64,000 nucleotides of DNA, from the NCBI GenBank assembly GCA_039809045.1, contig JBDHUG010000011.1, positions 16,556 through 80,555 of the forward strand, in the 5' to 3' direction. Position 1 is the stretch's first letter. Each line of letters starts with the position of its first letter. The notes beneath the pieces were generated by a model. It was not told the DNA's origin. It ran no database searches and saw only the letters and a list, made by a program, of their open reading frames with translations. Source of the stretch: Gemmatales bacterium. Lineage in GTDB: Bacteria > Planctomycetota > Planctomycetia > Gemmatales > HRBIN36. Below are positions 1 to 64,000 of this stretch, one piece after another. A program made the translations under genes and the position numbers.

Positions 1-2
1 GC

Positions 3-818
3 AATCCACCTTTTGTGATTTCACCAAAATCGCAGTTCACGTATCGCGATAGCGGTCAGCCTGGTGACGAGATCTGCCGCATGGTGGTTCAAGATGCTGC
101 GAGCCGCCTCAACGTTGGTGGTTTTGGTGTTTTGCTTGGCAATTGGCCATTCCATCCCAAGGGTGATTGGGCGGCTGAACCTAAAAAATGGCTGCACGAC
201 CAACAAGTCGATGTCATTGGTTTGCTCAATACACAAGCGGACCCCTTGGGCTACACCATGCACTGGCAAGGGCAAGAACATCAAACGGTCGAAAGCCTAG
301 CCAACACAACCTCCGAGTGGCTTGCTTATTTTAAGCAACGTAACATCCAAGCCATTGCGACCGGCAGCCTCATCGTTCGCAAACTCCATCAGGGCAAACC
401 CTTTTTCACTGGTTATGAAATTCCCGATGTTCAAGCTTCACCGGCGATTGGCCAGCATCTGTTGCGATTGTTCGCAGCACACGATCGCGTCCGGGACATA
501 CACAACGCTGCAACCTGGCTCAGCTTACGTGTCAAGCCGCACGCCGATCTGCAAATTGAACAAACCATAAAACCCATCCATCAATCATGGGAAATCGCCG
601 CCAGCCAGGCACGGCTGACCTCGGGACTCGCTTTTTCAACCCCGCTCAATCCCATCACACAGGGCTTGCTAATACTGGCCGGCCAGGAAAAGCTATCTGT
701 TCTCGAGATCCTTCACGAAGTTGCACGGAGTCATCATGTTGAGGTCGAACAAATCCAGCAACCCTGCATCGACGCACTTCAGTATTGGCTTCTCCATGGA
801 ATGATCGAGGTGATCTAA
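3..818 (+). CDS. Class I SAM-dependent methyltransferase (HemK/MTS-like), 5'-truncated by the window edge
   Basis: Frame is open from base 3 and reads N-P-P-F-V-I-S-P (NPPF motif), then YRDSGxxGD; the C-terminus is a small helical domain. Confidence 0.75.
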   Translation, partial: NPPFVISPKSQFTYRDSGQPGDEICRMVVQDAASRLNVGGFGVLLGNWPFHPKGDWAAEPKKWLHDQQVDVIGLLNTQADPLGYTMHWQGQEHQTVESLANTTSEWLAYFKQRNIQAIATGSLIVRKLHQGKPFFTGYEIPDVQASPAIGQHLLRLFAAHDRVRDIHNAATWLSLRVKPHADLQIEQTIKPIHQSWEIAASQARLTSGLAFSTPLNPITQGLLILAGQEKLSVLEILHEVARSHHVEVEQIQQPCIDALQYWLLHGMIEVI

Positions 819-863
819 TCTTGTATCCGCATGTCACTCAGGCTTCGCGGCAAGGAATCACTG

Positions 864-2090
864 ATGTTGAACCCGCTAAAAGTCCTCATCGGATTGATTG
901 TGGTTGTGCTGTTATGGCTTCCCTCTCTCAGCACCACGCTGAGTTGTCATGTTCCGCCCAAGCAAATCGTGCAGAACCTTGAACAAGCAACGAACTGGCT
1001 CGAACAAAAGTGTCAAGAACTGATACGGGCAGCCAGACGGCCGATGAATAATGGCGTGCAGGCATTCCTGCCGCAGGCAGGAAAAGGATACGATGCATTC
1101 TGGCTGCGGGATTATGTGTACATGCTCGAAGGCTGCGCAAACGCCTTTACTCCCGATGAGCTTCGACAGGCTTGCACCCTGTTTATTACCGCTGCACGGA
1201 CGGATGGAGCTGGTGTCGACTGCATCAAATTGGATGGCACGCCCATCTATAAACCTGGCTTCGGGACCATGGGCCAAAATCCCGTGGCCGATGGCAGCCT
1301 TTTCACGATCTCCTTAGCCTGGCACACGCACCAAATACTCCATGACAAAGCCTACCTGGCTGAAATGATTGATCGGTTGAAACACATCTTGAAAGCGGCG
1401 CCGCGCTCGCCGACGACTAAGCTGATCCATATCGCAACGACAGGTTATGATCGGTGTCCATATGGATTCATGGATACGGTGCATCAGCAGGGAGATATTT
1501 TCTTCTGTTCATTGTTGCTGGTTCAAGCCGAAACACAATTGGCCGATCTTATGACCATCGTTGGCCGAATCGATGAAGCTGAAGTATATCGTCGTGACGC
1601 TGAAAAGTTAATTTCACATATTCACCAAATCTTCTGGGATGCAGAAGCAGGCTTGTTTCGAGCTGCGACACATCGCTGCCGCGAACACGACCTATGGGGT
1701 TCTGCATTTGCCGTGCATCTCGGCCTAACGACATCTGAACAAACCGAGCGTATTGCCCAGTACTTGGTCCAGCATCATGGAGAAGTTTTTTACCGTGGTC
1801 AGTTGAGGCATTTGCCCGCAGGTGTTTATTGGCAGGAAGCTGGACCTCGAGATGCCTATCAAAATGGCGGTTTTTGGGCGACGCCCACTGGTTGGGCTGC
1901 GGTGACATTGCAGCGTGTGAATCCACAACTCGCAGAGCGAACGATCGTGTCTTTGGTCCAAGATTTCCAGTGCAACGGCGTAGCTGAATGGATTTATGAT
2001 AGCAAGCGTGCAGTGCCCAATTATGTCGCCAGCGTTGCCATGCCCTTGGCAGGCGCCCGACGGCTTATGCAGCTACGCACGAAAAAGTGA
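864..2090 (+). CDS. Secreted (alpha/alpha)6-barrel glycoside hydrolase-like protein
   Basis: Hydrophobic N-terminal signal; YDAFWLRDY and YQNGGFWATP motifs typical of six-hairpin glycosidases; alternative start at 831. Confidence 0.6.
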   Translation: MLNPLKVLIGLIVVVLLWLPSLSTTLSCHVPPKQIVQNLEQATNWLEQKCQELIRAARRPMNNGVQAFLPQAGKGYDAFWLRDYVYMLEGCANAFTPDELRQACTLFITAARTDGAGVDCIKLDGTPIYKPGFGTMGQNPVADGSLFTISLAWHTHQILHDKAYLAEMIDRLKHILKAAPRSPTTKLIHIATTGYDRCPYGFMDTVHQQGDIFFCSLLLVQAETQLADLMTIVGRIDEAEVYRRDAEKLISHIHQIFWDAEAGLFRAATHRCREHDLWGSAFAVHLGLTTSEQTERIAQYLVQHHGEVFYRGQLRHLPAGVYWQEAGPRDAYQNGGFWATPTGWAAVTLQRVNPQLAERTIVSLVQDFQCNGVAEWIYDSKRAVPNYVASVAMPLAGARRLMQLRTKK

Positions 2091-2197
2091 ATAAACAGCG
2101 ATTCATTGCGGGACCATGTTAGGAACTGTATGGCGTGCCGTCCGATAACCAAGTGCTTAACACGTTGATTCACACAGTATTCCAATGAGAACAATCA

Positions 2198-2809
2198 ATG
2201 CCTCGCAAGCAATTCCCCCAAGCGTCATTCTCAGTTCATCCATTGACACCAAGTCGCTGGCCCGATTTTGTAAAGCTCTTTGGTGCGAACGGTGCCTGTG
2301 GTGGTTGCTGGTGTATGCTCTGGCGATTGAAAAGAGCTGATTTTGAAAAACAAAAAGGCGCCGGCAACAAAGCAGCGATGCAGCAGATCGTCGCCGATGG
2401 GCTCATTCCTGGCTTACTTGCTTATGATCAGAATGAACCTATCGGTTGGTGTGCCTTGGCGCCGAGAGAAGACTATCCAGCCTTAGCACGCGCGCGGGTG
2501 CTGAAGCCCATCGATCAACAACCCGTGTGGTCTATCTCTTGCTTGTTCATTCACAAGAGCTATCGACGGCAAGGTGTCAGTGTGCAGTTGTTAAAAGCAG
2601 CGATTGAGCACGTTCGCAAGCATGGTGGGCAAATCATAGAAGGCTATCCCGTCGAACCCCAAAAAAACTCCATACCGGATGTATTCGCATGGACAGGGTT
2701 AGCCGCTTCGTTTCTTAAAGCAGGTTTTCATGAAGCTGGCAGGGGATCACCCACTCGACCGATCATGCGGTTTGTTATTCATAGCAAGGGTAGGTCTCGA
2801 TGTAAATAA
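2198..2809 (+). CDS. GNAT family N-acetyltransferase
   Basis: CGGCWC N-terminal motif, PIGWCALAPREDY, YRRQGVS acetyl-CoA loop, IEGYP. Confidence 0.85.
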   Translation: MPRKQFPQASFSVHPLTPSRWPDFVKLFGANGACGGCWCMLWRLKRADFEKQKGAGNKAAMQQIVADGLIPGLLAYDQNEPIGWCALAPREDYPALARARVLKPIDQQPVWSISCLFIHKSYRRQGVSVQLLKAAIEHVRKHGGQIIEGYPVEPQKNSIPDVFAWTGLAASFLKAGFHEAGRGSPTRPIMRFVIHSKGRSRCK

Positions 2810-2834
2810 GCCCCCATTCTCTAACGATTATTTC

Positions 2835-3060
2835 ATGCAAGCACGACAAGTATTCGCATCATGTCTTTATGCAGAAGACCTGAATGCCGTCCAAGCCTAT
2901 TACCAGAAAGTGCTCGGCTTGGAATTGTTTCAAGATCAACGATCGAAGCTAGCCTGCGTTGCAGCCAAAGTGTCGTTTTGTTATGTAATCCAAAGTGGAT
3001 GTTTGAGAAGTTGGTCCCATCAGCTGTTGTCGAGCAAATGGTTTTTGCTATGATTGCCAC
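2835..3060 (+). pseudogene. Frameshifted, truncated VOC/glyoxalase-family remnant
   Basis: One frame reads MQARQVFASCLYAEDLNAVQAYYQKVLGLELF; after ~2940 another frame continues SLRCSQSVVLLCNP, resembling the VOC segment FFRCGxxVLLLFNP; 3' end approximate. Confidence 0.55.
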
Positions 3061-3113
3061 ACCAATCGCGCGAAGGCGAGTTCCTTTCTCCATCTCATTT
3101 CAAGGAGTGTTCC

Positions 3114-3554
3114 ATGCGTCTTGTGTTCACCTTATGCTGTTTGATTGTTTGCTGCTGCTATGTAGAAGCCGAGGACAAAAAAGAAAGCCGCTTTGATGCT
3201 GCAAAGTTGGTTGGTAAATGGAAGATATCCGAAGGCCATAAGATGGGTGAAGCGCTGGAAAAGGAACGGCTGAACTCAGAAATCACGTTCACTAAGGATG
3301 AAATCCACATCCCAGCCGGCCCGGAAGGCAAGTTCATCATGTCCTACAAAATCAACAGCCAAAAAACTCCTATCGAAATTGACATGGAAATCAAAGATGG
3401 CCCGGTCAAGGAAGGCAAAGCATCAGGCATTATCGAACTAAAGGACGACACGCTTAAACTTTGCTACAACCCCATGGGTGATCGACCAACGAAATTCGAA
3501 TCCACCAAAGACAACGGGGCCTTTTACTTTGTCATGAAACGGGCTGGCAAATAG
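3114..3554 (+). CDS. Secreted TIGR03067-type (planctomycete lipocalin-like) domain protein
   Basis: Signal peptide; LVGKW, YKINxxKTPxEID, GIIELKDDTLKLCY and RPTKFES pattern. Confidence 0.8.
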   Translation: MRLVFTLCCLIVCCCYVEAEDKKESRFDAAKLVGKWKISEGHKMGEALEKERLNSEITFTKDEIHIPAGPEGKFIMSYKINSQKTPIEIDMEIKDGPVKEGKASGIIELKDDTLKLCYNPMGDRPTKFESTKDNGAFYFVMKRAGK

Positions 3555-3580
3555 CGATTGGCTAACTTCGGTCCGCCAAT

Positions 3581-3611
3581 ACCCCTAACGAGGAATAACA
3601 TCGTTGGGGGT
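3581..3611. terminator. Stem-loop between convergent genes, probable terminator
   Basis: ACCCCTAACGA / TCGTTGGGGGT inverted repeat with a 9-nt loop, between the stops at 3554 and 3615. Confidence 0.55.
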
Positions 3612-3614
3612 TAT

Positions 3615-4769
3615 CTATTTGTATCGGTCCGAACGAAGGTAATTCAGCGCCTGTTTAGCAATCGTTAGGGCGGCGTCTGGCTTCCCCAGCAATCGTGACC
3701 GCTTTTTCATGGTGGCCAGTCGCTCCGGATCATGCAGTAATTGTTCTATTTTCATGGGCAGTGTGGCCAGATTATTGATTTTGATTGCTACTCCATTTTC
3801 CAATAAATAATCGCTGTTGCGGCTCTCTTGTCCTGGGATCGGGTTGACGATGGCCATGACCGCTCCGCGGGCCAACGTTTCGGAGGTGGTCAAGCCCCCA
3901 GGCTTACTGACCACAATGTCAGCCATAGCCAACCATTCATCCATTTCTTTCGTAAAACCAATAATCTGTAAATGGTGATGCCGTGCAACCGCATTGCGTT
4001 CGAGTTGTTCCTTGGCTTTGGTATTACGGCCCGTGACTACCAAAATGGTGCAGGGAACCTCAATTTCCGTCAAACCATTGAGAATTTGTGCCATCGGACC
4101 GACGCCAAACCCGCCTGCCAACTGCAACAACACGGGCCGATTGGCTGGCCATTGTCGTTGCGCCATCAAAGCACCTTTGTCTTTGGGGCGAGCAAAGACA
4201 GGGTCGATGGGAATTCCAGAAACGACGACATCCTCCATCGGAACGCCCCAATGGTGCAGGTAAGCAGCGCCTTCAGCAGTAGCTGTGAAATAACGCTCAC
4301 ATGGTTGATTCACCCACAACCGATGCGTCTCAAAGTCGGTAGTAACCGTAAAATGCGGGATGTCCAATTGCCCTTTGCGTTTGAGGGATGCAACAATCTC
4401 TGCTGAAAGGAAATGGGTGTTGATGATCAAATCCGCGGACGATTGCCGTATGGCTCGGACAAACGGTCGCATGCTCATCTTCTCAACAAATAAACGGACA
4501 TCGTCCAATTTGCCCCGTTGTATCCCTTTACCCGGTGAACGGTCCAGCCGATCGTAAAAATACCCTAACACATGCGGAGCTCGATGGACTAAATCCAAGT
4601 AAGCATCTCCATAGACCCTGCGAAAACCGGCTGACGCCCATTCGAGAACGTCACGATGAACAACTTCTATGGTCGGATCGAGCTGCTGCAACGCCAACGT
4701 CACGGCTTCTGCCGCACGCATGTGCCCAGCGCCTACGGCTGCCGATAGCACCCATACCCGTTTTGACAT
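3615..4769 (-). CDS. MGDG synthase/UgtP-like GT28 glycosyltransferase
   Basis: GAGHMRAA, IINTHF, VTTDF, SKPGGLT and PGQESRN motifs; AGGAG upstream of the ATG at 4769. Confidence 0.85.
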   Translation of the reverse strand: MSKRVWVLSAAVGAGHMRAAEAVTLALQQLDPTIEVVHRDVLEWASAGFRRVYGDAYLDLVHRAPHVLGYFYDRLDRSPGKGIQRGKLDDVRLFVEKMSMRPFVRAIRQSSADLIINTHFLSAEIVASLKRKGQLDIPHFTVTTDFETHRLWVNQPCERYFTATAEGAAYLHHWGVPMEDVVVSGIPIDPVFARPKDKGALMAQRQWPANRPVLLQLAGGFGVGPMAQILNGLTEIEVPCTILVVTGRNTKAKEQLERNAVARHHHLQIIGFTKEMDEWLAMADIVVSKPGGLTTSETLARGAVMAIVNPIPGQESRNSDYLLENGVAIKINNLATLPMKIEQLLHDPERLATMKKRSRLLGKPDAALTIAKQALNYLRSDRYK

Positions 4770-4956
4770 GTTTGCTCCTGATAGCACACCGATGCATGGA
4801 ATGGCGGTTTAGGCTGTGTTCATCATATGCCTCCAATGCATTCTCCAGCACTTCAACATTGAAAATTCACAGTCCCTATAGCCTTTCGCCCGCGGGATGA
4901 TACTCTGACAACGACGAGCTAATTGAAAGTCGTCTATACAGCCGTGGAGCCTACCC

Positions 4957-5544
4957 ATGACCGATATGCGAAGCCATGCTATTTTGGGTGTTATTCCTCC
5001 CAGCGTGGCTGAAGCCATGATAGCATGGCGCGTACCCTCTTTGGCAGCCCGTCGAGGGGTGGCCCAATTAGTGGATCGAATCCAGGGATTGGCCCGTTCG
5101 TTGTTTATGTCCACGATTCGCTTGCCGCTTTTGTTGTCTATTCTGATCATCATCCCCGTCACGCTCATCTGTTTGGGCATTGCCATGGCCGCCTGGCTCT
5201 TGGCAGCACCTTTTTACTTTCTGCGCGTCTTGCCCTTTATGGGCAAACGCTATTTGCTCACGAATCAACGGCTGGTCATTCAGAAATATCCCGCAAAGGG
5301 CATTCAACCCATTCAGGAAATCAAATTGACGGACATCCGCAGTGTTAAGACCGTCGCAGGCTCGGAAATGCCCTTTTATTTATCAGCCGATCTCGAAATC
5401 CTGGGGGAAGGGGACAAAAAGTTGATGGTGCTTGAAGGTGTCCCAGAATTTGAAAACTTCAAGTGCAATATCGAAGATGCCTACAAAGCCTGGGCGCGCG
5501 AAATGCCGAAAGAACAGCTCTTCCCGGCCTCCGCTTTGAAATAA
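4957..5544 (+). CDS. Membrane protein with a bacterial PH-like domain
   Basis: Hydrophobic hairpin followed by RYLLTNQRLVI and an IxLxDIxSV...ADLEI...LEGVP pattern. Confidence 0.6.
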   Translation: MTDMRSHAILGVIPPSVAEAMIAWRVPSLAARRGVAQLVDRIQGLARSLFMSTIRLPLLLSILIIIPVTLICLGIAMAAWLLAAPFYFLRVLPFMGKRYLLTNQRLVIQKYPAKGIQPIQEIKLTDIRSVKTVAGSEMPFYLSADLEILGEGDKKLMVLEGVPEFENFKCNIEDAYKAWAREMPKEQLFPASALK

Positions 5545-5615
5545 ACTTTCTCGTTATTGCCAAGCTACAGTACAACACAAAGCATTTGCCCCGATGCTAC
5601 ATCGGGGTTTTCTTT

Positions 5616-6536
5616 TCAAGTCATGTATAACCATCGACTGAGCGCCCAAGCCGGGATTGCACAGATCATCAACACCCATGCGGTCGCACCGATTACGATG
5701 AAAGCCAAGATCGTGTCTAAGCCAATCAAGCCAAGAATGGCCCATTTAATGGATTGCTGCGTTTTGGTTGGCTCTGTTGCTAACGCCTTGCGCCAAACCC
5801 ATACGGTGAGGTAAGCGCTAAATGCCAAGACCATGAGCAGGGTTACAAACATCTGCTGAGCTGCCCCAGAAGCTCCTGGAGCAATCCACGGAAGAAGCAG
5901 TACCAAGAGCAAACTTGTGACCATCACGCCAATCCCCAGAGGGATCAGTCGGCCACCGGATTCGTTGGCTTCATCTTTTGCCATGAGCGAAACACCAGCG
6001 ATATACATGCCCACGATCAGTGCTGCATACGCAGCGAATTGATTCCAAAGTTGGGTATCGGAAGCACCCAGCAAAACGTTCCATGTTCGGCACAGACCCA
6101 TAACCCATGGGCCGAACCAATAAGCTTTCAAGCCGAAATTGTAAGCAACAATGCTAATGGCTAAGGCACCACCAGCAATGCAAGGTCCGGGGCCAACCCA
6201 CAGGGAATAAAATAAACACACAAGCAGGCCAATGGCCAGCAATCCCCAACCGATGCAACCAGCAGTCTTGCGCTGGACACGACCAGAAGGAATGGGCCGC
6301 AACGGTCGCTCTTTGGCATCCACCTGGACGTCTGCAAAATCATTGAGGGCCATGCCACTGGTGTAAAAACAACTGGAACAGAGCAACACAAGGCTGAACT
6401 GGCACCACGCATCCATGGAAGAAGGAAAACCTTGATGAGTAACAGCATAACCAAGCCCGATATCGGCCCATGCCGTAAAGACATTGGGCAATCGCACAAG
6501 TTGTGCCAACGCTCGAATATGTTCACGCCCTTGCAT
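5616..6536 (-). CDS. UbiA-family prenyltransferase (EboC/SCO3242-like)
   Basis: LVRLPNVFTAWAD, GMALNDFADVQVDAKERPLRPIPSG, MGLCRTWNVLLG; multiple TM helices. Confidence 0.85.
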   Translation of the reverse strand: MQGREHIRALAQLVRLPNVFTAWADIGLGYAVTHQGFPSSMDAWCQFSLVLLCSSCFYTSGMALNDFADVQVDAKERPLRPIPSGRVQRKTAGCIGWGLLAIGLLVCLFYSLWVGPGPCIAGGALAISIVAYNFGLKAYWFGPWVMGLCRTWNVLLGASDTQLWNQFAAYAALIVGMYIAGVSLMAKDEANESGGRLIPLGIGVMVTSLLLVLLLPWIAPGASGAAQQMFVTLLMVLAFSAYLTVWVWRKALATEPTKTQQSIKWAILGLIGLDTILAFIVIGATAWVLMICAIPAWALSRWLYMT

Positions 6537-6547
6537 CAGGCAAAGCC

Positions 6548-7399
6548 TCATTCCGCCAAGGAAGGCATCCACGCCAAAACACGCTCTCGTGCCGTGCGTG
6601 CAGCCAGATCTGGGTTTTCGATATAGGGATAAAGTTCAATGGTAACCCAGCCCCTATAGTTGACTCGCTGAAGCGCTTGCAATGTTTCCGCTAAATCAAT
6701 AGCCCCTTCACCGGGTACCAGATGATGATGCACCCGATTGTCGGCGATGTCTTCGAGGTGAACATGTTCGATGAGATGACCAAGTCGTTGAACGGTGTTT
6801 ACAGGATCATCCCCAACACAAAAGAAATGCCCGATGTCGAAATTCAACCCGATGGCCTGATGCTTAAAAGCGGCGTCGAAGCGTAGATACTGATCTGCGG
6901 TTTCAATCAACAAGCCCGGTTCCGGTTCCACCAATAGCTTCACACCAACACGGTGGGCGTGATCGGCCACGGGTGCTAAAGCTGCAATAAACATAGCCAG
7001 GCCGTCATCCCATGATTGACCAGCCGCCAAAGGGCCGCCTGGTTCGGTGGTAATGCATGGTGCACCCAATTCAGCCGCTAAATCCAGGGCCCTGCGGGTA
7101 TGATCAATACGCACTTGTCGATAATGAAGGTCTGGTTCAATCCATGATGGATGCCAATAGCGTTGACGAGCATCGTTCACGGCATTCATCATGAAGGCGT
7201 TGACGTTTGCAATGGCAAGTCCATTGTCGTTTAACGCAGCCATGATGGCTTGTTTTTGCTCGTTGAGCAAAAAGGCGGGCCAGGCATGGGGTACATCAGC
7301 CATGATCTCAATACCGCGATAGCCGATCTTCGCGATGCGTCGAGCAGCTTCGGGAAAACTGTAATGCAAATAGGCATTGCTACTGAAAGCCAAACGCAT
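6548..7399 (-). CDS. Sugar-phosphate isomerase/epimerase (xylose-isomerase-like TIM barrel)
   Basis: VEPEPG, NFDIGH, HVHLED, HHHLVPGEG and TIELY metal-binding motifs. Confidence 0.85.
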   Translation of the reverse strand: MRLAFSSNAYLHYSFPEAARRIAKIGYRGIEIMADVPHAWPAFLLNEQKQAIMAALNDNGLAIANVNAFMMNAVNDARQRYWHPSWIEPDLHYRQVRIDHTRRALDLAAELGAPCITTEPGGPLAAGQSWDDGLAMFIAALAPVADHAHRVGVKLLVEPEPGLLIETADQYLRFDAAFKHQAIGLNFDIGHFFCVGDDPVNTVQRLGHLIEHVHLEDIADNRVHHHLVPGEGAIDLAETLQALQRVNYRGWVTIELYPYIENPDLAARTARERVLAWMPSLAE

Positions 7400-7449
7400 G
7401 ATGGCCCTTACTTAAAAATGATGTCGTTAAGCAAACCGATAGGCTCATT

Positions 7450-8853
7450 TTATAAAGGTTTGGAACCTGTTTGCCTTGGTTGCGACTCTAACCGCTGACT
7501 TGGCTGAGGCTGGGCTGTTGACACACCTTTGGATTCGAAAGACAGAATCACCATCGCTAGAACAATCATGACAACAATCCCAGTCAGCAATGGTGTGGCA
7601 ACGCGCCGGCTCAACTCGGCTGGTTTGCATTGTACCAAGGTGGATGACATCAATGTGACAGCGGCTATCGGTGACATGGTCCGACCCGCAGCTGACCCGA
7701 TTGCAACAAGCCCTCCTACTGCAATAGGATCAACGCCCAATGCATGTGCTGGTCCCACAAAAAAGGCATAAAGGCTTTGAGTTGAGGCCATCCCCGATCC
7801 GCAAATAAAGGCAAAGCCCATCGGCAACAGCGTGGCCAATGGTATCAGTAGATGCGGAAACGCCAGGATGATGTCCTTGAGCACGATCGTCAGTCCACTC
7901 ACTTCAATGGCCTGACCAAAGCAACTGGCAACCACGATCAGCGAAATGATATGCGTATAGGCATAGCCAGCTCCCTCGAAGAAGCTGACGGCGGTTTGTC
8001 GGATGCTTTTCCGATCGGTGATGGCTGCCGCGACGATCCCCACCAGCATGGCGGCCCCGATAAGGCGTGCTTCATAGCCTTTCGTGCCTTGGGCCACCAG
8101 CCATTCATTTGGAATGTGAATCCAATTCAATGGCGGTCCCGAGAGAAACAGCAAAATCAGCGGCAGAACCGGAATGGCAGCTTTAATCCAACTAACCTTG
8201 AACCGTGGTTCCGTTTCATTTGTATTGCTTTGTTGATGCCATGGTTGTTTCCGTTCGCGCCACCAAATGACCAATGTTGCAACGACAATATAAACAAACA
8301 AAAAAGGCAGCAAGGTTTGAATGCAATCACGGGAGCCGATCTTTAATTCACGAGCGATGGTATTGAGTTCAGGTGCACCTGGGTTCATCAACTCGCCACC
8401 CATGGATGAACCTAATAAGAGCACAGCGCCAATCGATGCCATGGTCATTCCAGCCCGCTGCAGCAAAGGCACCATCACCGTGCCTAATGCTAATGCCGTG
8501 CTGGATTGACTGATGACGGGTGTGTTGACCATGAAGCCAATCAACACAGCACCTGGTATGAGGAACAAGCGGAATTGGATTAGAGTTCCAGTGAGGAGGT
8601 GGATTAAATGTTGATCACAGCCCGTCTGCTTCAGGACATAAGTGAATCCCATGGCACAGCATATGGGCACAATGAATTTTTCTTCAGCCAAAGTAGCAAA
8701 AAAAGTGTGCAAAACCGTTTCAGGCTTTCCACCGATGCTCGCCACGGCAATGGCCGCGACCATTAAAATCAACCGAACTTCCATCTGGCGCATGACCGCC
8801 CAGATGGCAAGGACGATGACTCCTAAGCTGGGCAACCAAATCCAATCATGCAT
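7450..8853 (-). CDS. dcuC: C4-dicarboxylate transporter, DcuC family
   Basis: About 12 TM helices; GCDQHL, GGELMNPG, CGSG and GRTMSPIAAV motifs. Confidence 0.75.
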   Translation of the reverse strand: MHDWIWLPSLGVIVLAIWAVMRQMEVRLILMVAAIAVASIGGKPETVLHTFFATLAEEKFIVPICCAMGFTYVLKQTGCDQHLIHLLTGTLIQFRLFLIPGAVLIGFMVNTPVISQSSTALALGTVMVPLLQRAGMTMASIGAVLLLGSSMGGELMNPGAPELNTIARELKIGSRDCIQTLLPFLFVYIVVATLVIWWRERKQPWHQQSNTNETEPRFKVSWIKAAIPVLPLILLFLSGPPLNWIHIPNEWLVAQGTKGYEARLIGAAMLVGIVAAAITDRKSIRQTAVSFFEGAGYAYTHIISLIVVASCFGQAIEVSGLTIVLKDIILAFPHLLIPLATLLPMGFAFICGSGMASTQSLYAFFVGPAHALGVDPIAVGGLVAIGSAAGRTMSPIAAVTLMSSTLVQCKPAELSRRVATPLLTGIVVMIVLAMVILSFESKGVSTAQPQPSQRLESQPRQTGSKPL

Positions 8854-10067
8854 CAGGCGGATCGAACCTTTTGGATGTACGCTTCGAGCATTTGGAATTG
8901 TCTGTAAAAGTCATGTTCCTGAACGCCCATGGGATTCTTAAAGAAGCAAGCCAGCGATGGCTGGATACCGTATTCTCCCCGACGTTGCACCAGGGCCATT
9001 AGCCGAACTAAGTCTATCACCAATGGAGCCGCCAGAATCGAATCGCAGCCTTGCCAGGTGAATTGCATGGTCATTTTCACACCCAAAAAACCTTGAAAGT
9101 GAATGTGATCCCAAGCCGTTTTCCAGTCATCAAGCGATTCGATATACTCAATCGAAACATGCGTTTGTGGTTGGTAGCCAGCGATGGCCGAAATGATTTG
9201 ATCTTTGGTTCGAATTTTGGACGCTTTGTTCGCGGGGTCGTTCAGAACCATGCCATCGCGATTGCCAAAAATGTTATGGCCAACCCAACTCAGTATCTTC
9301 AAATGGCGATGTGCGAACATGGGAGCCAGAACCGATTTGAGCAGTGTTTCGCCAGTCTTACCATCCTGACCAGCCAAAGGTACTTGTTTGGTATTGGCCA
9401 ATTCCAACGCAGCCGGGAAGGAGGCCCCCAGGGAAGGCGTGAAATTGATATAAGGCCATCCTCGCTCAATCACGGCCAAGGCATAGATAGAGCTGGCCGG
9501 CAAACTTGGTTGCTCACAAACCGCGCCAAGCTGAGCTTGCCAGCTTTCCCAATTGTGTTGTGCATCGTTTAATATTGCCGGTGGTTCCGTGGATGCCACA
9601 TTAACGACAATCACTTGATCCAAGCGATGCTGCCGTTGAAATGCATCGATGTCCGCTTGAATCAACGACATCCATTCACGAGGCGAACGCGGTTTCGATG
9701 CAGCATGCCAATTGAGCATTTCTTGGATGGTTTTACCACTTCCTAATGCAGTCCCAGGACGAATATTCTCCGTCCATGATTGGAGTTGATCACTACAGGA
9801 ATGGATCAAATCATGGCTAAAGATGCCTGAGCGAAGTTGCAGTTCTTGTAATACCGAAACAAAATGAGCCTGCCGAATGTCGTGGCCACCCAAAACGAAG
9901 GACGACGGCGGGTCCAGGTCGATACCGTTGAACAATGGCAACTCGGTCACGAGACCCACCGGGCTGCACCTATGCCGCTGCAAGGCTGCTAAACCCAGCG
10001 CGACGGTCGAACCCACACCACCTAAGGCACCGATGAGCCAGATTCCTATTTTTCTCGAGAAATTCAT
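8853..10067 (-). CDS. ino1: myo-Inositol-1-phosphate synthase
   Basis: IGALGGVG Rossmann motif, VVNVASTE, GQDGKTGETLLKS, NIFGNRDG, WQGCDSILAAPL, FFKNP. Confidence 0.9.
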   Translation of the reverse strand: MNFSRKIGIWLIGALGGVGSTVALGLAALQRHRCSPVGLVTELPLFNGIDLDPPSSFVLGGHDIRQAHFVSVLQELQLRSGIFSHDLIHSCSDQLQSWTENIRPGTALGSGKTIQEMLNWHAASKPRSPREWMSLIQADIDAFQRQHRLDQVIVVNVASTEPPAILNDAQHNWESWQAQLGAVCEQPSLPASSIYALAVIERGWPYINFTPSLGASFPAALELANTKQVPLAGQDGKTGETLLKSVLAPMFAHRHLKILSWVGHNIFGNRDGMVLNDPANKASKIRTKDQIISAIAGYQPQTHVSIEYIESLDDWKTAWDHIHFQGFLGVKMTMQFTWQGCDSILAAPLVIDLVRLMALVQRRGEYGIQPSLACFFKNPMGVQEHDFYRQFQMLEAYIQKVRSA

Positions 10068-10226
10068 ATACAGTCCTTCTGTTCCTTCGGCAGGATTGAT
10101 GCGCAGGCGGGGCATACCTCGATTTTAGCAAAACCGCACAAATGGAGCGCAGCACTCTTACACAAATCCTTGGATTTTTTTGCGTCGTTGTTCGTGTGCT
10201 GCGCCGTTTAAACCGTATTCCTTCCC

Positions 10227-10255
10227 TTGACCAAGCCAATCATAGGACTTACGAT
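10227..10255 (+). promoter_or_regulatory. Sigma70-type promoter
   Basis: TTGACC-N17-TACGAT upstream of the YrdC/PTP-rpiB-S1 unit. Confidence 0.5.
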
Positions 10256-10355
10256 CAATGGGTAGCCCGGTTGCATGAACTGTTTCGACTCGCATGCATC
10301 GGCAAATAACCGTCGTCGTAACTTCTTGTTATTATGCGTCTGGATATCTGACGCG

Positions 10356-11513
10356 ATGATGCACATAACCATTGCCAAAGACGCAGAGTCCGTGCCCCAG
10401 GGTTATTTACCTGTGCTGGATATTTTGACCCGGGGCGATCTGCTTGGTTGGAACACATCAGCACATGCCTGGGCGTTGACCACATTGGCAGGAGCAGATC
10501 GATTATTACAACTCGCCCAAACTTCAGGAAGTCAGGATTTACGGATATTGCTGCGGCGACCATCTGAAATGTCTGATTGGGTGCCGGGTTTAAGTCTCAA
10601 CGGCAAACGCTTTTGTCGGCGTGCATTCCAGTCAGGCTGCAGCATACGGTTTTACGATCACTATCAACAAGGCCTGGTCACCCGGTTTCCCAAACGGCTG
10701 CGCAACTGGATTATGCAACAAGGCCATTTGACTTTAATGCATGAACATAAAGATATCCTAAGTGATTTGTCACTCGCCTTGTCGCAACCGTTATTGTTTT
10801 TGGCGCATGAGGCCAATCAAGACCTGGCACCCCAAGTCGATGCTATGCTCTCGTTGACGTCCTCGGATCAAGAAGCGGAAGCCGAAGGCCCAATTTTGGC
10901 TTGGAAAAACGAGCAAGGTCAACTTGTGAAAGGTTCAATGTCTCCATCACAATTAGCTCATCTGCAACGGTGCGTGGTATTGTTTCTCTGCACGGGCAAT
11001 ACGTGCCGTTCCCCCATGGCGGCGGCTACGTTCCAAAAACATCTGGCCTCTTCACTGGATTGCTCCACCGAAGAATTGGAAGCACGTGGCTGGAGGGTCA
11101 TCTCGGCTGGTTTGTCGGCTGCTGTCGGCGTGGAAGCTAGCGAAGGGGCCAGGAACGCGATGTCCGCCCAAGGCATTTCTCTAGCAACGCATCGTAGCCA
11201 ACCTATTAACCTTGCCCTCCTTGATGAAGCCGATCACATTTACGCAATGACACAAAGCCACCTAAAAGCATTATTGGGCCGTTTGCCCCATTTGCATTCG
11301 AACTTACAACTGCTTTCTCCCGATGGGTTTGATATCATGGATCCATATGGGAGCGATCAGGCGACTTATGACGCCTGTGCTGAAAAAATCCAGGAAGTCA
11401 CTCAGTATCGCGTGAAGGAATTGCTGAACCAAATGCGTTCTGCATCCAAGGAACCGTCTGCATCCGCCCAGGCCCCTACTCATGGGCCGGATATTCCGAC
11501 AGGTGATGTATGA
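10356..11513 (+). CDS. Fusion of a degenerate YrdC/Sua5-like domain and a low-molecular-weight protein phosphatase (YwlE/PtpB-like)
   Basis: C-terminal LFLCTGNTCRSPMA P-loop, SAG, HRSQP, DIMDPYG; N-terminal half only loosely YrdC-like; start uncertain (10275 or 10356). Confidence 0.75.
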   Translation: MMHITIAKDAESVPQGYLPVLDILTRGDLLGWNTSAHAWALTTLAGADRLLQLAQTSGSQDLRILLRRPSEMSDWVPGLSLNGKRFCRRAFQSGCSIRFYDHYQQGLVTRFPKRLRNWIMQQGHLTLMHEHKDILSDLSLALSQPLLFLAHEANQDLAPQVDAMLSLTSSDQEAEAEGPILAWKNEQGQLVKGSMSPSQLAHLQRCVVLFLCTGNTCRSPMAAATFQKHLASSLDCSTEELEARGWRVISAGLSAAVGVEASEGARNAMSAQGISLATHRSQPINLALLDEADHIYAMTQSHLKALLGRLPHLHSNLQLLSPDGFDIMDPYGSDQATYDACAEKIQEVTQYRVKELLNQMRSASKEPSASAQAPTHGPDIPTGDV

Positions 11514-11962
11514 AGATTGCCGTTGGCAGTGATCATCGAGGTTTCGAAACTAAACAAAAAGTGATCAATGCCCTGCGCCAGTGGAATCATGAAGTCGAAG
11601 ATTTCGGTGCATTCAATCATGATAGCTGTGACTATCCCGATTTTGCTTTCAAGGTTGCAGAGCATGTCGGCAAACGCGACGTTGACCGTGGTGTGTTGAT
11701 CTGCGGCACAGGCATTGGCATGTGTATTGCAGCCAATAAAATCGCTGGTGTACGAGCTGCTTTATGCCATGATAGCATCACCGCTGAGATGAGCCGCCGA
11801 CACAATGATGCCAATATTCTCTGTATTTCAGCCGATTTGCTCGGAGAAGAACTCATCGAGCGAATGCTCAAAATCTGGATTGAAACACAATTTGAAGCAG
11901 GCCGGCATCAACGCCGAGTTGAAAAAATCACCCGCTGGGAAAGTGAGCACTGTCCGTCTTAA
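11510..11962 (+). CDS. rpiB: Ribose-5-phosphate isomerase B
   Basis: GSDHRG, DYPD, CGTGIG, RRHNDAN, FEAGRHQRRV. Confidence 0.95.
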   Translation: MKIAVGSDHRGFETKQKVINALRQWNHEVEDFGAFNHDSCDYPDFAFKVAEHVGKRDVDRGVLICGTGIGMCIAANKIAGVRAALCHDSITAEMSRRHNDANILCISADLLGEELIERMLKIWIETQFEAGRHQRRVEKITRWESEHCPS

Positions 11963-11992
11963 CCTTTCTTCGCATCATCAAGGATGTTTTTC

Positions 11993-13399
11993 ATGACCGA
12001 TCAACCATCCCCTGCTCCATCAGGTGAAGCTGCTTCGTTGCCCAAGGCGCCAAAGGAAGCTATTCAGGGAAAAGCCAAGCCCGAGAAGCAGCCAGCCATT
12101 CCACCACTCACGGAACCGCCCGCCAAACTTGCAGGAATGGCACTGCGAAAATCGTTCGATGCCGAAATTGAAGCGGAGTTGGAAGCCGCCATGTCGGGCC
12201 TTGACAAACAGTCGCTCATGGGCGATGTGAATCAAGCCCGAACCAAACCCGCGTCGGCGGCGACACCCGCAGATAGCGGCAGGAAGAAAGGACGCATTAT
12301 CAGCATTCATGGCGATGATGTCTTCGTGGATGTCGGTGGACGGAGCCAAGGCGTTTTAAGCCTTGATCAATTCAGCGAACCGCCACAAATTGGTCAAGAC
12401 GTGGATGTGCACATCGAAGGTTACGACCATGCTAATGGCTTGTTGGTGCTGAGCCGCCAAGGCGCTGCTGTAGCCCATGTCGATTGGTCTTCGGTTGCGG
12501 AAGGCATGATCGTCGAAGCGAAGGTCACCGGCCACAACAAAGGAGGATTGCAAGTCGAGGTCAACGGCATTCGCGGATTCATTCCCATCAGTCAAATTGA
12601 TTTGATGCGCGTTGAAGATCTGCAACCATTCGTCAACCAACGCCTGACCTGCATCGTGACCGAAGCCGTTCCCTCCGAACGAAACCTGGTTCTCAGTCGG
12701 CGCGCATTGCTCGAACAAGAACGAGATTCCGTAAAAGCCAAACTGTGGACCGAATTGGCTGAAGGACAGATTCGCAGCGGCGTGGTTCGCAAAGTCCTGG
12801 ACTTTGGCGCCTTCATCGATTTAGGCGGGGTAGATGGATTGCTGCCCATCTCTGAATTCAGCTGGCAGCGTGTCAACAATCTTGACGAACATTTAAAAAT
12901 GGGGCAACGGCTGGATGTCGAAGTGTTGCGACTCGATCGCGAACATCAAAAAATCACCTTGAGCCGTAAACACTTGGAAGCCAGCCCATGGGATGATATC
13001 GAATCACAATTTCCCGTCGGTACCCAAGTCATGGGCAAAGTTACTCGGATTATGGATTTCGGTGCCTTTGTCGAGATCAATCCAGGGCTGGAAGGATTGG
13101 TTCATATCTCGGAACTTTCCACGAAGCGTGTACATCGGGCCAGCGATATTGTGAAACCCGACCAGCAAGTGCTCGTGCAGATCATCAAAATTGAACCCGA
13201 ACAAAGACGCATCGGTTTATCTATAAAAGCCATTGCCAAAGCCGCCGAAGAGAAAGCCCTGGCTGAAGCAGAAGCTAAGGCTGAGGCCGAGGAAGCTGCA
13301 CTGCCCGCAAAGCCCCCCGCGCCTCGGCGAACGGACCTCAAGGGTGGACTGGGGCAAGGTAATCCATTTGCCGGTTTACTCAAGCCAAAACCTGATTAG
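11993..13399 (+). CDS. S1-domain RNA-binding protein (short ribosomal protein S1 paralog)
   Basis: Four S1 repeats ([45 protein letters not shown]); Pro/Ala-rich termini. Confidence 0.8.
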
Positions 13400-13413
13400 C
13401 ATGATGACCTAGA

Positions 13414-15162
13414 TCAGGTATTCTGAACCTTGACGTATGTTTGTGCATATTCTGCTTGCGCTTTGTGCTGTGCCGTTCGACGTTGACGATAATACATGTA
13501 TCCTGGCGTGAAAAAAGCGACTGCCGAAACGATTCCGAACAAGAGCACGTCGATGCGAGGCCAAATGGCCATAGCGATGGCACACAGGAACATTCCACCC
13601 GCAGTGAAGTAAAACGAACCTGACAACGTTCCGCCTTTGATCAAAAAGACCATTCCCGCGATGATCGCCAGCACAGGCGATAGCTTTAAAGCAGGCATGT
13701 CCAATAGTATTTCAACCATGAACAAGGCAATGCTCGCGAAAATCGCCCCTGCCCAAACATGAGCAATTTGTCGCTCCACAAAATTGATAGGCCCACCGCG
13801 CAGCCGAATATTCCAGAAAAAATAAGCCCAAACGGAAAGACCGGTACCCCACAGGGCCATATAGACCACATGTGATCCATACCCTAATTCCTTCAATCCG
13901 TTGGTTACAGCACATAAAAAAAACACGACAAAACTATGCCACATCCAAAGGAGTCCCCAATTCTCTAATACGGCGGCATGGTGCGTTGGCCGGAGCATCC
14001 GAAAGACAAATTGGACCAAACTCTCAGGTCCAGCAGTGATAGGCCTGCCTTCAAGAAAAGCTTGCAAGTCTGCAGCTAAAGCGGCAGCTGAGGCATAACG
14101 GAGGTCGATCGGCTTTTGCAAACACTTCAGACAAATCGATTCTAAATCATGAGGCACATTAGGGTTCAACAAACGTGGCGGTACGGGGTCTTGTTCAAGC
14201 ATGAGCATGACCGTATCGACCAAGGTGGCAGCTTGAAACGGTGGCCGGCCTGTGAGCAAATGGTAAAGAATCGCCCCCAAGCTATATACGTCGCATGCCG
14301 GTGTCAACTGTCCGCGAAATCGGCCTGCTTGTTCTGGGGGCATGTAACTGGGAGTGCCCAAGATGGCCCCCGACTGAGTGAGGGATAAAGCCTTCATCGG
14401 CTTGATGGTCGAGCTGAATTCAGACGTTGCCGCTATGATGGGGTTGATCTTGGCCAAACCAAAATCAGTGATATGCGGTTGACCAGCTTGATCAATCAGC
14501 ACATTCGACGGCTTCAAATCGCGATGAAAAATGCCTTTGGCATGGGCATGATCGATAGCGGATGCCAGAATCAGCATCAAATGAGCTGCATCCATCGCTG
14601 GGAAAGGACCGCGGGCTACCTTGGCAGCCAATGTCTCTCCCTCAATGTATTTCATGGTAAAATAAGCACGCCCTTGATGCTCGCCTGTTTCATAAATCGG
14701 CACAATATGAGGGTGATCTAATTGCCCAATCGCTGCAGCTTCAGATCTGAAGCGCGAGATTTCCTCAGAACTGGCCAGTTCCCCACTGGTCAACATTTTG
14801 AGCGCTACACGACGATTAAGCGATTTTTGTCGGACGCAATAAACAACGCCCATGCCCCCGCGTCCAACCTCTGCAATGATTTCATAATCGTCAAATGCTT
14901 GTGGCAGCGATCGAGACACGCCATGGCTGGCAGCATATGAAGGTGTGGTCTTCATGCTGAGAAGCGGGGGCGCCAATTCCTCCAGCATGAGCAAGGCAGG
15001 CCACAATTCACGGAGATCAGCTTCCCATTGCGGATTCGATTGGACGACTTTTTCCAAGTCGAGTTGTTCACCGCTTCGTAAAGAAGCGGTCAATTCAGCT
15101 AATAGCCGGTCCAAGGCTGCTTCATTTGAATCGATTTCGCTAAGTCGAGGTGGATGGTTCAC
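13414..15162 (-). CDS. Hanks-type Ser/Thr protein kinase with a C-terminal multi-TM region
   Basis: GRGGMGVVY, VALK, HRDLKPSN, DFGLA, GTPSYMPPEQ; about 6 TM helices after the kinase domain. Confidence 0.95.
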   Translation of the reverse strand: MNHPPRLSEIDSNEAALDRLLAELTASLRSGEQLDLEKVVQSNPQWEADLRELWPALLMLEELAPPLLSMKTTPSYAASHGVSRSLPQAFDDYEIIAEVGRGGMGVVYCVRQKSLNRRVALKMLTSGELASSEEISRFRSEAAAIGQLDHPHIVPIYETGEHQGRAYFTMKYIEGETLAAKVARGPFPAMDAAHLMLILASAIDHAHAKGIFHRDLKPSNVLIDQAGQPHITDFGLAKINPIIAATSEFSSTIKPMKALSLTQSGAILGTPSYMPPEQAGRFRGQLTPACDVYSLGAILYHLLTGRPPFQAATLVDTVMLMLEQDPVPPRLLNPNVPHDLESICLKCLQKPIDLRYASAAALAADLQAFLEGRPITAGPESLVQFVFRMLRPTHHAAVLENWGLLWMWHSFVVFFLCAVTNGLKELGYGSHVVYMALWGTGLSVWAYFFWNIRLRGGPINFVERQIAHVWAGAIFASIALFMVEILLDMPALKLSPVLAIIAGMVFLIKGGTLSGSFYFTAGGMFLCAIAMAIWPRIDVLLFGIVSAVAFFTPGYMYYRQRRTAQHKAQAEYAQTYVKVQNT

Positions 15163-15806
15163 GCGGTTGGACCTGGATTCATCAATTGACTGTCTTCGGG
15201 CCCTAATAAGGTTCGCAAGCGCCGTAGTGCGCGCAAGTATCGCATGGAAGCAGCGGCTTCGGTCAGATTCAATAACAGAGCGACTTCTTGATTGGTGAGC
15301 TGCTCAACATGCCGATAAACGACAATCTCCCGATCATCTTCATCCATTTGTAACAGAGCATGGCGAAAGCGGTCTAGCATTTCCTGGCGGATTGCTTCAG
15401 CCGCTGGCGTGCGTTCAGGGTCGATAAACGCTATGGCCATGTCCATGGACGATTGATCATGAGCAGCTTGCAAGGCTTGTTCTCGGTCGAGACTCCGCCG
15501 TTGAGCGACACGGTGCTTTCGATGCGCATCGATGATGTGGTCGCGTGCCAGATGACGCAACCATAAACCAAACGGCATCTTGGCGTCCCGTAAGTAATCA
15601 TCAAGCCTTTTGCTAGCCTCCAACATCACTTCTTGCACAATGTCGCTGGCATCTACACGCCGAGCAAGTGCTGGGTCCAATCGCATCGCTACTGCTCGAC
15701 GCAACGCGTCGCGATGTTCCATGATCAGTTGCGTAACGGCTTCTGATCGACCCTGTTTTGCCAATTCTAACAGTTGCTCAGTTCGTTCACTTGTTGGCCA
15801 GGTCAC
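15159..15806 (-). CDS. ECF sigma-70 factor (planctomycete STK-associated type)
   Basis: RRVDASDIVQE, WLRHLA, region-4 HTH ending AAASMRYLRALRRL; overlaps the kinase start by 4 bp. Confidence 0.9.
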   Translation of the reverse strand: MTWPTSERTEQLLELAKQGRSEAVTQLIMEHRDALRRAVAMRLDPALARRVDASDIVQEVMLEASKRLDDYLRDAKMPFGLWLRHLARDHIIDAHRKHRVAQRRSLDREQALQAAHDQSSMDMAIAFIDPERTPAAEAIRQEMLDRFRHALLQMDEDDREIVVYRHVEQLTNQEVALLLNLTEAAASMRYLRALRRLRTLLGPEDSQLMNPGPTA

Positions 15807-15823
15807 ACATTCGTCCTTTTACA

Positions 15824-15889
15824 TAAGTCTTTACGAGATTAGACTTAATGGAAAAAACGGCTAAAATATAGACAAAAAGGTAGATATTT
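15824..15889. promoter_or_regulatory. Divergent promoter region with two palindromes (candidate Rrf2 operators)
   Basis: TAAGTCT-N10-AGACTTA (15824-15847) and AAATATAGAC-N6-GTAGATATTT (15864-15889). Confidence 0.5.
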
Positions 15890-15939
15890 AATAGGAATAA
15901 GAATAGCGAATTAAATGCTTCTCCGACCATGAGTGTACC

Positions 15940-16491
15940 ATGAAAATCTCAGCGCTGGAAGAGTATGGTTTACGTTGTTTGCTTCAACTGGCTAGGACAC
16001 CGGACCGCTCGCTCACGATTACGGAAATAGCCGAGCGTGAGAGTATGTCCAGTCCTTATGTGGCCAAGCTGCTGTCCATTCTACGCCAAGAAGGGCTGAT
16101 TGAAAGCGTACGCGGCCGCAGCGGAGGATACCGTCTGACCCGACCTCCTCACGAAGTTCGCTTAGGCAACATTCTTCAGGCATTAAGCCAGCCGCTGTTC
16201 GAAGATCCAGCTTACTGTGAAAAACATGCAGGCACTGATCCATCAGGTATGTGCATTCATCATGGCCAATGTTCGCTGCGTGCTCTCTGGCAGATGGTCG
16301 AAGATTTAATGCGGACAGCTTTGGATCATATTTCACTGGCCGATTTGCTGGGTGATCAAGAACAGCTAACGAACTTGTTGCGCAGCCGTTTTCTTAATGC
16401 TGTTCAACATTCAGCACAGTCGTTGAACTTAATCTCATTGAATGCCCCTGATCGGCGACTGGAACCGGTATCGACCGAACACCCGCTATAG
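15940..16491 (+). CDS. Rrf2-family Fe-S transcriptional regulator of suf
   Basis: [17 protein letters not shown] wing; three C-terminal Cys (YCEKH...[10 protein letters not shown]). Confidence 0.9.
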
Positions 16492-16540
16492 GAAAACAAA
16501 GCAAAATCACCAGAAGCAGACCAAGCATGGGAGAATAGAA

Positions 16541-17992
16541 ATGCCAACCTCTACGGATACCCTTAAGGAATTGGCTAGCCGTGACTATAAAGAAGGTTTT
16601 TTTACCTCCATTGAAAGCGATACGCTGCCAAAGGGCTTGAACGAAGACGTGATTCGTCAAATATCTGCCAAGAAGCAAGAACCAGATTGGTTGTACGAGT
16701 GGCGGCTTAAAGCATTTCGCCATTGGCAGACAATGGAAGAACCACGCTGGTGGCCTAACTTGGAAATAGGCCCCATCGACTACCAGGCCATCAGTTACTA
16801 CTCAGCTCCCAAGCAAAAGAAGAAACTGGCCAGCATGGACGAAGTTGATCCCGATCTTCGCCGGACGTTCGAGAAGTTGGGCATATCTTTGGACGAACAA
16901 AAGCGGCTTGCTGGTGTGGCGGTTGACGCTGTGTTTGACAGCGTGTCTGTGGCCACAACTTACAAAGAAACACTAAAGGAAAAGGGCATTATCTTTTGCT
17001 CTTTTTCCGAAGCCGTTCGCGAACACCCGGACTTGGTAAAGCACTACCTCGGTTCCGTTGTACCCTACAATGATAACTTTTTTGCGGCACTCAACTCTGC
17101 TGTTTTTAGTGATGGGTCGTTCGTATTCATCCCCAAAGGGGTGCGGTGCCCCATGGAGTTGTCCACCTATTTCCGCATCAACGCAGCAGAAACGGGTCAG
17201 TTCGAACGCACCCTTATCATTGCTGAGGAACGAGCTTATGTCAGCTATCTGGAAGGCTGCACAGCCCCCATGCGGGATGAGAATCAACTCCATGCAGCCG
17301 TCGTTGAGTTGATTGCGATCGGTGATGATGCCCAAATCAAGTATTCGACCGTTCAGAACTGGTATCCGGGCGACAAGGAAGGCCGGGGCGGGATTTATAA
17401 TTTCGTCACGAAGCGAGGAGCTTGTCGCGGCAAGCGCTCCAAAATCTCATGGACGCAAGTGGAAACAGGCTCCGCCATTACCTGGAAGTACCCAAGTGTT
17501 ATCTTGCAGGGCGACGATGCCGTCGGGGAGTTTTACTCCGTCGCCTTGACCAAGAATAAGCAACAGGCCGACACGGGCACGAAAATGATCCACATCGGCA
17601 AAAACACCAAAAGCACCATCGTCTCGAAAGGTATCTCGGCGGGCAATGGCCAAAACACCTATCGAGGCGAAGTCAAAGTCATGAAAGGGGCTGACAACGC
17701 CCGTAATTATTCGCAATGCGACTCCATGCTGCTAGGCGACCGCTGCGGAGCGCACACGTTTCCTTACATTGACGTGCGTAACCCATCAGCCAGGGTCGAA
17801 CATGAAGCCAGCACCTCGAAGATTGGCGAGGACCAGATCTTTTACTGTAATCAACGCGGCATCAGCACCGAGGATGCGATTGGCTTGATCGTCAATGGTT
17901 TTTGCAAAGAGGTCTTCCGCGAACTGCCCATGGAGTTTGCTGTCGAAGCACAGAAATTGCTCGGCATCAGCCTGGAAGGCAGTGTTGGCTAG
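16541..17992 (+). CDS. sufB: Fe-S cluster assembly protein SufB
   Basis: [44 protein letters not shown]. Confidence 0.97.
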
Positions 17993-18042
17993 TCATTGAA
18001 ATAGGAACATCAACAACACATTTTCAACGCTAGGTAGGGGTT

Positions 18043-18813
18043 ATGCTAAAGATCGACAACTTACACGCTCGCGTCGAAGATAAAGAGATTCTTCGTGGTT
18101 TAAATCTGGAAATCAACGCGGGTGAAGTCCATGCCATCATGGGGCCCAATGGCTCCGGCAAAAGCACGCTTGCAGGCGTGCTTGCAGGGCGTGATGCCTA
18201 TGAAGTCACCAACGGCACGGTGACCTACAAAGGTCAGGATTTACTGGAAATGAATCCCGAAGAGCGTGCGCGTGAAGGTGTGTTCCTTGCGTTCCAATAT
18301 CCCGTCGAAATCCCGGGCGTAAGCAACCTTTACTTTCTCCGCGCTGCCCTAAACGCTGTTCGCAAGCACCATGGACAACCTGAAGTCGATGCGGTCGAGT
18401 TTCTGAAACTGGTCCGCTCCAAGCTCAAGCTTTTGCAAATGGACGAAGCCATGCTTCAACGGGCTGTGAACGAAGGCTTCTCGGGTGGTGAAAAGAAACG
18501 CAATGAGATTTTTCAAATGGCGGTCCTGAATCCAACCTTGGCCATCCTCGATGAAACGGATTCGGGTTTGGATATCGACGCATTGAAAATCGTGTCCGAC
18601 GGGGTAAATGCACTACGCGGCCAAGATCGCGGCATTCTTGTCATAACCCATTATCAACGCTTGCTCAACTTTATCGTGCCCGACTTTGTCCATGTCCTCT
18701 ATCAAGGACGCATCGTGAAAAGCGGCGACAAGGCTCTGGCCCTGGAGTTGGAACGCAATGGTTATGGTTGGATTGAAAAAGAAGCTCGCCAAAGTCAATT
18801 GGCCTCAGTTTAA
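18043..18813 (+). CDS. sufC: Fe-S assembly ABC ATPase SufC
   Basis: GPNGSGKST, FSGGEKKRNE, LDETDSGLDID, ITHY. Confidence 0.97.
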   Translation: MLKIDNLHARVEDKEILRGLNLEINAGEVHAIMGPNGSGKSTLAGVLAGRDAYEVTNGTVTYKGQDLLEMNPEERAREGVFLAFQYPVEIPGVSNLYFLRAALNAVRKHHGQPEVDAVEFLKLVRSKLKLLQMDEAMLQRAVNEGFSGGEKKRNEIFQMAVLNPTLAILDETDSGLDIDALKIVSDGVNALRGQDRGILVITHYQRLLNFIVPDFVHVLYQGRIVKSGDKALALELERNGYGWIEKEARQSQLASV

Positions 18814-18831
18814 CCCGGGAGATCAGCAACC

Positions 18832-20184
18832 ATGCCTAACACGTTGAAATCCGCTCATCTCCCACTGCATCGGGCAGCTGTTCACGCATACTTGGATGCA
18901 TTTGCAGCATTTGAGCGAACCCACGGCTCTGCCTGGCGACCAGCGCTCCGTCATTTACGCAAAGCAGCGATCGCGCGTTTGGATGCTTTGGGGTTCCCCG
19001 GACCGCGCGATGAAGAATATCGCTTCACCCCGATCCAGCCATTGTTGCAAACTCCGTTTCAAATGGCAGCAGCGAACGTCCATGATCGCGTCGATGATTG
19101 CGTTGCATTGAAGCATGCCATCGAAATCCCTGATGCAATCAAACTTGTGCTTGTGAACGGCTTTCTCGCGCGAACCTCCGCTCTTCAAGACTTACCCAAA
19201 GGTATGTCCATCGGGTCACTGGCCAAGGCGTGTTCCGAACAAGCGGATCTTGTTGAATCTCACCTGGGCAAGTATGTCAAAGTGGATCGTATGCCGTTTG
19301 CCCTACTCAATACAGCCTTCTTTCAGGATGGCGTCTTCATCCATTTGCCGGCACAATGCGTGGTGGAAAGGCCCATTCACCTGATCTTCCTGAGCACGGC
19401 AGAACAACCACAAGTCAACTATCCACGGCAACTGCTCATTGCAGAGAAAGGCAGTCGGGCGACCGTCTTAGAAACACACCTGAGTCTGGACAACGGTGTT
19501 CCTTTTACCAACTGCATCAGTGAATATCTGCTGGATCCTAGTGCAAACATCGATCATTATCAGGTGCAGCAGACTAGTCGCAATGGATTCCACTTCTCGA
19601 CGCAGTTTGCCCGATTAACTCAAGGAAGCCAGTATCGATCGCATTTACTTCAATGGGGTGGCAAACTCGTCCGCAACGATGTCATGGCTGTGCTCGATGG
19701 TGCAGATGCAGAGTGTACCATCAATGGACTGGTGCATGTTGACGGCCAGCGTCTCATTGATCATCACACGGTGATTGATCATGCTCAGCCCAATTGCCCA
19801 AGCCACGAATTGTTCAAGCACATCGTTGATGGCGATGGCCAGGCCGTTTTCAACGGTAAAATCTTTGTGCGTCAGGATGCCCAAAAAACCGATGCCAAAC
19901 AAACCAACCAAACGTTGTTACTATCCCCCAATGGTCGAGTTCTCACGAAACCACAATTAGAAATCTTTGCCGACGACGTGAAGTGTACGCACGGAGCCAC
20001 GGTTGGACAGTTAGAGGAAGAAGCCCTGTTCTATCTGCGTTCACGAGGGATCAGCCAGGAACAGGCCCAATCGTTGCTGACGTTTGCATTTGCTAACGAT
20101 ATCATTCATCGCATTCAGTTGCTGCCCTTGCGGTCAGCGCTTGAGCATCAACTGTTGGCGGTGCATCACTTACCGGAGGAATAA
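18832..20184 (+). CDS. sufD: Fe-S cluster assembly protein SufD
   Basis: EEYRFT, FNGKIFV, KPQLEIFADDVKCTHGATVG, FYLRSRGI. Confidence 0.95.
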   Translation: MPNTLKSAHLPLHRAAVHAYLDAFAAFERTHGSAWRPALRHLRKAAIARLDALGFPGPRDEEYRFTPIQPLLQTPFQMAAANVHDRVDDCVALKHAIEIPDAIKLVLVNGFLARTSALQDLPKGMSIGSLAKACSEQADLVESHLGKYVKVDRMPFALLNTAFFQDGVFIHLPAQCVVERPIHLIFLSTAEQPQVNYPRQLLIAEKGSRATVLETHLSLDNGVPFTNCISEYLLDPSANIDHYQVQQTSRNGFHFSTQFARLTQGSQYRSHLLQWGGKLVRNDVMAVLDGADAECTINGLVHVDGQRLIDHHTVIDHAQPNCPSHELFKHIVDGDGQAVFNGKIFVRQDAQKTDAKQTNQTLLLSPNGRVLTKPQLEIFADDVKCTHGATVGQLEEEALFYLRSRGISQEQAQSLLTFAFANDIIHRIQLLPLRSALEHQLLAVHHLPEE

Positions 20185-20201
20185 TCCTCTAGGACCGTCC
20201 G

Positions 20202-22025
20202 ATGAATCAAACATTAACCACATCTGCTGCCGCCAAAGCCAGGTCGAATCGCTTTGACGTGTCGCAGATTCGTTTCGATTTCCCCATCTTGGAGCAGCGG
20301 ATTCGCGGCAAGCCCCTCATTTATTTCGATAATGCCGCGACCAGCCAGAAACCCCAAGTGGTCATTGACGCCTTGATGAATTATTACAAGCGGGAAAACG
20401 CCAATATCCATCGAGGGGTTTATCAATTGAGCCTGGAGGCATCCACTGCTTACGAAGAAGCACGCGAAGAGGTTGCACGCTTTATTAACGCTGCGGATGC
20501 TCACGAATGTTTGTTTACACGCGGAACGACCGAGAGCATCAATCTCCTGGCCAGCACGTGGGGACGAGCGAACTTGAAGGCGGGCGACGAAATCATCCTC
20601 TCCGCCCTTGAGCACCACTCCAATATTGTTCCCTGGCAGATGTGCTGTGCGCTTACCGGTGCGATCATCCGCGTGGCGCCCATCGATGACCGCGGCACTT
20701 TGATCTTGGAAGAATATCAAAAATTGCTTTCCCCACGCACCAAACTGGTGGCGATGACGCACCAGTCGAACGCCTTGGGAACCATGAATGACATTAAGCT
20801 GCTTGCCCGCTTGGCCCATGAGCAAGGTGCACTGTTTTTGGCTGATGGCGCGCAATGGGTTACACATCATCCCACCGATGTTCAGGATTTGAATGTCGAT
20901 TTTTATGCCTTTTCTGGACATAAGCTCTATGGCCCCACGGGCATCGGTGTGCTCTACGGCAAGCGCAAATGGCTGGAAAAGATGCCGCCCTATCAAGGGG
21001 GCGGCGACATGATCGAATCGGTATCCTTTGAGAAAACCACTTACGCGGGCTTGCCGAACAAATTCGAAGCAGGCACACCGCACATTGCAGGCGTGATCGG
21101 ACTTCATGCAGCTATCAATTACTTGCGTGAGTTGGGCATGGAAAATATCGCTGCCCATGAGGAAACCTTGCTGCTTCATGCCACCAGGCGGCTGCAAGAA
21201 GTGCAGGGTCTGAGGCTGGTTGGCACTTCCCCGCAAAAATCAGGCGTCATCTCCTTTTTGCTGGAAAGCCCATGCATCGCTCCCGTTGACGTGGGGGCGG
21301 AATTGGACCTGGATGGAATCGCTGTGCGGACAGGCCACCACTGCTGCCAGCCTTTGATGAATCGCTTGCACATTACCGGCACCATTCGCATGTCGTTTGG
21401 ATTGTACAACACTATCGAAGAGATCGACGCCATCGTGGCTTCGCTCAAGCGCATTCGTACCAAAAAACAAGCTGAGATTCCCCGCTGTGCTGAATTGCCC
21501 ATGCAAGCAGATGTGCGGTATCCCGAGGCGGCTGCTTCAACGCCCAATGCCGCAGCGTCGGAACTGATCGATGCGTTTCAATTTCTCGTAGATTGGCCCC
21601 AACGCTACGAGTACATCATCGACTTGGGCAAAAAGATGCTTCCCTTGCCAGAATCGGAAAAGGTCGAAGCCAATCGCATAAAAGGTTGTCAAAGCACCGT
21701 CTTTTTATCTGCACGGAAACGCCCCGGCAGCCATGACATCATGGATTTCTTGGCTTACTCCAATGCCGATATCGTCAGTGGTTTGATTGCCATTCTGCAG
21801 CGTGTGTATTCTGGGCAAAAGGCCAAAGACATTTTGGCATTTGACATTGACGGGTTCTTTCAACAACTAGGCATCGATCAAAACCTAGCCATGCAACGAC
21901 GCATCGGCTTGGGCGAAATGGTTAAGCGTATTCAGCAATTGGCCCTGGCGCTGGAACATTCAGCCGCCACGTGCACCAACCAAGATTGTGCCCATTGTCA
22001 GAAAGATGATCGCATCACCGTTTGA
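20202..22025 (+). CDS. sufS: Cysteine desulfurase SufS fused to SufE
   Basis: DNAATSQKP, SGHKLYGPTG, RTGHHC; the C-terminal third is SufE-like (RYEYIIDLG, IKGCQS, IVSGLIA). Confidence 0.93.
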   Translation: MNQTLTTSAAAKARSNRFDVSQIRFDFPILEQRIRGKPLIYFDNAATSQKPQVVIDALMNYYKRENANIHRGVYQLSLEASTAYEEAREEVARFINAADAHECLFTRGTTESINLLASTWGRANLKAGDEIILSALEHHSNIVPWQMCCALTGAIIRVAPIDDRGTLILEEYQKLLSPRTKLVAMTHQSNALGTMNDIKLLARLAHEQGALFLADGAQWVTHHPTDVQDLNVDFYAFSGHKLYGPTGIGVLYGKRKWLEKMPPYQGGGDMIESVSFEKTTYAGLPNKFEAGTPHIAGVIGLHAAINYLRELGMENIAAHEETLLLHATRRLQEVQGLRLVGTSPQKSGVISFLLESPCIAPVDVGAELDLDGIAVRTGHHCCQPLMNRLHITGTIRMSFGLYNTIEEIDAIVASLKRIRTKKQAEIPRCAELPMQADVRYPEAAASTPNAAASELIDAFQFLVDWPQRYEYIIDLGKKMLPLPESEKVEANRIKGCQSTVFLSARKRPGSHDIMDFLAYSNADIVSGLIAILQRVYSGQKAKDILAFDIDGFFQQLGIDQNLAMQRRIGLGEMVKRIQQLALALEHSAATCTNQDCAHCQKDDRITV

Positions 22026-22042
22026 TTTTTTGGGAGGCAATA

Positions 22043-22438
22043 ATGCCTAGCCCCGGCAAAGTTCCCTTAACCACAACCGATCAACAACGATCGGCCTTTC
22101 CCTTGGATTCAGGAATGCCTCCCGTTGATCCTTCCAAACCACTAAATGAGCAAGTCATCGATGCACTCAAAACGTGCTTTGACCCTGAAATACCCGTCAA
22201 CATTTATGATTTGGGGTTGATATATGAAATCAACATCAGCCCGGAAAAGGCCATTCATATCAAAATGACTTTGACATCTCCGGCCTGTCCAGTGGCAGGC
22301 ACTTTACCCATTATGGTCCAAAACAAAGTCCTATCGTTGCCGGGTGTTCAGGCGGTCAAAGTGGAAACGATTTGGGAACCGCCTTGGGACCAAAGCCGCA
22401 TGACGGAAGCGGCCAAAGTGCAGTTGGGCCTTTTTTAA
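22043..22438 (+). CDS. sufT: DUF59/MIP18 (SufT-like) Fe-S assembly protein
   Basis: FDPEIPVNIYDLGLIY, MTLTSPACP, WEPPW. Confidence 0.88.
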   Translation: MPSPGKVPLTTTDQQRSAFPLDSGMPPVDPSKPLNEQVIDALKTCFDPEIPVNIYDLGLIYEINISPEKAIHIKMTLTSPACPVAGTLPIMVQNKVLSLPGVQAVKVETIWEPPWDQSRMTEAAKVQLGLF

Positions 22439-22455
22439 ATCGGATGTGTTAATCC

Positions 22456-22953
22456 TTGAAACGCTATGCACCGCATCGGCCGTTTCCACCTTATACCTAT
22501 GTGCCTGGTCAACGGCCCCATCCTTTTTCCGATCCACAAGGACATAGTTTTCGGCAACAGCGGACACAACCTGGCTCGATCGATTGGCATACTGGCAAAA
22601 ACAACGAAGAATTCCGTTATGCTGTCGATTTGTTCAACCATGGTTATTACTGGGAAGCACATGAGGCATGGGAAGGTCTTTGGGTGGCTGTTGGTAGAAA
22701 GGGCCCACTTGCTGATCTGCTCAAAGGCTTTATTCATCTGGCCGCTGCCGGTGTTAAGCAGTTGGCAGGCATTCCAGCTGGTGTTAGAAGTCATTTACAA
22801 CGAGCTAAACAGCTTTTCCATCACGTTCAAATGGTCCAAGCGAACAAGGCTCTGCACTTAGGTTGCAACTTGCAAAAGTTAATGCAGACTATCTCGGAAT
22901 ACCCTCAGGACAATCCAGCCGTATCTACGGTCGTTGAACTGGATGATCAATAG
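22456..22953 (+). CDS. DUF309 domain protein
   Basis: LFNHGYYWEAHEAWEGLW and KGFIHLAAA motifs; TTG start. Confidence 0.85.
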   Translation: MKRYAPHRPFPPYTYVPGQRPHPFSDPQGHSFRQQRTQPGSIDWHTGKNNEEFRYAVDLFNHGYYWEAHEAWEGLWVAVGRKGPLADLLKGFIHLAAAGVKQLAGIPAGVRSHLQRAKQLFHHVQMVQANKALHLGCNLQKLMQTISEYPQDNPAVSTVVELDDQ

Positions 22954-23069
22954 GCTTGCCATGTCGGAAATCGCATTGCTTCAATCCGCCATTGCGTCGG
23001 GTAATAGGTTGGATTAGGCTTAAGCAAATGAACATGTCAACCAAGCTCATCACAAAAGGCGGCCCTACC

Positions 23070-23639
23070 ATGGAACAAGCATCACCCAATCAGCCTGGTA
23101 ACAATCAAGGGTTTTCACTCGGCGGGAAATCAGCCAATGAATTGCAATCGATGGGGAAAGCCTTCTTTGGCCGCTTGACCATCGCAGGCAAGTTATTGTT
23201 AGTGGGAGGATTCCTTGGAGTCATTGCTTGTTTCCTGCCGTTCTACACCGTTAGCATTTCTGGAGCCGGTTTTAACATTTCATCAAACAATTCTGGGAGT
23301 TCAATGGCGGTGAATGTTTGGCAAGGGATTATCGCATTGCTTGCCTTTGCTGGCTGTGCTGGCCTGACCTATCTGATGTTTGGCGATAAACCTCATGCGA
23401 AGCAGCGTGAATTGATTTTTGGCACTTTAATAACTGCAGGCCTTGCGGCCGTGATGACTTTGTGGCTGTTCTTCCAAGGTTCAGGTGACACGTCATCATT
23501 TAATATCTCTGCACCCAGTTTCAACATGCGTGCAGGTAAAAGCATTGGAGCATATCTGATGCTCGCCTGTTCGGGTTTAGTTGTTGCGGGTGCGGTTCTG
23601 AAAGCCATGGAAGACAAGGTCTTTCAGCCTGCTCAATAA
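23070..23639 (+). CDS. 4-TM hypothetical membrane protein
   Basis: Four hydrophobic helices (FLPFY..., GIIAL..., GAYL...); AAAGG upstream; alternative upstream starts. Confidence 0.65.
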   Translation: MEQASPNQPGNNQGFSLGGKSANELQSMGKAFFGRLTIAGKLLLVGGFLGVIACFLPFYTVSISGAGFNISSNNSGSSMAVNVWQGIIALLAFAGCAGLTYLMFGDKPHAKQRELIFGTLITAGLAAVMTLWLFFQGSGDTSSFNISAPSFNMRAGKSIGAYLMLACSGLVVAGAVLKAMEDKVFQPAQ

Positions 23640-23670
23640 ACGCTAGTCCGATGATGCACAAACCCCTAGC

Positions 23671-25524
23671 CTATAATCGGGTTTGGGGTTTTTCTTTGGC
23701 TGGTTCAATGTCAGATTCAGTTTCTGAATCGTGTTCACTCGCGGGAGCATCGGAAGTCTCGGTTGTCACTCTGCGTTTCTTGCGTTTCTTTTTTTTCTTG
23801 TTGTACTTCATTTCATCTTCGTAGAGCAATGATCCAAAACGCCCCATTAATCGCGCAAGGATCATGCCCGCAGCCGCCCAAAACATGCCGATCAGCGGGG
23901 CTGCAATAACGTATGGAAAACATAAAACACTCAACCCATACGTCACAGCCACCAATAAACCGCTAATCAAACACAATGTGAAGTAAAATCGAGCACGGAG
24001 AGCGATCTTACCTAGAGCTGTTGCACTGAAGGGAAACCACTCGTTTTGTGCAATCAAGGAACTGAACAAAACCAATGGAAAGGCAAAGGTTGCCCCAAGG
24101 GCCCAACCTATGCCCTCGAAGAGCCAGTAGAAGGGATAGGCCACGCCGATGCTCAAACCTAGCAACCAAAGGAATTTGATTAACCCCCAAAACCATTCAC
24201 GCCAGGATCCATCAGGCCAAGCAATCTCTTTCGCTCGATGGCACGTATCAAGCACGATGTTGAAAAAACACATAGAGAAGTATGATCCAAGCAACGCTAC
24301 AACCCAGACCAATGCAACCGCCAAACCAGCCAAGCCCAGACCGCTTGCCACATTGCCACCTGTGCTGCCACCCAAGTTAGCAGCCAGCCCAGCCATCCCT
24401 TGCATCAGCATGAAGATCAATGTCATGCCGATGCTATTCCATACCCAAGCACCAATGTTGCCTGTCTTAAAAGGCAGATTCCAAACGCCATCGAAGAACA
24501 GATGCTCAGGCACAGGCTCCGGTTTTTCGGGGTTCAGTTCCGCATTCGAGAGCTTGTACATTTGCAGATCGTTGGTGGCCTGCGAACCTGAAGCCTGCAG
24601 TTGTTCTGGCTCAGCAGGCTGCGTGACTAATGTCGAATCCTCTTTAGCGAATCGGGCAATAGGCGGTGCTTCGGTATTGGTTTTCTGAGCCTGATCATCG
24701 GGTGTATTAGCGAACGAATAAGTAGGGATGTCCAATACTGCTGCTTTGCTGACATTCGAAGTCGGCACTTCATTGGCAAGTGGATCCATTGAAAGAGGTG
24801 ATGGCGGCTTTTCAAGATCGACCGACTTGCTGTCTTTGGAATCAAGTGTAGGACGACGCTTTGGTTCAGTTTTTGCCGTTTTCAATTCATCGAGAAAAAG
24901 TGGATCGATCTCACCAGCCTTGGTCTCAGGCAAAATGGGCGTTTCAGGACTGCTGTCGCTTGCATGGTCGGCATCTGCTTGCTTTGTTTTCGACCGAAGC
25001 TCGGCCTTGCTTTTGCCAGGGCCATGCGTTTCATCCAAGAAGGATTCAAACTGACTTTCCAGCTTCTTTCTTCGAACTTCCTCTTCGCGTGCTTTGGCTT
25101 TGGCTATTTCCCTGGCCTTTTCAGCTGCAGGGTCAAAGGCCGTCTTTGGAGGGGCAGGCTTCGGTTCGTCAGCTAATTTGAAAATCGGATGCTCTTGCTC
25201 AGGTATTATTTGATTAGATGATGTCTCAAGTGGTTGTGTGGAAAGGACATTTGGTATGGAGCCCGCCAGGGTATAGACCTTCTGCTCCAATTCGTTAGGT
25301 AGCAACTGTGCAGGTTCGGGCCAATCTTCTTCATCGAGGGGCACCAATCCCAATGGCACTTCCGAAGTACTCGAGTGTATGATCGGGGGCGCAAGTGGCT
25401 CAGGTGGTGGAATGCGTAGGTTGCATTCAGGACAACGGCCTCGCATGTGACGATACTCAGACTTGATCCGGAAGCCCGTTCCGCACGATGGACAGGTCAA
25501 ATTGAGCCAGGATATTTCCGCCAT
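23671..25524 (-). CDS. Zinc-ribbon, long disordered linker and multi-TM membrane protein
   Basis: N-terminal CPSC-x16-CPEC; Pro/Glu-rich linker; about 6 TM helices; basic KKKKKRKKRR tail. Confidence 0.7.
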   Translation of the reverse strand: MAEISWLNLTCPSCGTGFRIKSEYRHMRGRCPECNLRIPPPEPLAPPIIHSSTSEVPLGLVPLDEEDWPEPAQLLPNELEQKVYTLAGSIPNVLSTQPLETSSNQIIPEQEHPIFKLADEPKPAPPKTAFDPAAEKAREIAKAKAREEEVRRKKLESQFESFLDETHGPGKSKAELRSKTKQADADHASDSSPETPILPETKAGEIDPLFLDELKTAKTEPKRRPTLDSKDSKSVDLEKPPSPLSMDPLANEVPTSNVSKAAVLDIPTYSFANTPDDQAQKTNTEAPPIARFAKEDSTLVTQPAEPEQLQASGSQATNDLQMYKLSNAELNPEKPEPVPEHLFFDGVWNLPFKTGNIGAWVWNSIGMTLIFMLMQGMAGLAANLGGSTGGNVASGLGLAGLAVALVWVVALLGSYFSMCFFNIVLDTCHRAKEIAWPDGSWREWFWGLIKFLWLLGLSIGVAYPFYWLFEGIGWALGATFAFPLVLFSSLIAQNEWFPFSATALGKIALRARFYFTLCLISGLLVAVTYGLSVLCFPYVIAAPLIGMFWAAAGMILARLMGRFGSLLYEDEMKYNKKKKKRKKRRVTTETSDAPASEHDSETESDIEPAKEKPQTRL

Positions 25525-25586
25525 GATGCACCACAGCCGCAAATGAAAACTCTATTTCATTAGAGCATCCCCGAATGGTGCAAGCA

Positions 25587-25629
25587 ACGCAAGCAGGGCA
25601 AATTTAGCTTTATTTTGCCCCGCTTGCGT
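25587..25629 (-). terminator. GC-rich hairpin downstream of the 25652-26215 gene
   Basis: ACGCAAGCaGGGCAAA ... TTTGCCCcGCTTGCGT inverted repeat. Confidence 0.45.
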
Positions 25630-25651
25630 GCATATTTTCTTTCATCGAAAG

Positions 25652-26215
25652 CTATGGAATTTGCTGAAAGCGCCAGATCGGAACATGTGGAGGTAGCCTG
25701 CCTACCTGGTAATCCTGCGACGGCAACATTTCGCGGAGCTTTTTTAGGGCCTGTCTGCGAACGGTAATGTAATAGTATTCACAGCGTGAATCACGAACGG
25801 CATCCCAGATCTGATATAGCTGGTCTACTTCGCGAATTGCTCTGCGAAGTTCCTCCGCATTGGTTACGTCAATGGGCTGTCTTTCCTCCAGGTATTTACG
25901 ATAGGCACGATTGAAGACAAGCAGTTCATTGACGACGGTGCGATCTGGAAAGCGAACAGCATCCGCTAACCCTGGCGCGTCTTGTAATTCCTGATAGTTG
26001 CGACGTATCTTCATCAGATCCGCATAGAAATCCTTGGCAGATGCAAAGGTAAAGCGTGTCTCGCGCGGATCGAGAATTTCCCATTCCAAAGCCAGCGAGA
26101 TTAACGGGCCTCGCAAAACGTGGAAGCGTTCTTCCAAGGCACCTGGATCAGGAAGATCAAGGAGGGGATTGCTCGTAATGAGTGCAGCAGCCAAGAGCCA
26201 GTCGGCATAAGTCAT
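25652..26215 (-). CDS. Hypothetical protein (probably exported, all-helical)
   Basis: GAGGAGG RBS before the ATG at 26215; WEILDPRE, WDAVRD, RRQALKKLR and LPPHVPIWRF look like conserved-family motifs. Confidence 0.7.
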   Translation of the reverse strand: MTYADWLLAAALITSNPLLDLPDPGALEERFHVLRGPLISLALEWEILDPRETRFTFASAKDFYADLMKIRRNYQELQDAPGLADAVRFPDRTVVNELLVFNRAYRKYLEERQPIDVTNAEELRRAIREVDQLYQIWDAVRDSRCEYYYITVRRQALKKLREMLPSQDYQVGRLPPHVPIWRFQQIP

Positions 26216-26658
26216 GACCGACCTCCTCGGGTTCGGCGACGGTAGCCCGACGGCTGGCCGTCCACACGGACGCAAGGCGCGGCTGTGCGCGTCTGCTACC
26301 AGCCATCACCCTCTTATCGGCTCATAAATGGAAGAAAGTTGAGACGATTTTTTCGATGACCAATGAGAACACCCTTAACAATGGAGATGTTCACAAAAGT
26401 AGTATGAATTAAGGCTTCGCATCAAAAGCATATGTTTATCTGGTCTTCAACTAGATCAAGCTACTAGAAAACCTATAAAGCAAGGTTTAATTCGAAAAAG
26501 GACTCGATACTCAGTCACTGAAAAGACTCGGGATACAAAAAATGGTATTTTGCATGATTGGCTATAAAATCCACATTTTGCCATGAGCTAGTGATTTTGG
26601 GCAAATATCTGTTTTACTTTGGCGATGTGAGGTACTTTTCGTAAACCCGCCAGAGTCT

Positions 26659-26724
26659 TATAATACATAGGAGAATCGGGTTATAGCTAACTCCTCCGAT
26701 TCGAGCTTGCCAGCGGTAAGCTCG
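26659..26724 (+). promoter_or_regulatory. -10 box plus structured 5' leader of infB
   Basis: TATAAT at 26659-26664, then hairpins GAATCGG/CCGATTC (26673-26702) and CGAGCTTGCC/GGTAAGCTCG (26702-26724). Confidence 0.5.
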
Positions 26725-26813
26725 TCAGGTGTTTTATTGGGGTTTATGGTTTGGCTTCTTCCGAACAATCATCGGGAGGCATGGCCTATGTAACTTTTTC
26801 GACGGGGTGGTCC

Positions 26814-29642
26814 TTGACAAAGGATAAAGTGCGAATCTATGTTTTGGCACGCGAATTAAATCTTGAAAGCAAAGATTTAATCGACATGTGTCAACAGGCT
26901 GGGTTGGATGTGAAAAACCAACTCAGCAGCATTGATGCTGATCAGCGCGGCATGATCGAACAAATGATCAAGCAAAAGCGCACCGGCACGAGTGCCCCGC
27001 CAACCGCCCCGGCTACGCAACCAACACACAGGCCCCCCCCCATTCTTAAGCCAATCCCTGTCCTGCACACACCCAAGGTCACTGCACCGACACCTGCAAT
27101 CCCAACACCGCAAACGGCTCCTGCAAGCATCAAGCCCGCTGAGCCTGAAACAACGCCAGCCATCGTTGCCGAGCTTGAAGTCGCTAAGCCTGTTGTAACG
27201 GAGCCGCCTGTGGTTATGGAACCCGTAACGCCATCAACCACGACGCCCTCCATTCCCCCGCGCATGCCTGCAGATTTGGGCAAAATTCGCAATCTGGATG
27301 CGATTCGCCGTCCGCCAACGTCGCTGAGCACGCCCGGTGCAGACAAAAGCAAAACCACAGGCGACAAGAAGCAGGACAAACCTGATCGGCCCAAAGTCGC
27401 TCCACCAAGGGTATTGGCACCGCCACAGAAAAAGAAACTGGCCATTCCCGTCCCGGGCAAAACGGATGAGAAAAAAGCAGAACAACCCGCAACCCAAAAG
27501 CCATTGATGAAGCTTTCGCCTGAAATGCTGCAGGGTGGTGGACTGAACGTTAAAGAAGTGCTGAAGAAAATCGAAGAAAAAGTCCGCTCCGAGCAGGAAG
27601 GCGGTCGAGGGGTCAAACTGCCAGCCTTTGTACCCGGTGCCGTCGAAGAAGACGAAGACGATGAAGATGCAGAGAAGCGTCGCCCTGGCGCGGTTAAAGG
27701 TCGTGAAGAACGTCATAAAAAGCGCAATCTCCGAGCGAAATCGCGAACGGATGAAACAGTCGATCTCCGCAAGATTGAGTTGGATGACGAGGAAGCCATT
27801 GAACAAAAACAGCAAAGGCTGCATCGGCTCCGTCATCAGCAAAAACCAGTGGCACAGTCGCGTAAAGACAACAAAGTCTTAGTTGAACCACCTTTTACGA
27901 TCCGCTCACTTTCTGAGGCCATGGGCGTTCCCGCACAGAATATTTTACGCAAACTACTTGAGCGGAAAATGATGGTCAACATCAACGCCGTGCTTGACGA
28001 ATCGTTGGCCGAGGAAATCGCCTTGGAATTGGGCTATGAACTTGAATTCAAGAAGCCCATGGACTTGGAAGAGCAACTCCTCAAAGGTTTTTCGGTTCCA
28101 GCGGAACCCGGTCAGTTGGTTCCTCGAGCTCCGATTGTGACCATCATGGGTCACGTTGATCACGGTAAAACCAGCCTCTTGGACCGCATTCGTGAAAGCA
28201 ATGTCGTTGCCACGGAAGCAGGTGGCATTACCCAGCATTTGCGTGCTTGGCGTGTCGAACATGGCGGCCGACCTATCACCTTCCTTGACACCCCCGGCCA
28301 TGAAGCATTCACGCAAATGCGAGCACGCGGGGCCAACGTGACGGATATCGTTGTTCTGGTTGTCGCTGCCGATGACGGCGTCATGCCTCAGACCGATGAA
28401 GCCATCAGTCATGCCAAAGCCGCCGGTGTGCCAATTATCGTTTGCTTAAACAAAGTCGACCTGCCCAATGCCAATTTACAGAAAGCCCGACAGCAACTTT
28501 ACAGCCGCGAGTTGATCCCGGACGATTTAGGGGGCGACACGCCTTTTCTCGAAACCGTTTCAACCAAGGAAAAAGCTCGCGGCATTGCCGAGTTGCTCGA
28601 CATGATTTCGCTCGTCGCGGAAATGAAAGAGTTGAAAGCCAATCCCAATCAGCCTGCGTCGGGGGTTTGCTTGGAAGCTTGTGTTACAGGCGATGAAGGA
28701 GTTTCGACAACCTTACTCGTACAAAACGGCACTCTCCACAAAGGTGATGTCATGCTCTGCGGCCCAGCTTATGGTCGCGTTCGAGCCATGTTCAACGATT
28801 TAGGACATCCTATTGATGAAGCCGGACCATCCGTTCCTGTTCGCATCATGGGGTTGGATGAACCACCTAATGCCGATGATAAATTCTACGTCGTATCTGA
28901 TTTGTCCCAAGCTCGCGAAATGGCCGTTGTCCGTCGTGACCGCAGCCGCATGACGCAACCCGTTCAAAAGTCAACCTTCCGCCTGGAGGACCTCGGTAAG
29001 GCGAAAGCATTTGAATTAAAGCTCATCATAAAAGCGGATGTGCGCGGCTCCATCGAAGCCATCGCCAAAGAAATTGAAAAGCTCGCTCATGATGAAGTAC
29101 GGCTCAAGGTACTTCATTCCGGAGTAGGCGCAATCACCGAAGGCGATGTTGTCCTGGCGCTGGCGTCACCAGAAGATACGCTGATCGTCGGCTTCAATGT
29201 TGTGCCCGATGATCGTGCCAAAGCACTCGCCGACGAAAAAGGGGTGAACATTCGGCATTACAACATCATTTATCAATTAACTGATGATCTGCGTGCAGCT
29301 CTTGAAGGTCGCCTCAAACCTCATGAAGAAATCATCAACTTGGGGCGAGCCGTGGTGCGGGAGACGTTCAAAATCAGCCGCGTCGGAACGATTGCTGGCT
29401 GTTATATCACCCAAGGCACCATCGAACGCTCAGCCCATGTTCGGCTCATCCGTGATGGCGTTGTCATTTACCCACCGGCCGATCGTGTCGCTTCACTTGA
29501 TTCACTTAAACGCTTCAAAGACGACGTTCGGGAAGTACGAGAAGGGTTTGAGTGCGGCATTAAGATCGCGGGTTATGACGATGTCAAGAAAGGCGACGTC
29601 ATCGAAGCTTATAAGATCGAAAAGGTGCAGAGAACCCTTTAG
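26814..29642 (+). CDS. infB: Translation initiation factor IF-2
   Basis: N-domain [11 protein letters not shown]; [28 protein letters not shown]; SLKRFKDDV; TTG start at 26814 inferred (ORF track gives 26751). Confidence 0.97.
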
Positions 29643-29679
29643 TTTTGCAGAACATCAGACTGCCTGAACAGCTGCAACA

Positions 29680-29964
29680 ATGAGCATGTACGTAGGAAGC
29701 TTGGAAGTCCGCATGATTATTCGCGAGGCCCGATCCCTAAAAGATAAACGGCAGGTCGTGAATAGTATCAAGGATCGATTACGCAACCACTACAACGTTT
29801 CCGTGGCCGAAGTGGATTTTTTGGATGATCGACAAACGCTCGCACTCGGTTTTGCCATGGTAAGCAATGATTCGAGCCATTTACGCAAGTGCTTAACCCA
29901 AATCGTGGAAGCTTGCCGAAGTCATCCGGTTGCTGAGCTGGTGAAATACGAGATGAATGTGTAG
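29680..29964 (+). CDS. DUF503 (YlxP-like) protein
   Basis: SLKDKRQVV, NVSVAEV; conserved position between infB and rbfA. Confidence 0.88.
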   Translation: MSMYVGSLEVRMIIREARSLKDKRQVVNSIKDRLRNHYNVSVAEVDFLDDRQTLALGFAMVSNDSSHLRKCLTQIVEACRSHPVAELVKYEMNV

Positions 29965-29975
29965 GGAAACGCCCC

Positions 29976-30398
29976 ATGAAGGGAAGTCAATATCGCAGAG
30001 CTCGTGTGGCCGAAGCTATTCGCGAGTCCGCCAGCGAGACGATTCTATTCAAACTGCGTGATCCACGCGTTAAGATGGTGACCGTCACCCGTGCGGAAGT
30101 ATCTGCGGACATGCAGCACGCCAAAGTTTATGTCTCGATCATGGGCACGGATCAGGAACAAAAAGCTTGCTTGTCAGGATTGCAAAATGCTGCTGGCTTC
30201 GTGCAAAAGCAGCTTGCAGATCGTTTGCGCATGCGATTTACCCCTGCCCTGGTTTTCACGATCGACAAGGGTGTGAAAAACAGCCTGGAAGTGTCTCGGT
30301 TGTTAAAAGAAGAGCAATCATCGGCAGAAGCCGATACAAGCGATGATACAGCATCTGTTGCTGATCACGAGGATGATGATCGCGCCGATGAAGGATAA
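29976..30398 (+). CDS. rbfA: Ribosome-binding factor A
   Basis: RDPR, VTVTRAEVSADMQHAKVYVS, MRFTPALVF. Confidence 0.95.
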   Translation: MKGSQYRRARVAEAIRESASETILFKLRDPRVKMVTVTRAEVSADMQHAKVYVSIMGTDQEQKACLSGLQNAAGFVQKQLADRLRMRFTPALVFTIDKGVKNSLEVSRLLKEEQSSAEADTSDDTASVADHEDDDRADEG

Positions 30399-30444
30399 GA
30401 AACCAACGATGCCATTCGTTAGGCTGAAAGGGAATTCCACAACT

Positions 30445-31164
30445 ATGTCAAGCACGAATACCAACTCGAAACAAAAACTCATTGCCCGTTTTGGGCCAAC
30501 CCTCAAAAAAGAATTGGGCGTACAAGAAACCGAAGCCAGGCCTGTCCTAGAGCAGATCATTTATGCCATCCTCCGCGAAGGATCGAGCCGTGCCAAAGCC
30601 GATCATGGTTTTCAACAGCTGCGTGAACGTTTTTTTGATTGGAATGAAATCCGCGTCAGCACAGCACGCGATGTAGCCCGTGCGCTAACAGGGCTCACTC
30701 ATACCTTTGATCGTGCCAGCCGCATCATCAGCCTTCTGCAACAAGTCTTTGAAACCAGTTACAATTACGACTTGGAAAGCATGCTTAAGAAAGGTCTCAA
30801 ACTAGCAGAAAAGCAGCTTGAGCGCTTTGACTGTTCAACCAACTACACTGTCGCCTTTGTTGTGCAGAATGCCTTGGGTGGGCATGCCATGCCCGTGGAT
30901 GAGGATATGCACCGAACCCTGGTGCGCACTCATTTGGTGTCTGAGAACGACTCCACCAGCACCGCCCAGGGCATACTCGAACATCTCGTCCCCAAAGCCA
31001 AGGGTAGTTGCTTTTCAGAAATGCTCAGCGCCATAGCGCATGACTATTGTTGGGCAAGCAACCCTAAATGCCAAAGCTGCCCCTTGCTGGAATTGTGCCC
31101 GACGGGTCAGGAAAATATAAAGCGGAAATCGACGACCAAAACCAAAGCAAAAGCACGTCCATGA
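30445..31164 (+). CDS. Endonuclease III-like HhH-GPD protein with a 4Fe-4S motif
   Basis: FFDWNEIRVS, MPVD, C-x6-C-x2-C-x5-C (YCWASNPKCQSCPLLELCP). Confidence 0.75.
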   Translation: MSSTNTNSKQKLIARFGPTLKKELGVQETEARPVLEQIIYAILREGSSRAKADHGFQQLRERFFDWNEIRVSTARDVARALTGLTHTFDRASRIISLLQQVFETSYNYDLESMLKKGLKLAEKQLERFDCSTNYTVAFVVQNALGGHAMPVDEDMHRTLVRTHLVSENDSTSTAQGILEHLVPKAKGSCFSEMLSAIAHDYCWASNPKCQSCPLLELCPTGQENIKRKSTTKTKAKARP

Positions 31165-31235
31165 GTCGTGTCAAAGGGTCATAATCATGGCATAGCCGAC
31201 CCATTTTGCCTGGCCTACCAAGCTTTAATCCCAAG

Positions 31236-31264
31236 TTGACAGCCTGATCCATTAAAGTTATAAC
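31236..31264 (+). promoter_or_regulatory. Near-consensus sigma70 promoter of the polysaccharide operon
   Basis: TTGACA-N17-TATAAC. Confidence 0.65.
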
Positions 31265-31295
31265 TTTTCCCATCTTGGCTTGGATGGTGGCTGCA

Positions 31296-31883
31296 ATGCC
31301 CATTTTGCCCAGCGAACCTGCGATAAATCCGGAAGATTTGCTCGCGGGTTTGACTACCGATGCAACCGCACAACATGCAGATGACCCTGCAAAGTGGTGG
31401 GTGCTGCACACCAAGCCCCGACAGGAAAAGGCACTTGCTCGACAATTGATGGAACTGGGGTTAGCCTATTATCTTCCGCTGTTCCCTAAGCGCCATCGCA
31501 TTCGTGGCCGTTTGATGACTGCTTACGTCCCGTTGTTTGATGGGTATGTTTTCCTCTGGGGGTCCATCGTCGAACGACAAAAGGCTTTTCAGACGAATCG
31601 GGTTGTGCAAGCCATTAATGTCAAAGACCAAGATCGTTTAACGCAGGATTTGAAGCAAGTAAAGCGACTGATCGACACGGGTCGCCCGATCATGCCGGTC
31701 AATGCGTTGGAACCAGGAGATGAAGTTGAAATTCGCGTGGGGCCATTAACTGGGCTACGAGGAACGATCATTGGATCTAGCCGGGGTCAACGCTTCATGG
31801 TTAAAGTCGATTTCATCCAGCGTGGTGCTGCGATAGAAATCGAGGATGTCGATCTAATCCCGATTCATGCGAAGGATGATTAG
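31296..31883 (+). CDS. NusG-paralog antiterminator (RfaH/UpxY/LoaP-like)
   Basis: WWVLHTKPRQEK, PLFDGYVF, KOW motif GDEVEIRVGPLTGLRG; first gene of a long operon. Confidence 0.88.
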   Translation: MPILPSEPAINPEDLLAGLTTDATAQHADDPAKWWVLHTKPRQEKALARQLMELGLAYYLPLFPKRHRIRGRLMTAYVPLFDGYVFLWGSIVERQKAFQTNRVVQAINVKDQDRLTQDLKQVKRLIDTGRPIMPVNALEPGDEVEIRVGPLTGLRGTIIGSSRGQRFMVKVDFIQRGAAIEIEDVDLIPIHAKDD

Positions 31884-31899
31884 GCCCGTTTGAAGAATC

Positions 31900-32853
31900 G
31901 TGATCCATCAGGACGATGATTCACCCCTCATGGATGAGGAACGAACTTTGACGCCAACTCTGACGAATTCAACCACTGCCCTGCATTCGACCGTTAGGCT
32001 AACGCCTCCGGCAACTGAGCCCTTCATTCCGCCACTCACCATTCTGGAATCTGCGTCCTTCAGCATTAAACGTCTTGCAACGGAATTGTACACGCATCGC
32101 GAACTGCTGGGTTTCCTGGCCTGGCGCGACGTCAAAGTACGCTACCAGCAGACGGCTCTGGGAGTGCTTTGGGCGCTATTGCAGCCCTTGCTGACTATGC
32201 TCGTTTTTGCCTTATTCTTGGGCCGAGTCGCAGGATTGGTGGCTGCGCCAACCATTCCCTATTCGCTGTTTCTATTAAGCGGTCTGGTTCCCTGGATGTT
32301 CTTTGCCAATGCGCTGATATCGAGTAGTCAAAGCATCGTTGGTAGCCAGCAACTAATAACGAAAGTCTATTTTCCCAGGCTGGCCATACCCTTGTCCGCG
32401 GTACTGGCGTGTGGTGTGGATTTCGTGATCATGATGATCCTGCTGCTAGGTTTCACATTCTTTTATGGCGTATTACTCACATGGACCTCCTTGTTGCTAC
32501 CACTATGCATGCTGGGGATCATGGCCACGGCCGCCGGCATGGGAACCTGGCTAAGTGCTCTGACAGTCGCTTATCGTGATTTTCGGTTCATCATTCCATT
32601 CATGGTGCAAATAGGCATGTTTCTCACGCCCGTGGTTTACGGATGGGAGCAAATGCCTTCTCCATGGAAGTGGTTTTTGCTGGTTAATCCAATGACTGGC
32701 TGGGTTGAAGCATTCAGGGCATGCCTGTTTGAGTCATGGAATTGGCGGGTGAGTGGCATGCTCGCCACGTCGATCGTTCTTACGGCAGGTTTGAATTTAA
32801 GCAGTTGGTATTATTTTCAGCGTGTGGAACGCCGCTTTGCTGACGTGATTTGA
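31900..32853 (+). CDS. wzm: ABC-2 polysaccharide export permease (Wzm)
   Basis: RDVKVRYQQTALG, KVYFPR, YRDF, TPVVY, NPMT, ERRFADVI. Confidence 0.9.
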   Translation: MIHQDDDSPLMDEERTLTPTLTNSTTALHSTVRLTPPATEPFIPPLTILESASFSIKRLATELYTHRELLGFLAWRDVKVRYQQTALGVLWALLQPLLTMLVFALFLGRVAGLVAAPTIPYSLFLLSGLVPWMFFANALISSSQSIVGSQQLITKVYFPRLAIPLSAVLACGVDFVIMMILLLGFTFFYGVLLTWTSLLLPLCMLGIMATAAGMGTWLSALTVAYRDFRFIIPFMVQIGMFLTPVVYGWEQMPSPWKWFLLVNPMTGWVEAFRACLFESWNWRVSGMLATSIVLTAGLNLSSWYYFQRVERRFADVI

Positions 32854-32881
32854 GCATGATGGAATGCGGGAAAGGAACGTC

Positions 32882-34150
32882 GTGAGTTACACAGCACTGC
32901 GAGTGGATCATGTGAGCAAACGTTACCGGTTGGGCACTTCCGCCGGGTACAACACTTTGCGCGAAACAATCATGCATCAACTCCATCGCTGGGTCCGAGG
33001 CAGTAAACCGTCGAACGGCTCCGAAATCGTGGCACTGAAAGACATCTCATTCACGATCGAAGCCGGCGAGGTGGTCGGCCTGATCGGGCGCAATGGTGCC
33101 GGCAAATCGACACTCTTGAAAATCCTCAGCCGTGTCACGGAACCCACACAAGGTCGTGTGGAGTTTCGCGGGCGCGTGGGCAGTTTGCTCGAAGTGGGCA
33201 CAGGGTTCCACCCTGAGTTATCGGGCCGTGACAACATCTTTCTTAGCGGTGCCATATTGGGCATGAAGCGGTCAGACATACGTCGGCGTTTCGACGAAAT
33301 CGTTGCTTTCGCGGAAGTCGAGCGTTTTCTCGACACTCCAGTCAAGCGTTATTCCAGCGGCATGTTTGTGCGTTTGGCGTTTGCTGTAGCTGCCCATTTG
33401 CAGCCGGAGATACTCCTGGTGGACGAAGTACTGGCCGTAGGGGATGCTCGCTTTCAAAAGAAGTGCTTTCAACAAATGCAGGATCGTGCTGCCCAAGGAA
33501 GAACGGTGCTCTTCGTATCGCACAACTTACAGGCCACAACCCGGCTATGTCCCCGCACGATACTGCTTGAGCAGGGCGAAATCATCGCCGACGGTTCCAC
33601 GGTAGATGTCGTTCGCAAATACCTCAACAGTGAAAACGGTACGTCCGCTTGCCGTTTTTGGCCTGAAAACCATGCTGCACCTGGTAATCACGTCCTCCGT
33701 TTGCGTGCTGCTCGGATTCGCGATGAAGCCAATGAAGTCAATGAAGTCATCGACATTCGTCAGGGCATTCGCATCGAGCTGGAATTTGATGTGGCCGAGC
33801 CCGATCACCTGCTGCTGCCGAATTTTCAATTGATCAATGAAGATGGCATATGCGTTTTTGTGACCGGCGATCAGGATGAGCAATGGCGGCAACGACCACG
33901 TCCGCGCGGGCGGTATGTCAGCACGGCATGGGTACCTCGACAATTGCTGAGTGAAGGTCGTTATAGCGTGCAAGTGGCTGTAACGACGTTGGAGCCATTG
34001 GTGGTGCATGCCTGTGAAAGAGATGCTATCGGATTTCAAGTAGTGGATCGACAAACAGGCGATACGGCACGCGGCGAATACGTTGGCCCGATGCCGGGCA
34101 TCATTCGGCCCAAGTTGAAATGGACCACTGACTTCAGGCCTGCAGCCTGA
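32882..34150 (+). CDS. wzt: ABC polysaccharide export ATPase with a C-terminal Wzt domain
   Basis: GRNGAGKST, YSSGM, LVDEVLAVGD, VSH; about 170-aa C-terminal beta domain; GTG start inferred (ORF track gives 32864). Confidence 0.9.
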   Translation: MSYTALRVDHVSKRYRLGTSAGYNTLRETIMHQLHRWVRGSKPSNGSEIVALKDISFTIEAGEVVGLIGRNGAGKSTLLKILSRVTEPTQGRVEFRGRVGSLLEVGTGFHPELSGRDNIFLSGAILGMKRSDIRRRFDEIVAFAEVERFLDTPVKRYSSGMFVRLAFAVAAHLQPEILLVDEVLAVGDARFQKKCFQQMQDRAAQGRTVLFVSHNLQATTRLCPRTILLEQGEIIADGSTVDVVRKYLNSENGTSACRFWPENHAAPGNHVLRLRAARIRDEANEVNEVIDIRQGIRIELEFDVAEPDHLLLPNFQLINEDGICVFVTGDQDEQWRQRPRPRGRYVSTAWVPRQLLSEGRYSVQVAVTTLEPLVVHACERDAIGFQVVDRQTGDTARGEYVGPMPGIIRPKLKWTTDFRPAA

Positions 34151-34177
34151 AGCTCGACGACTGGGGAGGTTCATTGC

Positions 34178-35002
34178 ATGAAAGTGGTAATACTAGCCGG
34201 CGGTTTGGGAACACGTTTAGCTGAGGAGACTGAAGTTCGGCCCAAACCGATGGTCGAAATTGGTGGCCGTCCAATCCTGTGGCATATCCTTAAGCATTTT
34301 GCAGCATACCAGCTGCAAGACTTCTATATTGCCTTGGGTTACAAGGGCGAAGTTATCAAACGCTACTTCCTCGATTATCCGACATTGAATGGCAACCTGA
34401 CGGTGCACACCGGCTCAGGACACTTCGAGGTGCAGCGACCTCAGCGGGATGATTGGATCGTGCATCTGATCGACACCGGCCAAGAGACATTGACCGGCGG
34501 ACGGGTCAAGCGCTTAGAAGCCTGTCTCCGTAGCCAAGGCACCTTTATCGTCACCTATGGTGATGGTGTTAGTGATGTGAATCTGAAAAAGCTAATCGCC
34601 TTTCATCGCAGCGAAAAGCGCCTGGCCACGGTCACGGCCGTGCGCCCCCCTGCACGCTTTGGCGGTTTGCTTTTCGATGGCAATCGCGTGGATCGTTTTA
34701 CTGAAAAGCCTCAGGCAGGCGAAGGCTGGATTAATGGCGGGTATCTGGTATTCGAGCCGGAAGTTTTTGATTATCTCGACAGCGACTTAAGCAGCTTGGA
34801 AGCTCATGCGCTGGAAGCCTTGGCTGCCGATGGTCAGTTATCGGCCTACCGCCACGAAGGCTTCTGGCAGTGTATGGACACGCTGCGTGACAAAAAATGG
34901 CTCGAGTCACTTTGGCAAAGCGGACAGGCACCTTGGTGCATTTGGAATAAACCCATCGCTGGAACTACCCAACATCGTACACGAAAGCGAAAAGCATCAT
35001 GA
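34178..35002 (+). CDS. rfbF: Glucose-1-phosphate cytidylyltransferase
   Basis: [40 protein letters not shown]. Confidence 0.93.
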
Positions 35003-35991
35003 GTATGTTTTGGCGTGATCGTCCTACTTTCGTCACTGGTGGCACGGGTCTTGTTGGTAGCTGGCTAGTCCCTGCACTGGTGGATGCCGGTGCCGAGGTG
35101 GTTTGCCTCGTGCGTGATTGGGTCCCACAATCACGGCTTCTCAGTGGCCCAGCTGCTCAGCAAATAAAGCTCGTGCGCGGCGACGTTGCCGACCAAGCTT
35201 TGCTTGAACGAACGCTTGGAGAATACGAAATCCGAACTGTCATACACCTGGCTGCCCAAACCATTGTCGGTGTGGCGAACCGGAATCCTGTTTCCACCTT
35301 CGAAAGCAACATCACCGGCACATGGGCTTTGCTCGAAGCTTGCCGTCGTAGCCCGTTGGTCAAGCAAATCGTGATGGCGTCTTCAGACAAAGCCTACGGC
35401 GACCATGAACAACTCCCGTACGACGAATCGACTCCTCTAAGGGGGCAACATCCCTACGACGTGAGCAAATCGTGTGCAGATTTGATCGCACAAGCGTATG
35501 CCAAAACATATGCTTCGCCCGTGGTAATCACTCGCTGCGGCAACTTTTATGGCGGGGGCGATCTGAACTGGAATCGTATTGTTCCAGGAACCATTCGATC
35601 CATCTTGCGAGGCGAACGCCCGATCATCCGTTCAGACGGCTTGGCTCTGCGCGACTATTTTTATGTCGAGGACGGTGCCGCGGCCTATATGATGTTGGCT
35701 GAAAAATTAGCGGAACGGCCTGAACTGCATGGTGAAGCTTTTAATTTATCCACCGAGCAACCGACCAGCGTTCTTGAAATCGTTCATTCAATCACCCAAC
35801 TCATGGGCAGCCATTTGCAACCGGATATTCGCAATGAGGCGACGGGCGAAATTCGGCACCAACATCTCTCGGCCACGAAAGCCCGAACCATGTTGCAATG
35901 GCAGCCACGGTTCACGATGCAGGAAGGCTTGCGGCGAACTATTCACTGGTATAAATCTTTTTTGGGAGGTTACTCATGGAAGGCTGCGTAA
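34999..35991 (+). CDS. NDP-sugar 4,6-dehydratase (CDP-glucose 4,6-dehydratase-like SDR)
   Basis: [33 protein letters not shown]. Confidence 0.8.
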
Positions 35992-37223
35992 CAATCCCAT
36001 GCCGTGGCTGTGGGCATCAACCCATGGAGTTGGTCCTCTCATTAGGTCGGACCCCCCTGGCCAATGCTCTGCCTACGGAAGCACACTTAACGCAAGCAGA
36101 ACCGACCTATCCATTGGAAGTTGCCTTCTGCCCAGCATGCACTCTATTACAACTCACACAAATCGTTCATCCCGAGCATTTATTTCGAGATTACCTTTAC
36201 TTTTCATCCTTTTCGGAAACGATGCTGCGGCACGTCGAACGCTTGGCCAATCGGCTGGTGGACGAACGGTCGCTCAACCGCAACAGTTTGGTGCTTGAAA
36301 TCGCCAGCAATGACGGGTACTTATTGCAATACTACCAATCAGCAGGCATTCCAGTATTGGGCATCGAACCCGCTGCGAACATCGCCAAGATCGCCATTGA
36401 GAAAAAACACATACCCACATGGACTGAGTTTTTCGATGACCAACTCGGTCAGCGTCTTCGCATGGAAGGCCGCTTGGCCGATGTCATCCATGCCAACAAC
36501 GTGTTGGCCCATGTTCCTAATCTGAATGGATTCGTGGCTGGACTGCGACTGGCTGTAAAGGATCAAGGCTTGATTGTCGTCGAAGCTCCCTATGCCAAAG
36601 ACATGATTGATCATGGAGAATTTGACACGATCTACCATGAGCACGTGTTTTATTTCACGCTTACGGCACTGGATCGCCTTTTCCGCAAACACGATTTATT
36701 GATCCATGACGTCGAACGCATGCCAATCCATGGAGGTAGTTTGCGCTTGTTTGCATCGGCGATGAGCGTTAACCCAAATATCCAACCATCCATAAAAACC
36801 CAGCGACTGCTCGAAGATGAGCAAAGTTGGGGAGTTGCTGATATTGGGTTTTATCGCCAATTCGGCCAGCGCGTGGAAGCACTCAAAGGATCATTGCGGC
36901 ATCTGCTTTCCGACCTGAAGCAAGCAGGAAAGCGCATAGCGGCCTATGGAGCTGCAGCCAAAGGTAGCACTCTCTTGAATTACATGGGCATTGGTCGGGA
37001 GACTTTGGATTTTGTGGTCGATCGCAGCACTTACAAGCAAGGACGCTATATGCCCGGCGTGCACGTGCCTATTTTGCCGCCTGAGCAGCTGCTGGAGAAG
37101 CAGCCTGATTTTGTGCTGTTACTCACGTGGAATTTTGCAGATGAGATCATCCAGCAGCAGTCCGAATATCGCCGTCGTGGCGGCCGTTTCATTGTCCCGA
37201 TTCCTCATTTGCGAGTGGCTTAA
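35976..37223 (+). CDS. NDP-hexose C-methyltransferase (Zn-binding N-terminus)
   Basis: CRGC...[37 protein letters not shown]. Confidence 0.88.
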
Positions 37224-37228
37224 ACAGC

Positions 37229-37798
37229 ATGCAGTTCATCGAACTTGAGATTCCTGGCGCCTGGTTGATCGAAATGGAACCCCATTGCGATGATCGTGGT
37301 TTTTTCGCCCGCATTTGGTGCCAGGAAGAATTTCGGCAGCATGGTCTGTCGACCGCACTTGCACAATGCAGTATCTCGTTCAACCGCAAGCGTGGCACTG
37401 TGCGCGGCATGCACTATCAAGACGCACCTCACGAAGAAGCCAAACTCGTCCGCTGCACTCAGGGTGTTATTTATGATGTGATCTTGGACCTTCGCCTCGA
37501 TTCCACTACCCGCGGTTCATGGCGCGCTGTCGAGTTGTCAGCCCAGAATCATCGCATGGTGTACATTCCGCAGGGTTGTGCCCATGGTTTTCAAACATTG
37601 ACGGATGCTACCGAGGTTATGTACCAGATTTCCACCGCGTATCATCCTGAGTCGGCCCGTGGCGTCCGCTGGAATGATCCAGCATTTGGTATTCGTTGGC
37701 CTATTGATGAAATCGTTATCTCAGATCGCGATCGACAGTTTCCCCTTTGGCCAAACCATCAGGCACCTGCAACGACGACCCTTCGGAGGGCAAGTTGA
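37229..37798 (+). CDS. rfbC: NDP-4-keto-6-deoxyhexose 3,5-epimerase (RmlC/RfbC)
   Basis: DDRGFF, RGMHYQ, KLVRC, DLRL, AHGFQTL, WNDP. Confidence 0.92.
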   Translation: MQFIELEIPGAWLIEMEPHCDDRGFFARIWCQEEFRQHGLSTALAQCSISFNRKRGTVRGMHYQDAPHEEAKLVRCTQGVIYDVILDLRLDSTTRGSWRAVELSAQNHRMVYIPQGCAHGFQTLTDATEVMYQISTAYHPESARGVRWNDPAFGIRWPIDEIVISDRDRQFPLWPNHQAPATTTLRRAS

Positions 37799-38931
37799 TG
37801 TCGAATTTGACTTATCGCAACATACGACCAACGGACCGCGAAAGCCTGACTGAACTCTATCGCGAACACTATTGGCGACCGCATTGTGTCTTGATGAATC
37901 CATCGCTTTACCGCTGGCAATTGGAACAACCACCGGAAAGTCGACGCAAAGGAGGCGATCAGTCGATTGTGGCTGTCGATAAACTTGGCCGCGTTGTGGC
38001 TGCCTTATCGTTGTTCCCCATGAGTGTTTGGAACCATGGAACCGAGCGGACTGGCGTGCATCTGATCAGTTGCCTCAATCACCCAGAAGTACGAGGTCAG
38101 GGCGTTGGCTCAACCATTGTGGCCATGATGTGTGATCGTTATGCCTTCCGGATGGGACGCTCACTCTCACCTGCATCCCAGTCCGTGTATGCCAAGTTTG
38201 ACTTTCGTTATTTACAACACTCGCAACGCTGGTTAGCCATCTTGGATGCCGATCGTGCGGCTCCTCTGGTCATCGAACCACACGCACAGACGACTAAACG
38301 ATTGAAAGCACGCCAAGTTCAGCGTGTATCACCGCGCCATTATCAAGTGAGCAATCGGCCGCCGACCGGAGCGGGCAGCTTGACTTGGAAAGTGTTACGT
38401 TCGGCCACGACTTTTGCCCGAACACCTGAATATCTGGTCTGGCGTTATACGCAACATCCCATTCACAATTATCGGTTCATTACATTGGGGCAGGCTTTTC
38501 AGCCCGAAGGCATGGCCGTGGTGCGTTGTGAACAAGTAACGGGACGGCCCGGGCAAGTCCTACGCATTCTCGAGTACATCGCCGAACCCGAACATCAAGT
38601 GGCCCTGGCACATGCCCTCTTTGACTACGGCCGGGAGCAAGGCTGCTGTTATGCCGACTTTTTCGGCATGTCGGAAAAGTTTGTGGCTGGGTTTATCGCG
38701 GCTGGCGGTTTTCATTGGCAGGAAGAACTCATTCGTTTACCCCATCTGTTGCAACCTTGGGATGAGCATGATAGTCCTCCCGGCTGGTTATTTTCGAGTC
38801 CACGCGATCCTTTGACGGGCATCGCCGCCACAGACGATATGTCCAACTATTATGTGACTCGGGGCGATGGCAACATGGATTGGCCTTCTTGGGCCATGAT
38901 GCAAGCCCCTGCCGATACACGTGCTGCTTAA
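37798..38931 (+). CDS. GNAT-fold acyltransferase
   Basis: HPEVRGQGVG acyl-CoA motif; RTPEYLVWRYxxHP second-domain motif. Confidence 0.7.
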   Translation: MSNLTYRNIRPTDRESLTELYREHYWRPHCVLMNPSLYRWQLEQPPESRRKGGDQSIVAVDKLGRVVAALSLFPMSVWNHGTERTGVHLISCLNHPEVRGQGVGSTIVAMMCDRYAFRMGRSLSPASQSVYAKFDFRYLQHSQRWLAILDADRAAPLVIEPHAQTTKRLKARQVQRVSPRHYQVSNRPPTGAGSLTWKVLRSATTFARTPEYLVWRYTQHPIHNYRFITLGQAFQPEGMAVVRCEQVTGRPGQVLRILEYIAEPEHQVALAHALFDYGREQGCCYADFFGMSEKFVAGFIAAGGFHWQEELIRLPHLLQPWDEHDSPPGWLFSSPRDPLTGIAATDDMSNYYVTRGDGNMDWPSWAMMQAPADTRAA

Positions 38932-38946
38932 TGGAAGGAGCTTACA

Positions 38947-39687
38947 ATGGTCCAACAAGGGAATGGTTTAGGCAACAGCATTCAATTGGCTTCCCCGCCG
39001 CAAACTCCTTCAGCTAAATTTCGCACACTCAGCCGCGATTGGCTCGAAGAATCAAGCCGGCATCATTATTCCTACAACTTTACGTGGCTGGGCAGGCCCA
39101 TCATACAGTACCCCCAAGATCTGCTTGCCATGCAAGAAATAATTTGGACGGTTCGACCGCAATTGATTATCGAGACGGGCATCGCTCACGGAGGATCATT
39201 GATTTTTAGTGCGTCGATGTTGCAACTGATCGGCGGTACTGGCCGCGTGTTGGGCATCGACATCGACATTCGGCCGCACAATCGTCAAGCCATCGAGGCC
39301 CACCCCTTGGCTCACCGTATTGACATGCTGCAGGGTTCATCCATTGACGATGACATGATCAAACAAGTGCGCAAACAGGCCCAAGGACGAGGGCCTATCC
39401 TCGTGGTTCTGGATTCCAATCACACTCACGAGCATGTGTTGAGGGAACTTGAGCTGTATTCACCCTTGGTAACGGTTGGCAGTTATCTGGTGGTGTATGA
39501 CACAGCCGTTGAGGATTTAGCACCTGATTTATTCCAGAATCGACCCTGGGGTGTTGGCAACAATCCGAAGACAGCCGTGAAAGCCTTTCTGCAATCGAAC
39601 CAGCGATTTGCAATCGATCATGAACTCGAGATTCGCCTCATGGTCAGCGCGGCCCCAAGCGGCTATCTTCGCTGCATACGCGATTGA
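38947..39687 (+). CDS. CmcI/cephalosporin-hydroxylase-family (rhamnosyl O-methyltransferase-like) protein
   Basis: YSYNFTWLGRPIIQYPQD, IIETGIAHGGS, LDSNHTHEHV, PSGYL. Confidence 0.9.
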   Translation: MVQQGNGLGNSIQLASPPQTPSAKFRTLSRDWLEESSRHHYSYNFTWLGRPIIQYPQDLLAMQEIIWTVRPQLIIETGIAHGGSLIFSASMLQLIGGTGRVLGIDIDIRPHNRQAIEAHPLAHRIDMLQGSSIDDDMIKQVRKQAQGRGPILVVLDSNHTHEHVLRELELYSPLVTVGSYLVVYDTAVEDLAPDLFQNRPWGVGNNPKTAVKAFLQSNQRFAIDHELEIRLMVSAAPSGYLRCIRD

Positions 39688-39734
39688 TGGCGATAGCAGG
39701 AAGCAGTCAGTCGAACAGACAGAAGGAGCAGTTC

Positions 39735-40889
39735 ATGGCCACAGGCAAGCGCATCCCTGTTGCAGGTCCTTGGATAACGGAAAAAGAAATCGCTTACGTC
39801 ACCGAAGCAGCCCAAACCGCCTGGTATGAGCATGCAAATGACTTTCATGTTCGGTTCGAAAAGGCATTTGCAGCGCATTTAGGCATGAAGTACGCAATCA
39901 CTCTGCCCAGTTGCACATCAGCCATACATCTTGCACTCGCAGCTTTGGGCATCGGTCCAGGGGATGAAGTGATCGTGCCGGAATCGACTTGGATCGCCTC
40001 CGCTGCGCCTGTGCATTATGTGGGAGCAAGGCCGGTATTTGCCGATGTTGACCCTGTAACCTGGTGCATCGATGTCACCAGTTGCGCCAAGGTCGTTACG
40101 CCGCGGACCAAAGCGATTATTCCCGTGGATCTCTATGGTGGCATGCCCAATTGGGATGCACTTAAATCATTCGCTAGCGAACATCAGTTGGCGGTCATAG
40201 AAGACGCTGCCGAGGCTATTGGCGCATTCTATCACGACCAGCCCGCCGGGAGCTTTGGCGATGTAGGCGTATTCAGTTTTCACGGCTCTAAAACGCTCAC
40301 CACAGGCGAAGGCGGCATGCTCGTCACCAACGATGATTACATCCGTGATTCAGTATTGAAACTGCGTGATCATGGACGGATTGCTGGTCCTAAACAATTC
40401 TGGAATGGCGAGGTTGCCTTCAAATATAAGATGAGTGCGCTGCAAGCTGCGTTGGGGTTGGCTCAGTTGGAACGGATCGATGAGCTTATGCACCGCAAGC
40501 AACAAATGTTCGCTTGCTACCGTGAGCAATTGCAGCGGTACCCACAGATTCAAATCAATGCCGAACCACCCGGAACCAAAAACGGCTATTGGATGGTGAC
40601 AGCCATCTTTGATTCGGCTATGGGACTTACCAAGGAGGAATGGATGAAGGCATTGGCGGATCATGGCATCGATACCCGCCCATTCTTTTATCCCTTGAGT
40701 TCCTTGCCAGCTTATGCAGAGGAACCCAGTACGCAAGGTGCCCAAGAACGCAATCCGATCAGCTACCATTTAGGTAAGTACGGTCTTAATTTACCTTCAG
40801 CCCTGAATCTATCACCGACTCAAATCGCATATGTCTGTGATACGATTGGCAGGCTTGTCCGGACTCATTCGAAGAAACAAGCCGCCTGA
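39735..40889 (+). CDS. DegT/DnrJ/EryC1/StrS PLP aminotransferase (perosamine synthase-like)
   Basis: SCTSAIH, IEDAAEA, FSFHGSKTLTTGEGG, DTRPFF, NLPS; AAGGAG RBS. Confidence 0.92.
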   Translation: MATGKRIPVAGPWITEKEIAYVTEAAQTAWYEHANDFHVRFEKAFAAHLGMKYAITLPSCTSAIHLALAALGIGPGDEVIVPESTWIASAAPVHYVGARPVFADVDPVTWCIDVTSCAKVVTPRTKAIIPVDLYGGMPNWDALKSFASEHQLAVIEDAAEAIGAFYHDQPAGSFGDVGVFSFHGSKTLTTGEGGMLVTNDDYIRDSVLKLRDHGRIAGPKQFWNGEVAFKYKMSALQAALGLAQLERIDELMHRKQQMFACYREQLQRYPQIQINAEPPGTKNGYWMVTAIFDSAMGLTKEEWMKALADHGIDTRPFFYPLSSLPAYAEEPSTQGAQERNPISYHLGKYGLNLPSALNLSPTQIAYVCDTIGRLVRTHSKKQAA

Positions 40890-41023
40890 TCATCGCCTCT
40901 TGCTTTTACCTATTTTGACTATCTTTCGCTGATTTGTAAGGCGTGGTCAAGTTGAACGACTTGAGCGCCGATAACGAGATTAAGGGCTGCATCATCCATG
41001 CGGCTACCTTGAGGGGGAGCATT

Positions 41024-42553
41024 ATGTCCGTTCGTTCGCCAATGCAAGCGATCCCCAGGTTGGCTGTCGTGACTTGGCTCTGTTGCTTTGGCTTTCTGCA
41101 TGCACATGCCGAGCAACCACCGCATGAATTTTGGCTGCAATTACTCGACAGTGAAGTTCCCAGTGTTCGTTTAGCAGGCGTTGTGCAAATCATTCAATGG
41201 GCTGGTTCGGAACTGACACCCGATGAACGAATGCAAGGGACCCGGTTGCTCTCCAAACTTGCTACCTTGACCAATGATGCGAACCGAGATGTCCGCCTGG
41301 CCAGCGTCCGTGCCTTGGGGCGCATGGGCATTGATGGTGTAACGATCGTTCCCTGTTTCCGCAAGGCGATGGAAAGCCCGGATTTAGAAATGAGGCAAAC
41401 GACAACGGATGCCCTTTTACGATATCTCATGGAAAATGCTCGGCTCACGCAACAATCGGTAGGTAATCTTCGACCCCGGTTAATGTCCCTTTTCATGCAA
41501 GACGCCGCTTTGTTTGCGCCCTTAATCGCGATGGGACTGCGCGATGTTGATGCATCGGTGCGTTGGTCTGCCATGTCCGGCTTGGAAAACGCTTTGCAAC
41601 GAACACTCACCTTGTTCCCAAGTCACACACGCAATCCGACAATGGTCTTTTCAAATAAAGAGACCAGACAGAAGCTGTTTCTGTGGGTGCAAAGTTGGTC
41701 CGAACTCAGCCGTGATTTGATTCCTCGCGTCAAACACGGTAAGGAAGCGGAACGGCTTTTAGCTGCGCGTACGCTCGAGATTCTTATCGATTGGACCATG
41801 GACTTTGATCGAGAATACCAGGCTGCTGGCTTACAAGGACATGAAAAACAGGAATGGATGGCGCACCTTCGAGCTATCCAAGAACAATTACCTGATTTGG
41901 TTGACGGGTTACCCTCAGACCCGATACGTATCCAGTTAGGCGTTTTGGCTGTATTGGAAGCATTCAATCAATATTCACATGGCGTCCGTGGCCAAGTACA
42001 ACCGTTCTTAAAGAGTCAACAACGCTTCGTGCGCTGGTCGGCTTTGCGCGTCGTTTCCAAATGGGGTGCACCTAGACAAGGCGATGAATGGCAACGCGTG
42101 GTCCAACTTTTAGAGGATGCCGATCAGGATGTGCGTCAAGCTGCCTCCAAGACATTGCTCGCCTGGGTTGCGGATCAAGAAGCAGCGACCGTTGGGCCAG
42201 CATTTGTCATGAAAGGCGAAGCTATGCATGGCAATATGGAAGCGTCCATGCTGCTTATTATTCATCCCTTAATGCGAATTGTCAGCAACGCTGAACCAGA
42301 ACAACAGGAAGCCGCCCTTGCCACGCTGGGCTGGCTAGGCCGCGATGCTTATCCTGCTCTTCACGTCTGCTTGCGGGCCATGCAAACGGCTGACCCACGC
42401 ATTCGTCGACTGGTCCCCGACGTTTTGATGAAAATTGCACCCAGAGATCAAGAAACTGGTAAAGCGCTGGAGGCCGCGCTGCTGGATCCGGATGACCAAG
42501 TCAAAACAGCTGCTGCTCAAGCATTGTTGCGCTGGCGCGACCGGCAGAGATAG
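41024..42553 (+). CDS. Exported HEAT-repeat protein
   Basis: Signal peptide ending AHA; repeated D..VR..A...L units. Confidence 0.75.
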   Translation: MSVRSPMQAIPRLAVVTWLCCFGFLHAHAEQPPHEFWLQLLDSEVPSVRLAGVVQIIQWAGSELTPDERMQGTRLLSKLATLTNDANRDVRLASVRALGRMGIDGVTIVPCFRKAMESPDLEMRQTTTDALLRYLMENARLTQQSVGNLRPRLMSLFMQDAALFAPLIAMGLRDVDASVRWSAMSGLENALQRTLTLFPSHTRNPTMVFSNKETRQKLFLWVQSWSELSRDLIPRVKHGKEAERLLAARTLEILIDWTMDFDREYQAAGLQGHEKQEWMAHLRAIQEQLPDLVDGLPSDPIRIQLGVLAVLEAFNQYSHGVRGQVQPFLKSQQRFVRWSALRVVSKWGAPRQGDEWQRVVQLLEDADQDVRQAASKTLLAWVADQEAATVGPAFVMKGEAMHGNMEASMLLIIHPLMRIVSNAEPEQQEAALATLGWLGRDAYPALHVCLRAMQTADPRIRRLVPDVLMKIAPRDQETGKALEAALLDPDDQVKTAAAQALLRWRDRQR

Positions 42554-42670
42554 GTTGCCAGGCGTCGCAACTCCTCCGCAATGGCCGCTCAACAACGAGA
42601 CGATGCCAGCTAGCCAGACTCTGGCGACAAGTGTTAATGCAATGATGAGTTTAGTTGTTTTGAGCTTTCA

Positions 42671-43303
42671 TTACAGCCATTGATCAGCCAGGCTGGCCAC
42701 GCCAATACGACAACCAAACTGTTGATGCTCTTCTTCGAAATGCGGATGCGTACAGTGAATGTGCTCGGCTTCGGTGATGATGCGCAATTGATCATCACGT
42801 TCGATGCCATGTTGATGCAGTACCCTTTCAAAGACGTGTAAACGGGGTGCATACACGTAGATCAGTTTGTGCTCGTCAAAATGCACTTCAATTCGCCGAT
42901 TCTCGTTCAAAACAGCCATGCCGGTGCAGCCATCATTCAATAGCAATTCTTCGAAATCCCAACAATGACTGATCAAGATCGGCAAATCGATGCCTTCTCG
43001 CTCAGCTTCCTGCACGCTATTGCCATCGTCTTGCTCATGGCTGGATTCCAAAATGACATCCACCATGGGGCCTAGTGGCTCGAGCAAATCCACAAACACT
43101 TCAAGCAGCTTTTCGCGGCTTATCGCAGCAGTAAGGACAGGCAGCTTTTTATCCTGCCCATCGTTCGTATGCGTTTGTATGCGATAAGCTTGCCGGGGGC
43201 TAATCCCACGGTTAAGGCCTGGCCGTACGGCCTCGGTCAAACGAAATGAACCAAATCGATCCCGGGCAAGGTGGCGTGACATCTGGTTGACATCCTTGAC
43301 CAC
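42671..43303 (-). CDS. Conserved hypothetical protein
   Basis: AAGGGAG RBS with GTG start; motifs VILESSH, LLLNDGCTG, FDEHKL and EAEHIH. Confidence 0.7.
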   Translation of the reverse strand: MVKDVNQMSRHLARDRFGSFRLTEAVRPGLNRGISPRQAYRIQTHTNDGQDKKLPVLTAAISREKLLEVFVDLLEPLGPMVDVILESSHEQDDGNSVQEAEREGIDLPILISHCWDFEELLLNDGCTGMAVLNENRRIEVHFDEHKLIYVYAPRLHVFERVLHQHGIERDDQLRIITEAEHIHCTHPHFEEEHQQFGCRIGVASLADQWL

Positions 43304-43657
43304 AATGTACTCCCTTAAAAGTAAACGTCTTTTTGACGTAACTTACATCAGTATACCGCGGCCGATGTCGCTCTTGTAGCTGTACAGAGTAATTCGCCTT
43401 TTTACGGCATGTTAAGATAGGGAATTTCATCGATCTAAAGGCTGTATTTGACAGGCTGATACCGCGAGTATCTATGGAATGGAATATGACCAAGATTCCA
43501 ATGGCTCCTTTGGTCAATGCATTCCATACATTCCATACGTTCGCTAATACGATGACTTTAAAAAAGACAAATGTGCTTGCATTTTCAGCAAGAGCCAGTG
43601 TAAGCGGTTATCCTGGAGCATGGATGTGATTGACCGTCGACACGGAGGGTCCAGATT

Positions 43658-45244
43658 ATGTCGTCTATTTCCCTAAAAGGGAGCCTATACCAAACCAGTT
43701 GTGCACTGCTGGTTTGTGTTGGATCAATTTTATCCCTTAACGCGGCACCGCCCTCTTCCCCAACATCCACTCCGCCTCATAACACCAAAGAACAGCCATT
43801 GCTGAAGGACATTTGGGAGGCTGTATATCTCGATGGACATCATGTTGGCCATCAACATCGCACATTTCGTGAAATCAAAATCAACAATCAAGTGTTAGTG
43901 GAAAGCACCATCGAGCTGGATATGTCATTTCAACGCAATCGCCAACCCGTGCGATTGCATACGATTCACGCCACTCACGAAAGCCCGAGCGGCAAATTGC
44001 GGTCATTTATTTTGCAGGAAGGAGTCGGATCATCACAGCGTCTTTATCGGAAGGGACGCGTGGATGGCCAACATTTGATTTGGACGACGCAAATGGGATC
44101 ACGCGCACCTTCTGAAAAAAAACTGCCTTGGAAAGAGCAAGCCTTGGGTTTGTATGCCCAGGAAGCCGTACTGTCCCAACGCAAGCAAAACGACAAGCAG
44201 TTTCTCATTCATCGATTTGAGCCTGTTTTCGACACGATTCTGCCTGTGAAGATCACCATTCTACAACCCGAGGAAACCCAGCTCCTGCAAAGTGAAAAGA
44301 AAAAGTTAGTGAAGACTGAATGGCAGCTGGAAGGTGTAACCGAGCAGGATGCACCACCCGAATGGGTATGGATCAATGAACAGGGGGAATGCCTGAAACG
44401 CCAAATACGTTTGTCGCTGTTAGGGGAAATGATCTGTTATCGGACCACCGAACCAATAGCTAAGCGATCCACAGGCCTTGCTCAATTGGATATAGGACGC
44501 AACACATCTTTCCCATTGGAACGGGCTTTGCCCCAGCCCCAAAGGTTAACAACCGCGACCTACCGGGCCACGTTGATTGGCTTTGACGATATCAGCAAAG
44601 CTTTCCCAAGTGATTCATTTCAAACGGTCCGCTCGATAGGCGAACAGCAGGTGGAAATTCGGGTCATGGGATGGCAACGCCCGATGGCCAAAACCGTGTT
44701 TGGATCAACCGAGCCACTCGCTCCGCCACGCGAGTATTTGACAAGCAATGATTGGTTAACAGCCGATCATGCGCTTGTCAAGCAACTGACCCAACAAGCA
44801 GTTGGCCTGGAACGCGATGCATGGCAAAAAGCGCTTCGGATTGAGCGGTGGGTTCAGCGCAACATGCAAGGTTTTCAAACAACGGAAGGATTTGCCACGG
44901 CGGCCGAGGTTGCCCAAAAACTCTCAGGAGACTGTAAGGGCCATGCAGTTTTGGCTGCTGCGATGTGTCGAGCCGCAGGCGTGCCCAGCCGCATCGCGAT
45001 TGGCTTGGTCTATGTGCCACGTGAAAAAGCCATGGGGTTTCATATGTGGTTAGAAGTTTGGATTGAGGGTCAATGGATCGGCTTGGATCCCACCCAGGGA
45101 CTTGGCGGGGTCGGAGCGGACCACATTAAAATAACGGATCACCACCTCAATGACCAAAGTTCCTTCGCTCCGATGATGTCTGTAGCACGACTGGTCGGTA
45201 AAATGCAATTAGAAGTAATATCGGTAGGCCAAGAGGGTCGATGA
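43658..45244 (+). CDS. Exported transglutaminase-like domain protein
   Basis: Signal peptide; catalytic triad GDCKGHA / FHMWLEV / LDPT. Confidence 0.85.
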   Translation: MSSISLKGSLYQTSCALLVCVGSILSLNAAPPSSPTSTPPHNTKEQPLLKDIWEAVYLDGHHVGHQHRTFREIKINNQVLVESTIELDMSFQRNRQPVRLHTIHATHESPSGKLRSFILQEGVGSSQRLYRKGRVDGQHLIWTTQMGSRAPSEKKLPWKEQALGLYAQEAVLSQRKQNDKQFLIHRFEPVFDTILPVKITILQPEETQLLQSEKKKLVKTEWQLEGVTEQDAPPEWVWINEQGECLKRQIRLSLLGEMICYRTTEPIAKRSTGLAQLDIGRNTSFPLERALPQPQRLTTATYRATLIGFDDISKAFPSDSFQTVRSIGEQQVEIRVMGWQRPMAKTVFGSTEPLAPPREYLTSNDWLTADHALVKQLTQQAVGLERDAWQKALRIERWVQRNMQGFQTTEGFATAAEVAQKLSGDCKGHAVLAAAMCRAAGVPSRIAIGLVYVPREKAMGFHMWLEVWIEGQWIGLDPTQGLGGVGADHIKITDHHLNDQSSFAPMMSVARLVGKMQLEVISVGQEGR

Positions 45245-45385
45245 CGATCCATTTCTGTGCGACCATGGCGAACAAGCCACGCGTGATACGCAGTCTGGTA
45301 GATTGTGCCTAACTACTGGCTGTGTCATCAGGGGCCATGACATGGCGCATGTCAGCTTCGAAATGCCCAACGCTCAGGGGGACTT

Positions 45386-47350
45386 GTGTTTCGAATCGCC
45401 TTCGCCCGTGCGTTACAGTATCTCCAATACGATGCTCGTGCTGTTTGGAACACGAGATTCTCATCTTTCGCTATGGCCATCCTGTTCGTCGTGATCTTAG
45501 GCCTGATCGGTCTTGTCATTGACCTCCTCGCCTACCAAGGTGTCCTACCGCCCGGCATGGAAACACAAGCGAAACTTTGGGCCGAAAAGTGGCTGCCTGC
45601 AGAAAGCCAAGCAACTTTTCTACAACAGCACGATCAAGGGTTTGGATTAGCAGCCTTAGCCATCCGCAGCCAAGGATATTGGTATGCCGACATCATTTCA
45701 CAAATGGCATCCATCCCAGGCTGGACCCATTCCAATGCATCTTATCTCACGGGATTGACAGTTTTATTATTACTCACGGCCGTGTTGTACGCGGCGTTAC
45801 GATTTAACCTGCTGTACGCTGCTGCCAAAGCGACCTTAACAGCAACGCAACGATTACGACGTTCCTTGTATCAGCACAACTTGCGCCTGGGCCGGATGAC
45901 TCTGCCTGGCATCAGTAGCGGTGATGCCATGCAAACGTTTTCGCATGACCTGGAAACCGTGCAAGAAGCACTCTACCGCTGGTTGACGGTCACCGTGGTT
46001 GAACCCGCTCGCTTATTGTTAGCCTTTGGATTTGTGTTGATGCTCGATTGCAGCCATGGTTTCCCATGGTTGACGATGACCTTGACATCCTTGGCCATAT
46101 TCCTTTGGCTGATGGCTCGTGAACTGGCGCATGCCCTCAGGCGTAAGGAACGTCAACAAGCAAGCCTGGCTGCGGATGAAATGGCCTCCATGCAAGAAGC
46201 ATTGCAAATGACGCGGTTAATCAAGGCGTTTGGCATGGATCGCTTCCAACAACGACGCATGGAACGCTTCCTTGGCCAATACCAACGTCACATGATGGGC
46301 AGGTACAAGTTAAGAGCCTGGTATCAAGTCGGCTTAACATTGCTCATTGGCGCATCAGGTTGCATTCTGGCCTATGCCATTGGCTGGAATCTATTGAACG
46401 GCTCCCTGTCGTGGCCACAAGTCGCGACGATGATTCTTGCTTTTGTCAGCATGTACCTACCCATCCAAAGGTTGATTCATCGCCAGCAAAAGATTCACGT
46501 GGCAGAACGTGCAGCGGTCACCATTTTTAAGTTTTTGGATTCGGAAGGTGACGTACGCCAAGTGGTTGGCGCAGAGTTCCTGCCGCCCATGACGACCGCT
46601 CTCGAGTTCAATCAGGTTAGCTTGCTCGTGCCTGGCCGAGACAAGCCCGTCTTGGATCAAATCACTTTGCGCATACCCGCAGGCGAACGGTGGGCGATCA
46701 TCGGGCAAGATGAAGTGGGTAAACATGCCCTAGCCTACCTGATTCCGCGTTTTTTGGACCCCACCTCAGGCGAAATTCGCATTGATGGCCATCGTCTGCC
46801 ATGGGTCAGCTTGGAGAGCTTGCGCTCGCAGATCGGTATTGTGATGCAGTCCGATTTAACATTTAACGATACCGTGCTCGCCAACATTGGCTGCGGTGAT
46901 GCCAGCTTTACCTTACCGCAAATCATCGAGGCTGCGAAAGAAGCCCACGCCCATCAGTTCATCAGCACCTTGCCCAATGGCTACGAAACGGTCATCGGCG
47001 ATTGGGGTCACCCCTTAACATTGGGTGAGCAGTATCGTATCGCATTGGCGCGCATCATCCTGCGCGACCCTGCCCTGGTGATTATCGAAGAACCACCTTC
47101 CTCCAGCCTGGATGAGGCTACGAAGCAGTTGCTTGACGATTCCATGTCGCGATTTCTGGAGAAACGAACAGCCCTTTTCCTGGCCCACAGGGTTTCGACG
47201 ATTCGCTCAGCGGATCGGCTTGTTTTGCTGCACCAGGGTCAACTCGAAGCCATGGGACATCATGACGATTTGATCGAAATTAGCGAACGTTACCGCCATC
47301 TCCTGTACATGGAATACCATCTCTTTGCAGGTCAGAGCCAAGAGGATTGA
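45386..47350 (+). CDS. Type IV ABC exporter half-transporter (TMD+NBD) with degenerate NBD motifs
   Basis: TMD helices; LRSQIGIVMQ, LPNGYET, RIALAR and AHR present, but Walker A reads GQDEVGKH, signature LTLGE, Walker B IIEE. Confidence 0.85.
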   Translation: MFRIAFARALQYLQYDARAVWNTRFSSFAMAILFVVILGLIGLVIDLLAYQGVLPPGMETQAKLWAEKWLPAESQATFLQQHDQGFGLAALAIRSQGYWYADIISQMASIPGWTHSNASYLTGLTVLLLLTAVLYAALRFNLLYAAAKATLTATQRLRRSLYQHNLRLGRMTLPGISSGDAMQTFSHDLETVQEALYRWLTVTVVEPARLLLAFGFVLMLDCSHGFPWLTMTLTSLAIFLWLMARELAHALRRKERQQASLAADEMASMQEALQMTRLIKAFGMDRFQQRRMERFLGQYQRHMMGRYKLRAWYQVGLTLLIGASGCILAYAIGWNLLNGSLSWPQVATMILAFVSMYLPIQRLIHRQQKIHVAERAAVTIFKFLDSEGDVRQVVGAEFLPPMTTALEFNQVSLLVPGRDKPVLDQITLRIPAGERWAIIGQDEVGKHALAYLIPRFLDPTSGEIRIDGHRLPWVSLESLRSQIGIVMQSDLTFNDTVLANIGCGDASFTLPQIIEAAKEAHAHQFISTLPNGYETVIGDWGHPLTLGEQYRIALARIILRDPALVIIEEPPSSSLDEATKQLLDDSMSRFLEKRTALFLAHRVSTIRSADRLVLLHQGQLEAMGHHDDLIEISERYRHLLYMEYHLFAGQSQED

Positions 47351-47393
47351 CATCCACCTGGCTCCGTTAGGCGAACGAAATGACATTCATAAA

Positions 47394-48587
47394 ATGGCTA
47401 CCATGCCACATCCTTTAACCATCTACCGTGCTCGACACTACGTCACTCAGGCATGGATCGATGTTCATGTCAGAAACAAGCAAATTGTAGCGGTCCAACC
47501 TGCTCATGAGGAAGCATGCGCCGAACAAGCGGACTGGATTACTCCCACTTTTTTCGACGTGCAAATCAATGGTGGTGGCGGCGTCGGCTTTACTTCGTTG
47601 CAGTTAAACTTCGAACGTATTCGCTGGGTCGTGCTACTCAATCAAAGTCATGGAATTGGCGCCTTTGCTCCAACCGTGGTTACAAATTCCTTTGCCGTCA
47701 TGCAGCACAGCTTTGAACAATTGGCCCAGGCATGCCATGAGGATTCAAGCTTAGCCAAAGCCATGCCGGTTTTTCACATGGAAGGCCCGTACATTTCACC
47801 CGAAAATGGGCCTCGTGGGGCTCACCCATTGGCCTATGTCCGTCTGCCAGATGAAACAGAATATCAAAAGCTGCAGGAAGCCGCTCATGGCAGAATTCGC
47901 TTGTTAACCATGGCTCCCGAACTGCAAGGCGCAATACCCTTTATTGAACGTCGAGTTCGCGAAGGCCTAATTGTGTCCATTGGCCATTCTGCAGCGGAAC
48001 CCGCCGTGATACGCGCTGCCGTGCAGGCAGGAGCTCGGCTCAGTACTCACTTAGGCAATGGCTGCCATCGCTTACTGCCCAGGCACCCCAATTTGCTGTG
48101 GGAACAATTGGCTGCTGATGACTTGACGGCCAGTTTGATTACTGATGGCCACCATTTACCTTGGTCGATCATTCAATGCTTCATACGGATGAAAACGCCC
48201 AAACGCATCATTATTACATGCGACGTGAGTGAAATGGGCGGGTTGCCTCCTGGTCGGTATGGGCAATGGGATCAGGAAATTGAAGTATTGCCTGAAGGAA
48301 AGATAGTTTTATGCGATCAGGGTGTGCTGGCAGGATCCTGGTCGTTTACAGATACCTGCGTGAGTCGATTAGTCGCGACGGGTATCGTTAACATGGCCGC
48401 AGCGATGGCCATGGCTTCGCAGCAACCTCGACAACTATTGAACTTACCCATTCCGACATTGGCAGCCGGCGAACCTGCGGACTTTATCCTGTGGTCCGGT
48501 CAAACCAATGAGCCGCTTCGATTGCAGTCAACCTTTATTGATGGCCGTCGCATAACCCCTGCGCCAACTTGCGCATGGGGCGACTAA
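47394..48587 (+). CDS. nagA: N-acetylglucosamine-6-phosphate deacetylase
   Basis: DVQING, HMEGPYIS, GAH, TMAPE, GHS, THLGNG, DGHH, LAGS. Confidence 0.88.
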   Translation: MATMPHPLTIYRARHYVTQAWIDVHVRNKQIVAVQPAHEEACAEQADWITPTFFDVQINGGGGVGFTSLQLNFERIRWVVLLNQSHGIGAFAPTVVTNSFAVMQHSFEQLAQACHEDSSLAKAMPVFHMEGPYISPENGPRGAHPLAYVRLPDETEYQKLQEAAHGRIRLLTMAPELQGAIPFIERRVREGLIVSIGHSAAEPAVIRAAVQAGARLSTHLGNGCHRLLPRHPNLLWEQLAADDLTASLITDGHHLPWSIIQCFIRMKTPKRIIITCDVSEMGGLPPGRYGQWDQEIEVLPEGKIVLCDQGVLAGSWSFTDTCVSRLVATGIVNMAAAMAMASQQPRQLLNLPIPTLAAGEPADFILWSGQTNEPLRLQSTFIDGRRITPAPTCAWGD

Positions 48588-49644
48588 ACGGTAAACCAGA
48601 CAACTTGGAAACCGGCAGCCATCGATGATCCTGATATAATTTGGAAACAAAACGGCCTTTGACTCCTTGTCCCCGCCAAACGTTGAAGGTTAGCACAAAT
48701 CGAGTGATGACATGTCGCAATTGATCGGCTGGTTGCCAATCGCTAACTTGAATCCCAGTTAACTCTTTGAATTGCCTCGTTATTTCAATCTGGTTGGGAA
48801 CTTTGTCCTGCTGACGATCCCACTGTGGGAATTCCCACAGATTGGCCCAACGCCCTTTGGCTGGTCGTTGTACGACGAGAACTTTGTCGGCCCGCCCAAT
48901 AATGGCCACATCAATTGCACATGCAGTAAACCGAACGCGAGGCGAAGCCTTGGGTATTTGCTTTTGAATACCAAGTTGGCGTGCAGCACATTCTCGGGAT
49001 ATGGGACAGAGCAAACAGGATGGTTGTTTTAATGTGCAAATGCGTTGACCAAGTTCCATCAATGCTTGATTGAACGCACCAACGTTTTTGTTCGGCAGTA
49101 TTTTTTCGGCAACCGACCAAAGCCACGTTTGGGCTGCAGGCGACTTGATGGGTGCCTGGCATGCGCAATAACGCGTTAAAACACGGGCAACATTGCCGTC
49201 AAGAATGGGCAAGCGTAGATCGAAGGCTTGCGATAACACCGCTCCCAATGTATAGCGTCCGACACCCGGCAATTCTGCGAATCGATCCGGCTCGTTTGGA
49301 ATTCTTCCTTGATGCTGGACCATGATCCGTTGTGCAGCGGCATGCAATTGATGAGCACGTCGATAATAACCTAATCCTTCCCACAATTGCAGCACCCGCT
49401 CTAAGGGAGCATGGGCTAATGCGGTCACGGTTGGAAAAGCAGCTAAGAATCGTTCGTAATAGGGGATCACTGTCCGAATCTGGGTTTGTTGAAGCATCAC
49501 CTCACTAACCCAAATTGCGTAGGGATCACGCGATGCGCGCCAAGGCAAAGGAAGCGCATAACGACGAAACCAGGAAAGCAAACCGCGACGAAGAAGTTTA
49601 ATTCTCGTCGCGGTAAGAGTAGCTGGAAATTGTCGATCGACCAT
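48535..49644 (-). CDS. mutY: A/G-specific adenine glycosylase MutY
   Basis: WVSEVMLQQT, WEGLGYYRRA, LPGVGRYT, DGNVARV, NQALMELG plus 4Fe-4S Cys motif, Nudix-like C-terminus. Confidence 0.95.
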   Translation of the reverse strand: MVDRQFPATLTATRIKLLRRGLLSWFRRYALPLPWRASRDPYAIWVSEVMLQQTQIRTVIPYYERFLAAFPTVTALAHAPLERVLQLWEGLGYYRRAHQLHAAAQRIMVQHQGRIPNEPDRFAELPGVGRYTLGAVLSQAFDLRLPILDGNVARVLTRYCACQAPIKSPAAQTWLWSVAEKILPNKNVGAFNQALMELGQRICTLKQPSCLLCPISRECAARQLGIQKQIPKASPRVRFTACAIDVAIIGRADKVLVVQRPAKGRWANLWEFPQWDRQQDKVPNQIEITRQFKELTGIQVSDWQPADQLRHVITRFVLTFNVWRGQGVKGRFVSKLYQDHRWLPVSKLSGLPFSRPMRKLAQGLCDGHQ

Positions 49645-49662
49645 AGAGGCTTATAGCAAAAA

Positions 49663-50385
49663 TCAAGTTCGAGGCCGACGCATGTATTTTTCTAAAATGG
49701 CTTTTGCAGCGTCCGAAGTTGCTCGACTGTCAGATACTTTTTGTTTCACTTTGGTATCGGGTTTGGCATCACTCGCTTTGGCGTCTTCCTCAGGTTCAGC
49801 ATCTTCGGTGTTTGTTTGCGTCGCTTGATCTGCAATGGGCTGCATGATAGTGGTGCCAGAAGGTATCTCATTTGACCGAGTACTATCATCACCTTCAAGG
49901 TTAAAAAGCAGCTCAGCAATGTCGTCTTCTTCAGAGCCGCCGCCAGCATTTGCTGGAGTGGTAGGCAGTTTCTTCAGGGCTGGGTTACTTCCAGATCCAG
50001 TTGTGGTTAATTTTTTTTGTGTGTTCGTATCAGATAAAGTCGCGTTCAGTTTATCAGAAACTGTGTCAGAATTGGATGGAGAAGTGGGGGTCGGGACGAG
50101 TTTGACTCGAAAACAAAGCGGCCCCAATTTAAGCTCATCACCATCCCTGATTTCTGCTTCTCCCTTGACTTGAACCTGGTTAATGAGTGTTCCATTGGTA
50201 CTGCCGAAATCGCGGACATAAGCTTGCTCACCGCGAATGCAAATGGCACAATGCCGCTTACTTACCAGCGGACTGGCCGGGCGTAGTTGACAATCTGGAT
50301 CTCGACCAATCAAAAAATGCGCTTGTCGGATCGGGATTTCCTTTCCAGCCGGATTCCCTTGTGAAACCACCAAGCTCAACTTCAT
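49663..50385 (-). CDS. FHA-domain protein with an acidic disordered tail
   Basis: IGRDPDC, VSKRHC, DFGSTNGT. Confidence 0.9.
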   Translation of the reverse strand: MKLSLVVSQGNPAGKEIPIRQAHFLIGRDPDCQLRPASPLVSKRHCAICIRGEQAYVRDFGSTNGTLINQVQVKGEAEIRDGDELKLGPLCFRVKLVPTPTSPSNSDTVSDKLNATLSDTNTQKKLTTTGSGSNPALKKLPTTPANAGGGSEEDDIAELLFNLEGDDSTRSNEIPSGTTIMQPIADQATQTNTEDAEPEEDAKASDAKPDTKVKQKVSDSRATSDAAKAILEKYMRRPRT

Positions 50386-50743
50386 GAGTATTCCATGCTC
50401 CTTTGATGAATGTGACTTGCTCTGGAGCTGCTTCTTAATTCAGACACCATGAGTCATGCCTGAATCCAACACGTCCATGTGCCTATGAAACGAACACATT
50501 GCCCTCAGCGGGCAAACTCCATGAAACAAAACTTCAATACTCACGATACCTTAACTTGAAGCTCATCTCAAGTGCAAGGATAAATTTCTTTTCTTTTCAA
50601 ATGTCGCCGCATGAATGGTAATCCGTAATCTTTCCATAAAGATCACCGAATCAACACGAGCCAATGAGCAACGCTTTGCTATCGGTTTGGTTTGGACTCG
50701 ACCATTCACTTGCAACTTCAAGAATTCATAAAGGTGGCACCTC

Positions 50744-53700
50744 ATGAGCACAGGTCAATTCGAAGTTTTGATCGTGGGTGGTGGGTGTGCAGGACTCAGT
50801 GCTGCCATCGGGCTGGCTAAAACTGGCATTTCCGTGGCTGTCGTTGAGGCAGCTATTTACCCCGGTGCGGAAAATTGGTCGGGATGCGTTTACTTCTGTG
50901 AAAACCTGGTCGAGCCGGAGCTCCTTGGCCCCGAAGGCCTGCAACAACTTGCCTGGGAAAGGAGATTAGTTCGTCGCGGTGCATGGGTCGGCAACGGCCA
51001 AAGTTTGTTTGGCATATCCTACGAAAATGCCGCTTGTTTTCGCCATTGTTACACAGTGTTAAGGCCCATTTTTGACCATCACCTAGCGCAGATCGCCATG
51101 CAACACGGTGTGGTCTTGTTAAATCAAACCACCGCCGAGAGCCTCATTCGTGAAGGTCAACGCGTCATCGGCATCACCACCCAGCGCGGCCCGCTTTATG
51201 GCCGACTTGTTTTTTTGGCTGAGGGTGATGCTTCACACTTAGTCACGAAAGAGGGCTATGAACGCATTCCGCATGACCAAAAACATCCCAAGTATCTACA
51301 TGGAATCAAACAGGTACTCGAACTACCCCCAGAGTTGATTGAGCGCAATTTTGGTCTAAAGCCGGGCGAAGGTGCTGCGTGTGAAGTTATTTTGCGCAAT
51401 GCAAAGCTGCATGGGAAATCACTGCATCTAAATATGGGAGGCTTCATTTACACCAACCATGCTAGTCTGTCCATGGGTCTGGTGTTGCCCGCCGAGCATT
51501 TGCATGAGCACTTCGCTGGTGATCCGCATCTGCTACTGGAATGGTTTGAGAATCTGCCAGACTTGCAGCCTTGGTTCCGTGATGGCGTCCGCAGCGTCTT
51601 TGGAGCCAAGCTCATTCGCGGCGGGGGGACTCGCGAATTCCCGCAAATGGTCGATGATGGCTTGGCCATTGGCGGCGCGGCTACCGGGTTAGGCGTGGAT
51701 TTCCCTTACCCAAATTACACTGGCCCTGCCACACGCATGGGGTTGGAGTTGGTGCGAGCGGTGCATAAGATCCGCTCCCAAAAAGGGACCTATTCGGCTG
51801 CCGAACTGCAACAACATTATCTCCGACCTTTGAAAGCGACACGCTATTGGCAAGATGCTGCATTTCTTCGCGATTGGCCCGGTTATGTCGAGCGCACGCA
51901 CTTCTTTTTCGACCGCCAAGTGGATTTGCTTTTGGGCAGCGCACAATTACTGGCTCAAAAGGGCCAGGAAGAAAGTGCACGCTTCAATCATGTCACTGAC
52001 CTTTTGAAACAAGAATGGCTGTCCAAAGAGGCACAAGCGTCGATCCAACACGACCTTCATCACTTAGAGAAAGCGCTACCGATTAAGAGGGTATTCAAGC
52101 GACCACCGCTGCCACTGATGTTGGTCGAAAGCTGGCTGCACTTTGTTGGACAATTGACTGGTCTCAAAAAGCCAGCACCAGACGTGGGTCAAATTCGCTG
52201 GCACTACAGCGTTCGGGGGGAACCCATGCTCGAGCATGGTTTTCCCAGTATTATTCAGCAAACCATGGAACAAATGCAGCCAAGCCTGGCGCGGGCTGCT
52301 TATGAGCTGTATGCCAATGACAACACACCTTTACCCCAAAAAGTTAATCGAGCCCTTCAATCACTTAGACTGCATTTGCCCTGGGCAGCGCTGTTGCGGC
52401 TTTCTTGGCGTTTGCTGCCACAGGTTTGGCGCTTGTTCAAAAAATCCCCCGCCCTTGCACACCGCATTGACCTCGAACAACTGGCACCGCAACCCGACCT
52501 GACGCCCTGGCTTGCTCCAGCACAACAAAAATGGGAAGACCGTTTGGGCCGTCTAGGTTACTTGTCTGATCGGCGTTCACATATCCACGTGTATTGGCCT
52601 CAGCAATTGAATAACAAAAACAACATCACCGAAGCTGGCCTTTGGCATGTCTGTCCAGCTCATGTGTATGAGGCTCGCACCAACTCGTTGGGACAATTGC
52701 AAATCGTTGTGAATCACGAAAATTGCATCAAATGCGAAACCTGTTGGCGTACGAGCGACCTCGTCGATTGGGGTCGCGATGGCCTGCATCGCTTCATTTA
52801 TGCCGTGCAGTCTCCTGTGACGATCAAGCTCCTGGCCACTCAAGATGCACCGGAACTGCGTAAACCATTGTCCCCGGAGCAAACCGATCCTTGGCTTGAC
52901 GTCCGAGCCAATTCAACGAAACCGCCAAGAGAGATCCTATCGCACATCCACTCTCTTGAACGACAGCTTGATAACTTTATTTCCGCTCTTGGTGCCGAGC
53001 CGAGAACGATGGATGCCGCTCGCAGCCAGTTCTTAAGCAAGCTCGCAGCTTGGATTGATGCACAGGCGAAGCGATTACGAATCGACCTGGAACAACACCT
53101 TCCAAACAGGTTGCCTGAACATAAGGCTACCACTCAACCAAGCCATGAGCGTGACTTGTTCGCCGACATGACACAGCGGATCGGACACATCCAGCAATAC
53201 ATCGAACAAAAACGCTTTGCCTGGGCGGCCAGTGCGTGCAGACATATCCAGCAACACCACCTCCAAGGGCTCAAAGCGCTTTTGGGCTGCCCCCTTGCAG
53301 TTGACAGGTTGAATGACAACGCAGCGTGGGATCTACCACTGCAACCTATGTTGCAGGCGGATACGCAGCGTTCATCAGCCAACCGAGCGATTCAACCATG
53401 GCGTCAGCGGATTGAAGAGCTATGGGGACCTTACTTATGGCGTGAACTTGACCAAGGACACAAACTAACGCCGCCGCAAAATGAAGTATTGGCCGATGCT
53501 TTGGCCTATGTGCCTGAATTGGAATCTACGCAGCTCGATCAAACTCTGCACCCTGCGGCACGCAAGGAAATCTTAGCTGAATTGGGAAGGCGGGACCCTT
53601 CCATAGGTTATCGGTTTGCCCATCACTTATGGGTCCGCGATTTGTTACAGCTATTCGGCTCTGATATGCAACGCCATGCTTGGCGGCAACTCACTCTACA

Positions 53701-56700
53701 GAAGCAGTGGTCTGCTTACGTGAATCTTGACAATGGCTCCATTCAAAGCGACGGCTGCCGCGGTTCTGCAACCATGCTTCCACTTGTCGATGCTTACTTG
53801 ATTCGCATCCATGATCGACTGTTTTGGGTAACCGCCAAGGAATTAGGCAGTCAACTCCAACCCGTCATCGGCCTGGGGTTGCGTGGCACGCCTCTTTGTC
53901 AGATCGATTTGAACGATTTCCCATTACCCAACGATGCTGTGAAATTGGAACCCAACAAGGTATCAACGGCTTATGAAGTCATCAGTCAAACCGATCTGAT
54001 CGCTATCGCCCTGGGCATGGCCGATCAGTTAACCCTCCGTTGCACACAACATGCTGCCAATCGGGTTCAATTTCCAGGGATGTTTCATGATGAGCGCAGT
54101 CGCGATACCATTGGTAAATTTGGTGCAGTGAAGAAAATGTTGGCTGAGATGGGTGCGCATCGAATAGTGATCGAGACCCTTTGTTACAATCTATCACCGC
54201 AGGATTTTCAGCCTGATACCGTGAAGCGAGTAACGCTCGCTAAGGCAGCCACGGCCCAACTGCTGGGCACATCGCCTGGGAGCCTGTCATATAATGCCGG
54301 CCAGATTTTCGGCGGGACTGGCTATTCCGAAGACGACATCCTTTCCAAGTATTACCGCGATGCATCGGCGTGGCGGTTCCTGGCAGTGGATAGTCATCAA
54401 GCCATGCATTTGCATGGCCAACAACTGGCCCATGCTGCTTGTCATGAACGGGAATCGGCCTGGATGGAAGAGATTCAAGCAACTAACGTACTGCAGGGTG
54501 AAGCGGTAACGCTACTGCAGCAGATTGAAGACTTGCGTCAACCTTTGAACAAGATATCATCAGCGATTGCGGAAGCACGCGGTTGGGTCGATGCCTTCCT
54601 TTTTGCAAGCAAGTCGTTGCTGCTGCGATTATTCGCTCAATTAGCATCAGGGTTCGATTCAGAACTTACCTGGTCGATGTGGGAGGTGTGGCACACTTTC
54701 TTGCAACGATGGTTAGCCCGCTATTGGGAAATGATTCAACCATCCCCCATGAGCACTCGTTCACTCGAAGTCCAGGTGAATGGTTTTCAGTCTATCGATG
54801 ATTATCGTCAATTTCTGGCACAACCCATAAAGGCCTTGGTTCAGCCATCAGGCAAGCCTAATGTTTCTGATCCTGCCACAAAGAAAGCCCTGGCCTACCA
54901 GACTGGTGATTTCCTGGTCGGACCGATCCAACTCACATTGCCACGCTACACGCCTGAAATGATCGAAACCGATAAAACGCTTGCCGCCACAGATAGCCAA
55001 TTCCATGATCTGGTGATACAGCAATTCGGCTCATTAAGAAAAGAAATGCTCTTTGAACGCTACATTGAAGCCAACCATTTGCCTGATAATGCAGATTTAG
55101 ATTATTGCCGCCAGCACGGCTTTTTCCGCATGCCCATTCCCTCCAGCCTGGGTGGCGAAGGCAAGTTGAAAGCGGAATATTACAGCTTGGTCATGCAAAC
55201 GAATCAATTTGCCGACGCGACCATGTCTCTGCTCATACAGGCCAACACGAGCATCGGCACATCCCCCATATTGTTTGCCCGTGACAAGGACCTGCCCAAA
55301 GCGATCAAGGAATGCAAGCCCTTTGCACATGATGAAGAACTTCATGCCAAAGTTGGTTTGTTGCTCGATGCAATGGCCCAGCGTGTACATGTCCAAGATG
55401 TCGCTGGCGCTCAAGCCACACTTAAGGAATTGCAACCGCTGCTCGATAGCGCCATGAAATCGAGCGCTCTCAAACCTTGTCTTCAACCCCTCATCGATAT
55501 TTGGAAAAGTGTTACTCGAGCCGTGCCTTTAGGCGATTTGAAAAAAGCAAGCAAAGCGAAAGACTTGCCTGACGCCTGGCAAAAAAGCGTTGCTCTCGCA
55601 AAGGATCTGGTCAGCGAGTTGGACCTTCGACTCCAAGCCTGCGATTTAGGATTGCGCTGGATTGCCAGCGGGCAAATCTCCGCATTCGCTTTGACCGAAC
55701 CTTCGGCAGGTTCCGATACAGCTCGTGTGGCCACCCGGGCCAAGTTGGTTTCTGTACCTGTGACAAAGGATGACGATGGCGTGTTGTCCTTTCAACTTCC
55801 CGATGGCGGTGGCCGCCGTGTTCTACTCGATGCATCCCGACTTGAATTTCGACCGGATGGAGCGTTTTACCGTTATCAAGAGAATGCTGAGCCTGCGCGC
55901 ATCATGTTTGATGAATACGACTATGAAACCGATGATCCCAACCGCTTCCGCTATTACCAACATGGACAGCGAAAAGTTCCATTCACCGACATTGCCTACC
56001 TGCGCCAACGGGATGGACAAACCTGGTACGATTATTGGGAAATGACCGGCGCGAAGATGTGGATCACCAATGGCCGCATGTCGGGCATTATGAGCCTCTA
56101 CGCGAAGACAAGCCAAGGAGTGACCGGCTTCATCGTTGATCGGCATGCAGAAGGCTTTATTGTGGGCAAGGACGAAGCCAAAATGGGGCAAAACGGTTCC
56201 CCCACCAACGAAATCGCCTTGCAAGCTGTTCGTGTGCCAAAGGAAAACGTCTTGGGTCTGGAAGGCCGGGGGCAAGTCAATGCTCTCGAAACACTGAATG
56301 TCGGCCGGGCAGGTTTAGCGATGTCATCGGTCAGCCAGATGCGCACGCTGATCGAGATGGGACAAAACCATTGTCAACAACCTGCCGCCAACAGTAAGCC
56401 CCTTTCCCATCACCTGGCTATCGTTCGTGAAGAAACCTGGATTGCCGAAAGTCTGGCTTACATGGTGATCGGACAGTTTGAACATCCATCGACCCAAGCC
56501 GTGCGCATGGAGTCCGCCATCGCCAAGATGCTGGTTAGCGAGTTGCTGCATAGCAGCATCGAGCACACAGAAGTCTTGTTTGGCTTGGCCAGTCAAACGC
56601 GACAACATCTCGTGGAAAAACGCAAACGGGATGCCCGCATCATCAATATTTACGAAGGCACCAATGAGGTGCAGCGTTTCCTGCTTGTAAAAGAACTGGT

Positions 56701-59086
56701 GGGCGATGTGCTTCCGCGATGGCAACAAGAGCCCATTGCTTTGAACAGTGACCCAATCAGTCAGCAATTGCTGGATCTGCATCAACGATTCCGCGAGCAA
56801 CTACAAGCTGCCGCCCAACTTTTTGGGCAAGGCCTGTGGCAGAATCCGAATCTGCAACCAACCGTTTTCTGGTTGGCCGAAGCTTCGGCCTGGCTCTTGG
56901 CAGCGCAAGCAGTGGCAGGTCGGCTCTTTTGGTTGAAAGGATGCAAGGCGAAGTTAAAGCAACCGTCCTGCACAGAAACGGGCCAGCTGGCCCTTGCACG
57001 ATGCCTGAACGAAGTTCGTTGGCGGTTGCAGTGGTTCGCGGAAGAATGGCAACGCATCGAAGCATGCCAATATGCAGCCACGATCCGTACAGCCGATTTG
57101 ATGTTCGACCGCTTGCAACATGCCTCACACTATGGTGTCACTTGGTCCAGCGTTATTGAAAAACCCCTTCATGTGCTCGTCGTACTTGAACCCAACGTTG
57201 CAGCCGTTCCACAACCGGCTGTACACGATGGCCAATTGCTGGAATCTTATTGGTCATTGAGTGAAGCTGATGGAGCCGCCCTCGAAGCTGCCTTACGGCT
57301 GCGTGATCAAGCTCCTAAAGAAGTCCACATCACTGCTGCCATGGTGGGGGGACGTTGTTTACTTTCTCTCATGCGTGAGATTGCAGCTCGAGGTGTCGAG
57401 ACACTGCTCGTGCAGGCACCAAGAGATGGGATATCTGTAACCGCTGCTGCTGAAGCTTTGACTCAAGTCATGCGCGAGCGATCATGGGATTTGATTATTG
57501 GACCATCGAGTGCAAAAGATCAAGCCGATGGGCTTTTAGTTCCACTTATGACTTGCTCATTGAAATTACCCTATGCCGGCTCCACCACACAGTTAGCCGT
57601 ACGACACCTTCAAGAGTCAAGTGAATTGCTGCTTCTACAAAGCAATGATCAAACTCGGCAGCGCAACCTGCCCGCGGCAGTTACTCTTGAACCCGGGCTC
57701 GCTTTGCGGTCATACTCGACTCAGGGATATCTGAAGGGGCTTGCCAACCCTTGCCAAATCAAACCTTGGCCTTTGGAAGTCTTGCCCCAAACACTTACCT
57801 GGAAATCGATCAAGCCAGCGGGCACCTTGCCTTCAGATGCGCTCGCCCCGAGCCGCCTCGAACCTTGTGCGGCAGCCGATTGGCTTCTGCAGTCCTTGGG
57901 CGTAAAGGGAGAACGCAATGCACCTGCTGAACCGTTAGCAGTATCCTTTTCTGATACAAGCGGGCCGTGCCGCATCGATCATGCTGCCGCCTTGGCCATC
58001 ATCGCCTGTGATGCAGACGGTCGTCTGAGCCATGCTGCGCTTGCTTGCTCGCGTGCCGCACAGAGGCAAGCCAATTCAGCCGCTTGTCTGTTGCTCACCC
58101 CTGCCAATACTGAAGCACAGGAAAAAGCCACACAAACCTTACTCAGCTTAGGCTTAAGTCACATCCATATCGTTCAGCACCCTTTGCTGACCGAGTCTGA
58201 AGTATTGCGTTCACAAGTGCTGCAAGCAGCCTGGCCAAACTTTAAACAGGAACCTGAATTCATCGTAGCCGAGCGTTGGGCAGACCTGGCCTTGGCTACA
58301 ATCCGCCGAACTCAATCGTCGCAGCCCAACTTTGAACCACGGTTGAAACGATTGGCACTTGGTAAAGACTTCATCGGTGCAGAAAGCAGCCGACATGCTG
58401 CCAAACTGCTCGCTCGCCAAACCTGGTCCAAGCCTAGTTTCAAAAAGCCCTTATGGATCACCGTGACGGACGATGTTGAGCTCGAAGGCGACCCTGCGGC
58501 TATGGTTGAAACTGCATCGCCGCCAGTCGTCTTTCGCTGGTCGCCAAACCTCGACCGATTGTTTGGCCAGCAAGACATGGTTCGGCTACTCGGTGAACTG
58601 AAAAGTGCAACTGGAACCATACGTCTCAGTGAAGCGGAATACATCATTGACGTGGGTTACGGCGTCGCCAATCGCGATGGCTACGAAGCCGTAATCGAAC
58701 CGCTTGAAAAAGCTCTGAAACAAATAGGCGTCAAGCAAGTGCAGATCGGCGGCTCACGCAAGGTAACGGAAGAACTGAACATCTTGCCTATCGATCGACA
58801 GATTGGACAGTCGGGTGTTTCCGTGAACCCCAAGATTCTGCTGGCCATTGGTATCAGCGGTGCTCCCCAGCATTTGCAGTACATTGGCCCACGCGCCCAT
58901 ATTCTGTGCTTTAACAAAGACCCTGAAGCCCCACTGATGACTTTAAACCAGCGACAACCCAAGCCGATCATTTATCCCATTGTTGGTGATCTGTTTCAAA
59001 CCGTGCCTGCGTTTGTTCATGCTTTACAACAAGATGGCAACTCAACCGCCCAAACGGAACCCAGCCGTACTGATGGATCGACATAA
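50744..59086 (+). CDS. Giant flavoprotein fusion: FixC/ETF-QO, Fe-S, acyl-CoA dehydrogenase x2, ETF-beta, ETF-alpha
   Basis: Single 2780-aa ORF: IVGGGCAG/GAENWSG (FixC); CPAHVYE...NCIKCETC (Fe-S); QIFGGTGY (ACAD1); FALTEPSAGSD, GAKMWITNG, YEGTNEVQR (ACAD2); AALEAALRLRD (EtfB); GGSRKV...QIGQSG...GISGAPQH...NKDPEAP (EtfA). Confidence 0.88.
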   Translation: MSTGQFEVLIVGGGCAGLSAAIGLAKTGISVAVVEAAIYPGAENWSGCVYFCENLVEPELLGPEGLQQLAWERRLVRRGAWVGNGQSLFGISYENAACFRHCYTVLRPIFDHHLAQIAMQHGVVLLNQTTAESLIREGQRVIGITTQRGPLYGRLVFLAEGDASHLVTKEGYERIPHDQKHPKYLHGIKQVLELPPELIERNFGLKPGEGAACEVILRNAKLHGKSLHLNMGGFIYTNHASLSMGLVLPAEHLHEHFAGDPHLLLEWFENLPDLQPWFRDGVRSVFGAKLIRGGGTREFPQMVDDGLAIGGAATGLGVDFPYPNYTGPATRMGLELVRAVHKIRSQKGTYSAAELQQHYLRPLKATRYWQDAAFLRDWPGYVERTHFFFDRQVDLLLGSAQLLAQKGQEESARFNHVTDLLKQEWLSKEAQASIQHDLHHLEKALPIKRVFKRPPLPLMLVESWLHFVGQLTGLKKPAPDVGQIRWHYSVRGEPMLEHGFPSIIQQTMEQMQPSLARAAYELYANDNTPLPQKVNRALQSLRLHLPWAALLRLSWRLLPQVWRLFKKSPALAHRIDLEQLAPQPDLTPWLAPAQQKWEDRLGRLGYLSDRRSHIHVYWPQQLNNKNNITEAGLWHVCPAHVYEARTNSLGQLQIVVNHENCIKCETCWRTSDLVDWGRDGLHRFIYAVQSPVTIKLLATQDAPELRKPLSPEQTDPWLDVRANSTKPPREILSHIHSLERQLDNFISALGAEPRTMDAARSQFLSKLAAWIDAQAKRLRIDLEQHLPNRLPEHKATTQPSHERDLFADMTQRIGHIQQYIEQKRFAWAASACRHIQQHHLQGLKALLGCPLAVDRLNDNAAWDLPLQPMLQADTQRSSANRAIQPWRQRIEELWGPYLWRELDQGHKLTPPQNEVLADALAYVPELESTQLDQTLHPAARKEILAELGRRDPSIGYRFAHHLWVRDLLQLFGSDMQRHAWRQLTLQKQWSAYVNLDNGSIQSDGCRGSATMLPLVDAYLIRIHDRLFWVTAKELGSQLQPVIGLGLRGTPLCQIDLNDFPLPNDAVKLEPNKVSTAYEVISQTDLIAIALGMADQLTLRCTQHAANRVQFPGMFHDERSRDTIGKFGAVKKMLAEMGAHRIVIETLCYNLSPQDFQPDTVKRVTLAKAATAQLLGTSPGSLSYNAGQIFGGTGYSEDDILSKYYRDASAWRFLAVDSHQAMHLHGQQLAHAACHERESAWMEEIQATNVLQGEAVTLLQQIEDLRQPLNKISSAIAEARGWVDAFLFASKSLLLRLFAQLASGFDSELTWSMWEVWHTFLQRWLARYWEMIQPSPMSTRSLEVQVNGFQSIDDYRQFLAQPIKALVQPSGKPNVSDPATKKALAYQTGDFLVGPIQLTLPRYTPEMIETDKTLAATDSQFHDLVIQQFGSLRKEMLFERYIEANHLPDNADLDYCRQHGFFRMPIPSSLGGEGKLKAEYYSLVMQTNQFADATMSLLIQANTSIGTSPILFARDKDLPKAIKECKPFAHDEELHAKVGLLLDAMAQRVHVQDVAGAQATLKELQPLLDSAMKSSALKPCLQPLIDIWKSVTRAVPLGDLKKASKAKDLPDAWQKSVALAKDLVSELDLRLQACDLGLRWIASGQISAFALTEPSAGSDTARVATRAKLVSVPVTKDDDGVLSFQLPDGGGRRVLLDASRLEFRPDGAFYRYQENAEPARIMFDEYDYETDDPNRFRYYQHGQRKVPFTDIAYLRQRDGQTWYDYWEMTGAKMWITNGRMSGIMSLYAKTSQGVTGFIVDRHAEGFIVGKDEAKMGQNGSPTNEIALQAVRVPKENVLGLEGRGQVNALETLNVGRAGLAMSSVSQMRTLIEMGQNHCQQPAANSKPLSHHLAIVREETWIAESLAYMVIGQFEHPSTQAVRMESAIAKMLVSELLHSSIEHTEVLFGLASQTRQHLVEKRKRDARIINIYEGTNEVQRFLLVKELVGDVLPRWQQEPIALNSDPISQQLLDLHQRFREQLQAAAQLFGQGLWQNPNLQPTVFWLAEASAWLLAAQAVAGRLFWLKGCKAKLKQPSCTETGQLALARCLNEVRWRLQWFAEEWQRIEACQYAATIRTADLMFDRLQHASHYGVTWSSVIEKPLHVLVVLEPNVAAVPQPAVHDGQLLESYWSLSEADGAALEAALRLRDQAPKEVHITAAMVGGRCLLSLMREIAARGVETLLVQAPRDGISVTAAAEALTQVMRERSWDLIIGPSSAKDQADGLLVPLMTCSLKLPYAGSTTQLAVRHLQESSELLLLQSNDQTRQRNLPAAVTLEPGLALRSYSTQGYLKGLANPCQIKPWPLEVLPQTLTWKSIKPAGTLPSDALAPSRLEPCAAADWLLQSLGVKGERNAPAEPLAVSFSDTSGPCRIDHAAALAIIACDADGRLSHAALACSRAAQRQANSAACLLLTPANTEAQEKATQTLLSLGLSHIHIVQHPLLTESEVLRSQVLQAAWPNFKQEPEFIVAERWADLALATIRRTQSSQPNFEPRLKRLALGKDFIGAESSRHAAKLLARQTWSKPSFKKPLWITVTDDVELEGDPAAMVETASPPVVFRWSPNLDRLFGQQDMVRLLGELKSATGTIRLSEAEYIIDVGYGVANRDGYEAVIEPLEKALKQIGVKQVQIGGSRKVTEELNILPIDRQIGQSGVSVNPKILLAIGISGAPQHLQYIGPRAHILCFNKDPEAPLMTLNQRQPKPIIYPIVGDLFQTVPAFVHALQQDGNSTAQTEPSRTDGST

Positions 59087-59161
59087 GTGTTGGCATCGGT
59101 CAACGGTAGAATATGACTCCGTTTGCATCGTACTATCGAGATTCCCTTGAGACTGAACCAT

Positions 59162-59599
59162 ATGGCTAAAGATAAAATCGCTGCAGGAATTTTGCTTTAT
59201 CGCCACTTGCACGCCCGGTGGGAAGTTCTGCTGGTTCATCCTTCAGGCGCTTATAACCGAGACAAACCCTGGAGCATTCCCAAAGGGTTGCCCGACCCTG
59301 GCGAGACGCTAGAGCAGGCTGCACGTCGAGAGACCCGTGAGGAAGCAGGTGTGGTGGTCGATGGCGACTTGATTTACTTAGGCACCATCATTTATCAAAA
59401 AAGCAAGAAAACGATTCATTGCTATGCTGCCCCTGCCCCGAGCGATGCAGCTCCTTTTTGTGCTTCCTGGGAAGTAGACCATGCCCGTTTCATGACCATC
59501 GAAGAAGCATCTCGCATCATCCATCCCGACCAAAAACCTTTTCTAGATCGTTTGCATGAATGGTTGCAGCAAAACCAACCGCAAGGTAACCTAAGTTAA
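59162..59599 (+). CDS. Nudix hydrolase
   Basis: WSIPKG followed by the Nudix box GLPDPGETLEQAARRETREEAG. Confidence 0.88.
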   Translation: MAKDKIAAGILLYRHLHARWEVLLVHPSGAYNRDKPWSIPKGLPDPGETLEQAARRETREEAGVVVDGDLIYLGTIIYQKSKKTIHCYAAPAPSDAAPFCASWEVDHARFMTIEEASRIIHPDQKPFLDRLHEWLQQNQPQGNLS

Positions 59600-59624
59600 A
59601 CGACGTTTTCCAGGTAACTCAACC

Positions 59625-60362
59625 ATGCAATGCATCAACACCGTCATCCTCGGGATCATTTGGTTCGCCCTGTTGTGCAGTCCGTGGCTCAGGGCTGAAG
59701 ATACACCGGACGATGCACGCACTGCTCTGCAACCGTTCAATGAGTGGATCGGCGCATGGAAAGCAACGGGCACTCCAGAATCGGGAAGCACCGCGGAGCG
59801 GCAACGGGGTTTTTGGAAAGAGACCTGGCAATTCGGCTGGCAGTTCAAGGGCAAGCAATGCTGGATTCAGATCTCAATTAAAGATGGCAAGCACTATCAA
59901 AGCGGTTCAATTCATTACCTAGAAAAAGCAAATGCGTATGAACTCACGCTCATGCCGAAAGAGAAAAACGCCCCCGAAGAAAAATACGTTGGCCAATTCG
60001 CTAGCAACAATCGCCGATTTATTGCCGAAAGAACCGATGAAGAACAAAAAGAAGTTCATCGCATAACCTTGCAACTCATTGGCGAAATCCGTGCTTCTTA
60101 TTCGATGGAACGCAGACCAGTTTCCCGTAAGCAGTTCAGCAAACAATACACGGTCACTGCAACGCGTGAAGGTGAATCATTAGCCGGCTCCAAGAAAAGC
60201 AATCAACCCGAATGCGTGGTGAGTGGCGGTTTGGGCACAATCGCCGTGAGTTACAAAGGGATGACTTATTATGTCTGCTGTACTGGTTGCAGAGATGCAT
60301 TCAATGAAGACCCTGAGAAGTACATCAAAGAGTTTGAAACAAAGAAAAAGAAGGACAAGTAA
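59625..60362 (+). CDS. Exported protein with a C-terminal YHS/TRASH-like domain
   Basis: Signal peptide; ECVVSGG...YKGMTYYVCCTGCRDAFNEDPEKY. Confidence 0.78.
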   Translation: MQCINTVILGIIWFALLCSPWLRAEDTPDDARTALQPFNEWIGAWKATGTPESGSTAERQRGFWKETWQFGWQFKGKQCWIQISIKDGKHYQSGSIHYLEKANAYELTLMPKEKNAPEEKYVGQFASNNRRFIAERTDEEQKEVHRITLQLIGEIRASYSMERRPVSRKQFSKQYTVTATREGESLAGSKKSNQPECVVSGGLGTIAVSYKGMTYYVCCTGCRDAFNEDPEKYIKEFETKKKKDK

Positions 60363-60409
60363 CCCAGTTGAAGTCTCCGGTTTCGCAACACTCCTTAACT
60401 GAGTCGTGT

Positions 60410-61699
60410 ATGCATGCGGAAATCCTGGCGATTGGTTCTGAACTAACCAGCGGCCAAAACATCGACACCAACAGTCCCTGGCTGAGCCAAGAATTAGCCC
60501 GCATAGGTTGTCCGGTCCGTTTCCATACCACCATTGGTGATGCTCTCGAAGATCTCATCTGTGCCTTTCACGCTGCTTTGACGCGGTCTGATTTAGTCAT
60601 TCTGACTGGCGGTCTTGGTCCCACACAAGACGATTTGACACGTGAAGCTCTCGCCAGATTGGCGGGGGTGGAGTTGGTTTTGCATGAACCTTCTTTGGTA
60701 GCCATTCGCGATCGTTTCGCCAGTCGTCAACGCCCCATGCCTGAACGCAATCAGGTGCAAGCTCTTTTCCCGCGCGGCGCAGAGCCCATTCCCAATGCTA
60801 ACGGCACTGCCCCAGGCATATGGATGGAATTACAACGTAAAGAGCACCAACAACAGAAGACGGTGCTGTTCGTGGCCATGCCCGGCGTACCCGTTGAGAT
60901 GATGGCGATGTTTGCATCTATTGCCAGCCGATTGCAAGCCTGGCTTGGCATAGGACAACAGGTGATCGTCGAGCGTAAGCTGAACTGCTTTGGAGCTGGC
61001 GAGTCGGCCATCGAAGAAAAAGCGCTGGATTTTACTCGTCGCGGCCATGTGCCTGAAGTTGGCATAACGGTCAGTGACGCGGTCGTTTCGTTTCGCATCC
61101 GTGCATGTGCAGCGACGCTAACAGAGGCACATAATCAAATCGCACCTGTTGAAGCAGCACTAAAGCAACGATTGGGCGAGTTGGTTTTTGGCATTGATCA
61201 TGAAGAACTGCAAGATGTCGTTGGCAGCATGCTGTTAGAGCAACAGCTCACCGTTTCCATTGCGGAAAGCTTGACCGGTGGCCTGGTCAGCCATTTACTA
61301 TCCCGCATTCCCGGCATCAGCGCTAGCCTATTTGGGGCAGTGGTAGCATATTCCAATGAAGCGAAAGTCAACTTGTTGGGTGTGCCGAGCGAACTGATTT
61401 TACGCCATGGAGCTGTCAGCAGTCAGGTTGCTGAAGCGATGGCCCAGGGTTGCCGTGAGCGGTTTGGTTCGCATCTGGCTATCAGCACCACTGGCATTGC
61501 CGGTCCTACCGGTGCAACCTCCACCAAACCCGTAGGCTTGGCCTATATCGGCCTAGCTTCCACAGAAGGAGTAAAAAGCTGGCAAGTCAATTGGTTTGGC
61601 ACACGTTTGGATGTACAGCAACGCACTGCCAAATCGGCTTTGAATGCCCTACGCCTTTATTTGCTGAAGCGCCACAACCTTCGTGTTGATGCTGTTTGA
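60410..61699 (+). CDS. cinA: Competence/damage-inducible protein CinA (MoCF-like domain plus NMN deamidase PncC)
   Basis: IGSELTSG, GGLGPTQDDLT, MPGVP; AESLTGG, YSNEAK, GAVS, TGIAGP. Confidence 0.93.
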   Translation: MHAEILAIGSELTSGQNIDTNSPWLSQELARIGCPVRFHTTIGDALEDLICAFHAALTRSDLVILTGGLGPTQDDLTREALARLAGVELVLHEPSLVAIRDRFASRQRPMPERNQVQALFPRGAEPIPNANGTAPGIWMELQRKEHQQQKTVLFVAMPGVPVEMMAMFASIASRLQAWLGIGQQVIVERKLNCFGAGESAIEEKALDFTRRGHVPEVGITVSDAVVSFRIRACAATLTEAHNQIAPVEAALKQRLGELVFGIDHEELQDVVGSMLLEQQLTVSIAESLTGGLVSHLLSRIPGISASLFGAVVAYSNEAKVNLLGVPSELILRHGAVSSQVAEAMAQGCRERFGSHLAISTTGIAGPTGATSTKPVGLAYIGLASTEGVKSWQVNWFGTRLDVQQRTAKSALNALRLYLLKRHNLRVDAV

Positions 61700-61760
61700 T
61701 GTAAAAACCAAATGCTGAATCTAGGTGGATATTATCTTGAGAAATAGACCCAAGTTATTA

Positions 61761-61790
61761 TTGACGAGAAATGCACAGGCAAGCTAAACT
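61761..61790 (+). promoter_or_regulatory. Sigma70-type promoter
   Basis: TTGACG-N18-TAAACT; argues for the ATG at 61852 rather than 61771. Confidence 0.4.
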
Positions 61791-61851
61791 TGAAATGATA
61801 TCCCTCTCTCGCCGCCATTTAGTTCGCCAGTTATGCCTCACGAGGTTGACT

Positions 61852-63216
61852 ATGGTACGCCTTGAAGTAATCGATGCCGTACGCCCCTGGCTAATCGTCA
61901 TTCTTATTTTGGCATTCAGGCTGGCACCGCAAACTTGCCTCGCTCAGGCTTTGGAACCGGATAAAGCATTCCCTTATTTATTAAAATCGACGGCATGGGT
62001 TATCGTTCCCCTGGTCGAAAATGGCGTGCTACGAGGCGCTATGTCCGGAACGGCTGGCATGATCGATATGGACAAGCGCCTCATGGTAACCAACTGGCAT
62101 GTCGTGATGGAATCGGAAGATGTGTTGGTGGTATTCCCGCAATACGATAACAACAAAGCCCTCATTCCCGAACGCGATCGTTATCGGGCCATTCTTAATA
62201 ACCCTCGGCTGTTGAACAAATCCTATTTTGTGGCGAAAGTGTTGATTCGTGACAAAAAGAAGGATTTGGCCCTGTTACAATTGCCCAAAATACCGCCGGG
62301 TGTATCAGCTCTGCCCTTGGCTAAAGAACCGCCAACTCCGGGTCGAACCGTCTATTCACTAGGGAACCCAGGAGCCAGTGGAGCGCTATGGGTGTTTACC
62401 AAAGGTGAAGTGCGGCAAGTCTATAACAAAAAATGGCACGTGCAACTCACAGAGACGGAAATTGCTGAAATGGAAGCACGCATCATTGAAACGTCATCAC
62501 CAACCAATCATGGCGATTCAGGAGGTCCACTCATCAGCGACCGAGGCGAAATGGTAGGCGTGACGCAAGGTGGCGCTGTAGATGCTGCTCAGATTTCTAC
62601 CTTTGTCGAAATCAGCGAAGTCAAGAAATTACTTGCCAAAATAGGCGTGACTAATCCAAAGGCTGGTCCCCTGCCCGATCTGACTGCCAGTAATAAATCC
62701 ACAAATGCAACGGCGGACAACACCGACTCCAAAAAATCGGAAGCCGACGCCGAAAAACTTAAAGCACTAGCCGAGCAAAATGCTGAGGCTGAAGCACTGA
62801 AAGCTGGGCTTGAGTTGCGTTCAGCTCGCGGAACGACGCAAGAAGAAGCCTTGAAAAAACTCCGTGAAAGCAAGGGGTTGATTTATACACGCGTCTTGTC
62901 TGATACCATCAACCAAATGCCATCCGGTTCCATGCGTGATCGTGCTCGCGAAGCCTTGACTGAAAGACTCACTCGCATGACCAAGAATACACTGTCCGGC
63001 TACCTGCAACATGAAGACCGCGAGCTGCGTCGAGCTGCCGCTGCCGCTGTTGGCCGTAAAGAACTGAACGAATTAGCCAGCGAAGTTGTGCCGCTAATCA
63101 AGGAATCAGACACACTGGTTGCAGATGAAGCCTACGAAACTCTCAAAAAACTCAGTGGCCGGGACTATGGCCGAGACCTCCGCAAGTGGATGCAATGGGC
63201 CGCCACACAAAAGTAA
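61852..63216 (+). CDS. Exported trypsin-like serine protease with a C-terminal HEAT-like domain
   Basis: TNWHV, DLALL and NHGDSGGPL catalytic triad; helical tail with LRRAAAAAVG. Confidence 0.85.
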   Translation: MVRLEVIDAVRPWLIVILILAFRLAPQTCLAQALEPDKAFPYLLKSTAWVIVPLVENGVLRGAMSGTAGMIDMDKRLMVTNWHVVMESEDVLVVFPQYDNNKALIPERDRYRAILNNPRLLNKSYFVAKVLIRDKKKDLALLQLPKIPPGVSALPLAKEPPTPGRTVYSLGNPGASGALWVFTKGEVRQVYNKKWHVQLTETEIAEMEARIIETSSPTNHGDSGGPLISDRGEMVGVTQGGAVDAAQISTFVEISEVKKLLAKIGVTNPKAGPLPDLTASNKSTNATADNTDSKKSEADAEKLKALAEQNAEAEALKAGLELRSARGTTQEEALKKLRESKGLIYTRVLSDTINQMPSGSMRDRAREALTERLTRMTKNTLSGYLQHEDRELRRAAAAAVGRKELNELASEVVPLIKESDTLVADEAYETLKKLSGRDYGRDLRKWMQWAATQK

Positions 63217-63438
63217 GCGACTTTCGCCAATCAACAACACTCGACAACAGCTTTTTCTCCGCAGGTGTTAATAAAGGAATTCTGTTACAGTCATTTCGTT
63301 CTACTCAGAATCAATTGTTAACTCACCCCGCCCTCATTCCATCGAAACCCAAGCAAGTTACCGAGAGGCTTGCGTTTCCCTCATGGCATATTTAGGATGG
63401 ACTATATCTAAGAAACGCTGATTTTGTGAGGACATGCT

Positions 63439-64000
63439 ATGACAGCTCGACGGATCAGCCTGGTGCTTGGATTAGCACTTTGCTGGATTGGGATGGGCTT
63501 TACTTTCGATAAGGATAAAGAACCACCCTCGGACAAAGCCTCTAAAAGCGATGACTCCCCTATTGTCGCAAAAACACGGAAAAAGCTCGAGGGAGAGGTT
63601 AGTATCGATGCTAAAGACCAGCCATTGAAAGAATTGCTCACGGAATTGGGCAAACAAGTTGAGGTGACCTTTTATTTTGACGTTGCTGTACCTAAACATA
63701 AAGGCTTCACCATCGTCGCCAAGGATAAACCTTTACGCGAAGTCCTGGATACCATGTTCAAGGATTCAGGTTTGGGCTACGTTATCCACCGCAAACAAAA
63801 TCCCAATGACCGTTATGAAGGGCAAATCCAGATCATTCAAGGCAATGAACGTGGCGACCCCATCGCTAAGGGTGATAGCAGTAAAAAGGAATCTGGCAAA
63901 TCAACACCCAGCAAACCATCGAACAAAGCGCCAACCAAGTCTTCCACGGGCAGCAGCGGCGAAGATGTGGAAAAATCAGCAGCCAATAAGCTGAAACTGG
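63439..64000 (+). CDS. Exported STN-like (secretin/TonB N-terminal) domain protein, 3'-truncated; absent from the ORF track
   Basis: GAGGA RBS; hand translation MTARRISLVLGLALCWIG...VSIDAKDQPLKELLTELGKQ...KDKPLREVLDTMFKDSGLGYVI..., with no stop before the window end. Confidence 0.7.
   Translation, partial: MTARRISLVLGLALCWIGMGFTFDKDKEPPSDKASKSDDSPIVAKTRKKLEGEVSIDAKDQPLKELLTELGKQVEVTFYFDVAVPKHKGFTIVAKDKPLREVLDTMFKDSGLGYVIHRKQNPNDRYEGQIQIIQGNERGDPIAKGDSSKKESGKSTPSKPSNKAPTKSSTGSSGEDVEKSAANKLKL

What the first reader, a model, noticed from the sequence alone, without database searches (positions are those of the whole stretch)
50744..59086. An entire acyl-CoA to ETF to ETF-QO to quinone chain encoded as one 2780-aa polypeptide
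Seen: one uninterrupted 8343-nt ORF with these motifs in order. (1) FixC/ETF-QO FAD domain, ~50744-52000. (2) 4-Cys Fe-S domain, ~52530-52800. (3) ACAD-like module 1, ~53400-54420. (4) ACAD module 2, ~54950-57100. (5) ETF-beta-like domain, ~57160-57800. (6) ETF-alpha with an intact FAD-binding C-domain, ~57970-59030. Established: these activities are normally separate proteins (ACAD, EtfA/EtfB or FixB/FixA, and ETF-QO or FixCX), with ETF acting as a diffusible shuttle. Inference: this is a self-contained, hard-wired acyl-CoA:quinone oxidoreductase, with a tethered ETF insulating one substrate-specific dehydrogenation from the general ETF pool. I know pairwise fusions but do not recall a characterised fusion of the full chain. 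The gene stands alone, with no beta-oxidation neighbours.
Basis: partly seen in the sequence, partly recalled or inferred. Interest (0 to 1): 0.92.

Follow-up and report, generated by a model that had tools for sequence, protein, structure and literature searches.

The report
Single-chain acyl-CoA-to-quinone electron chain
One 2780-residue bacterial protein joins an acyl-CoA dehydrogenase, its electron-transfer flavoprotein and the membrane quinone reductase that are normally separate proteins; it belongs to a widespread family for which I found no published study.

Summary
Window 50744-59086 (+) is one 2780-aa ORF. Its domain order is FixC-type FAD domain, one 4-Cys Fe-S domain, ACAD-like module 1, ACAD module 2, EtfB-like domain, EtfA. 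It is not a misassembly. All 120 best relatives listed are 2726-2957 aa, and contigs from four sequencing runs show no indels or joints. The family is patchy: 12 of 300 sampled genomes of the window's phylum, 30 of 150 of a Nitrospirota-labelled phylum.

Cofactor and catalytic residues of ACAD2, the Fe-S cluster and the EtfA FAD domain are invariant. Two refinements follow. Module 1 lacks the catalytic Glu but keeps the residues that bind a partner's FAD, as in the beta subunit of alpha2beta2 ACADs. The EtfB loop that binds AMP or the bifurcating FAD matches neither known motif, which argues against bifurcation. Most relatives carry a hydrophobic segment between FixC and the Fe-S domain.

In the window's order, ETF was found only inside this fusion. 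The hard-wired acyl-CoA:(mena)quinone oxidoreductase reading is supported in silico but unproven. Nine literature searches found no description of the architecture. Partial fusions are characterised. New variant of a known kind; interest 0.6.

The parts
50744..59086 (+). Whole ORF, 2780 aa plus stop (P0001).
   Evidence: Full-length relatives. Contigs of four runs without indels or joints.
50744..51943 (+). FixC / ETF-QO-type FAD domain (residues 1-400), with the GxGxxG dinucleotide fold at residues 10-15.
   Evidence: Pfam DAO/FAD_oxidored. NCBIfam FixC-type models, 119 and 110 bits. PDB 7koe_C, E 1.4e-33, over residues 5-396. Mean top-residue frequency 0.79-0.92 per 40-residue block in 120 relatives.
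51944..52573 (+). Family-specific insertion (residues 401-610). It includes the position (about residues 540-575, nt 52361-52468) where most relatives have a hydrophobic, membrane-anchor-like segment. In this protein the segment is an amphipathic W/R/L-rich stretch.
   Evidence: A Kyte-Doolittle 19-residue window of at least 1.6 occurs at this position in 95 of 120 relatives (median 1.93); the window's protein scores 0.68. In a wider range, 23 of 31 divergent members reach 1.6.
52574..52813 (+). Fe-S domain (residues 611-690) with four Cys: C637, C661, C664, C667. One [4Fe-4S] site of the ETF-QO/FixX type.
   Evidence: Pfam Fer4_ETF_QO, 25.0 bits against a cut-off of 24. The four Cys are invariant in 120/120 and 31/31. 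Apart from C48 and C102 in the FixC domain, no other Cys is invariant.
52814..53380 (+). Linker region (residues 691-879). No family assigned and not modelled.
   Evidence: No Pfam hit. Lower conservation, 0.40-0.70.
53381..54763 (+). ACAD-like module 1 (residues 880-1340). It has the alpha-beta-alpha ACAD layout plus extra helices. There is no catalytic Glu and no TEPxxGSD flavin motif. It keeps R1107-x-Q-F-x-G and Q1187-x-F-G-G-T-G-Y.
   Evidence: Pfam Acyl-CoA_dh_2, 22.8 bits. PF00441, 29.1 bits. PDB SCAD, E 5.8e-4, aligned over residues 1044-1210. AF2 secondary-structure order. Residue counts. Predicted interface with module 2.
54941..56743 (+). ACAD module 2 (residues 1400-2000), the catalytic dehydrogenase. 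Motifs: TEPSAGSD (1651-1658), WITN (1773-1776), YEGTNE with E1971. Two large insertions at about residues 1520-1640 and 1680-1760.
   Evidence: Pfam N, M and C domains. VIA-align Z 30.4, rmsd 1.9 A, 364 residues aligned to SCAD 2vig_B. Residues invariant in 120/120 and 31/31.
56744..57118 (+). C-terminal helical extension of ACAD2 (residues 2001-2125), as in VLCAD/ACAD9-type enzymes.
   Evidence: VLCAD 2uxw aligns over model residues 504-1200 (475 aligned, Z 29.9, rmsd 2.6 A). Foldseek's best hit is 2uxw, E 7.7e-16.
57161..57838 (+). EtfB-like domain (ETF domain III, residues about 2140-2365). The nucleotide 'zipper' loop reads KDQADG (2258-2263).
   Evidence: Pfam ETF. VIA-align Z 22.6-23.7 to EtfB chains. 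Alignments to 1efp_B and 5ol2_B. Motif counts.
57947..58540 (+). EtfA domain I (residues about 2402-2599). Weakly conserved and not seen by Pfam.
   Evidence: AF2 model, pLDDT mostly above 85. EtfA chain 3cls_D aligns over model residues 295-642, Z 16.2, but with rmsd 10.4 A. Conservation 0.40-0.56.
58568..59050 (+). EtfA domain II (residues about 2609-2769), the FAD-binding 'head'. Motifs: GGSRKV, QIGQSG, GISGAPQH, FNKDPEAP.
   Evidence: Pfam ETF_alpha, 58.2 bits. Alignments to CarE 6fah_A, 5ow0_A, 4kpu_A and human 1efv_A. Residues invariant in 120/120.

Best explanation
The gene encodes a membrane-associated, single-chain acyl-CoA:(mena)quinone oxidoreductase.

Inferred path:
1. An acyl-CoA is dehydrogenated at ACAD module 2, with E1971 as catalytic base.
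2. The FAD of module 2 is held on its flavin side by module 2 and on its ADP side by the non-catalytic module 1. The two modules pack like one ACAD dimer with a single FAD, as in alpha2beta2 ACADs.
3. Electrons leave one at a time through the FAD of the fused EtfA head domain. The fused EtfB/EtfA-domain-I base serves only as a scaffold, with no AMP and no second, bifurcating FAD.
4. Electrons then pass to the single [4Fe-4S] cluster, to the FixC-type FAD, and to quinone at the membrane. The quinone is probably menaquinone.

Shown here: the domains, their order, the conservation of the cofactor and catalytic residues, and the predicted folds. Inferred: cofactor content, the electron path, its direction, and the acceptor. 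Unknown: the substrate.
For: - Domain order and identities.
- Close relatives (120 of them): the Fe-S Cys (637, 661, 664, 667), the ACAD2 flavin and catalytic residues (T1651, E1652, S1657, D1658, W1773, T1775, N1776, E1971) and the EtfA-head FAD residues (R2672, Q2686, Q2689, S2705, Q2709, H2710) are all invariant in 120/120.
- Divergent members (31 of them, about 30% identity): the Cys, the ACAD2 residues and the ACAD1 residues R1107, Q1109, F1110, Q1187, G1190, G1191 are 31/31. The EtfA-head residues are 30-31 of 31.
- Complementary decay of the two ACAD modules. Module 1 keeps R1107/Q1109/F1110 and Q1187/G1190/G1191 (120/120, 31/31). These align with the RxxFG and QxxGGxGY stretches of SCAD. 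Residue 1214, which by my manual extension of the register corresponds to the catalytic Glu, is G/A/L in 119 of 120. No Glu is among the four commonest residues there in the 31 divergent members. In the ACAD9 alignment, module 2 has QPAAN and GLASQ at the corresponding stretches.
- Precedent for that split: in ChsE4-ChsE5 the alpha subunit binds the isoalloxazine and carries the Glu, and the beta subunit binds the ADP-ribose (PMC11153573, passage read).
- The AF2 model of residues 880-2079 has mean pLDDT 88.3 and pTM 0.88.
- Modules 1 and 2 folded as separate chains score 0.74, against 0.00 for the best of 3 controls. That mark was reached by 58 of 80 solved complexes and 2 of 110 mismatched pairs. 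The runs agree in at least 73% of contacts, and partner pLDDT is at least 83. The interface includes Q1187 and G1190-1191 of module 1 against residues 1968-1976 and W1773 of module 2. ACAD dimers are solved, so this pass may reflect likeness to them.
- ETF: all three domains are modelled (pLDDT 85.1, pTM 0.79). EtfB chains match at Z about 23.
- No bifurcation signature. The loop that reads DGDTAQ in bifurcating ETFs and DDDxNQ in canonical ones (PMC8958531, passage read) reads KDQADG here. It matches neither pattern in 0/120 and 0/31.
- Membrane association: a hydrophobic segment lies between FixC and the Fe-S domain in 95/120 and 23/31.
- The own genome (66% complete) has two MqnA-family (futalosine menaquinone pathway) frames and a haem-copper oxidase subunit I.
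- The ETF is dedicated. In 60 genomes of the window's order (each at least 90% complete), ETF_alpha was found in 4, once each. Three are in frames of 2785-2930 aa and one is in a 338-aa frame in the fragmented G020 assembly. ACAD middle domains were found in 51 of the 60, in frames of about 400 and about 600-650 aa.
Against: - No biochemical or expression data exist. No RNA run holding the gene was listed.
- In the window's own protein and its closest relatives, the anchor-position segment is amphipathic rather than hydrophobic (0.68). Membrane binding of this copy is therefore less certain.
- Quinone-site residues were not examined.
- The FixC part resembles the FixC of bifurcating EtfABCX more than the classical ETF-QO.
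- ACAD module 1 rests on weak matches: 22.8 bits against a cut-off of 22.7, and E 5.8e-4 to SCAD. A profile-profile comparison of module 1 with module 2 was not significant (probability 0.29, E 0.21).
- I could not inspect coordinates. The dimer-like packing is read from pTM and from the contact list, and that contact list may be recalled from solved ACAD dimers.
- Loss of the zipper motif does not prove that no nucleotide binds.
- With menaquinone, acyl-CoA oxidation is not favourable at standard potentials (recalled values), so direction is open.
- No beta-oxidation neighbours point to a substrate.
Confidence: 0.68

Rival explanations
1. Same wiring, opposite direction. The protein is a menaquinol-dependent enoyl-CoA reductase, used as an electron sink or in lipid metabolism rather than for acyl-CoA oxidation.
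For: All redox steps in ACAD/ETF/ETF-QO chains are reversible in principle. Menaquinone biosynthesis genes are present. By recalled standard potentials (menaquinone about -74 mV, enoyl-/acyl-CoA about -10 mV), reduction of enoyl-CoA by menaquinol is downhill. The gene has no beta-oxidation neighbours.
Against: The genome has an aerobic oxidase, which would pull quinol oxidation. It also has a thiolase and two enoyl-CoA hydratase-family frames, which fits a catabolic role. Menaquinone-using aerobes are known to run beta-oxidation through ETF (recalled). Nothing in the sequence sets the direction.
Confidence: 0.12
2. A fused electron-bifurcating Fix/EtfABCX-like enzyme that uses NADH, with the ACAD module as a second high-potential acceptor or donor.
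For: The quinone-reductase half is FixC/FixX-like; the best solved relative is 7koe_C of the bifurcating EtfABCX. The fold of the EtfB-like domain matches bifurcating EtfB chains (4kpu_B Z 23.5, 6fah_B 23.3, 7koe_A 22.9) as well as canonical ones (1efv_B 23.0, 1o96_A 23.4).
Against: The DGDTAQ loop that defines bifurcating ETFs (PMC8958531) is absent in 0/120 and 0/31, and the loop is hypervariable. R2533 is my candidate, by manual alignment only, for the domain-I Arg that pairs with that loop. It is kept in 113/120 close relatives but only 4/31 divergent ones. EtfB and EtfA domain I are the least conserved parts of the protein (0.38-0.68). The opposite would be expected for a bifurcating site.
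Confidence: 0.04
3. The fused ETF is not insulated. It also accepts electrons from the stand-alone ACADs of the cell, so the protein acts as the organism's general ETF plus ETF-QO with one resident ACAD.
For: In the own genome (66% complete) the only ETF_alpha is the one in this gene, while at least two stand-alone ACAD frames exist (407 aa and 661 aa). The same holds for the 4 ETF-bearing genomes of the order sample.
Against: 47 of the 51 order genomes that have ACAD frames had no ETF_alpha. Stand-alone ACADs in this lineage evidently do without ETF. At least 9 of 12 fusion-bearing genomes elsewhere in the phylum also have a free EtfA-sized frame. That would be redundant if the fusion served as the general ETF. 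Whether the EtfB recognition-loop region is kept was not tested.
Confidence: 0.12
4. Module 2 acts on something other than a plain fatty acyl-CoA. Candidates are a bulky lipid-CoA, as for alpha2beta2 steroid-side-chain ACADs, or a carrier-protein-bound acyl group.
For: The one-FAD heterodimer layout is known from ACADs for bulky steroid-CoA substrates (PMC11153573). Module 2 has two large family-specific insertions. Carrier-protein-acting ACAD folds (AnaB 4irn_A Z 29.2, PigA 6af6 Z 28.5, ColB1 7xp7_C Z 29.8) score about as well as acyl-CoA enzymes.
Against: The best sequence matches are acyl-CoA enzymes: NCBIfam FadE (149 bits) and acryloyl-CoA reductase (117 bits), and VLCAD/ACAD9. No carrier-protein or steroid-catabolic genes lie nearby. 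This refines the best explanation rather than excluding it.
Confidence: 0.2

Closest known systems
Classical three-protein chain: ACAD, then ETF (EtfA/EtfB), then ETF-QO (mitochondria and many bacteria)
   Same: The same module types and the same inferred electron order: ACAD FAD, ETF FAD, [4Fe-4S], FAD, quinone. The four-Cys single cluster matches the Pfam ETF-QO Fe-S model.
   Different: Here everything is one polypeptide. ETF cannot diffuse. The EtfB loop that binds AMP in canonical ETFs (DDDxNQ) is not kept. The flavoprotein half is FixC-like rather than a classical ETF-QO.
FixABCX / EtfABCX (solved: Thermotoga maritima 7KOE)
   Same: It is the best solved relative of residues 5-396 (7koe_C, E 1.4e-33). 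The FixX-like Fe-S domain follows. It is an ETF partner and is described as membrane-associated in the title of Feng et al. 2021, seen only in a reference list.
   Different: EtfABCX is a four-subunit, NADH-using, bifurcating complex without an ACAD. This family lacks the bifurcating-ETF loop motif and has only four invariant Fe-S-domain Cys, enough for one cluster. From recall, FixX/EtfX is described with two clusters.
Alpha2beta2 heteromeric ACADs (ChsE4-ChsE5, ChsE1-ChsE2, IpdE1-IpdE2)
   Same: The labour is divided between a catalytic chain (flavin ring, Glu, substrate site) and a non-catalytic chain that binds the ADP-ribose of the FAD (PMC11153573). Modules 2 and 1 show the same pattern at motif level.
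   Different: Here the two chains are fused in tandem, with the non-catalytic one first, and are embedded in a larger protein. Homology with the actinobacterial pairs was not tested, and the likeness may be convergent.
Butyryl-CoA reductase BCR of Fusobacterium nucleatum (Bcd domain + EtfA C-terminal domain + rubredoxin), working with a flavodiiron protein
   Same: It is a characterised hard-wired ACAD-to-ETF-FAD fusion that couples acyl-CoA oxidation directly to a terminal acceptor (PMC12288474, passages read).
   Different: BCR has only the EtfA head domain, uses rubredoxin and a flavodiiron protein to reduce O2, and has no FixC/Fe-S/quinone module and no second ACAD module.
Monomeric fused EtfB-EtfA ETF of Sulfolobus acidocaldarius (SaETF)
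   Same: The fusion order is the same, EtfB followed by EtfA in one chain (PMC12042025, passages read).
   Different: SaETF is a free-standing, two-FAD, NADH-reactive bifurcating ETF. The ETF part here lacks the bifurcating motif and is fused to its partners.
VLCAD / ACAD9 / bacterial FadE-type long ACADs
   Same: These are the best fold matches for module 2 together with its C-terminal helical extension (2uxw: 475 residues aligned, Z 29.9, rmsd 2.6 A; Foldseek E 7.7e-16). The best NCBIfam hit is FadE.
   Different: Those enzymes are homodimers with one FAD per chain. Here the partner is a degenerate in-chain module, and module 2 has lost the RxxFG and GGxGY stretches.

Membership tests
ETF-QO / FixCX quinone reductases | FAD-binding FixC/ETF-QO-type flavoprotein domain | tested here: met
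   7koe_C, E 1.4e-33, over residues 5-396. NCBIfam FixC-type models score 119 and 110 bits, below their full-length cut-offs of 466 and 610. Pfam FAD-fold families match.
ETF-QO / FixCX quinone reductases | [4Fe-4S] cluster ligated by four Cys | tested here: met
   Pfam Fer4_ETF_QO, 25.0 bits against cut-off 24. C637, C661, C664 and C667 are invariant in 120/120 and 31/31. Actual cluster binding cannot be shown here.
ETF-QO / FixCX quinone reductases | Membrane association and a quinone site | tested here: inconclusive
   A hydrophobic segment is present in 95/120 and 23/31 relatives. The window's own copy is amphipathic (0.68). Quinone-contact residues were not examined.
Acyl-CoA dehydrogenases (module 2) | Three-domain ACAD fold with flavin motifs and a catalytic Glu | tested here: met
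   Pfam N, M and C domains. Z 30.4, rmsd 1.9 A, 364 residues aligned to 2vig_B. TEPSAGSD, WITN and YEGTNE are invariant.
Acyl-CoA dehydrogenases (module 1) | Catalytic Glu and own flavin-ring motifs | tested here: not met
   Position 1214 corresponds to the catalytic Glu by my manual extension of the register. It is G/A/L in 119 of 120 and P/L/A/G in the commonest classes of the 31 divergent members. No TEPxxGSD-like stretch is visible in residues 880-1340 (read). The ACAD fold is indicated only by weak matches and by the AF2 secondary-structure order.
Alpha2beta2-type one-FAD ACAD pairs | The non-catalytic partner supplies the residues that bind the ADP part of the catalytic partner's FAD | tested here: met
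   At motif level only. R1107/Q1109/F1110 and Q1187/G1190/G1191 are invariant and lie in the predicted interface next to residues 1968-1976 of module 2. The score is 0.74 against 0.00 for the best control; the mark was reached by 58 of 80 solved and 2 of 110 mismatched pairs. The pass may reflect likeness to solved ACAD dimers. Common descent with ChsE-type pairs was not tested.
Electron transfer flavoprotein | Three-domain fold (EtfB domain III, EtfA domains I and II) with an FAD site in domain II | tested here: met
   AF2 pLDDT 85.1. EtfB chains match at Z about 23. EtfA chain 3cls_D matches at Z 16.2, with rmsd 10.4 A. The GGSRKV, QIGQSG and GISGAPQH motifs align to solved EtfA chains and are invariant.
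Canonical (group 1) ETF | AMP-binding loop DDDxNQ in EtfB | tested here: not met
   The loop reads KDQADG. A canonical-like pattern is found in 0/120 and 0/31. The motif is taken from PMC8958531.
Bifurcating (group 2) ETF / FixAB | Bifurcating-FAD loop DGDTAQ in EtfB, and NADH reactivity | tested here: not met
   A bifurcating-like pattern is found in 0/120 and 0/31. NADH reactivity cannot be tested with these tools.

The most novel reading that the evidence does not exclude
This is a new class of respiratory dehydrogenase. It is a roughly 305-kDa single chain in which ETF has become an internal swinging domain whose base no longer binds AMP or FAD. It is wired between a one-FAD pseudo-heterodimeric ACAD and a monotopic FixCX-type quinone reductase. 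In the window's order it is the only ETF, while ordinary ACADs there work without any ETF. The one-FAD ACAD layout and the large insertions suggest a dedicated, possibly bulky, lipid-CoA substrate rather than general beta-oxidation.
Probability: 0.35. Interest if true: 0.75.

Novelty: new variant of a known kind. Interest (0 to 1): 0.6.

Why it matters
If the reading holds, nature has built the whole acyl-CoA-to-quinone electron path as one protein.

- **A tractable object for ETF mechanics.** How the ETF head domain moves between donor and acceptor is usually studied in transient complexes. A fixed-stoichiometry single chain would suit cryo-EM and kinetics.
- **A natural test of the AMP site.** It would show whether ETF's structural AMP becomes dispensable once the subunits are covalently linked.
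- **A second, fused example of a one-FAD ACAD pair.** This would add to the alpha2beta2 cases.
- **Ecology.** The family is common in a Nitrospirota-labelled phylum (30 of 150 sampled genomes) and patchy in Planctomycetota. Both are abundant in wastewater and soils. The family carries only generic automatic names, so a metabolic capacity is probably being overlooked in genome-based models.
- **An open question exposed.** Most genomes of the window's order have ACADs but no detectable ETF. What accepts their electrons?

Tried and rejected
**Misassembly or a chimeric ORF.** Rejected: full-length relatives exist, and contigs of four runs show no indels or joints.

**Split forms.** Frames of 1397, 1524 and 1688 aa in G070, G236 and G322 looked like split genes. 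They are cut by contig ends of 4192, 30600 and 5067 bases.

**Conserved gene neighbourhood.** ORFs of 13 loci were clustered by BLASTP. The 13 loci are the window, 10 loci from anonymous genomes, L010 and L011. Only one pair was shared, between L114 and L115, two genomes of one genus.

**Named close relatives.** It returned mostly ordinary ACADs, and only L010 and L011 were full-length fusions.

**Profile-profile comparison of module 1 with module 2.** Not significant (probability 0.29, E 0.21). I used only the register of that alignment, together.

**Fold searches.**
- They could not separate bifurcating from canonical ETF; Z values are tied within 1.
- For the tandem ACAD model they covered only module 2 (model residues 507-1113). 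Module 1's fold was therefore not tested by fold search.

**Expression.** No RNA holder was listed.

**Bifurcation.** Considered and put at low odds.

**Regions without a model.** No full-length model or cofactor distances could be made.

**Literature.**
- looked for the architecture and found no description of it.
- Searches were for background.
- Garcia Costas et al. 2017, the ETF classification paper, is not held. I saw it only as a reference, and its groups could include such fusions.
- Supplements are closed. Figures S10-S11 of PMC12042025 (sequence-similarity networks of fused ETFs) may bear on novelty.

Full report
**The observation**

Window 50744-59086 (+) is a single ATG-started ORF of 2780 codons. 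At about 50% G+C an open frame of this length has a chance of roughly 1e-58 (my arithmetic). GC content (0.48-0.54) does not differ from the flanks.

Pfam finds the following, in order:
- a FAD dinucleotide fold at the N-terminus;
- Fer4_ETF_QO at residues 611-667;
- a weak ACAD C-terminal-domain hit at 1087-1210;
- a complete ACAD, with N, M and C domains, at 1439-1983;
- ETF at 2170-2286;
- ETF_alpha at 2628-2712.

NCBIfam adds FixC-type models over residues 1-389. The best solved relative of residues 5-396 is FixC of the Thermotoga EtfABCX complex (7koe_C, E 1.4e-33).

**Real gene, not an assembly artefact**

A length-restricted homologue search found 395 proteins with E of 0.001 or less among 8000 scored candidates. 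The best 120 listed are all 2726-2957 aa and 42-64% identical. Of these, 117 cover 98-100% of the query; the other three cover 53-55% by best local alignment.

Logan contigs of four runs from four studies, all activated sludge or wastewater by their labels, lie on the gene. Nearly all are at least 99% alike, and there is no insertion, deletion or joint. Single contigs bridge every domain junction. Two of the four runs come from studies that also hold possible source samples, and two do not.

**Distribution**

The few named relatives are MAGs labelled Gemmatales, Gemmataceae or Planctomycetia.

| Sample | Query | Result |
|---|---|---|
| 1.84 billion cluster representatives | family-specific middle part (residues 401-1400) | 202 hits at E of 0.001 or less; 71 at 1e-30 or less |
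| 300 genomes of the window's phylum | same | 12 match |
| 60 genomes of the window's order, each at least 90% complete | ETF_alpha | 4 match: three frames of 2785-2930 aa and one 338-aa fragment |
| 150 genomes of the phylum of L011 | corresponding part of L011 | 30 match, mostly in frames of 2610-2720 aa |

In the order sample, one search suggests one further fragment, a 2146-aa frame in G045.

Full-length versions at about 30% identity occur in a Nitrospirota-labelled MAG (L011, 2663 aa) and in an unclassified bacterium (L010, 2716 aa). Both have the same Pfam order. More compact versions of 2297 and 2476 aa keep the order too. The architecture is thus old or mobile, and it is maintained.

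**Conservation of the working parts**

I checked 120 close relatives and 31 divergent ones. The residues below are unchanged in 120/120. In the divergent set they are 31/31, except the EtfA-head residues, which are 30-31 of 31.
- The four Cys: 637, 661, 664, 667.
- The ACAD2 flavin and catalytic residues: TEPSAGSD, WITN, and E1971 in YEGTNE.
- The EtfA-head FAD residues: R2672, Q2686, Q2689, S2705, Q2709, H2710.

K2673 and S2690 show conservative changes. The head domain aligns motif for motif with solved EtfA chains.

The FixC part is among the best conserved (0.79-0.92 per 40-residue block). The least conserved parts are the EtfB-like domain and EtfA domain I (0.38-0.68).

**ACAD module 1 is a partner, not a second enzyme**

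Module 1 aligns weakly to SCAD, from the end of the beta domain through the C-terminal domain (E 5.8e-4). That alignment places its RVQFPG and YNAGQIFGGTGY stretches on the RxxFG and QxxGGxGY stretches of ACADs. These residues (R1107, Q1109, F1110, Q1187, G1190, G1191) are invariant.

Position 1214 corresponds to the catalytic Glu. I obtained this by extending the register by hand. It is G, A or L in 119 of 120, and I see no TEPxxGSD-like motif in module 1.

Module 2 shows the reverse pattern. Aligned to ACAD9, it has QPAAN where RKQFN stands and GLASQ where GGLGY stands.

This division is what is described for alpha2beta2 ACADs. There the alpha chain binds the flavin ring and carries the Glu, and the beta chain binds the ADP-ribose of the FAD (PMC11153573, passage read).

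Two predictions fit this:
- An AlphaFold2 model of residues 880-2079 is confident as one body (pLDDT 88.3, pTM 0.88). Module 1 shows helices, then strands, then helices, as an ACAD does.
- Folded as two separate chains, the modules score 0.74 against 0.00 for the best of three controls. That mark was reached by 58 of 80 solved complexes and 2 of 110 mismatched pairs. The runs agree in at least 73% of contacts, and partner pLDDT is at least 83. Q1187 and G1190-1191 of module 1 touch residues 1968-1976 and W1773 of module 2.

ACAD dimers are solved, so this pass may reflect that likeness.

Against the reading: a profile-profile comparison of the two modules was not significant, and fold searches covered only module 2.

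Module 2 itself matches ACADs at Z about 30 (rmsd 1.9-2.1 A over about 365 residues). With its C-terminal extension it matches VLCAD and ACAD9 over about 470 residues.

**The ETF part and the question of bifurcation**

The model of residues 2120-2780 (pLDDT 85.1, pTM 0.79) has all three ETF domains.
- EtfB chains match at Z 22.6-23.7. Canonical and bifurcating ones are tied.
- An EtfA chain matches at Z 16.2, with rmsd 10.4 A.

Fold therefore cannot decide between the two ETF types, but sequence can. The EtfB loop that clamps the phosphate(s) of AMP or of the bifurcating FAD reads DGDTAQ in 216 bifurcating ETFs and DDDxNQ in 449 canonical ones (PMC8958531, passage read). By the alignments to 1efp_B and 5ol2_B, the loop here reads KDQADG. 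In the family it is hypervariable. None of 120 and none of 31 members has either pattern.

R2533 is my candidate, by manual alignment only, for the domain-I Arg that pairs with this loop. It is kept in 113/120 close relatives but in only 4/31 divergent ones.

I infer that the ETF base has become a scaffold without a nucleotide. The covalent link would make the AMP 'glue' unnecessary, and the enzyme would not bifurcate. This is an inference from motif loss, not a demonstration.

**Membrane and acceptor**

Between the FixC domain and the Fe-S domain lies a family-specific insertion. At the position of residues about 540-575, 95 of 120 relatives have a 19-residue window with Kyte-Doolittle mean of at least 1.6 (median 1.93). 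So do 23 of 31 divergent members.

A segment in the middle of a cytoplasmic redox protein fits a monotopic anchor, such as a re-entrant or in-plane helix. That is my interpretation.

The window's own protein and its nearest relatives instead have an amphipathic W/R/L-rich stretch (0.68). Membrane binding of this copy is thus less certain.

The own genome (66% complete) has two MqnA-family frames and a haem-copper oxidase subunit I. It therefore probably has a menaquinone-based aerobic chain. It also has a thiolase, two enoyl-CoA hydratase-family frames and a weak 3-hydroxyacyl-CoA dehydrogenase hit.

**Relation to other ETFs and ACADs in the cell**

In the own genome the only ETF_alpha domain is in this gene, while stand-alone ACAD frames of 407 and 661 aa exist.

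In the order sample, 51 of 60 genomes have ACAD middle domains in frames of about 400 or about 600-650 aa. Only 4 of 60 have any ETF_alpha, and there it is the fusion. The stand-alone ACADs of this lineage evidently do without ETF, which argues that the fused ETF serves its own ACAD.

Elsewhere in the phylum a free EtfA is common: 233 of 300 genomes, mostly in frames of about 330 aa. At least 9 of the 12 fusion-bearing genomes also show such a frame. So does the Nitrospirota-labelled genome G361. There the fusion is a separate, dedicated chain alongside the general ETF.

**Context**

The neighbours are the following:
- an ABC transporter;
- an amidohydrolase;
- a MutY-like glycosylase;
- an FHA protein;
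- a NUDIX hydrolase;
- a YHS-domain protein;
- CinA;
- a trypsin-like protease.

None is shared among 13 loci, apart from one pair between two genomes of one genus. The substrate cannot be read from context.

**What is known**

Nine full-text searches were run. Seven aimed at the architecture, and they found no description of it.

The nearest characterised fusions are:
- the Fusobacterium butyryl-CoA reductase, made of Bcd, the EtfA head and rubredoxin, working with a flavodiiron protein (PMC12288474, passages read);
- the monomeric EtfB-EtfA ETF of Sulfolobus (PMC12042025, passages read).

The ETF classification paper of 2017 is not held, and supplements are closed. I therefore cannot exclude that the architecture is listed somewhere. 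In databases the family bears only automatic names: 'acyl-CoA dehydrogenase family protein' and 'electron transfer flavoprotein-quinone oxidoreductase'.

**Verdict**

Two refinements apply: a one-FAD pseudo-heterodimeric ACAD, and an ETF base without the nucleotide motif. One correction applies: this is a widespread family, not a singular gene.

It is a new variant of a known kind of system. Confidence in the hard-wired acyl-CoA:quinone oxidoreductase reading is 0.68. Direction, substrate and membrane binding of this particular copy remain open.

Noticed in passing
Proteins P0149, P0159, P0174, P0181, P0152 (1638-1713 aa) and P0176, P0177, P0187, P0225, P0257 (1397-1459 aa), all: Two shorter classes related to the family. 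For P0149, one search shows FixC, Fe-S and linker (42% identity over 869 residues), then a module-1-like part, then a degenerate ACAD C-domain without YEGTNE, and finally the EtfB-like domain, where the protein ends. P0176 ends just before the EtfB-like domain. Pfam finds no ACAD or ETF in the two scanned, P0149 and P0176. The other members were grouped only by length and similar C-terminal ends. They could be reduced paralogues or parts of split systems. Their gene contexts could not be fetched.
   Followed up: partly
Window 52361-52468 (residues about 540-575): The window's protein and its closest relatives (P0002, P0007-P0009, P0013) have an amphipathic, Trp/Arg-rich stretch where 95 of 120 relatives have a hydrophobic segment. 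This sub-clade may bind the membrane differently, or not at all.
   Followed up: partly
60 genomes of the window's order: ACAD domains were found in 51 of 60 genomes, but ETF_alpha in only 4 of 60, and there only inside the fusion. In the rest of the phylum sample a free EtfA is common (233 of 300). What takes electrons from the stand-alone ACADs of this order is unexplained.
   Followed up: partly
L023 8553-15773 and L040 8585-15590 (Balneolaceae-labelled contigs): An unfused cluster. Its ORF sizes fit etfB (256/257 aa), etfA (324 aa), fixC (459/441 aa), a gap, and two ACAD-sized genes (392/393 and 402/405 aa). tblastn matched it across the query. It is a possible split counterpart of the fusion. 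The ORFs were not scanned against Pfam.
   Followed up: no
Window 49663-50385 (-): A 240-aa protein with an N-terminal FHA domain (65 bits) followed by a long low-complexity, Thr/Ser/Asp/Lys-rich tail. It is transcribed divergently from the giant gene across a 358-bp spacer.
   Followed up: no
Window 59625-60362 (+): A 245-aa protein with an N-terminal hydrophobic, signal-like start and a C-terminal YHS (metal-binding type) domain (36 bits). It sits just downstream, after a NUDIX gene.
   Followed up: no
G000:C6:11658-11780 (own genome, outside the window): A 2189-aa open frame with a sub-threshold Thiolase_N hit (22.5 bits). It may be a ketosynthase-containing multidomain protein.
   Followed up: no
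Window 56627-56661: Contigs of three runs match only this 35-base stretch (the YEGTNE-coding region of ACAD2) and continue with unrelated sequence on both sides (table 7). This is most simply a conserved ACAD motif shared with other organisms in the samples, not a variant of this gene.
   Followed up: no

Follow-up and report, generated by a model that had tools for sequence, protein, structure and literature searches.

A 2780-residue fusion protein of a Gemmatales planctomycete carries two tandem ACAD units that look built for sharing one flavin site

CasC of Rhodococcus jostii RHA1 and FadE34/ChsE3 of mycobacteria are proteins of about 700 aa, FadE34 being a fused ACAD, and VLCAD forms homodimers that bind two FAD each. 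PMC8399759 presents CasC as an N-terminal FAD-binding unit followed by a C-terminal catalytic unit, with the catalytic Glu in the C-terminal unit only. In the alpha2beta2 ACADs, as described in PMC10925408 and PMC8399759, the alpha subunit provides the isoalloxazine side and the Glu and the beta subunit the ADP-ribose part, giving one FAD and one site per pair. Bcd is described in PMC6085437 as a homotetramer in which all sites are alive and FixX, in the same source, as carrying two clusters. SaETF of Sulfolobus acidocaldarius is reported in PMC12042025 as a fused ETF with the order EtfB then EtfA.

The window analysed here is a stretch of 64,000 nucleotides from a Gemmatales bacterium. An earlier note on this DNA had singled out two tandem ACAD modules, treated as a di-domain. 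The tandem ACAD units are real, but they form the middle of a 2780-residue protein which also bears its own ETF and quinone reductase. From the N- to the C-terminus, the ORF encodes a FixC/ETF-QO-like flavoprotein, one [4Fe-4S] domain, a degenerate ACAD, a VLCAD-type ACAD, an EtfB-like domain and an EtfA-like part (Table 1). The frame opens with an ATG followed by a GxGxxG Rossmann motif, and all the ACAD motifs of the earlier note were found where it had placed them. No transmembrane-like segment was detected in the fusion protein by hydropathy, which is compatible with a peripheral protein and proves nothing.

Table 1. Position of the fusion gene, its domains and its ACAD motifs in the window
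Feature	Nucleotides	Residues (aa)	Strand	Remarks
Fusion protein P0001	50744..59086		+	one open frame, 2780 aa, frame 1
FixC / ETF-quinone-oxidoreductase-like FAD domain	50744..51943	1 to ~400	+	
FixX / ETF-QO-type ferredoxin-like domain	52574..52813		+	one [4Fe-4S] motif; C637, C661, C664, C667
ACAD module 1	53441..54448	~900-1235	+	degenerate, non-catalytic; keeps FAD-ADP donor motifs
Donor motif 1 of module 1, R1107-V-Q-F-P-G ... K1125-F-G	54062..54124		+	invariant 112/112
R1107-V-Q-F-P-G of module 1	54062-54079		+	
I-G-K1125-F-G-A-V of module 1	54110-54130		+	
Donor motif 2 of module 1, Q1187-I-F-G-G-T-G-Y	54302..54325		+	Q1187, G1190, G1191, T1192 invariant 112/112
Dead catalytic position of module 1	54356..54391		+	RDASAWRFLAVD, at the YEGT place
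Helical segment and less conserved linker between modules	54449..55015	1236-1424	+	
ACAD module 2	55016..56713	~1425-1990	+	catalytic unit; matches Pfam Acyl-CoA_dh_N, _M, _1
FALTEPSAGSD of module 2	from 55685		+	
T1651-E-P-S-A-G-S-D of module 2	55694..55717		+	flavin-side motif; T, E, P, A, G, S, D invariant 112/112
GAKMWITNG of module 2	from 56048		+	
K1771-M-W-I-T-N-G of module 2	56054..56074		+	flavin-side motif; K, M, W, T, N invariant 112/112
Degenerate donor positions of module 2	56369..56596		+	variable aa 1876-1887 at the RxQFG place
E1943-V-L-F-G-L-A-S-Q of module 2	56570-56596		+	at the QxxGGxGY place
IYEGTNEVQR of module 2	from 56648		+	
Y1970-E1971-G-T-N-E of module 2	56651..56668		+	invariant 112/112, 9/9 distant loci; aligns with MmgC YEGTNE
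VLCAD-type C-terminal helical domain of module 2	56714..57118	~1991-2125	+	VIA-align, Foldseek
EtfB-like domain	57167..57832	~2142-2363	+	Pfam ETF 34.5 bits, cut-off 26.7
EtfA-like part	57941..59038		+	Rossmann-like domain I aa ~2400-2600; ETF_alpha FAD domain ~2610-2765

The N-terminal domain was matched to FixC of T. maritima (7koe_C) over aa 5-396 using phmmer (E 2.8e-34), and to the NCBIfam models PRK10015 (E 1.8e-34) and FixC (E 9.2e-32), both hits being below the models' own cut-offs; its mean conservation is 0.8-0.9. It is followed by a match to Pfam Fer4_ETF_QO at aa 611-667 (25.0 bits for a cut-off of 24). The four cysteines of this domain are invariant in 66 sequences and kept in 8 distant loci, with no further invariant Cys in the FixX-like domain. 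The protein thus possesses the FixC-like FAD domain and the [4Fe-4S] ferredoxin-like domain of a FixCX or ETF-QO, with a single cluster motif and not the two [4Fe-4S] clusters of FixX.

At the other end, both the EtfB fold and the FAD-binding domain of EtfA are present. The EtfB-like domain aligned by VIA-align with ETF beta subunits (4kpu_B, 1efv_B, 7koe_A and others) with Z of 20-22.5 over 193-228 residues. Pfam ETF_alpha (PF00766) matched aa 2628-2712 with 58.2 bits for a cut-off of 27, and EtfA chains were recovered by phmmer with E-values of 1e-10 to 1e-13, among them CarE (6fah_A, E 7.9e-13) and the EtfA of 4kpu, 1efv, 5ol2 and 7koe. Conservation reaches 0.85-0.89 in the ETF_alpha FAD domain, about 0.5 in EtfA domain I and 0.5-0.68 in the EtfB-like domain. 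The NCBIfam and PDB matches of the ETF part are not diagnostic of a bifurcating or a canonical type.

Conservation of the ACAD modules was evaluated on the 112 full-length homologues (at least 2700 aa) out of 120 listed matches. Module 1 is weakly recognisable as an ACAD by sequence: human SCAD (2vig) was matched by phmmer with an E-value of 4.5e-4, PF00441 with 29.1 bits in the genome search and Pfam Acyl-CoA_dh_2 with 22.8 bits for a cut-off of 22.7. Its model displays the helix, strand, helix layout of ACADs with a pLDDT of about 90. An Atlas feature search with aa 886-1400 returned ACAD clusters, two of which are named 'very long chain', with a score of 0.94, which we keep as a lead only. 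In the phmmer alignment, the 'anrvqf' and 'qifggtgy' stretches of module 1 stand in register with 'enrmaf' and 'qilggmgy' of human SCAD. TEPxxGSD, WITN and YEGT are all absent from module 1. The residue aligned with the catalytic Glu is A1214, a position occupied across the homologues by G (103), A (4), L (4) or V (1), while the nearby W1210 is kept in 111 of them and R1211 in all. Also invariant in 112/112 are R1107, Q1109, F1110, K1125, F1126, G1127, Q1187, G1190, G1191 and T1192. In the segment that follows, the model places helices at aa ~1237-1331, conservation falls to 0.35-0.5 at aa 1321-1400, and no Pfam family was matched within aa 1236-1424.

Module 2 matched MmgC (5lnx) with a phmmer E-value of 1.1e-34 and ACAD9 and VLCAD with about 1e-32. 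It stands in register with MmgC except that the donor motifs are replaced; across the 112 homologues, the donor-equivalent positions are either variable or read E-E/D-I-H-G-L-A-G-Q. Invariant in all of them are T1651, E1652, P1653, A1655 to D1658, K1771, M1772, W1773, T1775, N1776 and Y1970 to E1975, among which E1971 is the presumed catalytic base. Two large insertions were delineated from the secondary structure of the model, one helical (aa ~1515-1640) and one made of beta structure (~1665-1760). VIA-align superimposed module 2 on 3owa, 2z1q, ACAD9 and VLCAD with Z of 24-27 and rmsd of 2.7-3.1 A for 455-478 aligned residues, model residues 482-1185 following these chains through to their C-terminal parts. 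Similarly, the Foldseek top 10 for the di-domain model were all VLCAD-type, and all the listed rows of this fold search fall on module 2. The ACAD core and the extra C-terminal helical domain of the VLCAD type are thus both present in module 2. Both half-sites in one chain are not: RxQFG and QxxGGxGY are missing.

The two modules are therefore complementary: the flavin-side motifs are found in module 2 only and the ADP-side donor motifs in module 1 only, the reciprocal site is lost, and the catalytic Glu is held by one of two unlike ACAD units. This mirror-image pattern, already recognised in the earlier note, goes beyond chance: it is invariant in 112/112 full-length homologues. It is also kept in 8/8 distant loci covering module 1, at ~30-35% identity, and a ninth distant locus, which covers module 2 alone, keeps the module 2 pattern. 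The MAGs in which these distant loci lie bear the labels Nitrospirota, Verrucomicrobiia, 'Proteobacteria' or uncultured bacterium.

The packing of the two modules was predicted in the presence of FAD. The complex of module 1, module 2 and FAD scored ipSAE 0.83, 0.83 and 0.80, while none of 3 controls exceeded 0.00; this score concerns the packing of the modules, FAD placement being outside it, and the ipSAE mark, calibrated on complexes without ligand, is reached by 58/80 solved complexes and 2/110 mismatched pairs. At least 92% of the contacts agree between runs, with a partner pLDDT of at least 87. This result may stem from resemblance to ACAD homodimers, many of which have solved structures. 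The predicted contacts join residues 1108-1111, 1126-1132 and 1186-1197 of module 1 to 1654-1661, 1773 and 1968-1975 of module 2. Within donor motif 1, residues 1108-1111, 1126 and 1128-1129 are predicted to touch 1656-1658 and 1975, while Q1187 and G1190-1191 of donor motif 2 would touch 1968-1975, a stretch including YEGT (expected error 1.0-1.4 A). TEPSAGSD faces module 1 residues 1109-1110 in the predicted interface, at which W1773 is also placed, and aa 1943-1954 of module 2 pack on 1208-1213 of module 1, the location of the dead second site. The predicted interface agrees with the way the motifs are split. A single-chain AF2 model of aa 901-2085 had a pLDDT of 83.6 and a pTM of 0.85.

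Two checks proposed in the earlier note, an alignment to solved ACADs and a structure prediction with FAD, came out in favour of its reading: the motifs of both modules are in register with SCAD and MmgC, and the module 1 donor motifs were predicted to touch TEPSAGSD, W1773 and YEGT of module 2. Its proposal of one composite FAD and active site per chain draws support from the sequence complementarity, the family-wide invariance and the predicted canonical ACAD-dimer interface. Comparison of module 1 with module 2 by hhalign gave the expected register with a non-significant E-value of 0.23, and the helical segments following each module showed no detectable likeness to one another (E 0.15), so that a tandem duplication of a VLCAD-type gene is a guess.

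Among described systems, CasC, as presented in PMC8399759, is one of the closest, with two ACAD units per chain in the same order, donor first (module 1) and catalytic second (module 2). CasC and FadE34, however, are stand-alone proteins of steroid or bile-acid clusters, whereas here the pair lies inside a 2780-aa chain together with an ETF and a quinone reductase. The fusion further differs from them by its VLCAD-type module 2 with a C-terminal helical domain, its two big insertions and its fadA/fadB context, or none. ChsE4-ChsE5, ChsE1-ChsE2, IpdE1-IpdE2 and Scd1AB likewise form one FAD site and one active site per unlike pair (PMC8399759, PMC10925408), but from separate genes and in a steroid context. 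The earlier note's analogy is thus correct in kind for ChsE4-ChsE5, ChsE1-ChsE2 and fused CasC, as far as these two sources describe them. Neither the 32 PDB matches of module 1 nor the best 60 of the 73 of module 2 include a ChsE or FadE26-29 chain, so that the likeness to steroid ACADs is one of design and not of demonstrated kinship. VLCAD/ACAD9 and the bacterial 3owa and 2z1q share the fold of module 2, including its extra C-terminal helical domain; by aligned motifs, chains of the VLCAD/ACAD9 type hold both half-sites, whereas module 2 has lost the donor half, which would be supplied by a degenerate unit.

Outside the ACAD pair, the FixC-like flavoprotein, the [4Fe-4S] ferredoxin-like domain and the EtfB/EtfA parts recall EtfABCX/FixABCX (T. 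maritima 7KOE) and ETF-ubiquinone oxidoreductase. EtfABCX/FixABCX, however, consists of four separate subunits without ACAD, its FixX being described with two clusters (PMC6085437), in contrast to one chain with one cluster motif and an ACAD pair. Bcd-EtfAB (5OL2) and CarCDE (6FAH) also keep an ACAD together with its own ETF, but with the ACAD as separate subunits and without quinone reductase. The EtfB-then-EtfA order on one polypeptide is shared with SaETF, as described in PMC12042025. A fused half-site ACAD is therefore an already known kind, exemplified by CasC and ChsE, and the complete fusion was not found in print: none of the papers searched describes a FixC/ETF-QO, ACAD and ETF fusion.

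The reading that we favour, with a probability of about 0.65, is that the protein is a single-chain acyl-CoA:quinone oxidoreductase with one composite ACAD site. The two very diverged ACAD units are predicted to fold together like the subunits of an ACAD dimer, in which one of the two symmetric flavin sites would survive, the mirror site being dead on both sides. Module 2 would give the isoalloxazine pocket (TEPSAGSD, KMWITNG) and the putative catalytic base E1971 in YEGT, and module 1 the residues (R1107, Q1109, Q1187, G1190, G1191) with which a neighbouring subunit usually contributes to binding the ADP part of FAD. Each chain would then hold a single FAD and a single acyl-CoA site. A single site would match the single tethered C-terminal ETF and the single N-terminal FixC/FixX-type quinone reductase with one [4Fe-4S] cluster, which offers a plausible reason for the loss of the other. 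Electrons would then flow from fatty acyl-CoA to the ACAD FAD, to the FAD of a swinging EtfA domain, to the [4Fe-4S] cluster, to the FixC FAD and finally to membrane quinone; we infer this path and its direction. In such a role the protein would catalyse the first step of beta-oxidation and probably provides, from one gene, the entry into fatty-acid oxidation. Its substrate is most likely a long straight-chain acyl-CoA.

The gene neighbourhoods bear on this role. In 4/12 related loci, the gene is adjoined by a fadA thiolase and a fadB hydratase/dehydrogenase, the only recurrent neighbours among the 12; in the 8 others, neither gene was found within 3 kb. The neighbours in the window are unrelated (FHA protein, MutY-like, NUDIX, CinA, protease). 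The downstream NUDIX (59123-59599) was considered as a CoA-pyrophosphatase type, which NCBIfam did not bear out, the best match being MutT1-like with an E-value of 9.6e-10, far below the cut-off. No steroid or bile-acid catabolic neighbour was found in the window or in the 12 related loci, where fadA/fadB or housekeeping genes are found instead.

The earlier note had imagined a bulky branched, polycyclic or isoprenoid substrate. On such a view the single site would be enlarged and, like those of ChsE4-ChsE5 and CasC, would accept acyl-CoA with a steroid side-chain, branched or isoprenoid acyl group. The half-site design has indeed been described so far, in PMC8399759 and PMC10925408, for steroid and bile-acid ACADs, and module 2 bears two large family-specific insertions. 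Yet in both sequence and fold module 2 comes closest to MmgC, ACAD9 and VLCAD, its PDB matches and those of module 1 are devoid of ChsE chains within the range given above, and the neighbours point to fadA/fadB and away from steroid catabolism, so that we hold this substrate to be very unlikely. It is hardly credible that module 1 is a mere spacer or a platform on which the ETF or FixC part docks, without role in FAD binding, or that module 2 homodimerises normally with a second chain. In favour of this stand the strong divergence of module 1 and the VLCAD type of module 2, which recalls a homodimeric enzyme; but the two donor motifs needed from the partner in a homodimer are both missing from module 2, the donor residues of module 1 are exactly those that stayed invariant while its other active-site motifs disappeared, and the predicted interface sets them on the module 2 site. 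The pairing itself may be domain-swapped, module 1 of one chain joining module 2 of another.

A different role was considered for the ETF part. The fusion could be a flavin-based bifurcating or confurcating machine, with a second, NADH-reactive FAD in the ETF as in Bcd-EtfAB, CarCDE or EtfABCX, coupling acyl-CoA/enoyl-CoA chemistry to NAD(H), ferredoxin and quinone. Its best matches speak for it, since the N-terminal part is nearest to FixC of the bifurcating T. maritima EtfABCX, the best ETF-alpha match is CarE of the bifurcating caffeyl-CoA reductase (4kpu_A, 5ol2_A and 7koe_B matching too) and module 2 matches CarC and C. difficile Bcd well. The EtfB fold fits bifurcating and canonical ETFs equally (Z 22.3 and 21.7). 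On the other hand, the base domains that would bind the bifurcating FAD and NADH are the least conserved folded parts (EtfB-like domain and EtfA domain I, as against the ETF_alpha FAD domain), one [4Fe-4S] motif is found where PMC6085437 describes two for FixX, and the gene context, where present, is the catabolic fadA/fadB. We consider this role unlikely. Distinctly doubtful is a further extension of the favoured reading: a chain of ~300 kDa from one gene, with 3-4 flavins and one iron-sulfur cluster, would embody the whole path from acyl-CoA to quinone, and this self-contained unit would pass from phylum to phylum, giving ETF-less lineages a respiratory entry into beta-oxidation. In the boldest form of this extension, its FixABCX-like ETF core would bifurcate or confurcate, and coupling to NAD(H) or ferredoxin would enable electrons of acyl-CoA to reach menaquinone, a transfer that is slightly uphill.

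The fusion form is common to at least 458 protein clusters, with homologues of 1529-4865 aa; most of the 120 listed ones have about 2800 aa and an identical Pfam set. Its members come from Gemmatales planctomycetes and from MAGs whose labels include Nitrospirota and Verrucomicrobiia. The sole ETF_alpha match in the window's genome lies inside the frame of the fusion gene, but this genome being 66% complete, 'only ETF' holds for its assembled part. The sole ETF in 5/5 carrier relatives is within the frame of the fusion gene, and no ETF_alpha match was detected in any of 5 non-carriers, all at least 95% complete. In this lineage, ETF-dependent metabolism and the fusion gene are thus either both present or both absent.

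A half-site ACAD design, so far reported from steroid and bile-acid enzymes, mostly of actinobacteria, is thus encountered in a VLCAD-type lineage and in a widespread family. If the single-chain oxidoreductase reading is true, the protein would offer the electron relay of ACAD, ETF and ETF-QO on one natural chain, a model whose fixed stoichiometry would serve structural and kinetic work on the swing of the ETF domain, and a one-gene part for the engineering of fatty-acid oxidation. It would also correct the annotation of genes whose present label says no more than 'acyl-CoA dehydrogenase family protein' or 'electron transfer flavoprotein-quinone oxidoreductase'.

We also searched for free-standing proteins resembling module 1: 14 of 229-730 aa were retrieved with E-values of 1e-5 or below, with no clear split form among them, and many look like fragments, lying on short contigs or covering part of the query. 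The region 53400-57100 is tiled by contigs from 4 other runs with no indel reported, some bins being without cover in the X7 and X9 contigs. The 22 runs listed include no RNA run carrying the sequence. One X7 contig, which skips 85 bases at 55938-56024, was set aside as the ACAD of another organism, its shorter side counting only 38 letters. Finally, in the fragmented assembly of carrier G206, the ETF_alpha match is a frame of 338 aa on another contig.

The region 53400-57100, in which an earlier note had read two tandem ACAD modules with complementary half-sites, was found to lie entirely within a single ORF (50744-59086, + strand, 2780 residues) whose base composition is uniform along its whole length. 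All the motifs on which that reading relied were recovered in this ORF at the same positions. The motifs of the ACAD pair had been read correctly, and the 2780-residue chain that embeds it, with FixC-like, [4Fe-4S], EtfB-like and EtfA-like parts, had been missed. Contigs from four other activated-sludge or wastewater runs, belonging to four studies, tile 53400-57100 (at least 99%, no indel reported). In the metagenome contigs, depth in the bins 56004-56127 and 56624-56747 is 5-10 times that of the adjacent bins, and both are flanked by loose ends on either side. These bins correspond to the KMWITNG and YEGTNE codons, which are near letter-identical in ACAD genes of other organisms from the same samples.

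Features of the giant ORF and of its two flanking genes (window positions in nucleotides; residues of the giant protein where marked aa)
Feature	Position	Strand	Details
FHA-domain protein (FHA, Yop-YscD_cpl), 240 aa	49663-50385	-	divergent from giant ORF, 358-nt gap
NUDIX hydrolase gene, 158 aa	59123-59599	+	starts 36 nt past giant ORF stop
RVQFPG	54062	+	module 1, in frame
IGKFGAV	54110	+	module 1, in frame
QIFGGTGY	54302	+	module 1, in frame
RDASAWRFLAVD	54356	+	module 1, in frame
FALTEPSAGSD	55685	+	module 2, in frame
GAKMWITNG	56048	+	module 2, in frame
EVLFGLASQ	56570	+	module 2, in frame
IYEGTNEVQR	56648	+	module 2, in frame
FixC/ETF-QO-like flavoprotein	aa 1 to ~400		7koe_C, E 2.8e-34
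Ferredoxin-like domain	aa 611-667		Pfam Fer4_ETF_QO, 25.0 bits vs cut-off 24
Family-specific insertion 1 of module 2	aa ~1515-1640		helical bundle, AlphaFold2 model
Family-specific insertion 2 of module 2	aa ~1665-1760		extra strands, AlphaFold2 model
EtfB-like domain	aa ~2142-2363		Z 20-22.5 to ETF beta subunits
EtfA-like part, FAD domain	aa 2628-2712		PF00766, 58.2 bits vs cut-off 27; CarE, E 7.9e-13

Aligned to solved ACADs, the motifs of both modules line up as expected. For module 1 (aa 886-1302) the match to the human short-chain ACAD is weak (E 4.5e-4), with 'anrvqf' placed over 'enrmaf', 'qifggtgy' over 'qilggmgy' and, immediately N-terminal of the catalytic Glu, 'yrdasaw' over 'yrdarit'. 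Module 2 (aa 1401-2070) matches MmgC (5lnx) with an E-value of 1.1e-34, and ACAD9 and VLCAD with values of ~1e-32. Its TEPSAGSD, WITNG and YEGTNE are aligned on the MmgC template motifs, and the template 'qrvqfgrp' and 'q-iyggygy' stand opposite unrelated residues. By profile comparison, no significant likeness was found between modules 1 and 2, nor between the helical segments that follow them.

Homologs of the giant protein were searched among proteins of 1529-4865 aa (7485 candidates), and at least 458 relatives were recovered. The 120 matches listed are mostly of ~2800 aa with an identical Pfam set, their source names being Gemmatales, Gemmataceae or Planctomycetia. The 112 of them with at least 2700 aa were aligned, leaving out the 8 shorter ones. 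Invariant in 112/112 are R1107, Q1109, F1110, P1111, G1112, K1125, F1126, G1127, Q1187, G1190, G1191 and T1192 in module 1, and T1651, E1652, P1653, A1655-D1658, K1771, M1772, W1773, T1775, N1776 and Y1970-E1975 in module 2. At the module 1 position aligned to the catalytic Glu, 103 homologs have Gly, 4 have Ala, 4 have Leu and 1 has Val; where module 2 would carry the donor motifs, the sequence varies or is E-E/D-I-H-G-L-A-G-Q. The complementary pattern is also retained in all 8 distant loci covering module 1 (~30-35% identity), from MAGs labelled Nitrospirota, Verrucomicrobiia, 'Proteobacteria' or uncultured bacterium, and holds in a ninth that covers module 2 only. The half-site motifs proposed earlier are confirmed and, judging from these alignments, their complementarity is under strong selection. 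The best conserved parts of the chain are FixC, the cluster domain, module 1 in its C-terminal half, module 2 and the FAD domain of EtfA; the least conserved are the linkers and the ETF base. In three Nitrospirota MAG loci (L007, L011, L012) the homologous region is split over several frames, which may be assembly frameshifts or true splits; only the L007 split (1172 + 1354 aa) falls roughly between modules 1 and 2.

The pairing of module 1 (aa 900-1240) with module 2 (aa 1425-1995) was predicted in the presence of FAD, using a 66-row alignment for each, in three runs. The resulting ipSAE values were 0.83, 0.83 and 0.80, against 0.00 for the best of three controls, and exceed a pass mark that is met by 58/80 solved complexes and 2/110 mismatched pairs in a calibration made without ligand. 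Contacts agree between runs by at least 92%, and partner pLDDT is at least 87. The confident contacts are of the canonical ACAD dimer type and involve residues 1108-1111 (VQFP), 1126-1132 (FGAV..M) and 1186-1197 (GQIFGGTGYSED) of module 1, facing 1654-1661 (TEPSAGSD region), W1773 and 1968-1975 (NIYEGTNE) of module 2. At the dead mirror site, module 2 residues 1943-1954 are packed against 1208-1213 of module 1. The model supports binding between the two modules without demonstrating it, the FAD position being unscored, and because ACAD dimers are abundantly solved the pass may reflect likeness to them. An AlphaFold2 single-chain model of aa 901-2085 (28-row alignment; mean pLDDT 83.6, pTM 0.85) agrees with the modules being held in a fixed position relative to each other. 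A model in which module 1 fails to pack against the module 2 site, which the earlier note had named as refuting its proposal, was not obtained.

FadE34 is a fused two-domain ACAD. It is the same protein as ChsE3 (PMC6678751). PMC10925408 and PMC8399759 describe half-site ACADs as alpha2beta2 heteromers, in which a flavin-binding catalytic subunit is joined to an ADP-ribose-binding partner, and also as a fused two-domain chain, CasC. The residues complementary between modules 1 and 2 are exactly those split between these subunits. Since such enzymes are published, the central idea of the earlier note describes a real pattern of a kind already known. The giant protein nevertheless differs from the steroid half-site ACADs in lineage (VLCAD-type) and in context; it resembles them in the split-residue pattern, and kinship with them is a possibility. 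No paper on a protein that joins an ACAD pair to its ETF and to an ETF-QO/FixCX-type reductase was found in the literature searched. What is of interest is mainly the complete single-chain relay, together with its all-or-none link with ETF in the lineage, rather than the di-domain by itself.

The domains of the chain were identified by Pfam, NCBIfam and PDB searches. Cys 637, 661, 664 and 667 of the ferredoxin-like domain are invariant, and no transmembrane-like segment was found by hydropathy along the 2780 residues. EtfB precedes EtfA, the same order as in the fused ETF of Sulfolobus acidocaldarius (PMC12042025). The ACAD pair of each chain would hold one FAD and one acyl-CoA site, and electrons would pass from the ACAD FAD by way of the FAD in the tethered EtfA domain, the [4Fe-4S] cluster and the FixC flavin to quinone. 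The second ACAD site may have decayed because one live site suits one ETF and one quinone reductase per chain. A bifurcating ETF core is suggested by the nearest solved structures to the FixC and EtfA parts, which come from bifurcating systems, but seems unlikely to us: the ETF base is poorly conserved, the gene context is catabolic, and the protein has a single cluster motif whereas two clusters are described for FixX (PMC6085437).

Matches to module 1 at E <= 1e-5 were obtained in 27/201 sampled genomes of the phylum. Ten of these, counting the window's genome, are strong (E <= 1.5e-24), each in a frame of 1397-2874 aa, whereas in the remaining 17 it is ordinary ACADs that are matched, and weakly. 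Among 30 relatives, the giant gene is present in 5/14 same-family genomes (frames of 2453-2930 aa) and in 0/16 of the sister family. In 5/5 carriers, as in the 66% complete genome of the window, ETF_alpha (PF00766) is matched solely in the frame of the giant gene; in G206, a carrier with a fragmented assembly, this sole match lies in a 338-aa frame on another contig. It is matched in 0/5 non-carriers of the same family or order (G204, G205, G208, G215 and G219, 95-99% complete), by a search that itself misses 4/14 reference genomes in a control. Its complete absence from these non-carriers is unusual for bacterial genomes of 3.9-9 Mb. Within this lineage, judging from what is assembled, ETF thus occurs only as part of the giant gene.

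Regarding ACAD type, model residues 482-1185 (aa ~1382-2085) were superposed on VLCAD-type enzymes with Foldseek and VIA-align (B. anthracis 3owa, T. thermophilus 2z1q, ACAD9 and VLCAD; Z 24-27, rmsd 2.7-3.1 A), with 455-478 residues aligned, including the extra C-terminal helical domain. Ordinary 380-aa ACADs rank below them (Z 19-21). As a lead only, an Atlas feature search with aa 886-1400 returned ACAD clusters, two of them named 'very long chain' (score 0.94). Twelve related loci were inspected with 3-kb flanks, and in 4 (L001, L004, L010 and L013) a thiolase (fadA) and a fadB-type enoyl-CoA hydratase/3-hydroxyacyl-CoA dehydrogenase directly adjoin the giant gene. Pfam confirmed three of these, and blastp against those three confirmed what remained. 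The remaining flanks contain housekeeping or unrelated genes. Both the fadA/fadB neighbours and the VLCAD-type fold suggest a straight, probably long-chain, fatty acyl-CoA as substrate; no pointer was found to steroids or isoprenoids, nor support for the bulky substrate suggested earlier. In the window itself the neighbours are all unrelated (ABC transporter, amidohydrolase, MutY-like, FHA, NUDIX, YHS, CinA and protease). In NCBIfam the NUDIX protein is matched weakly and by MutT1-like models only, with nothing to indicate a CoA pyrophosphatase. Elsewhere, the window's genome encodes two more ACAD-family frames, one thiolase and two crotonases. On another of its contigs (G000:C6:11658-11780), a 2189-aa open frame with a weak ketoacyl-synthase/thiolase-like match may be a giant polyketide- or fatty-acid-synthase-like gene.
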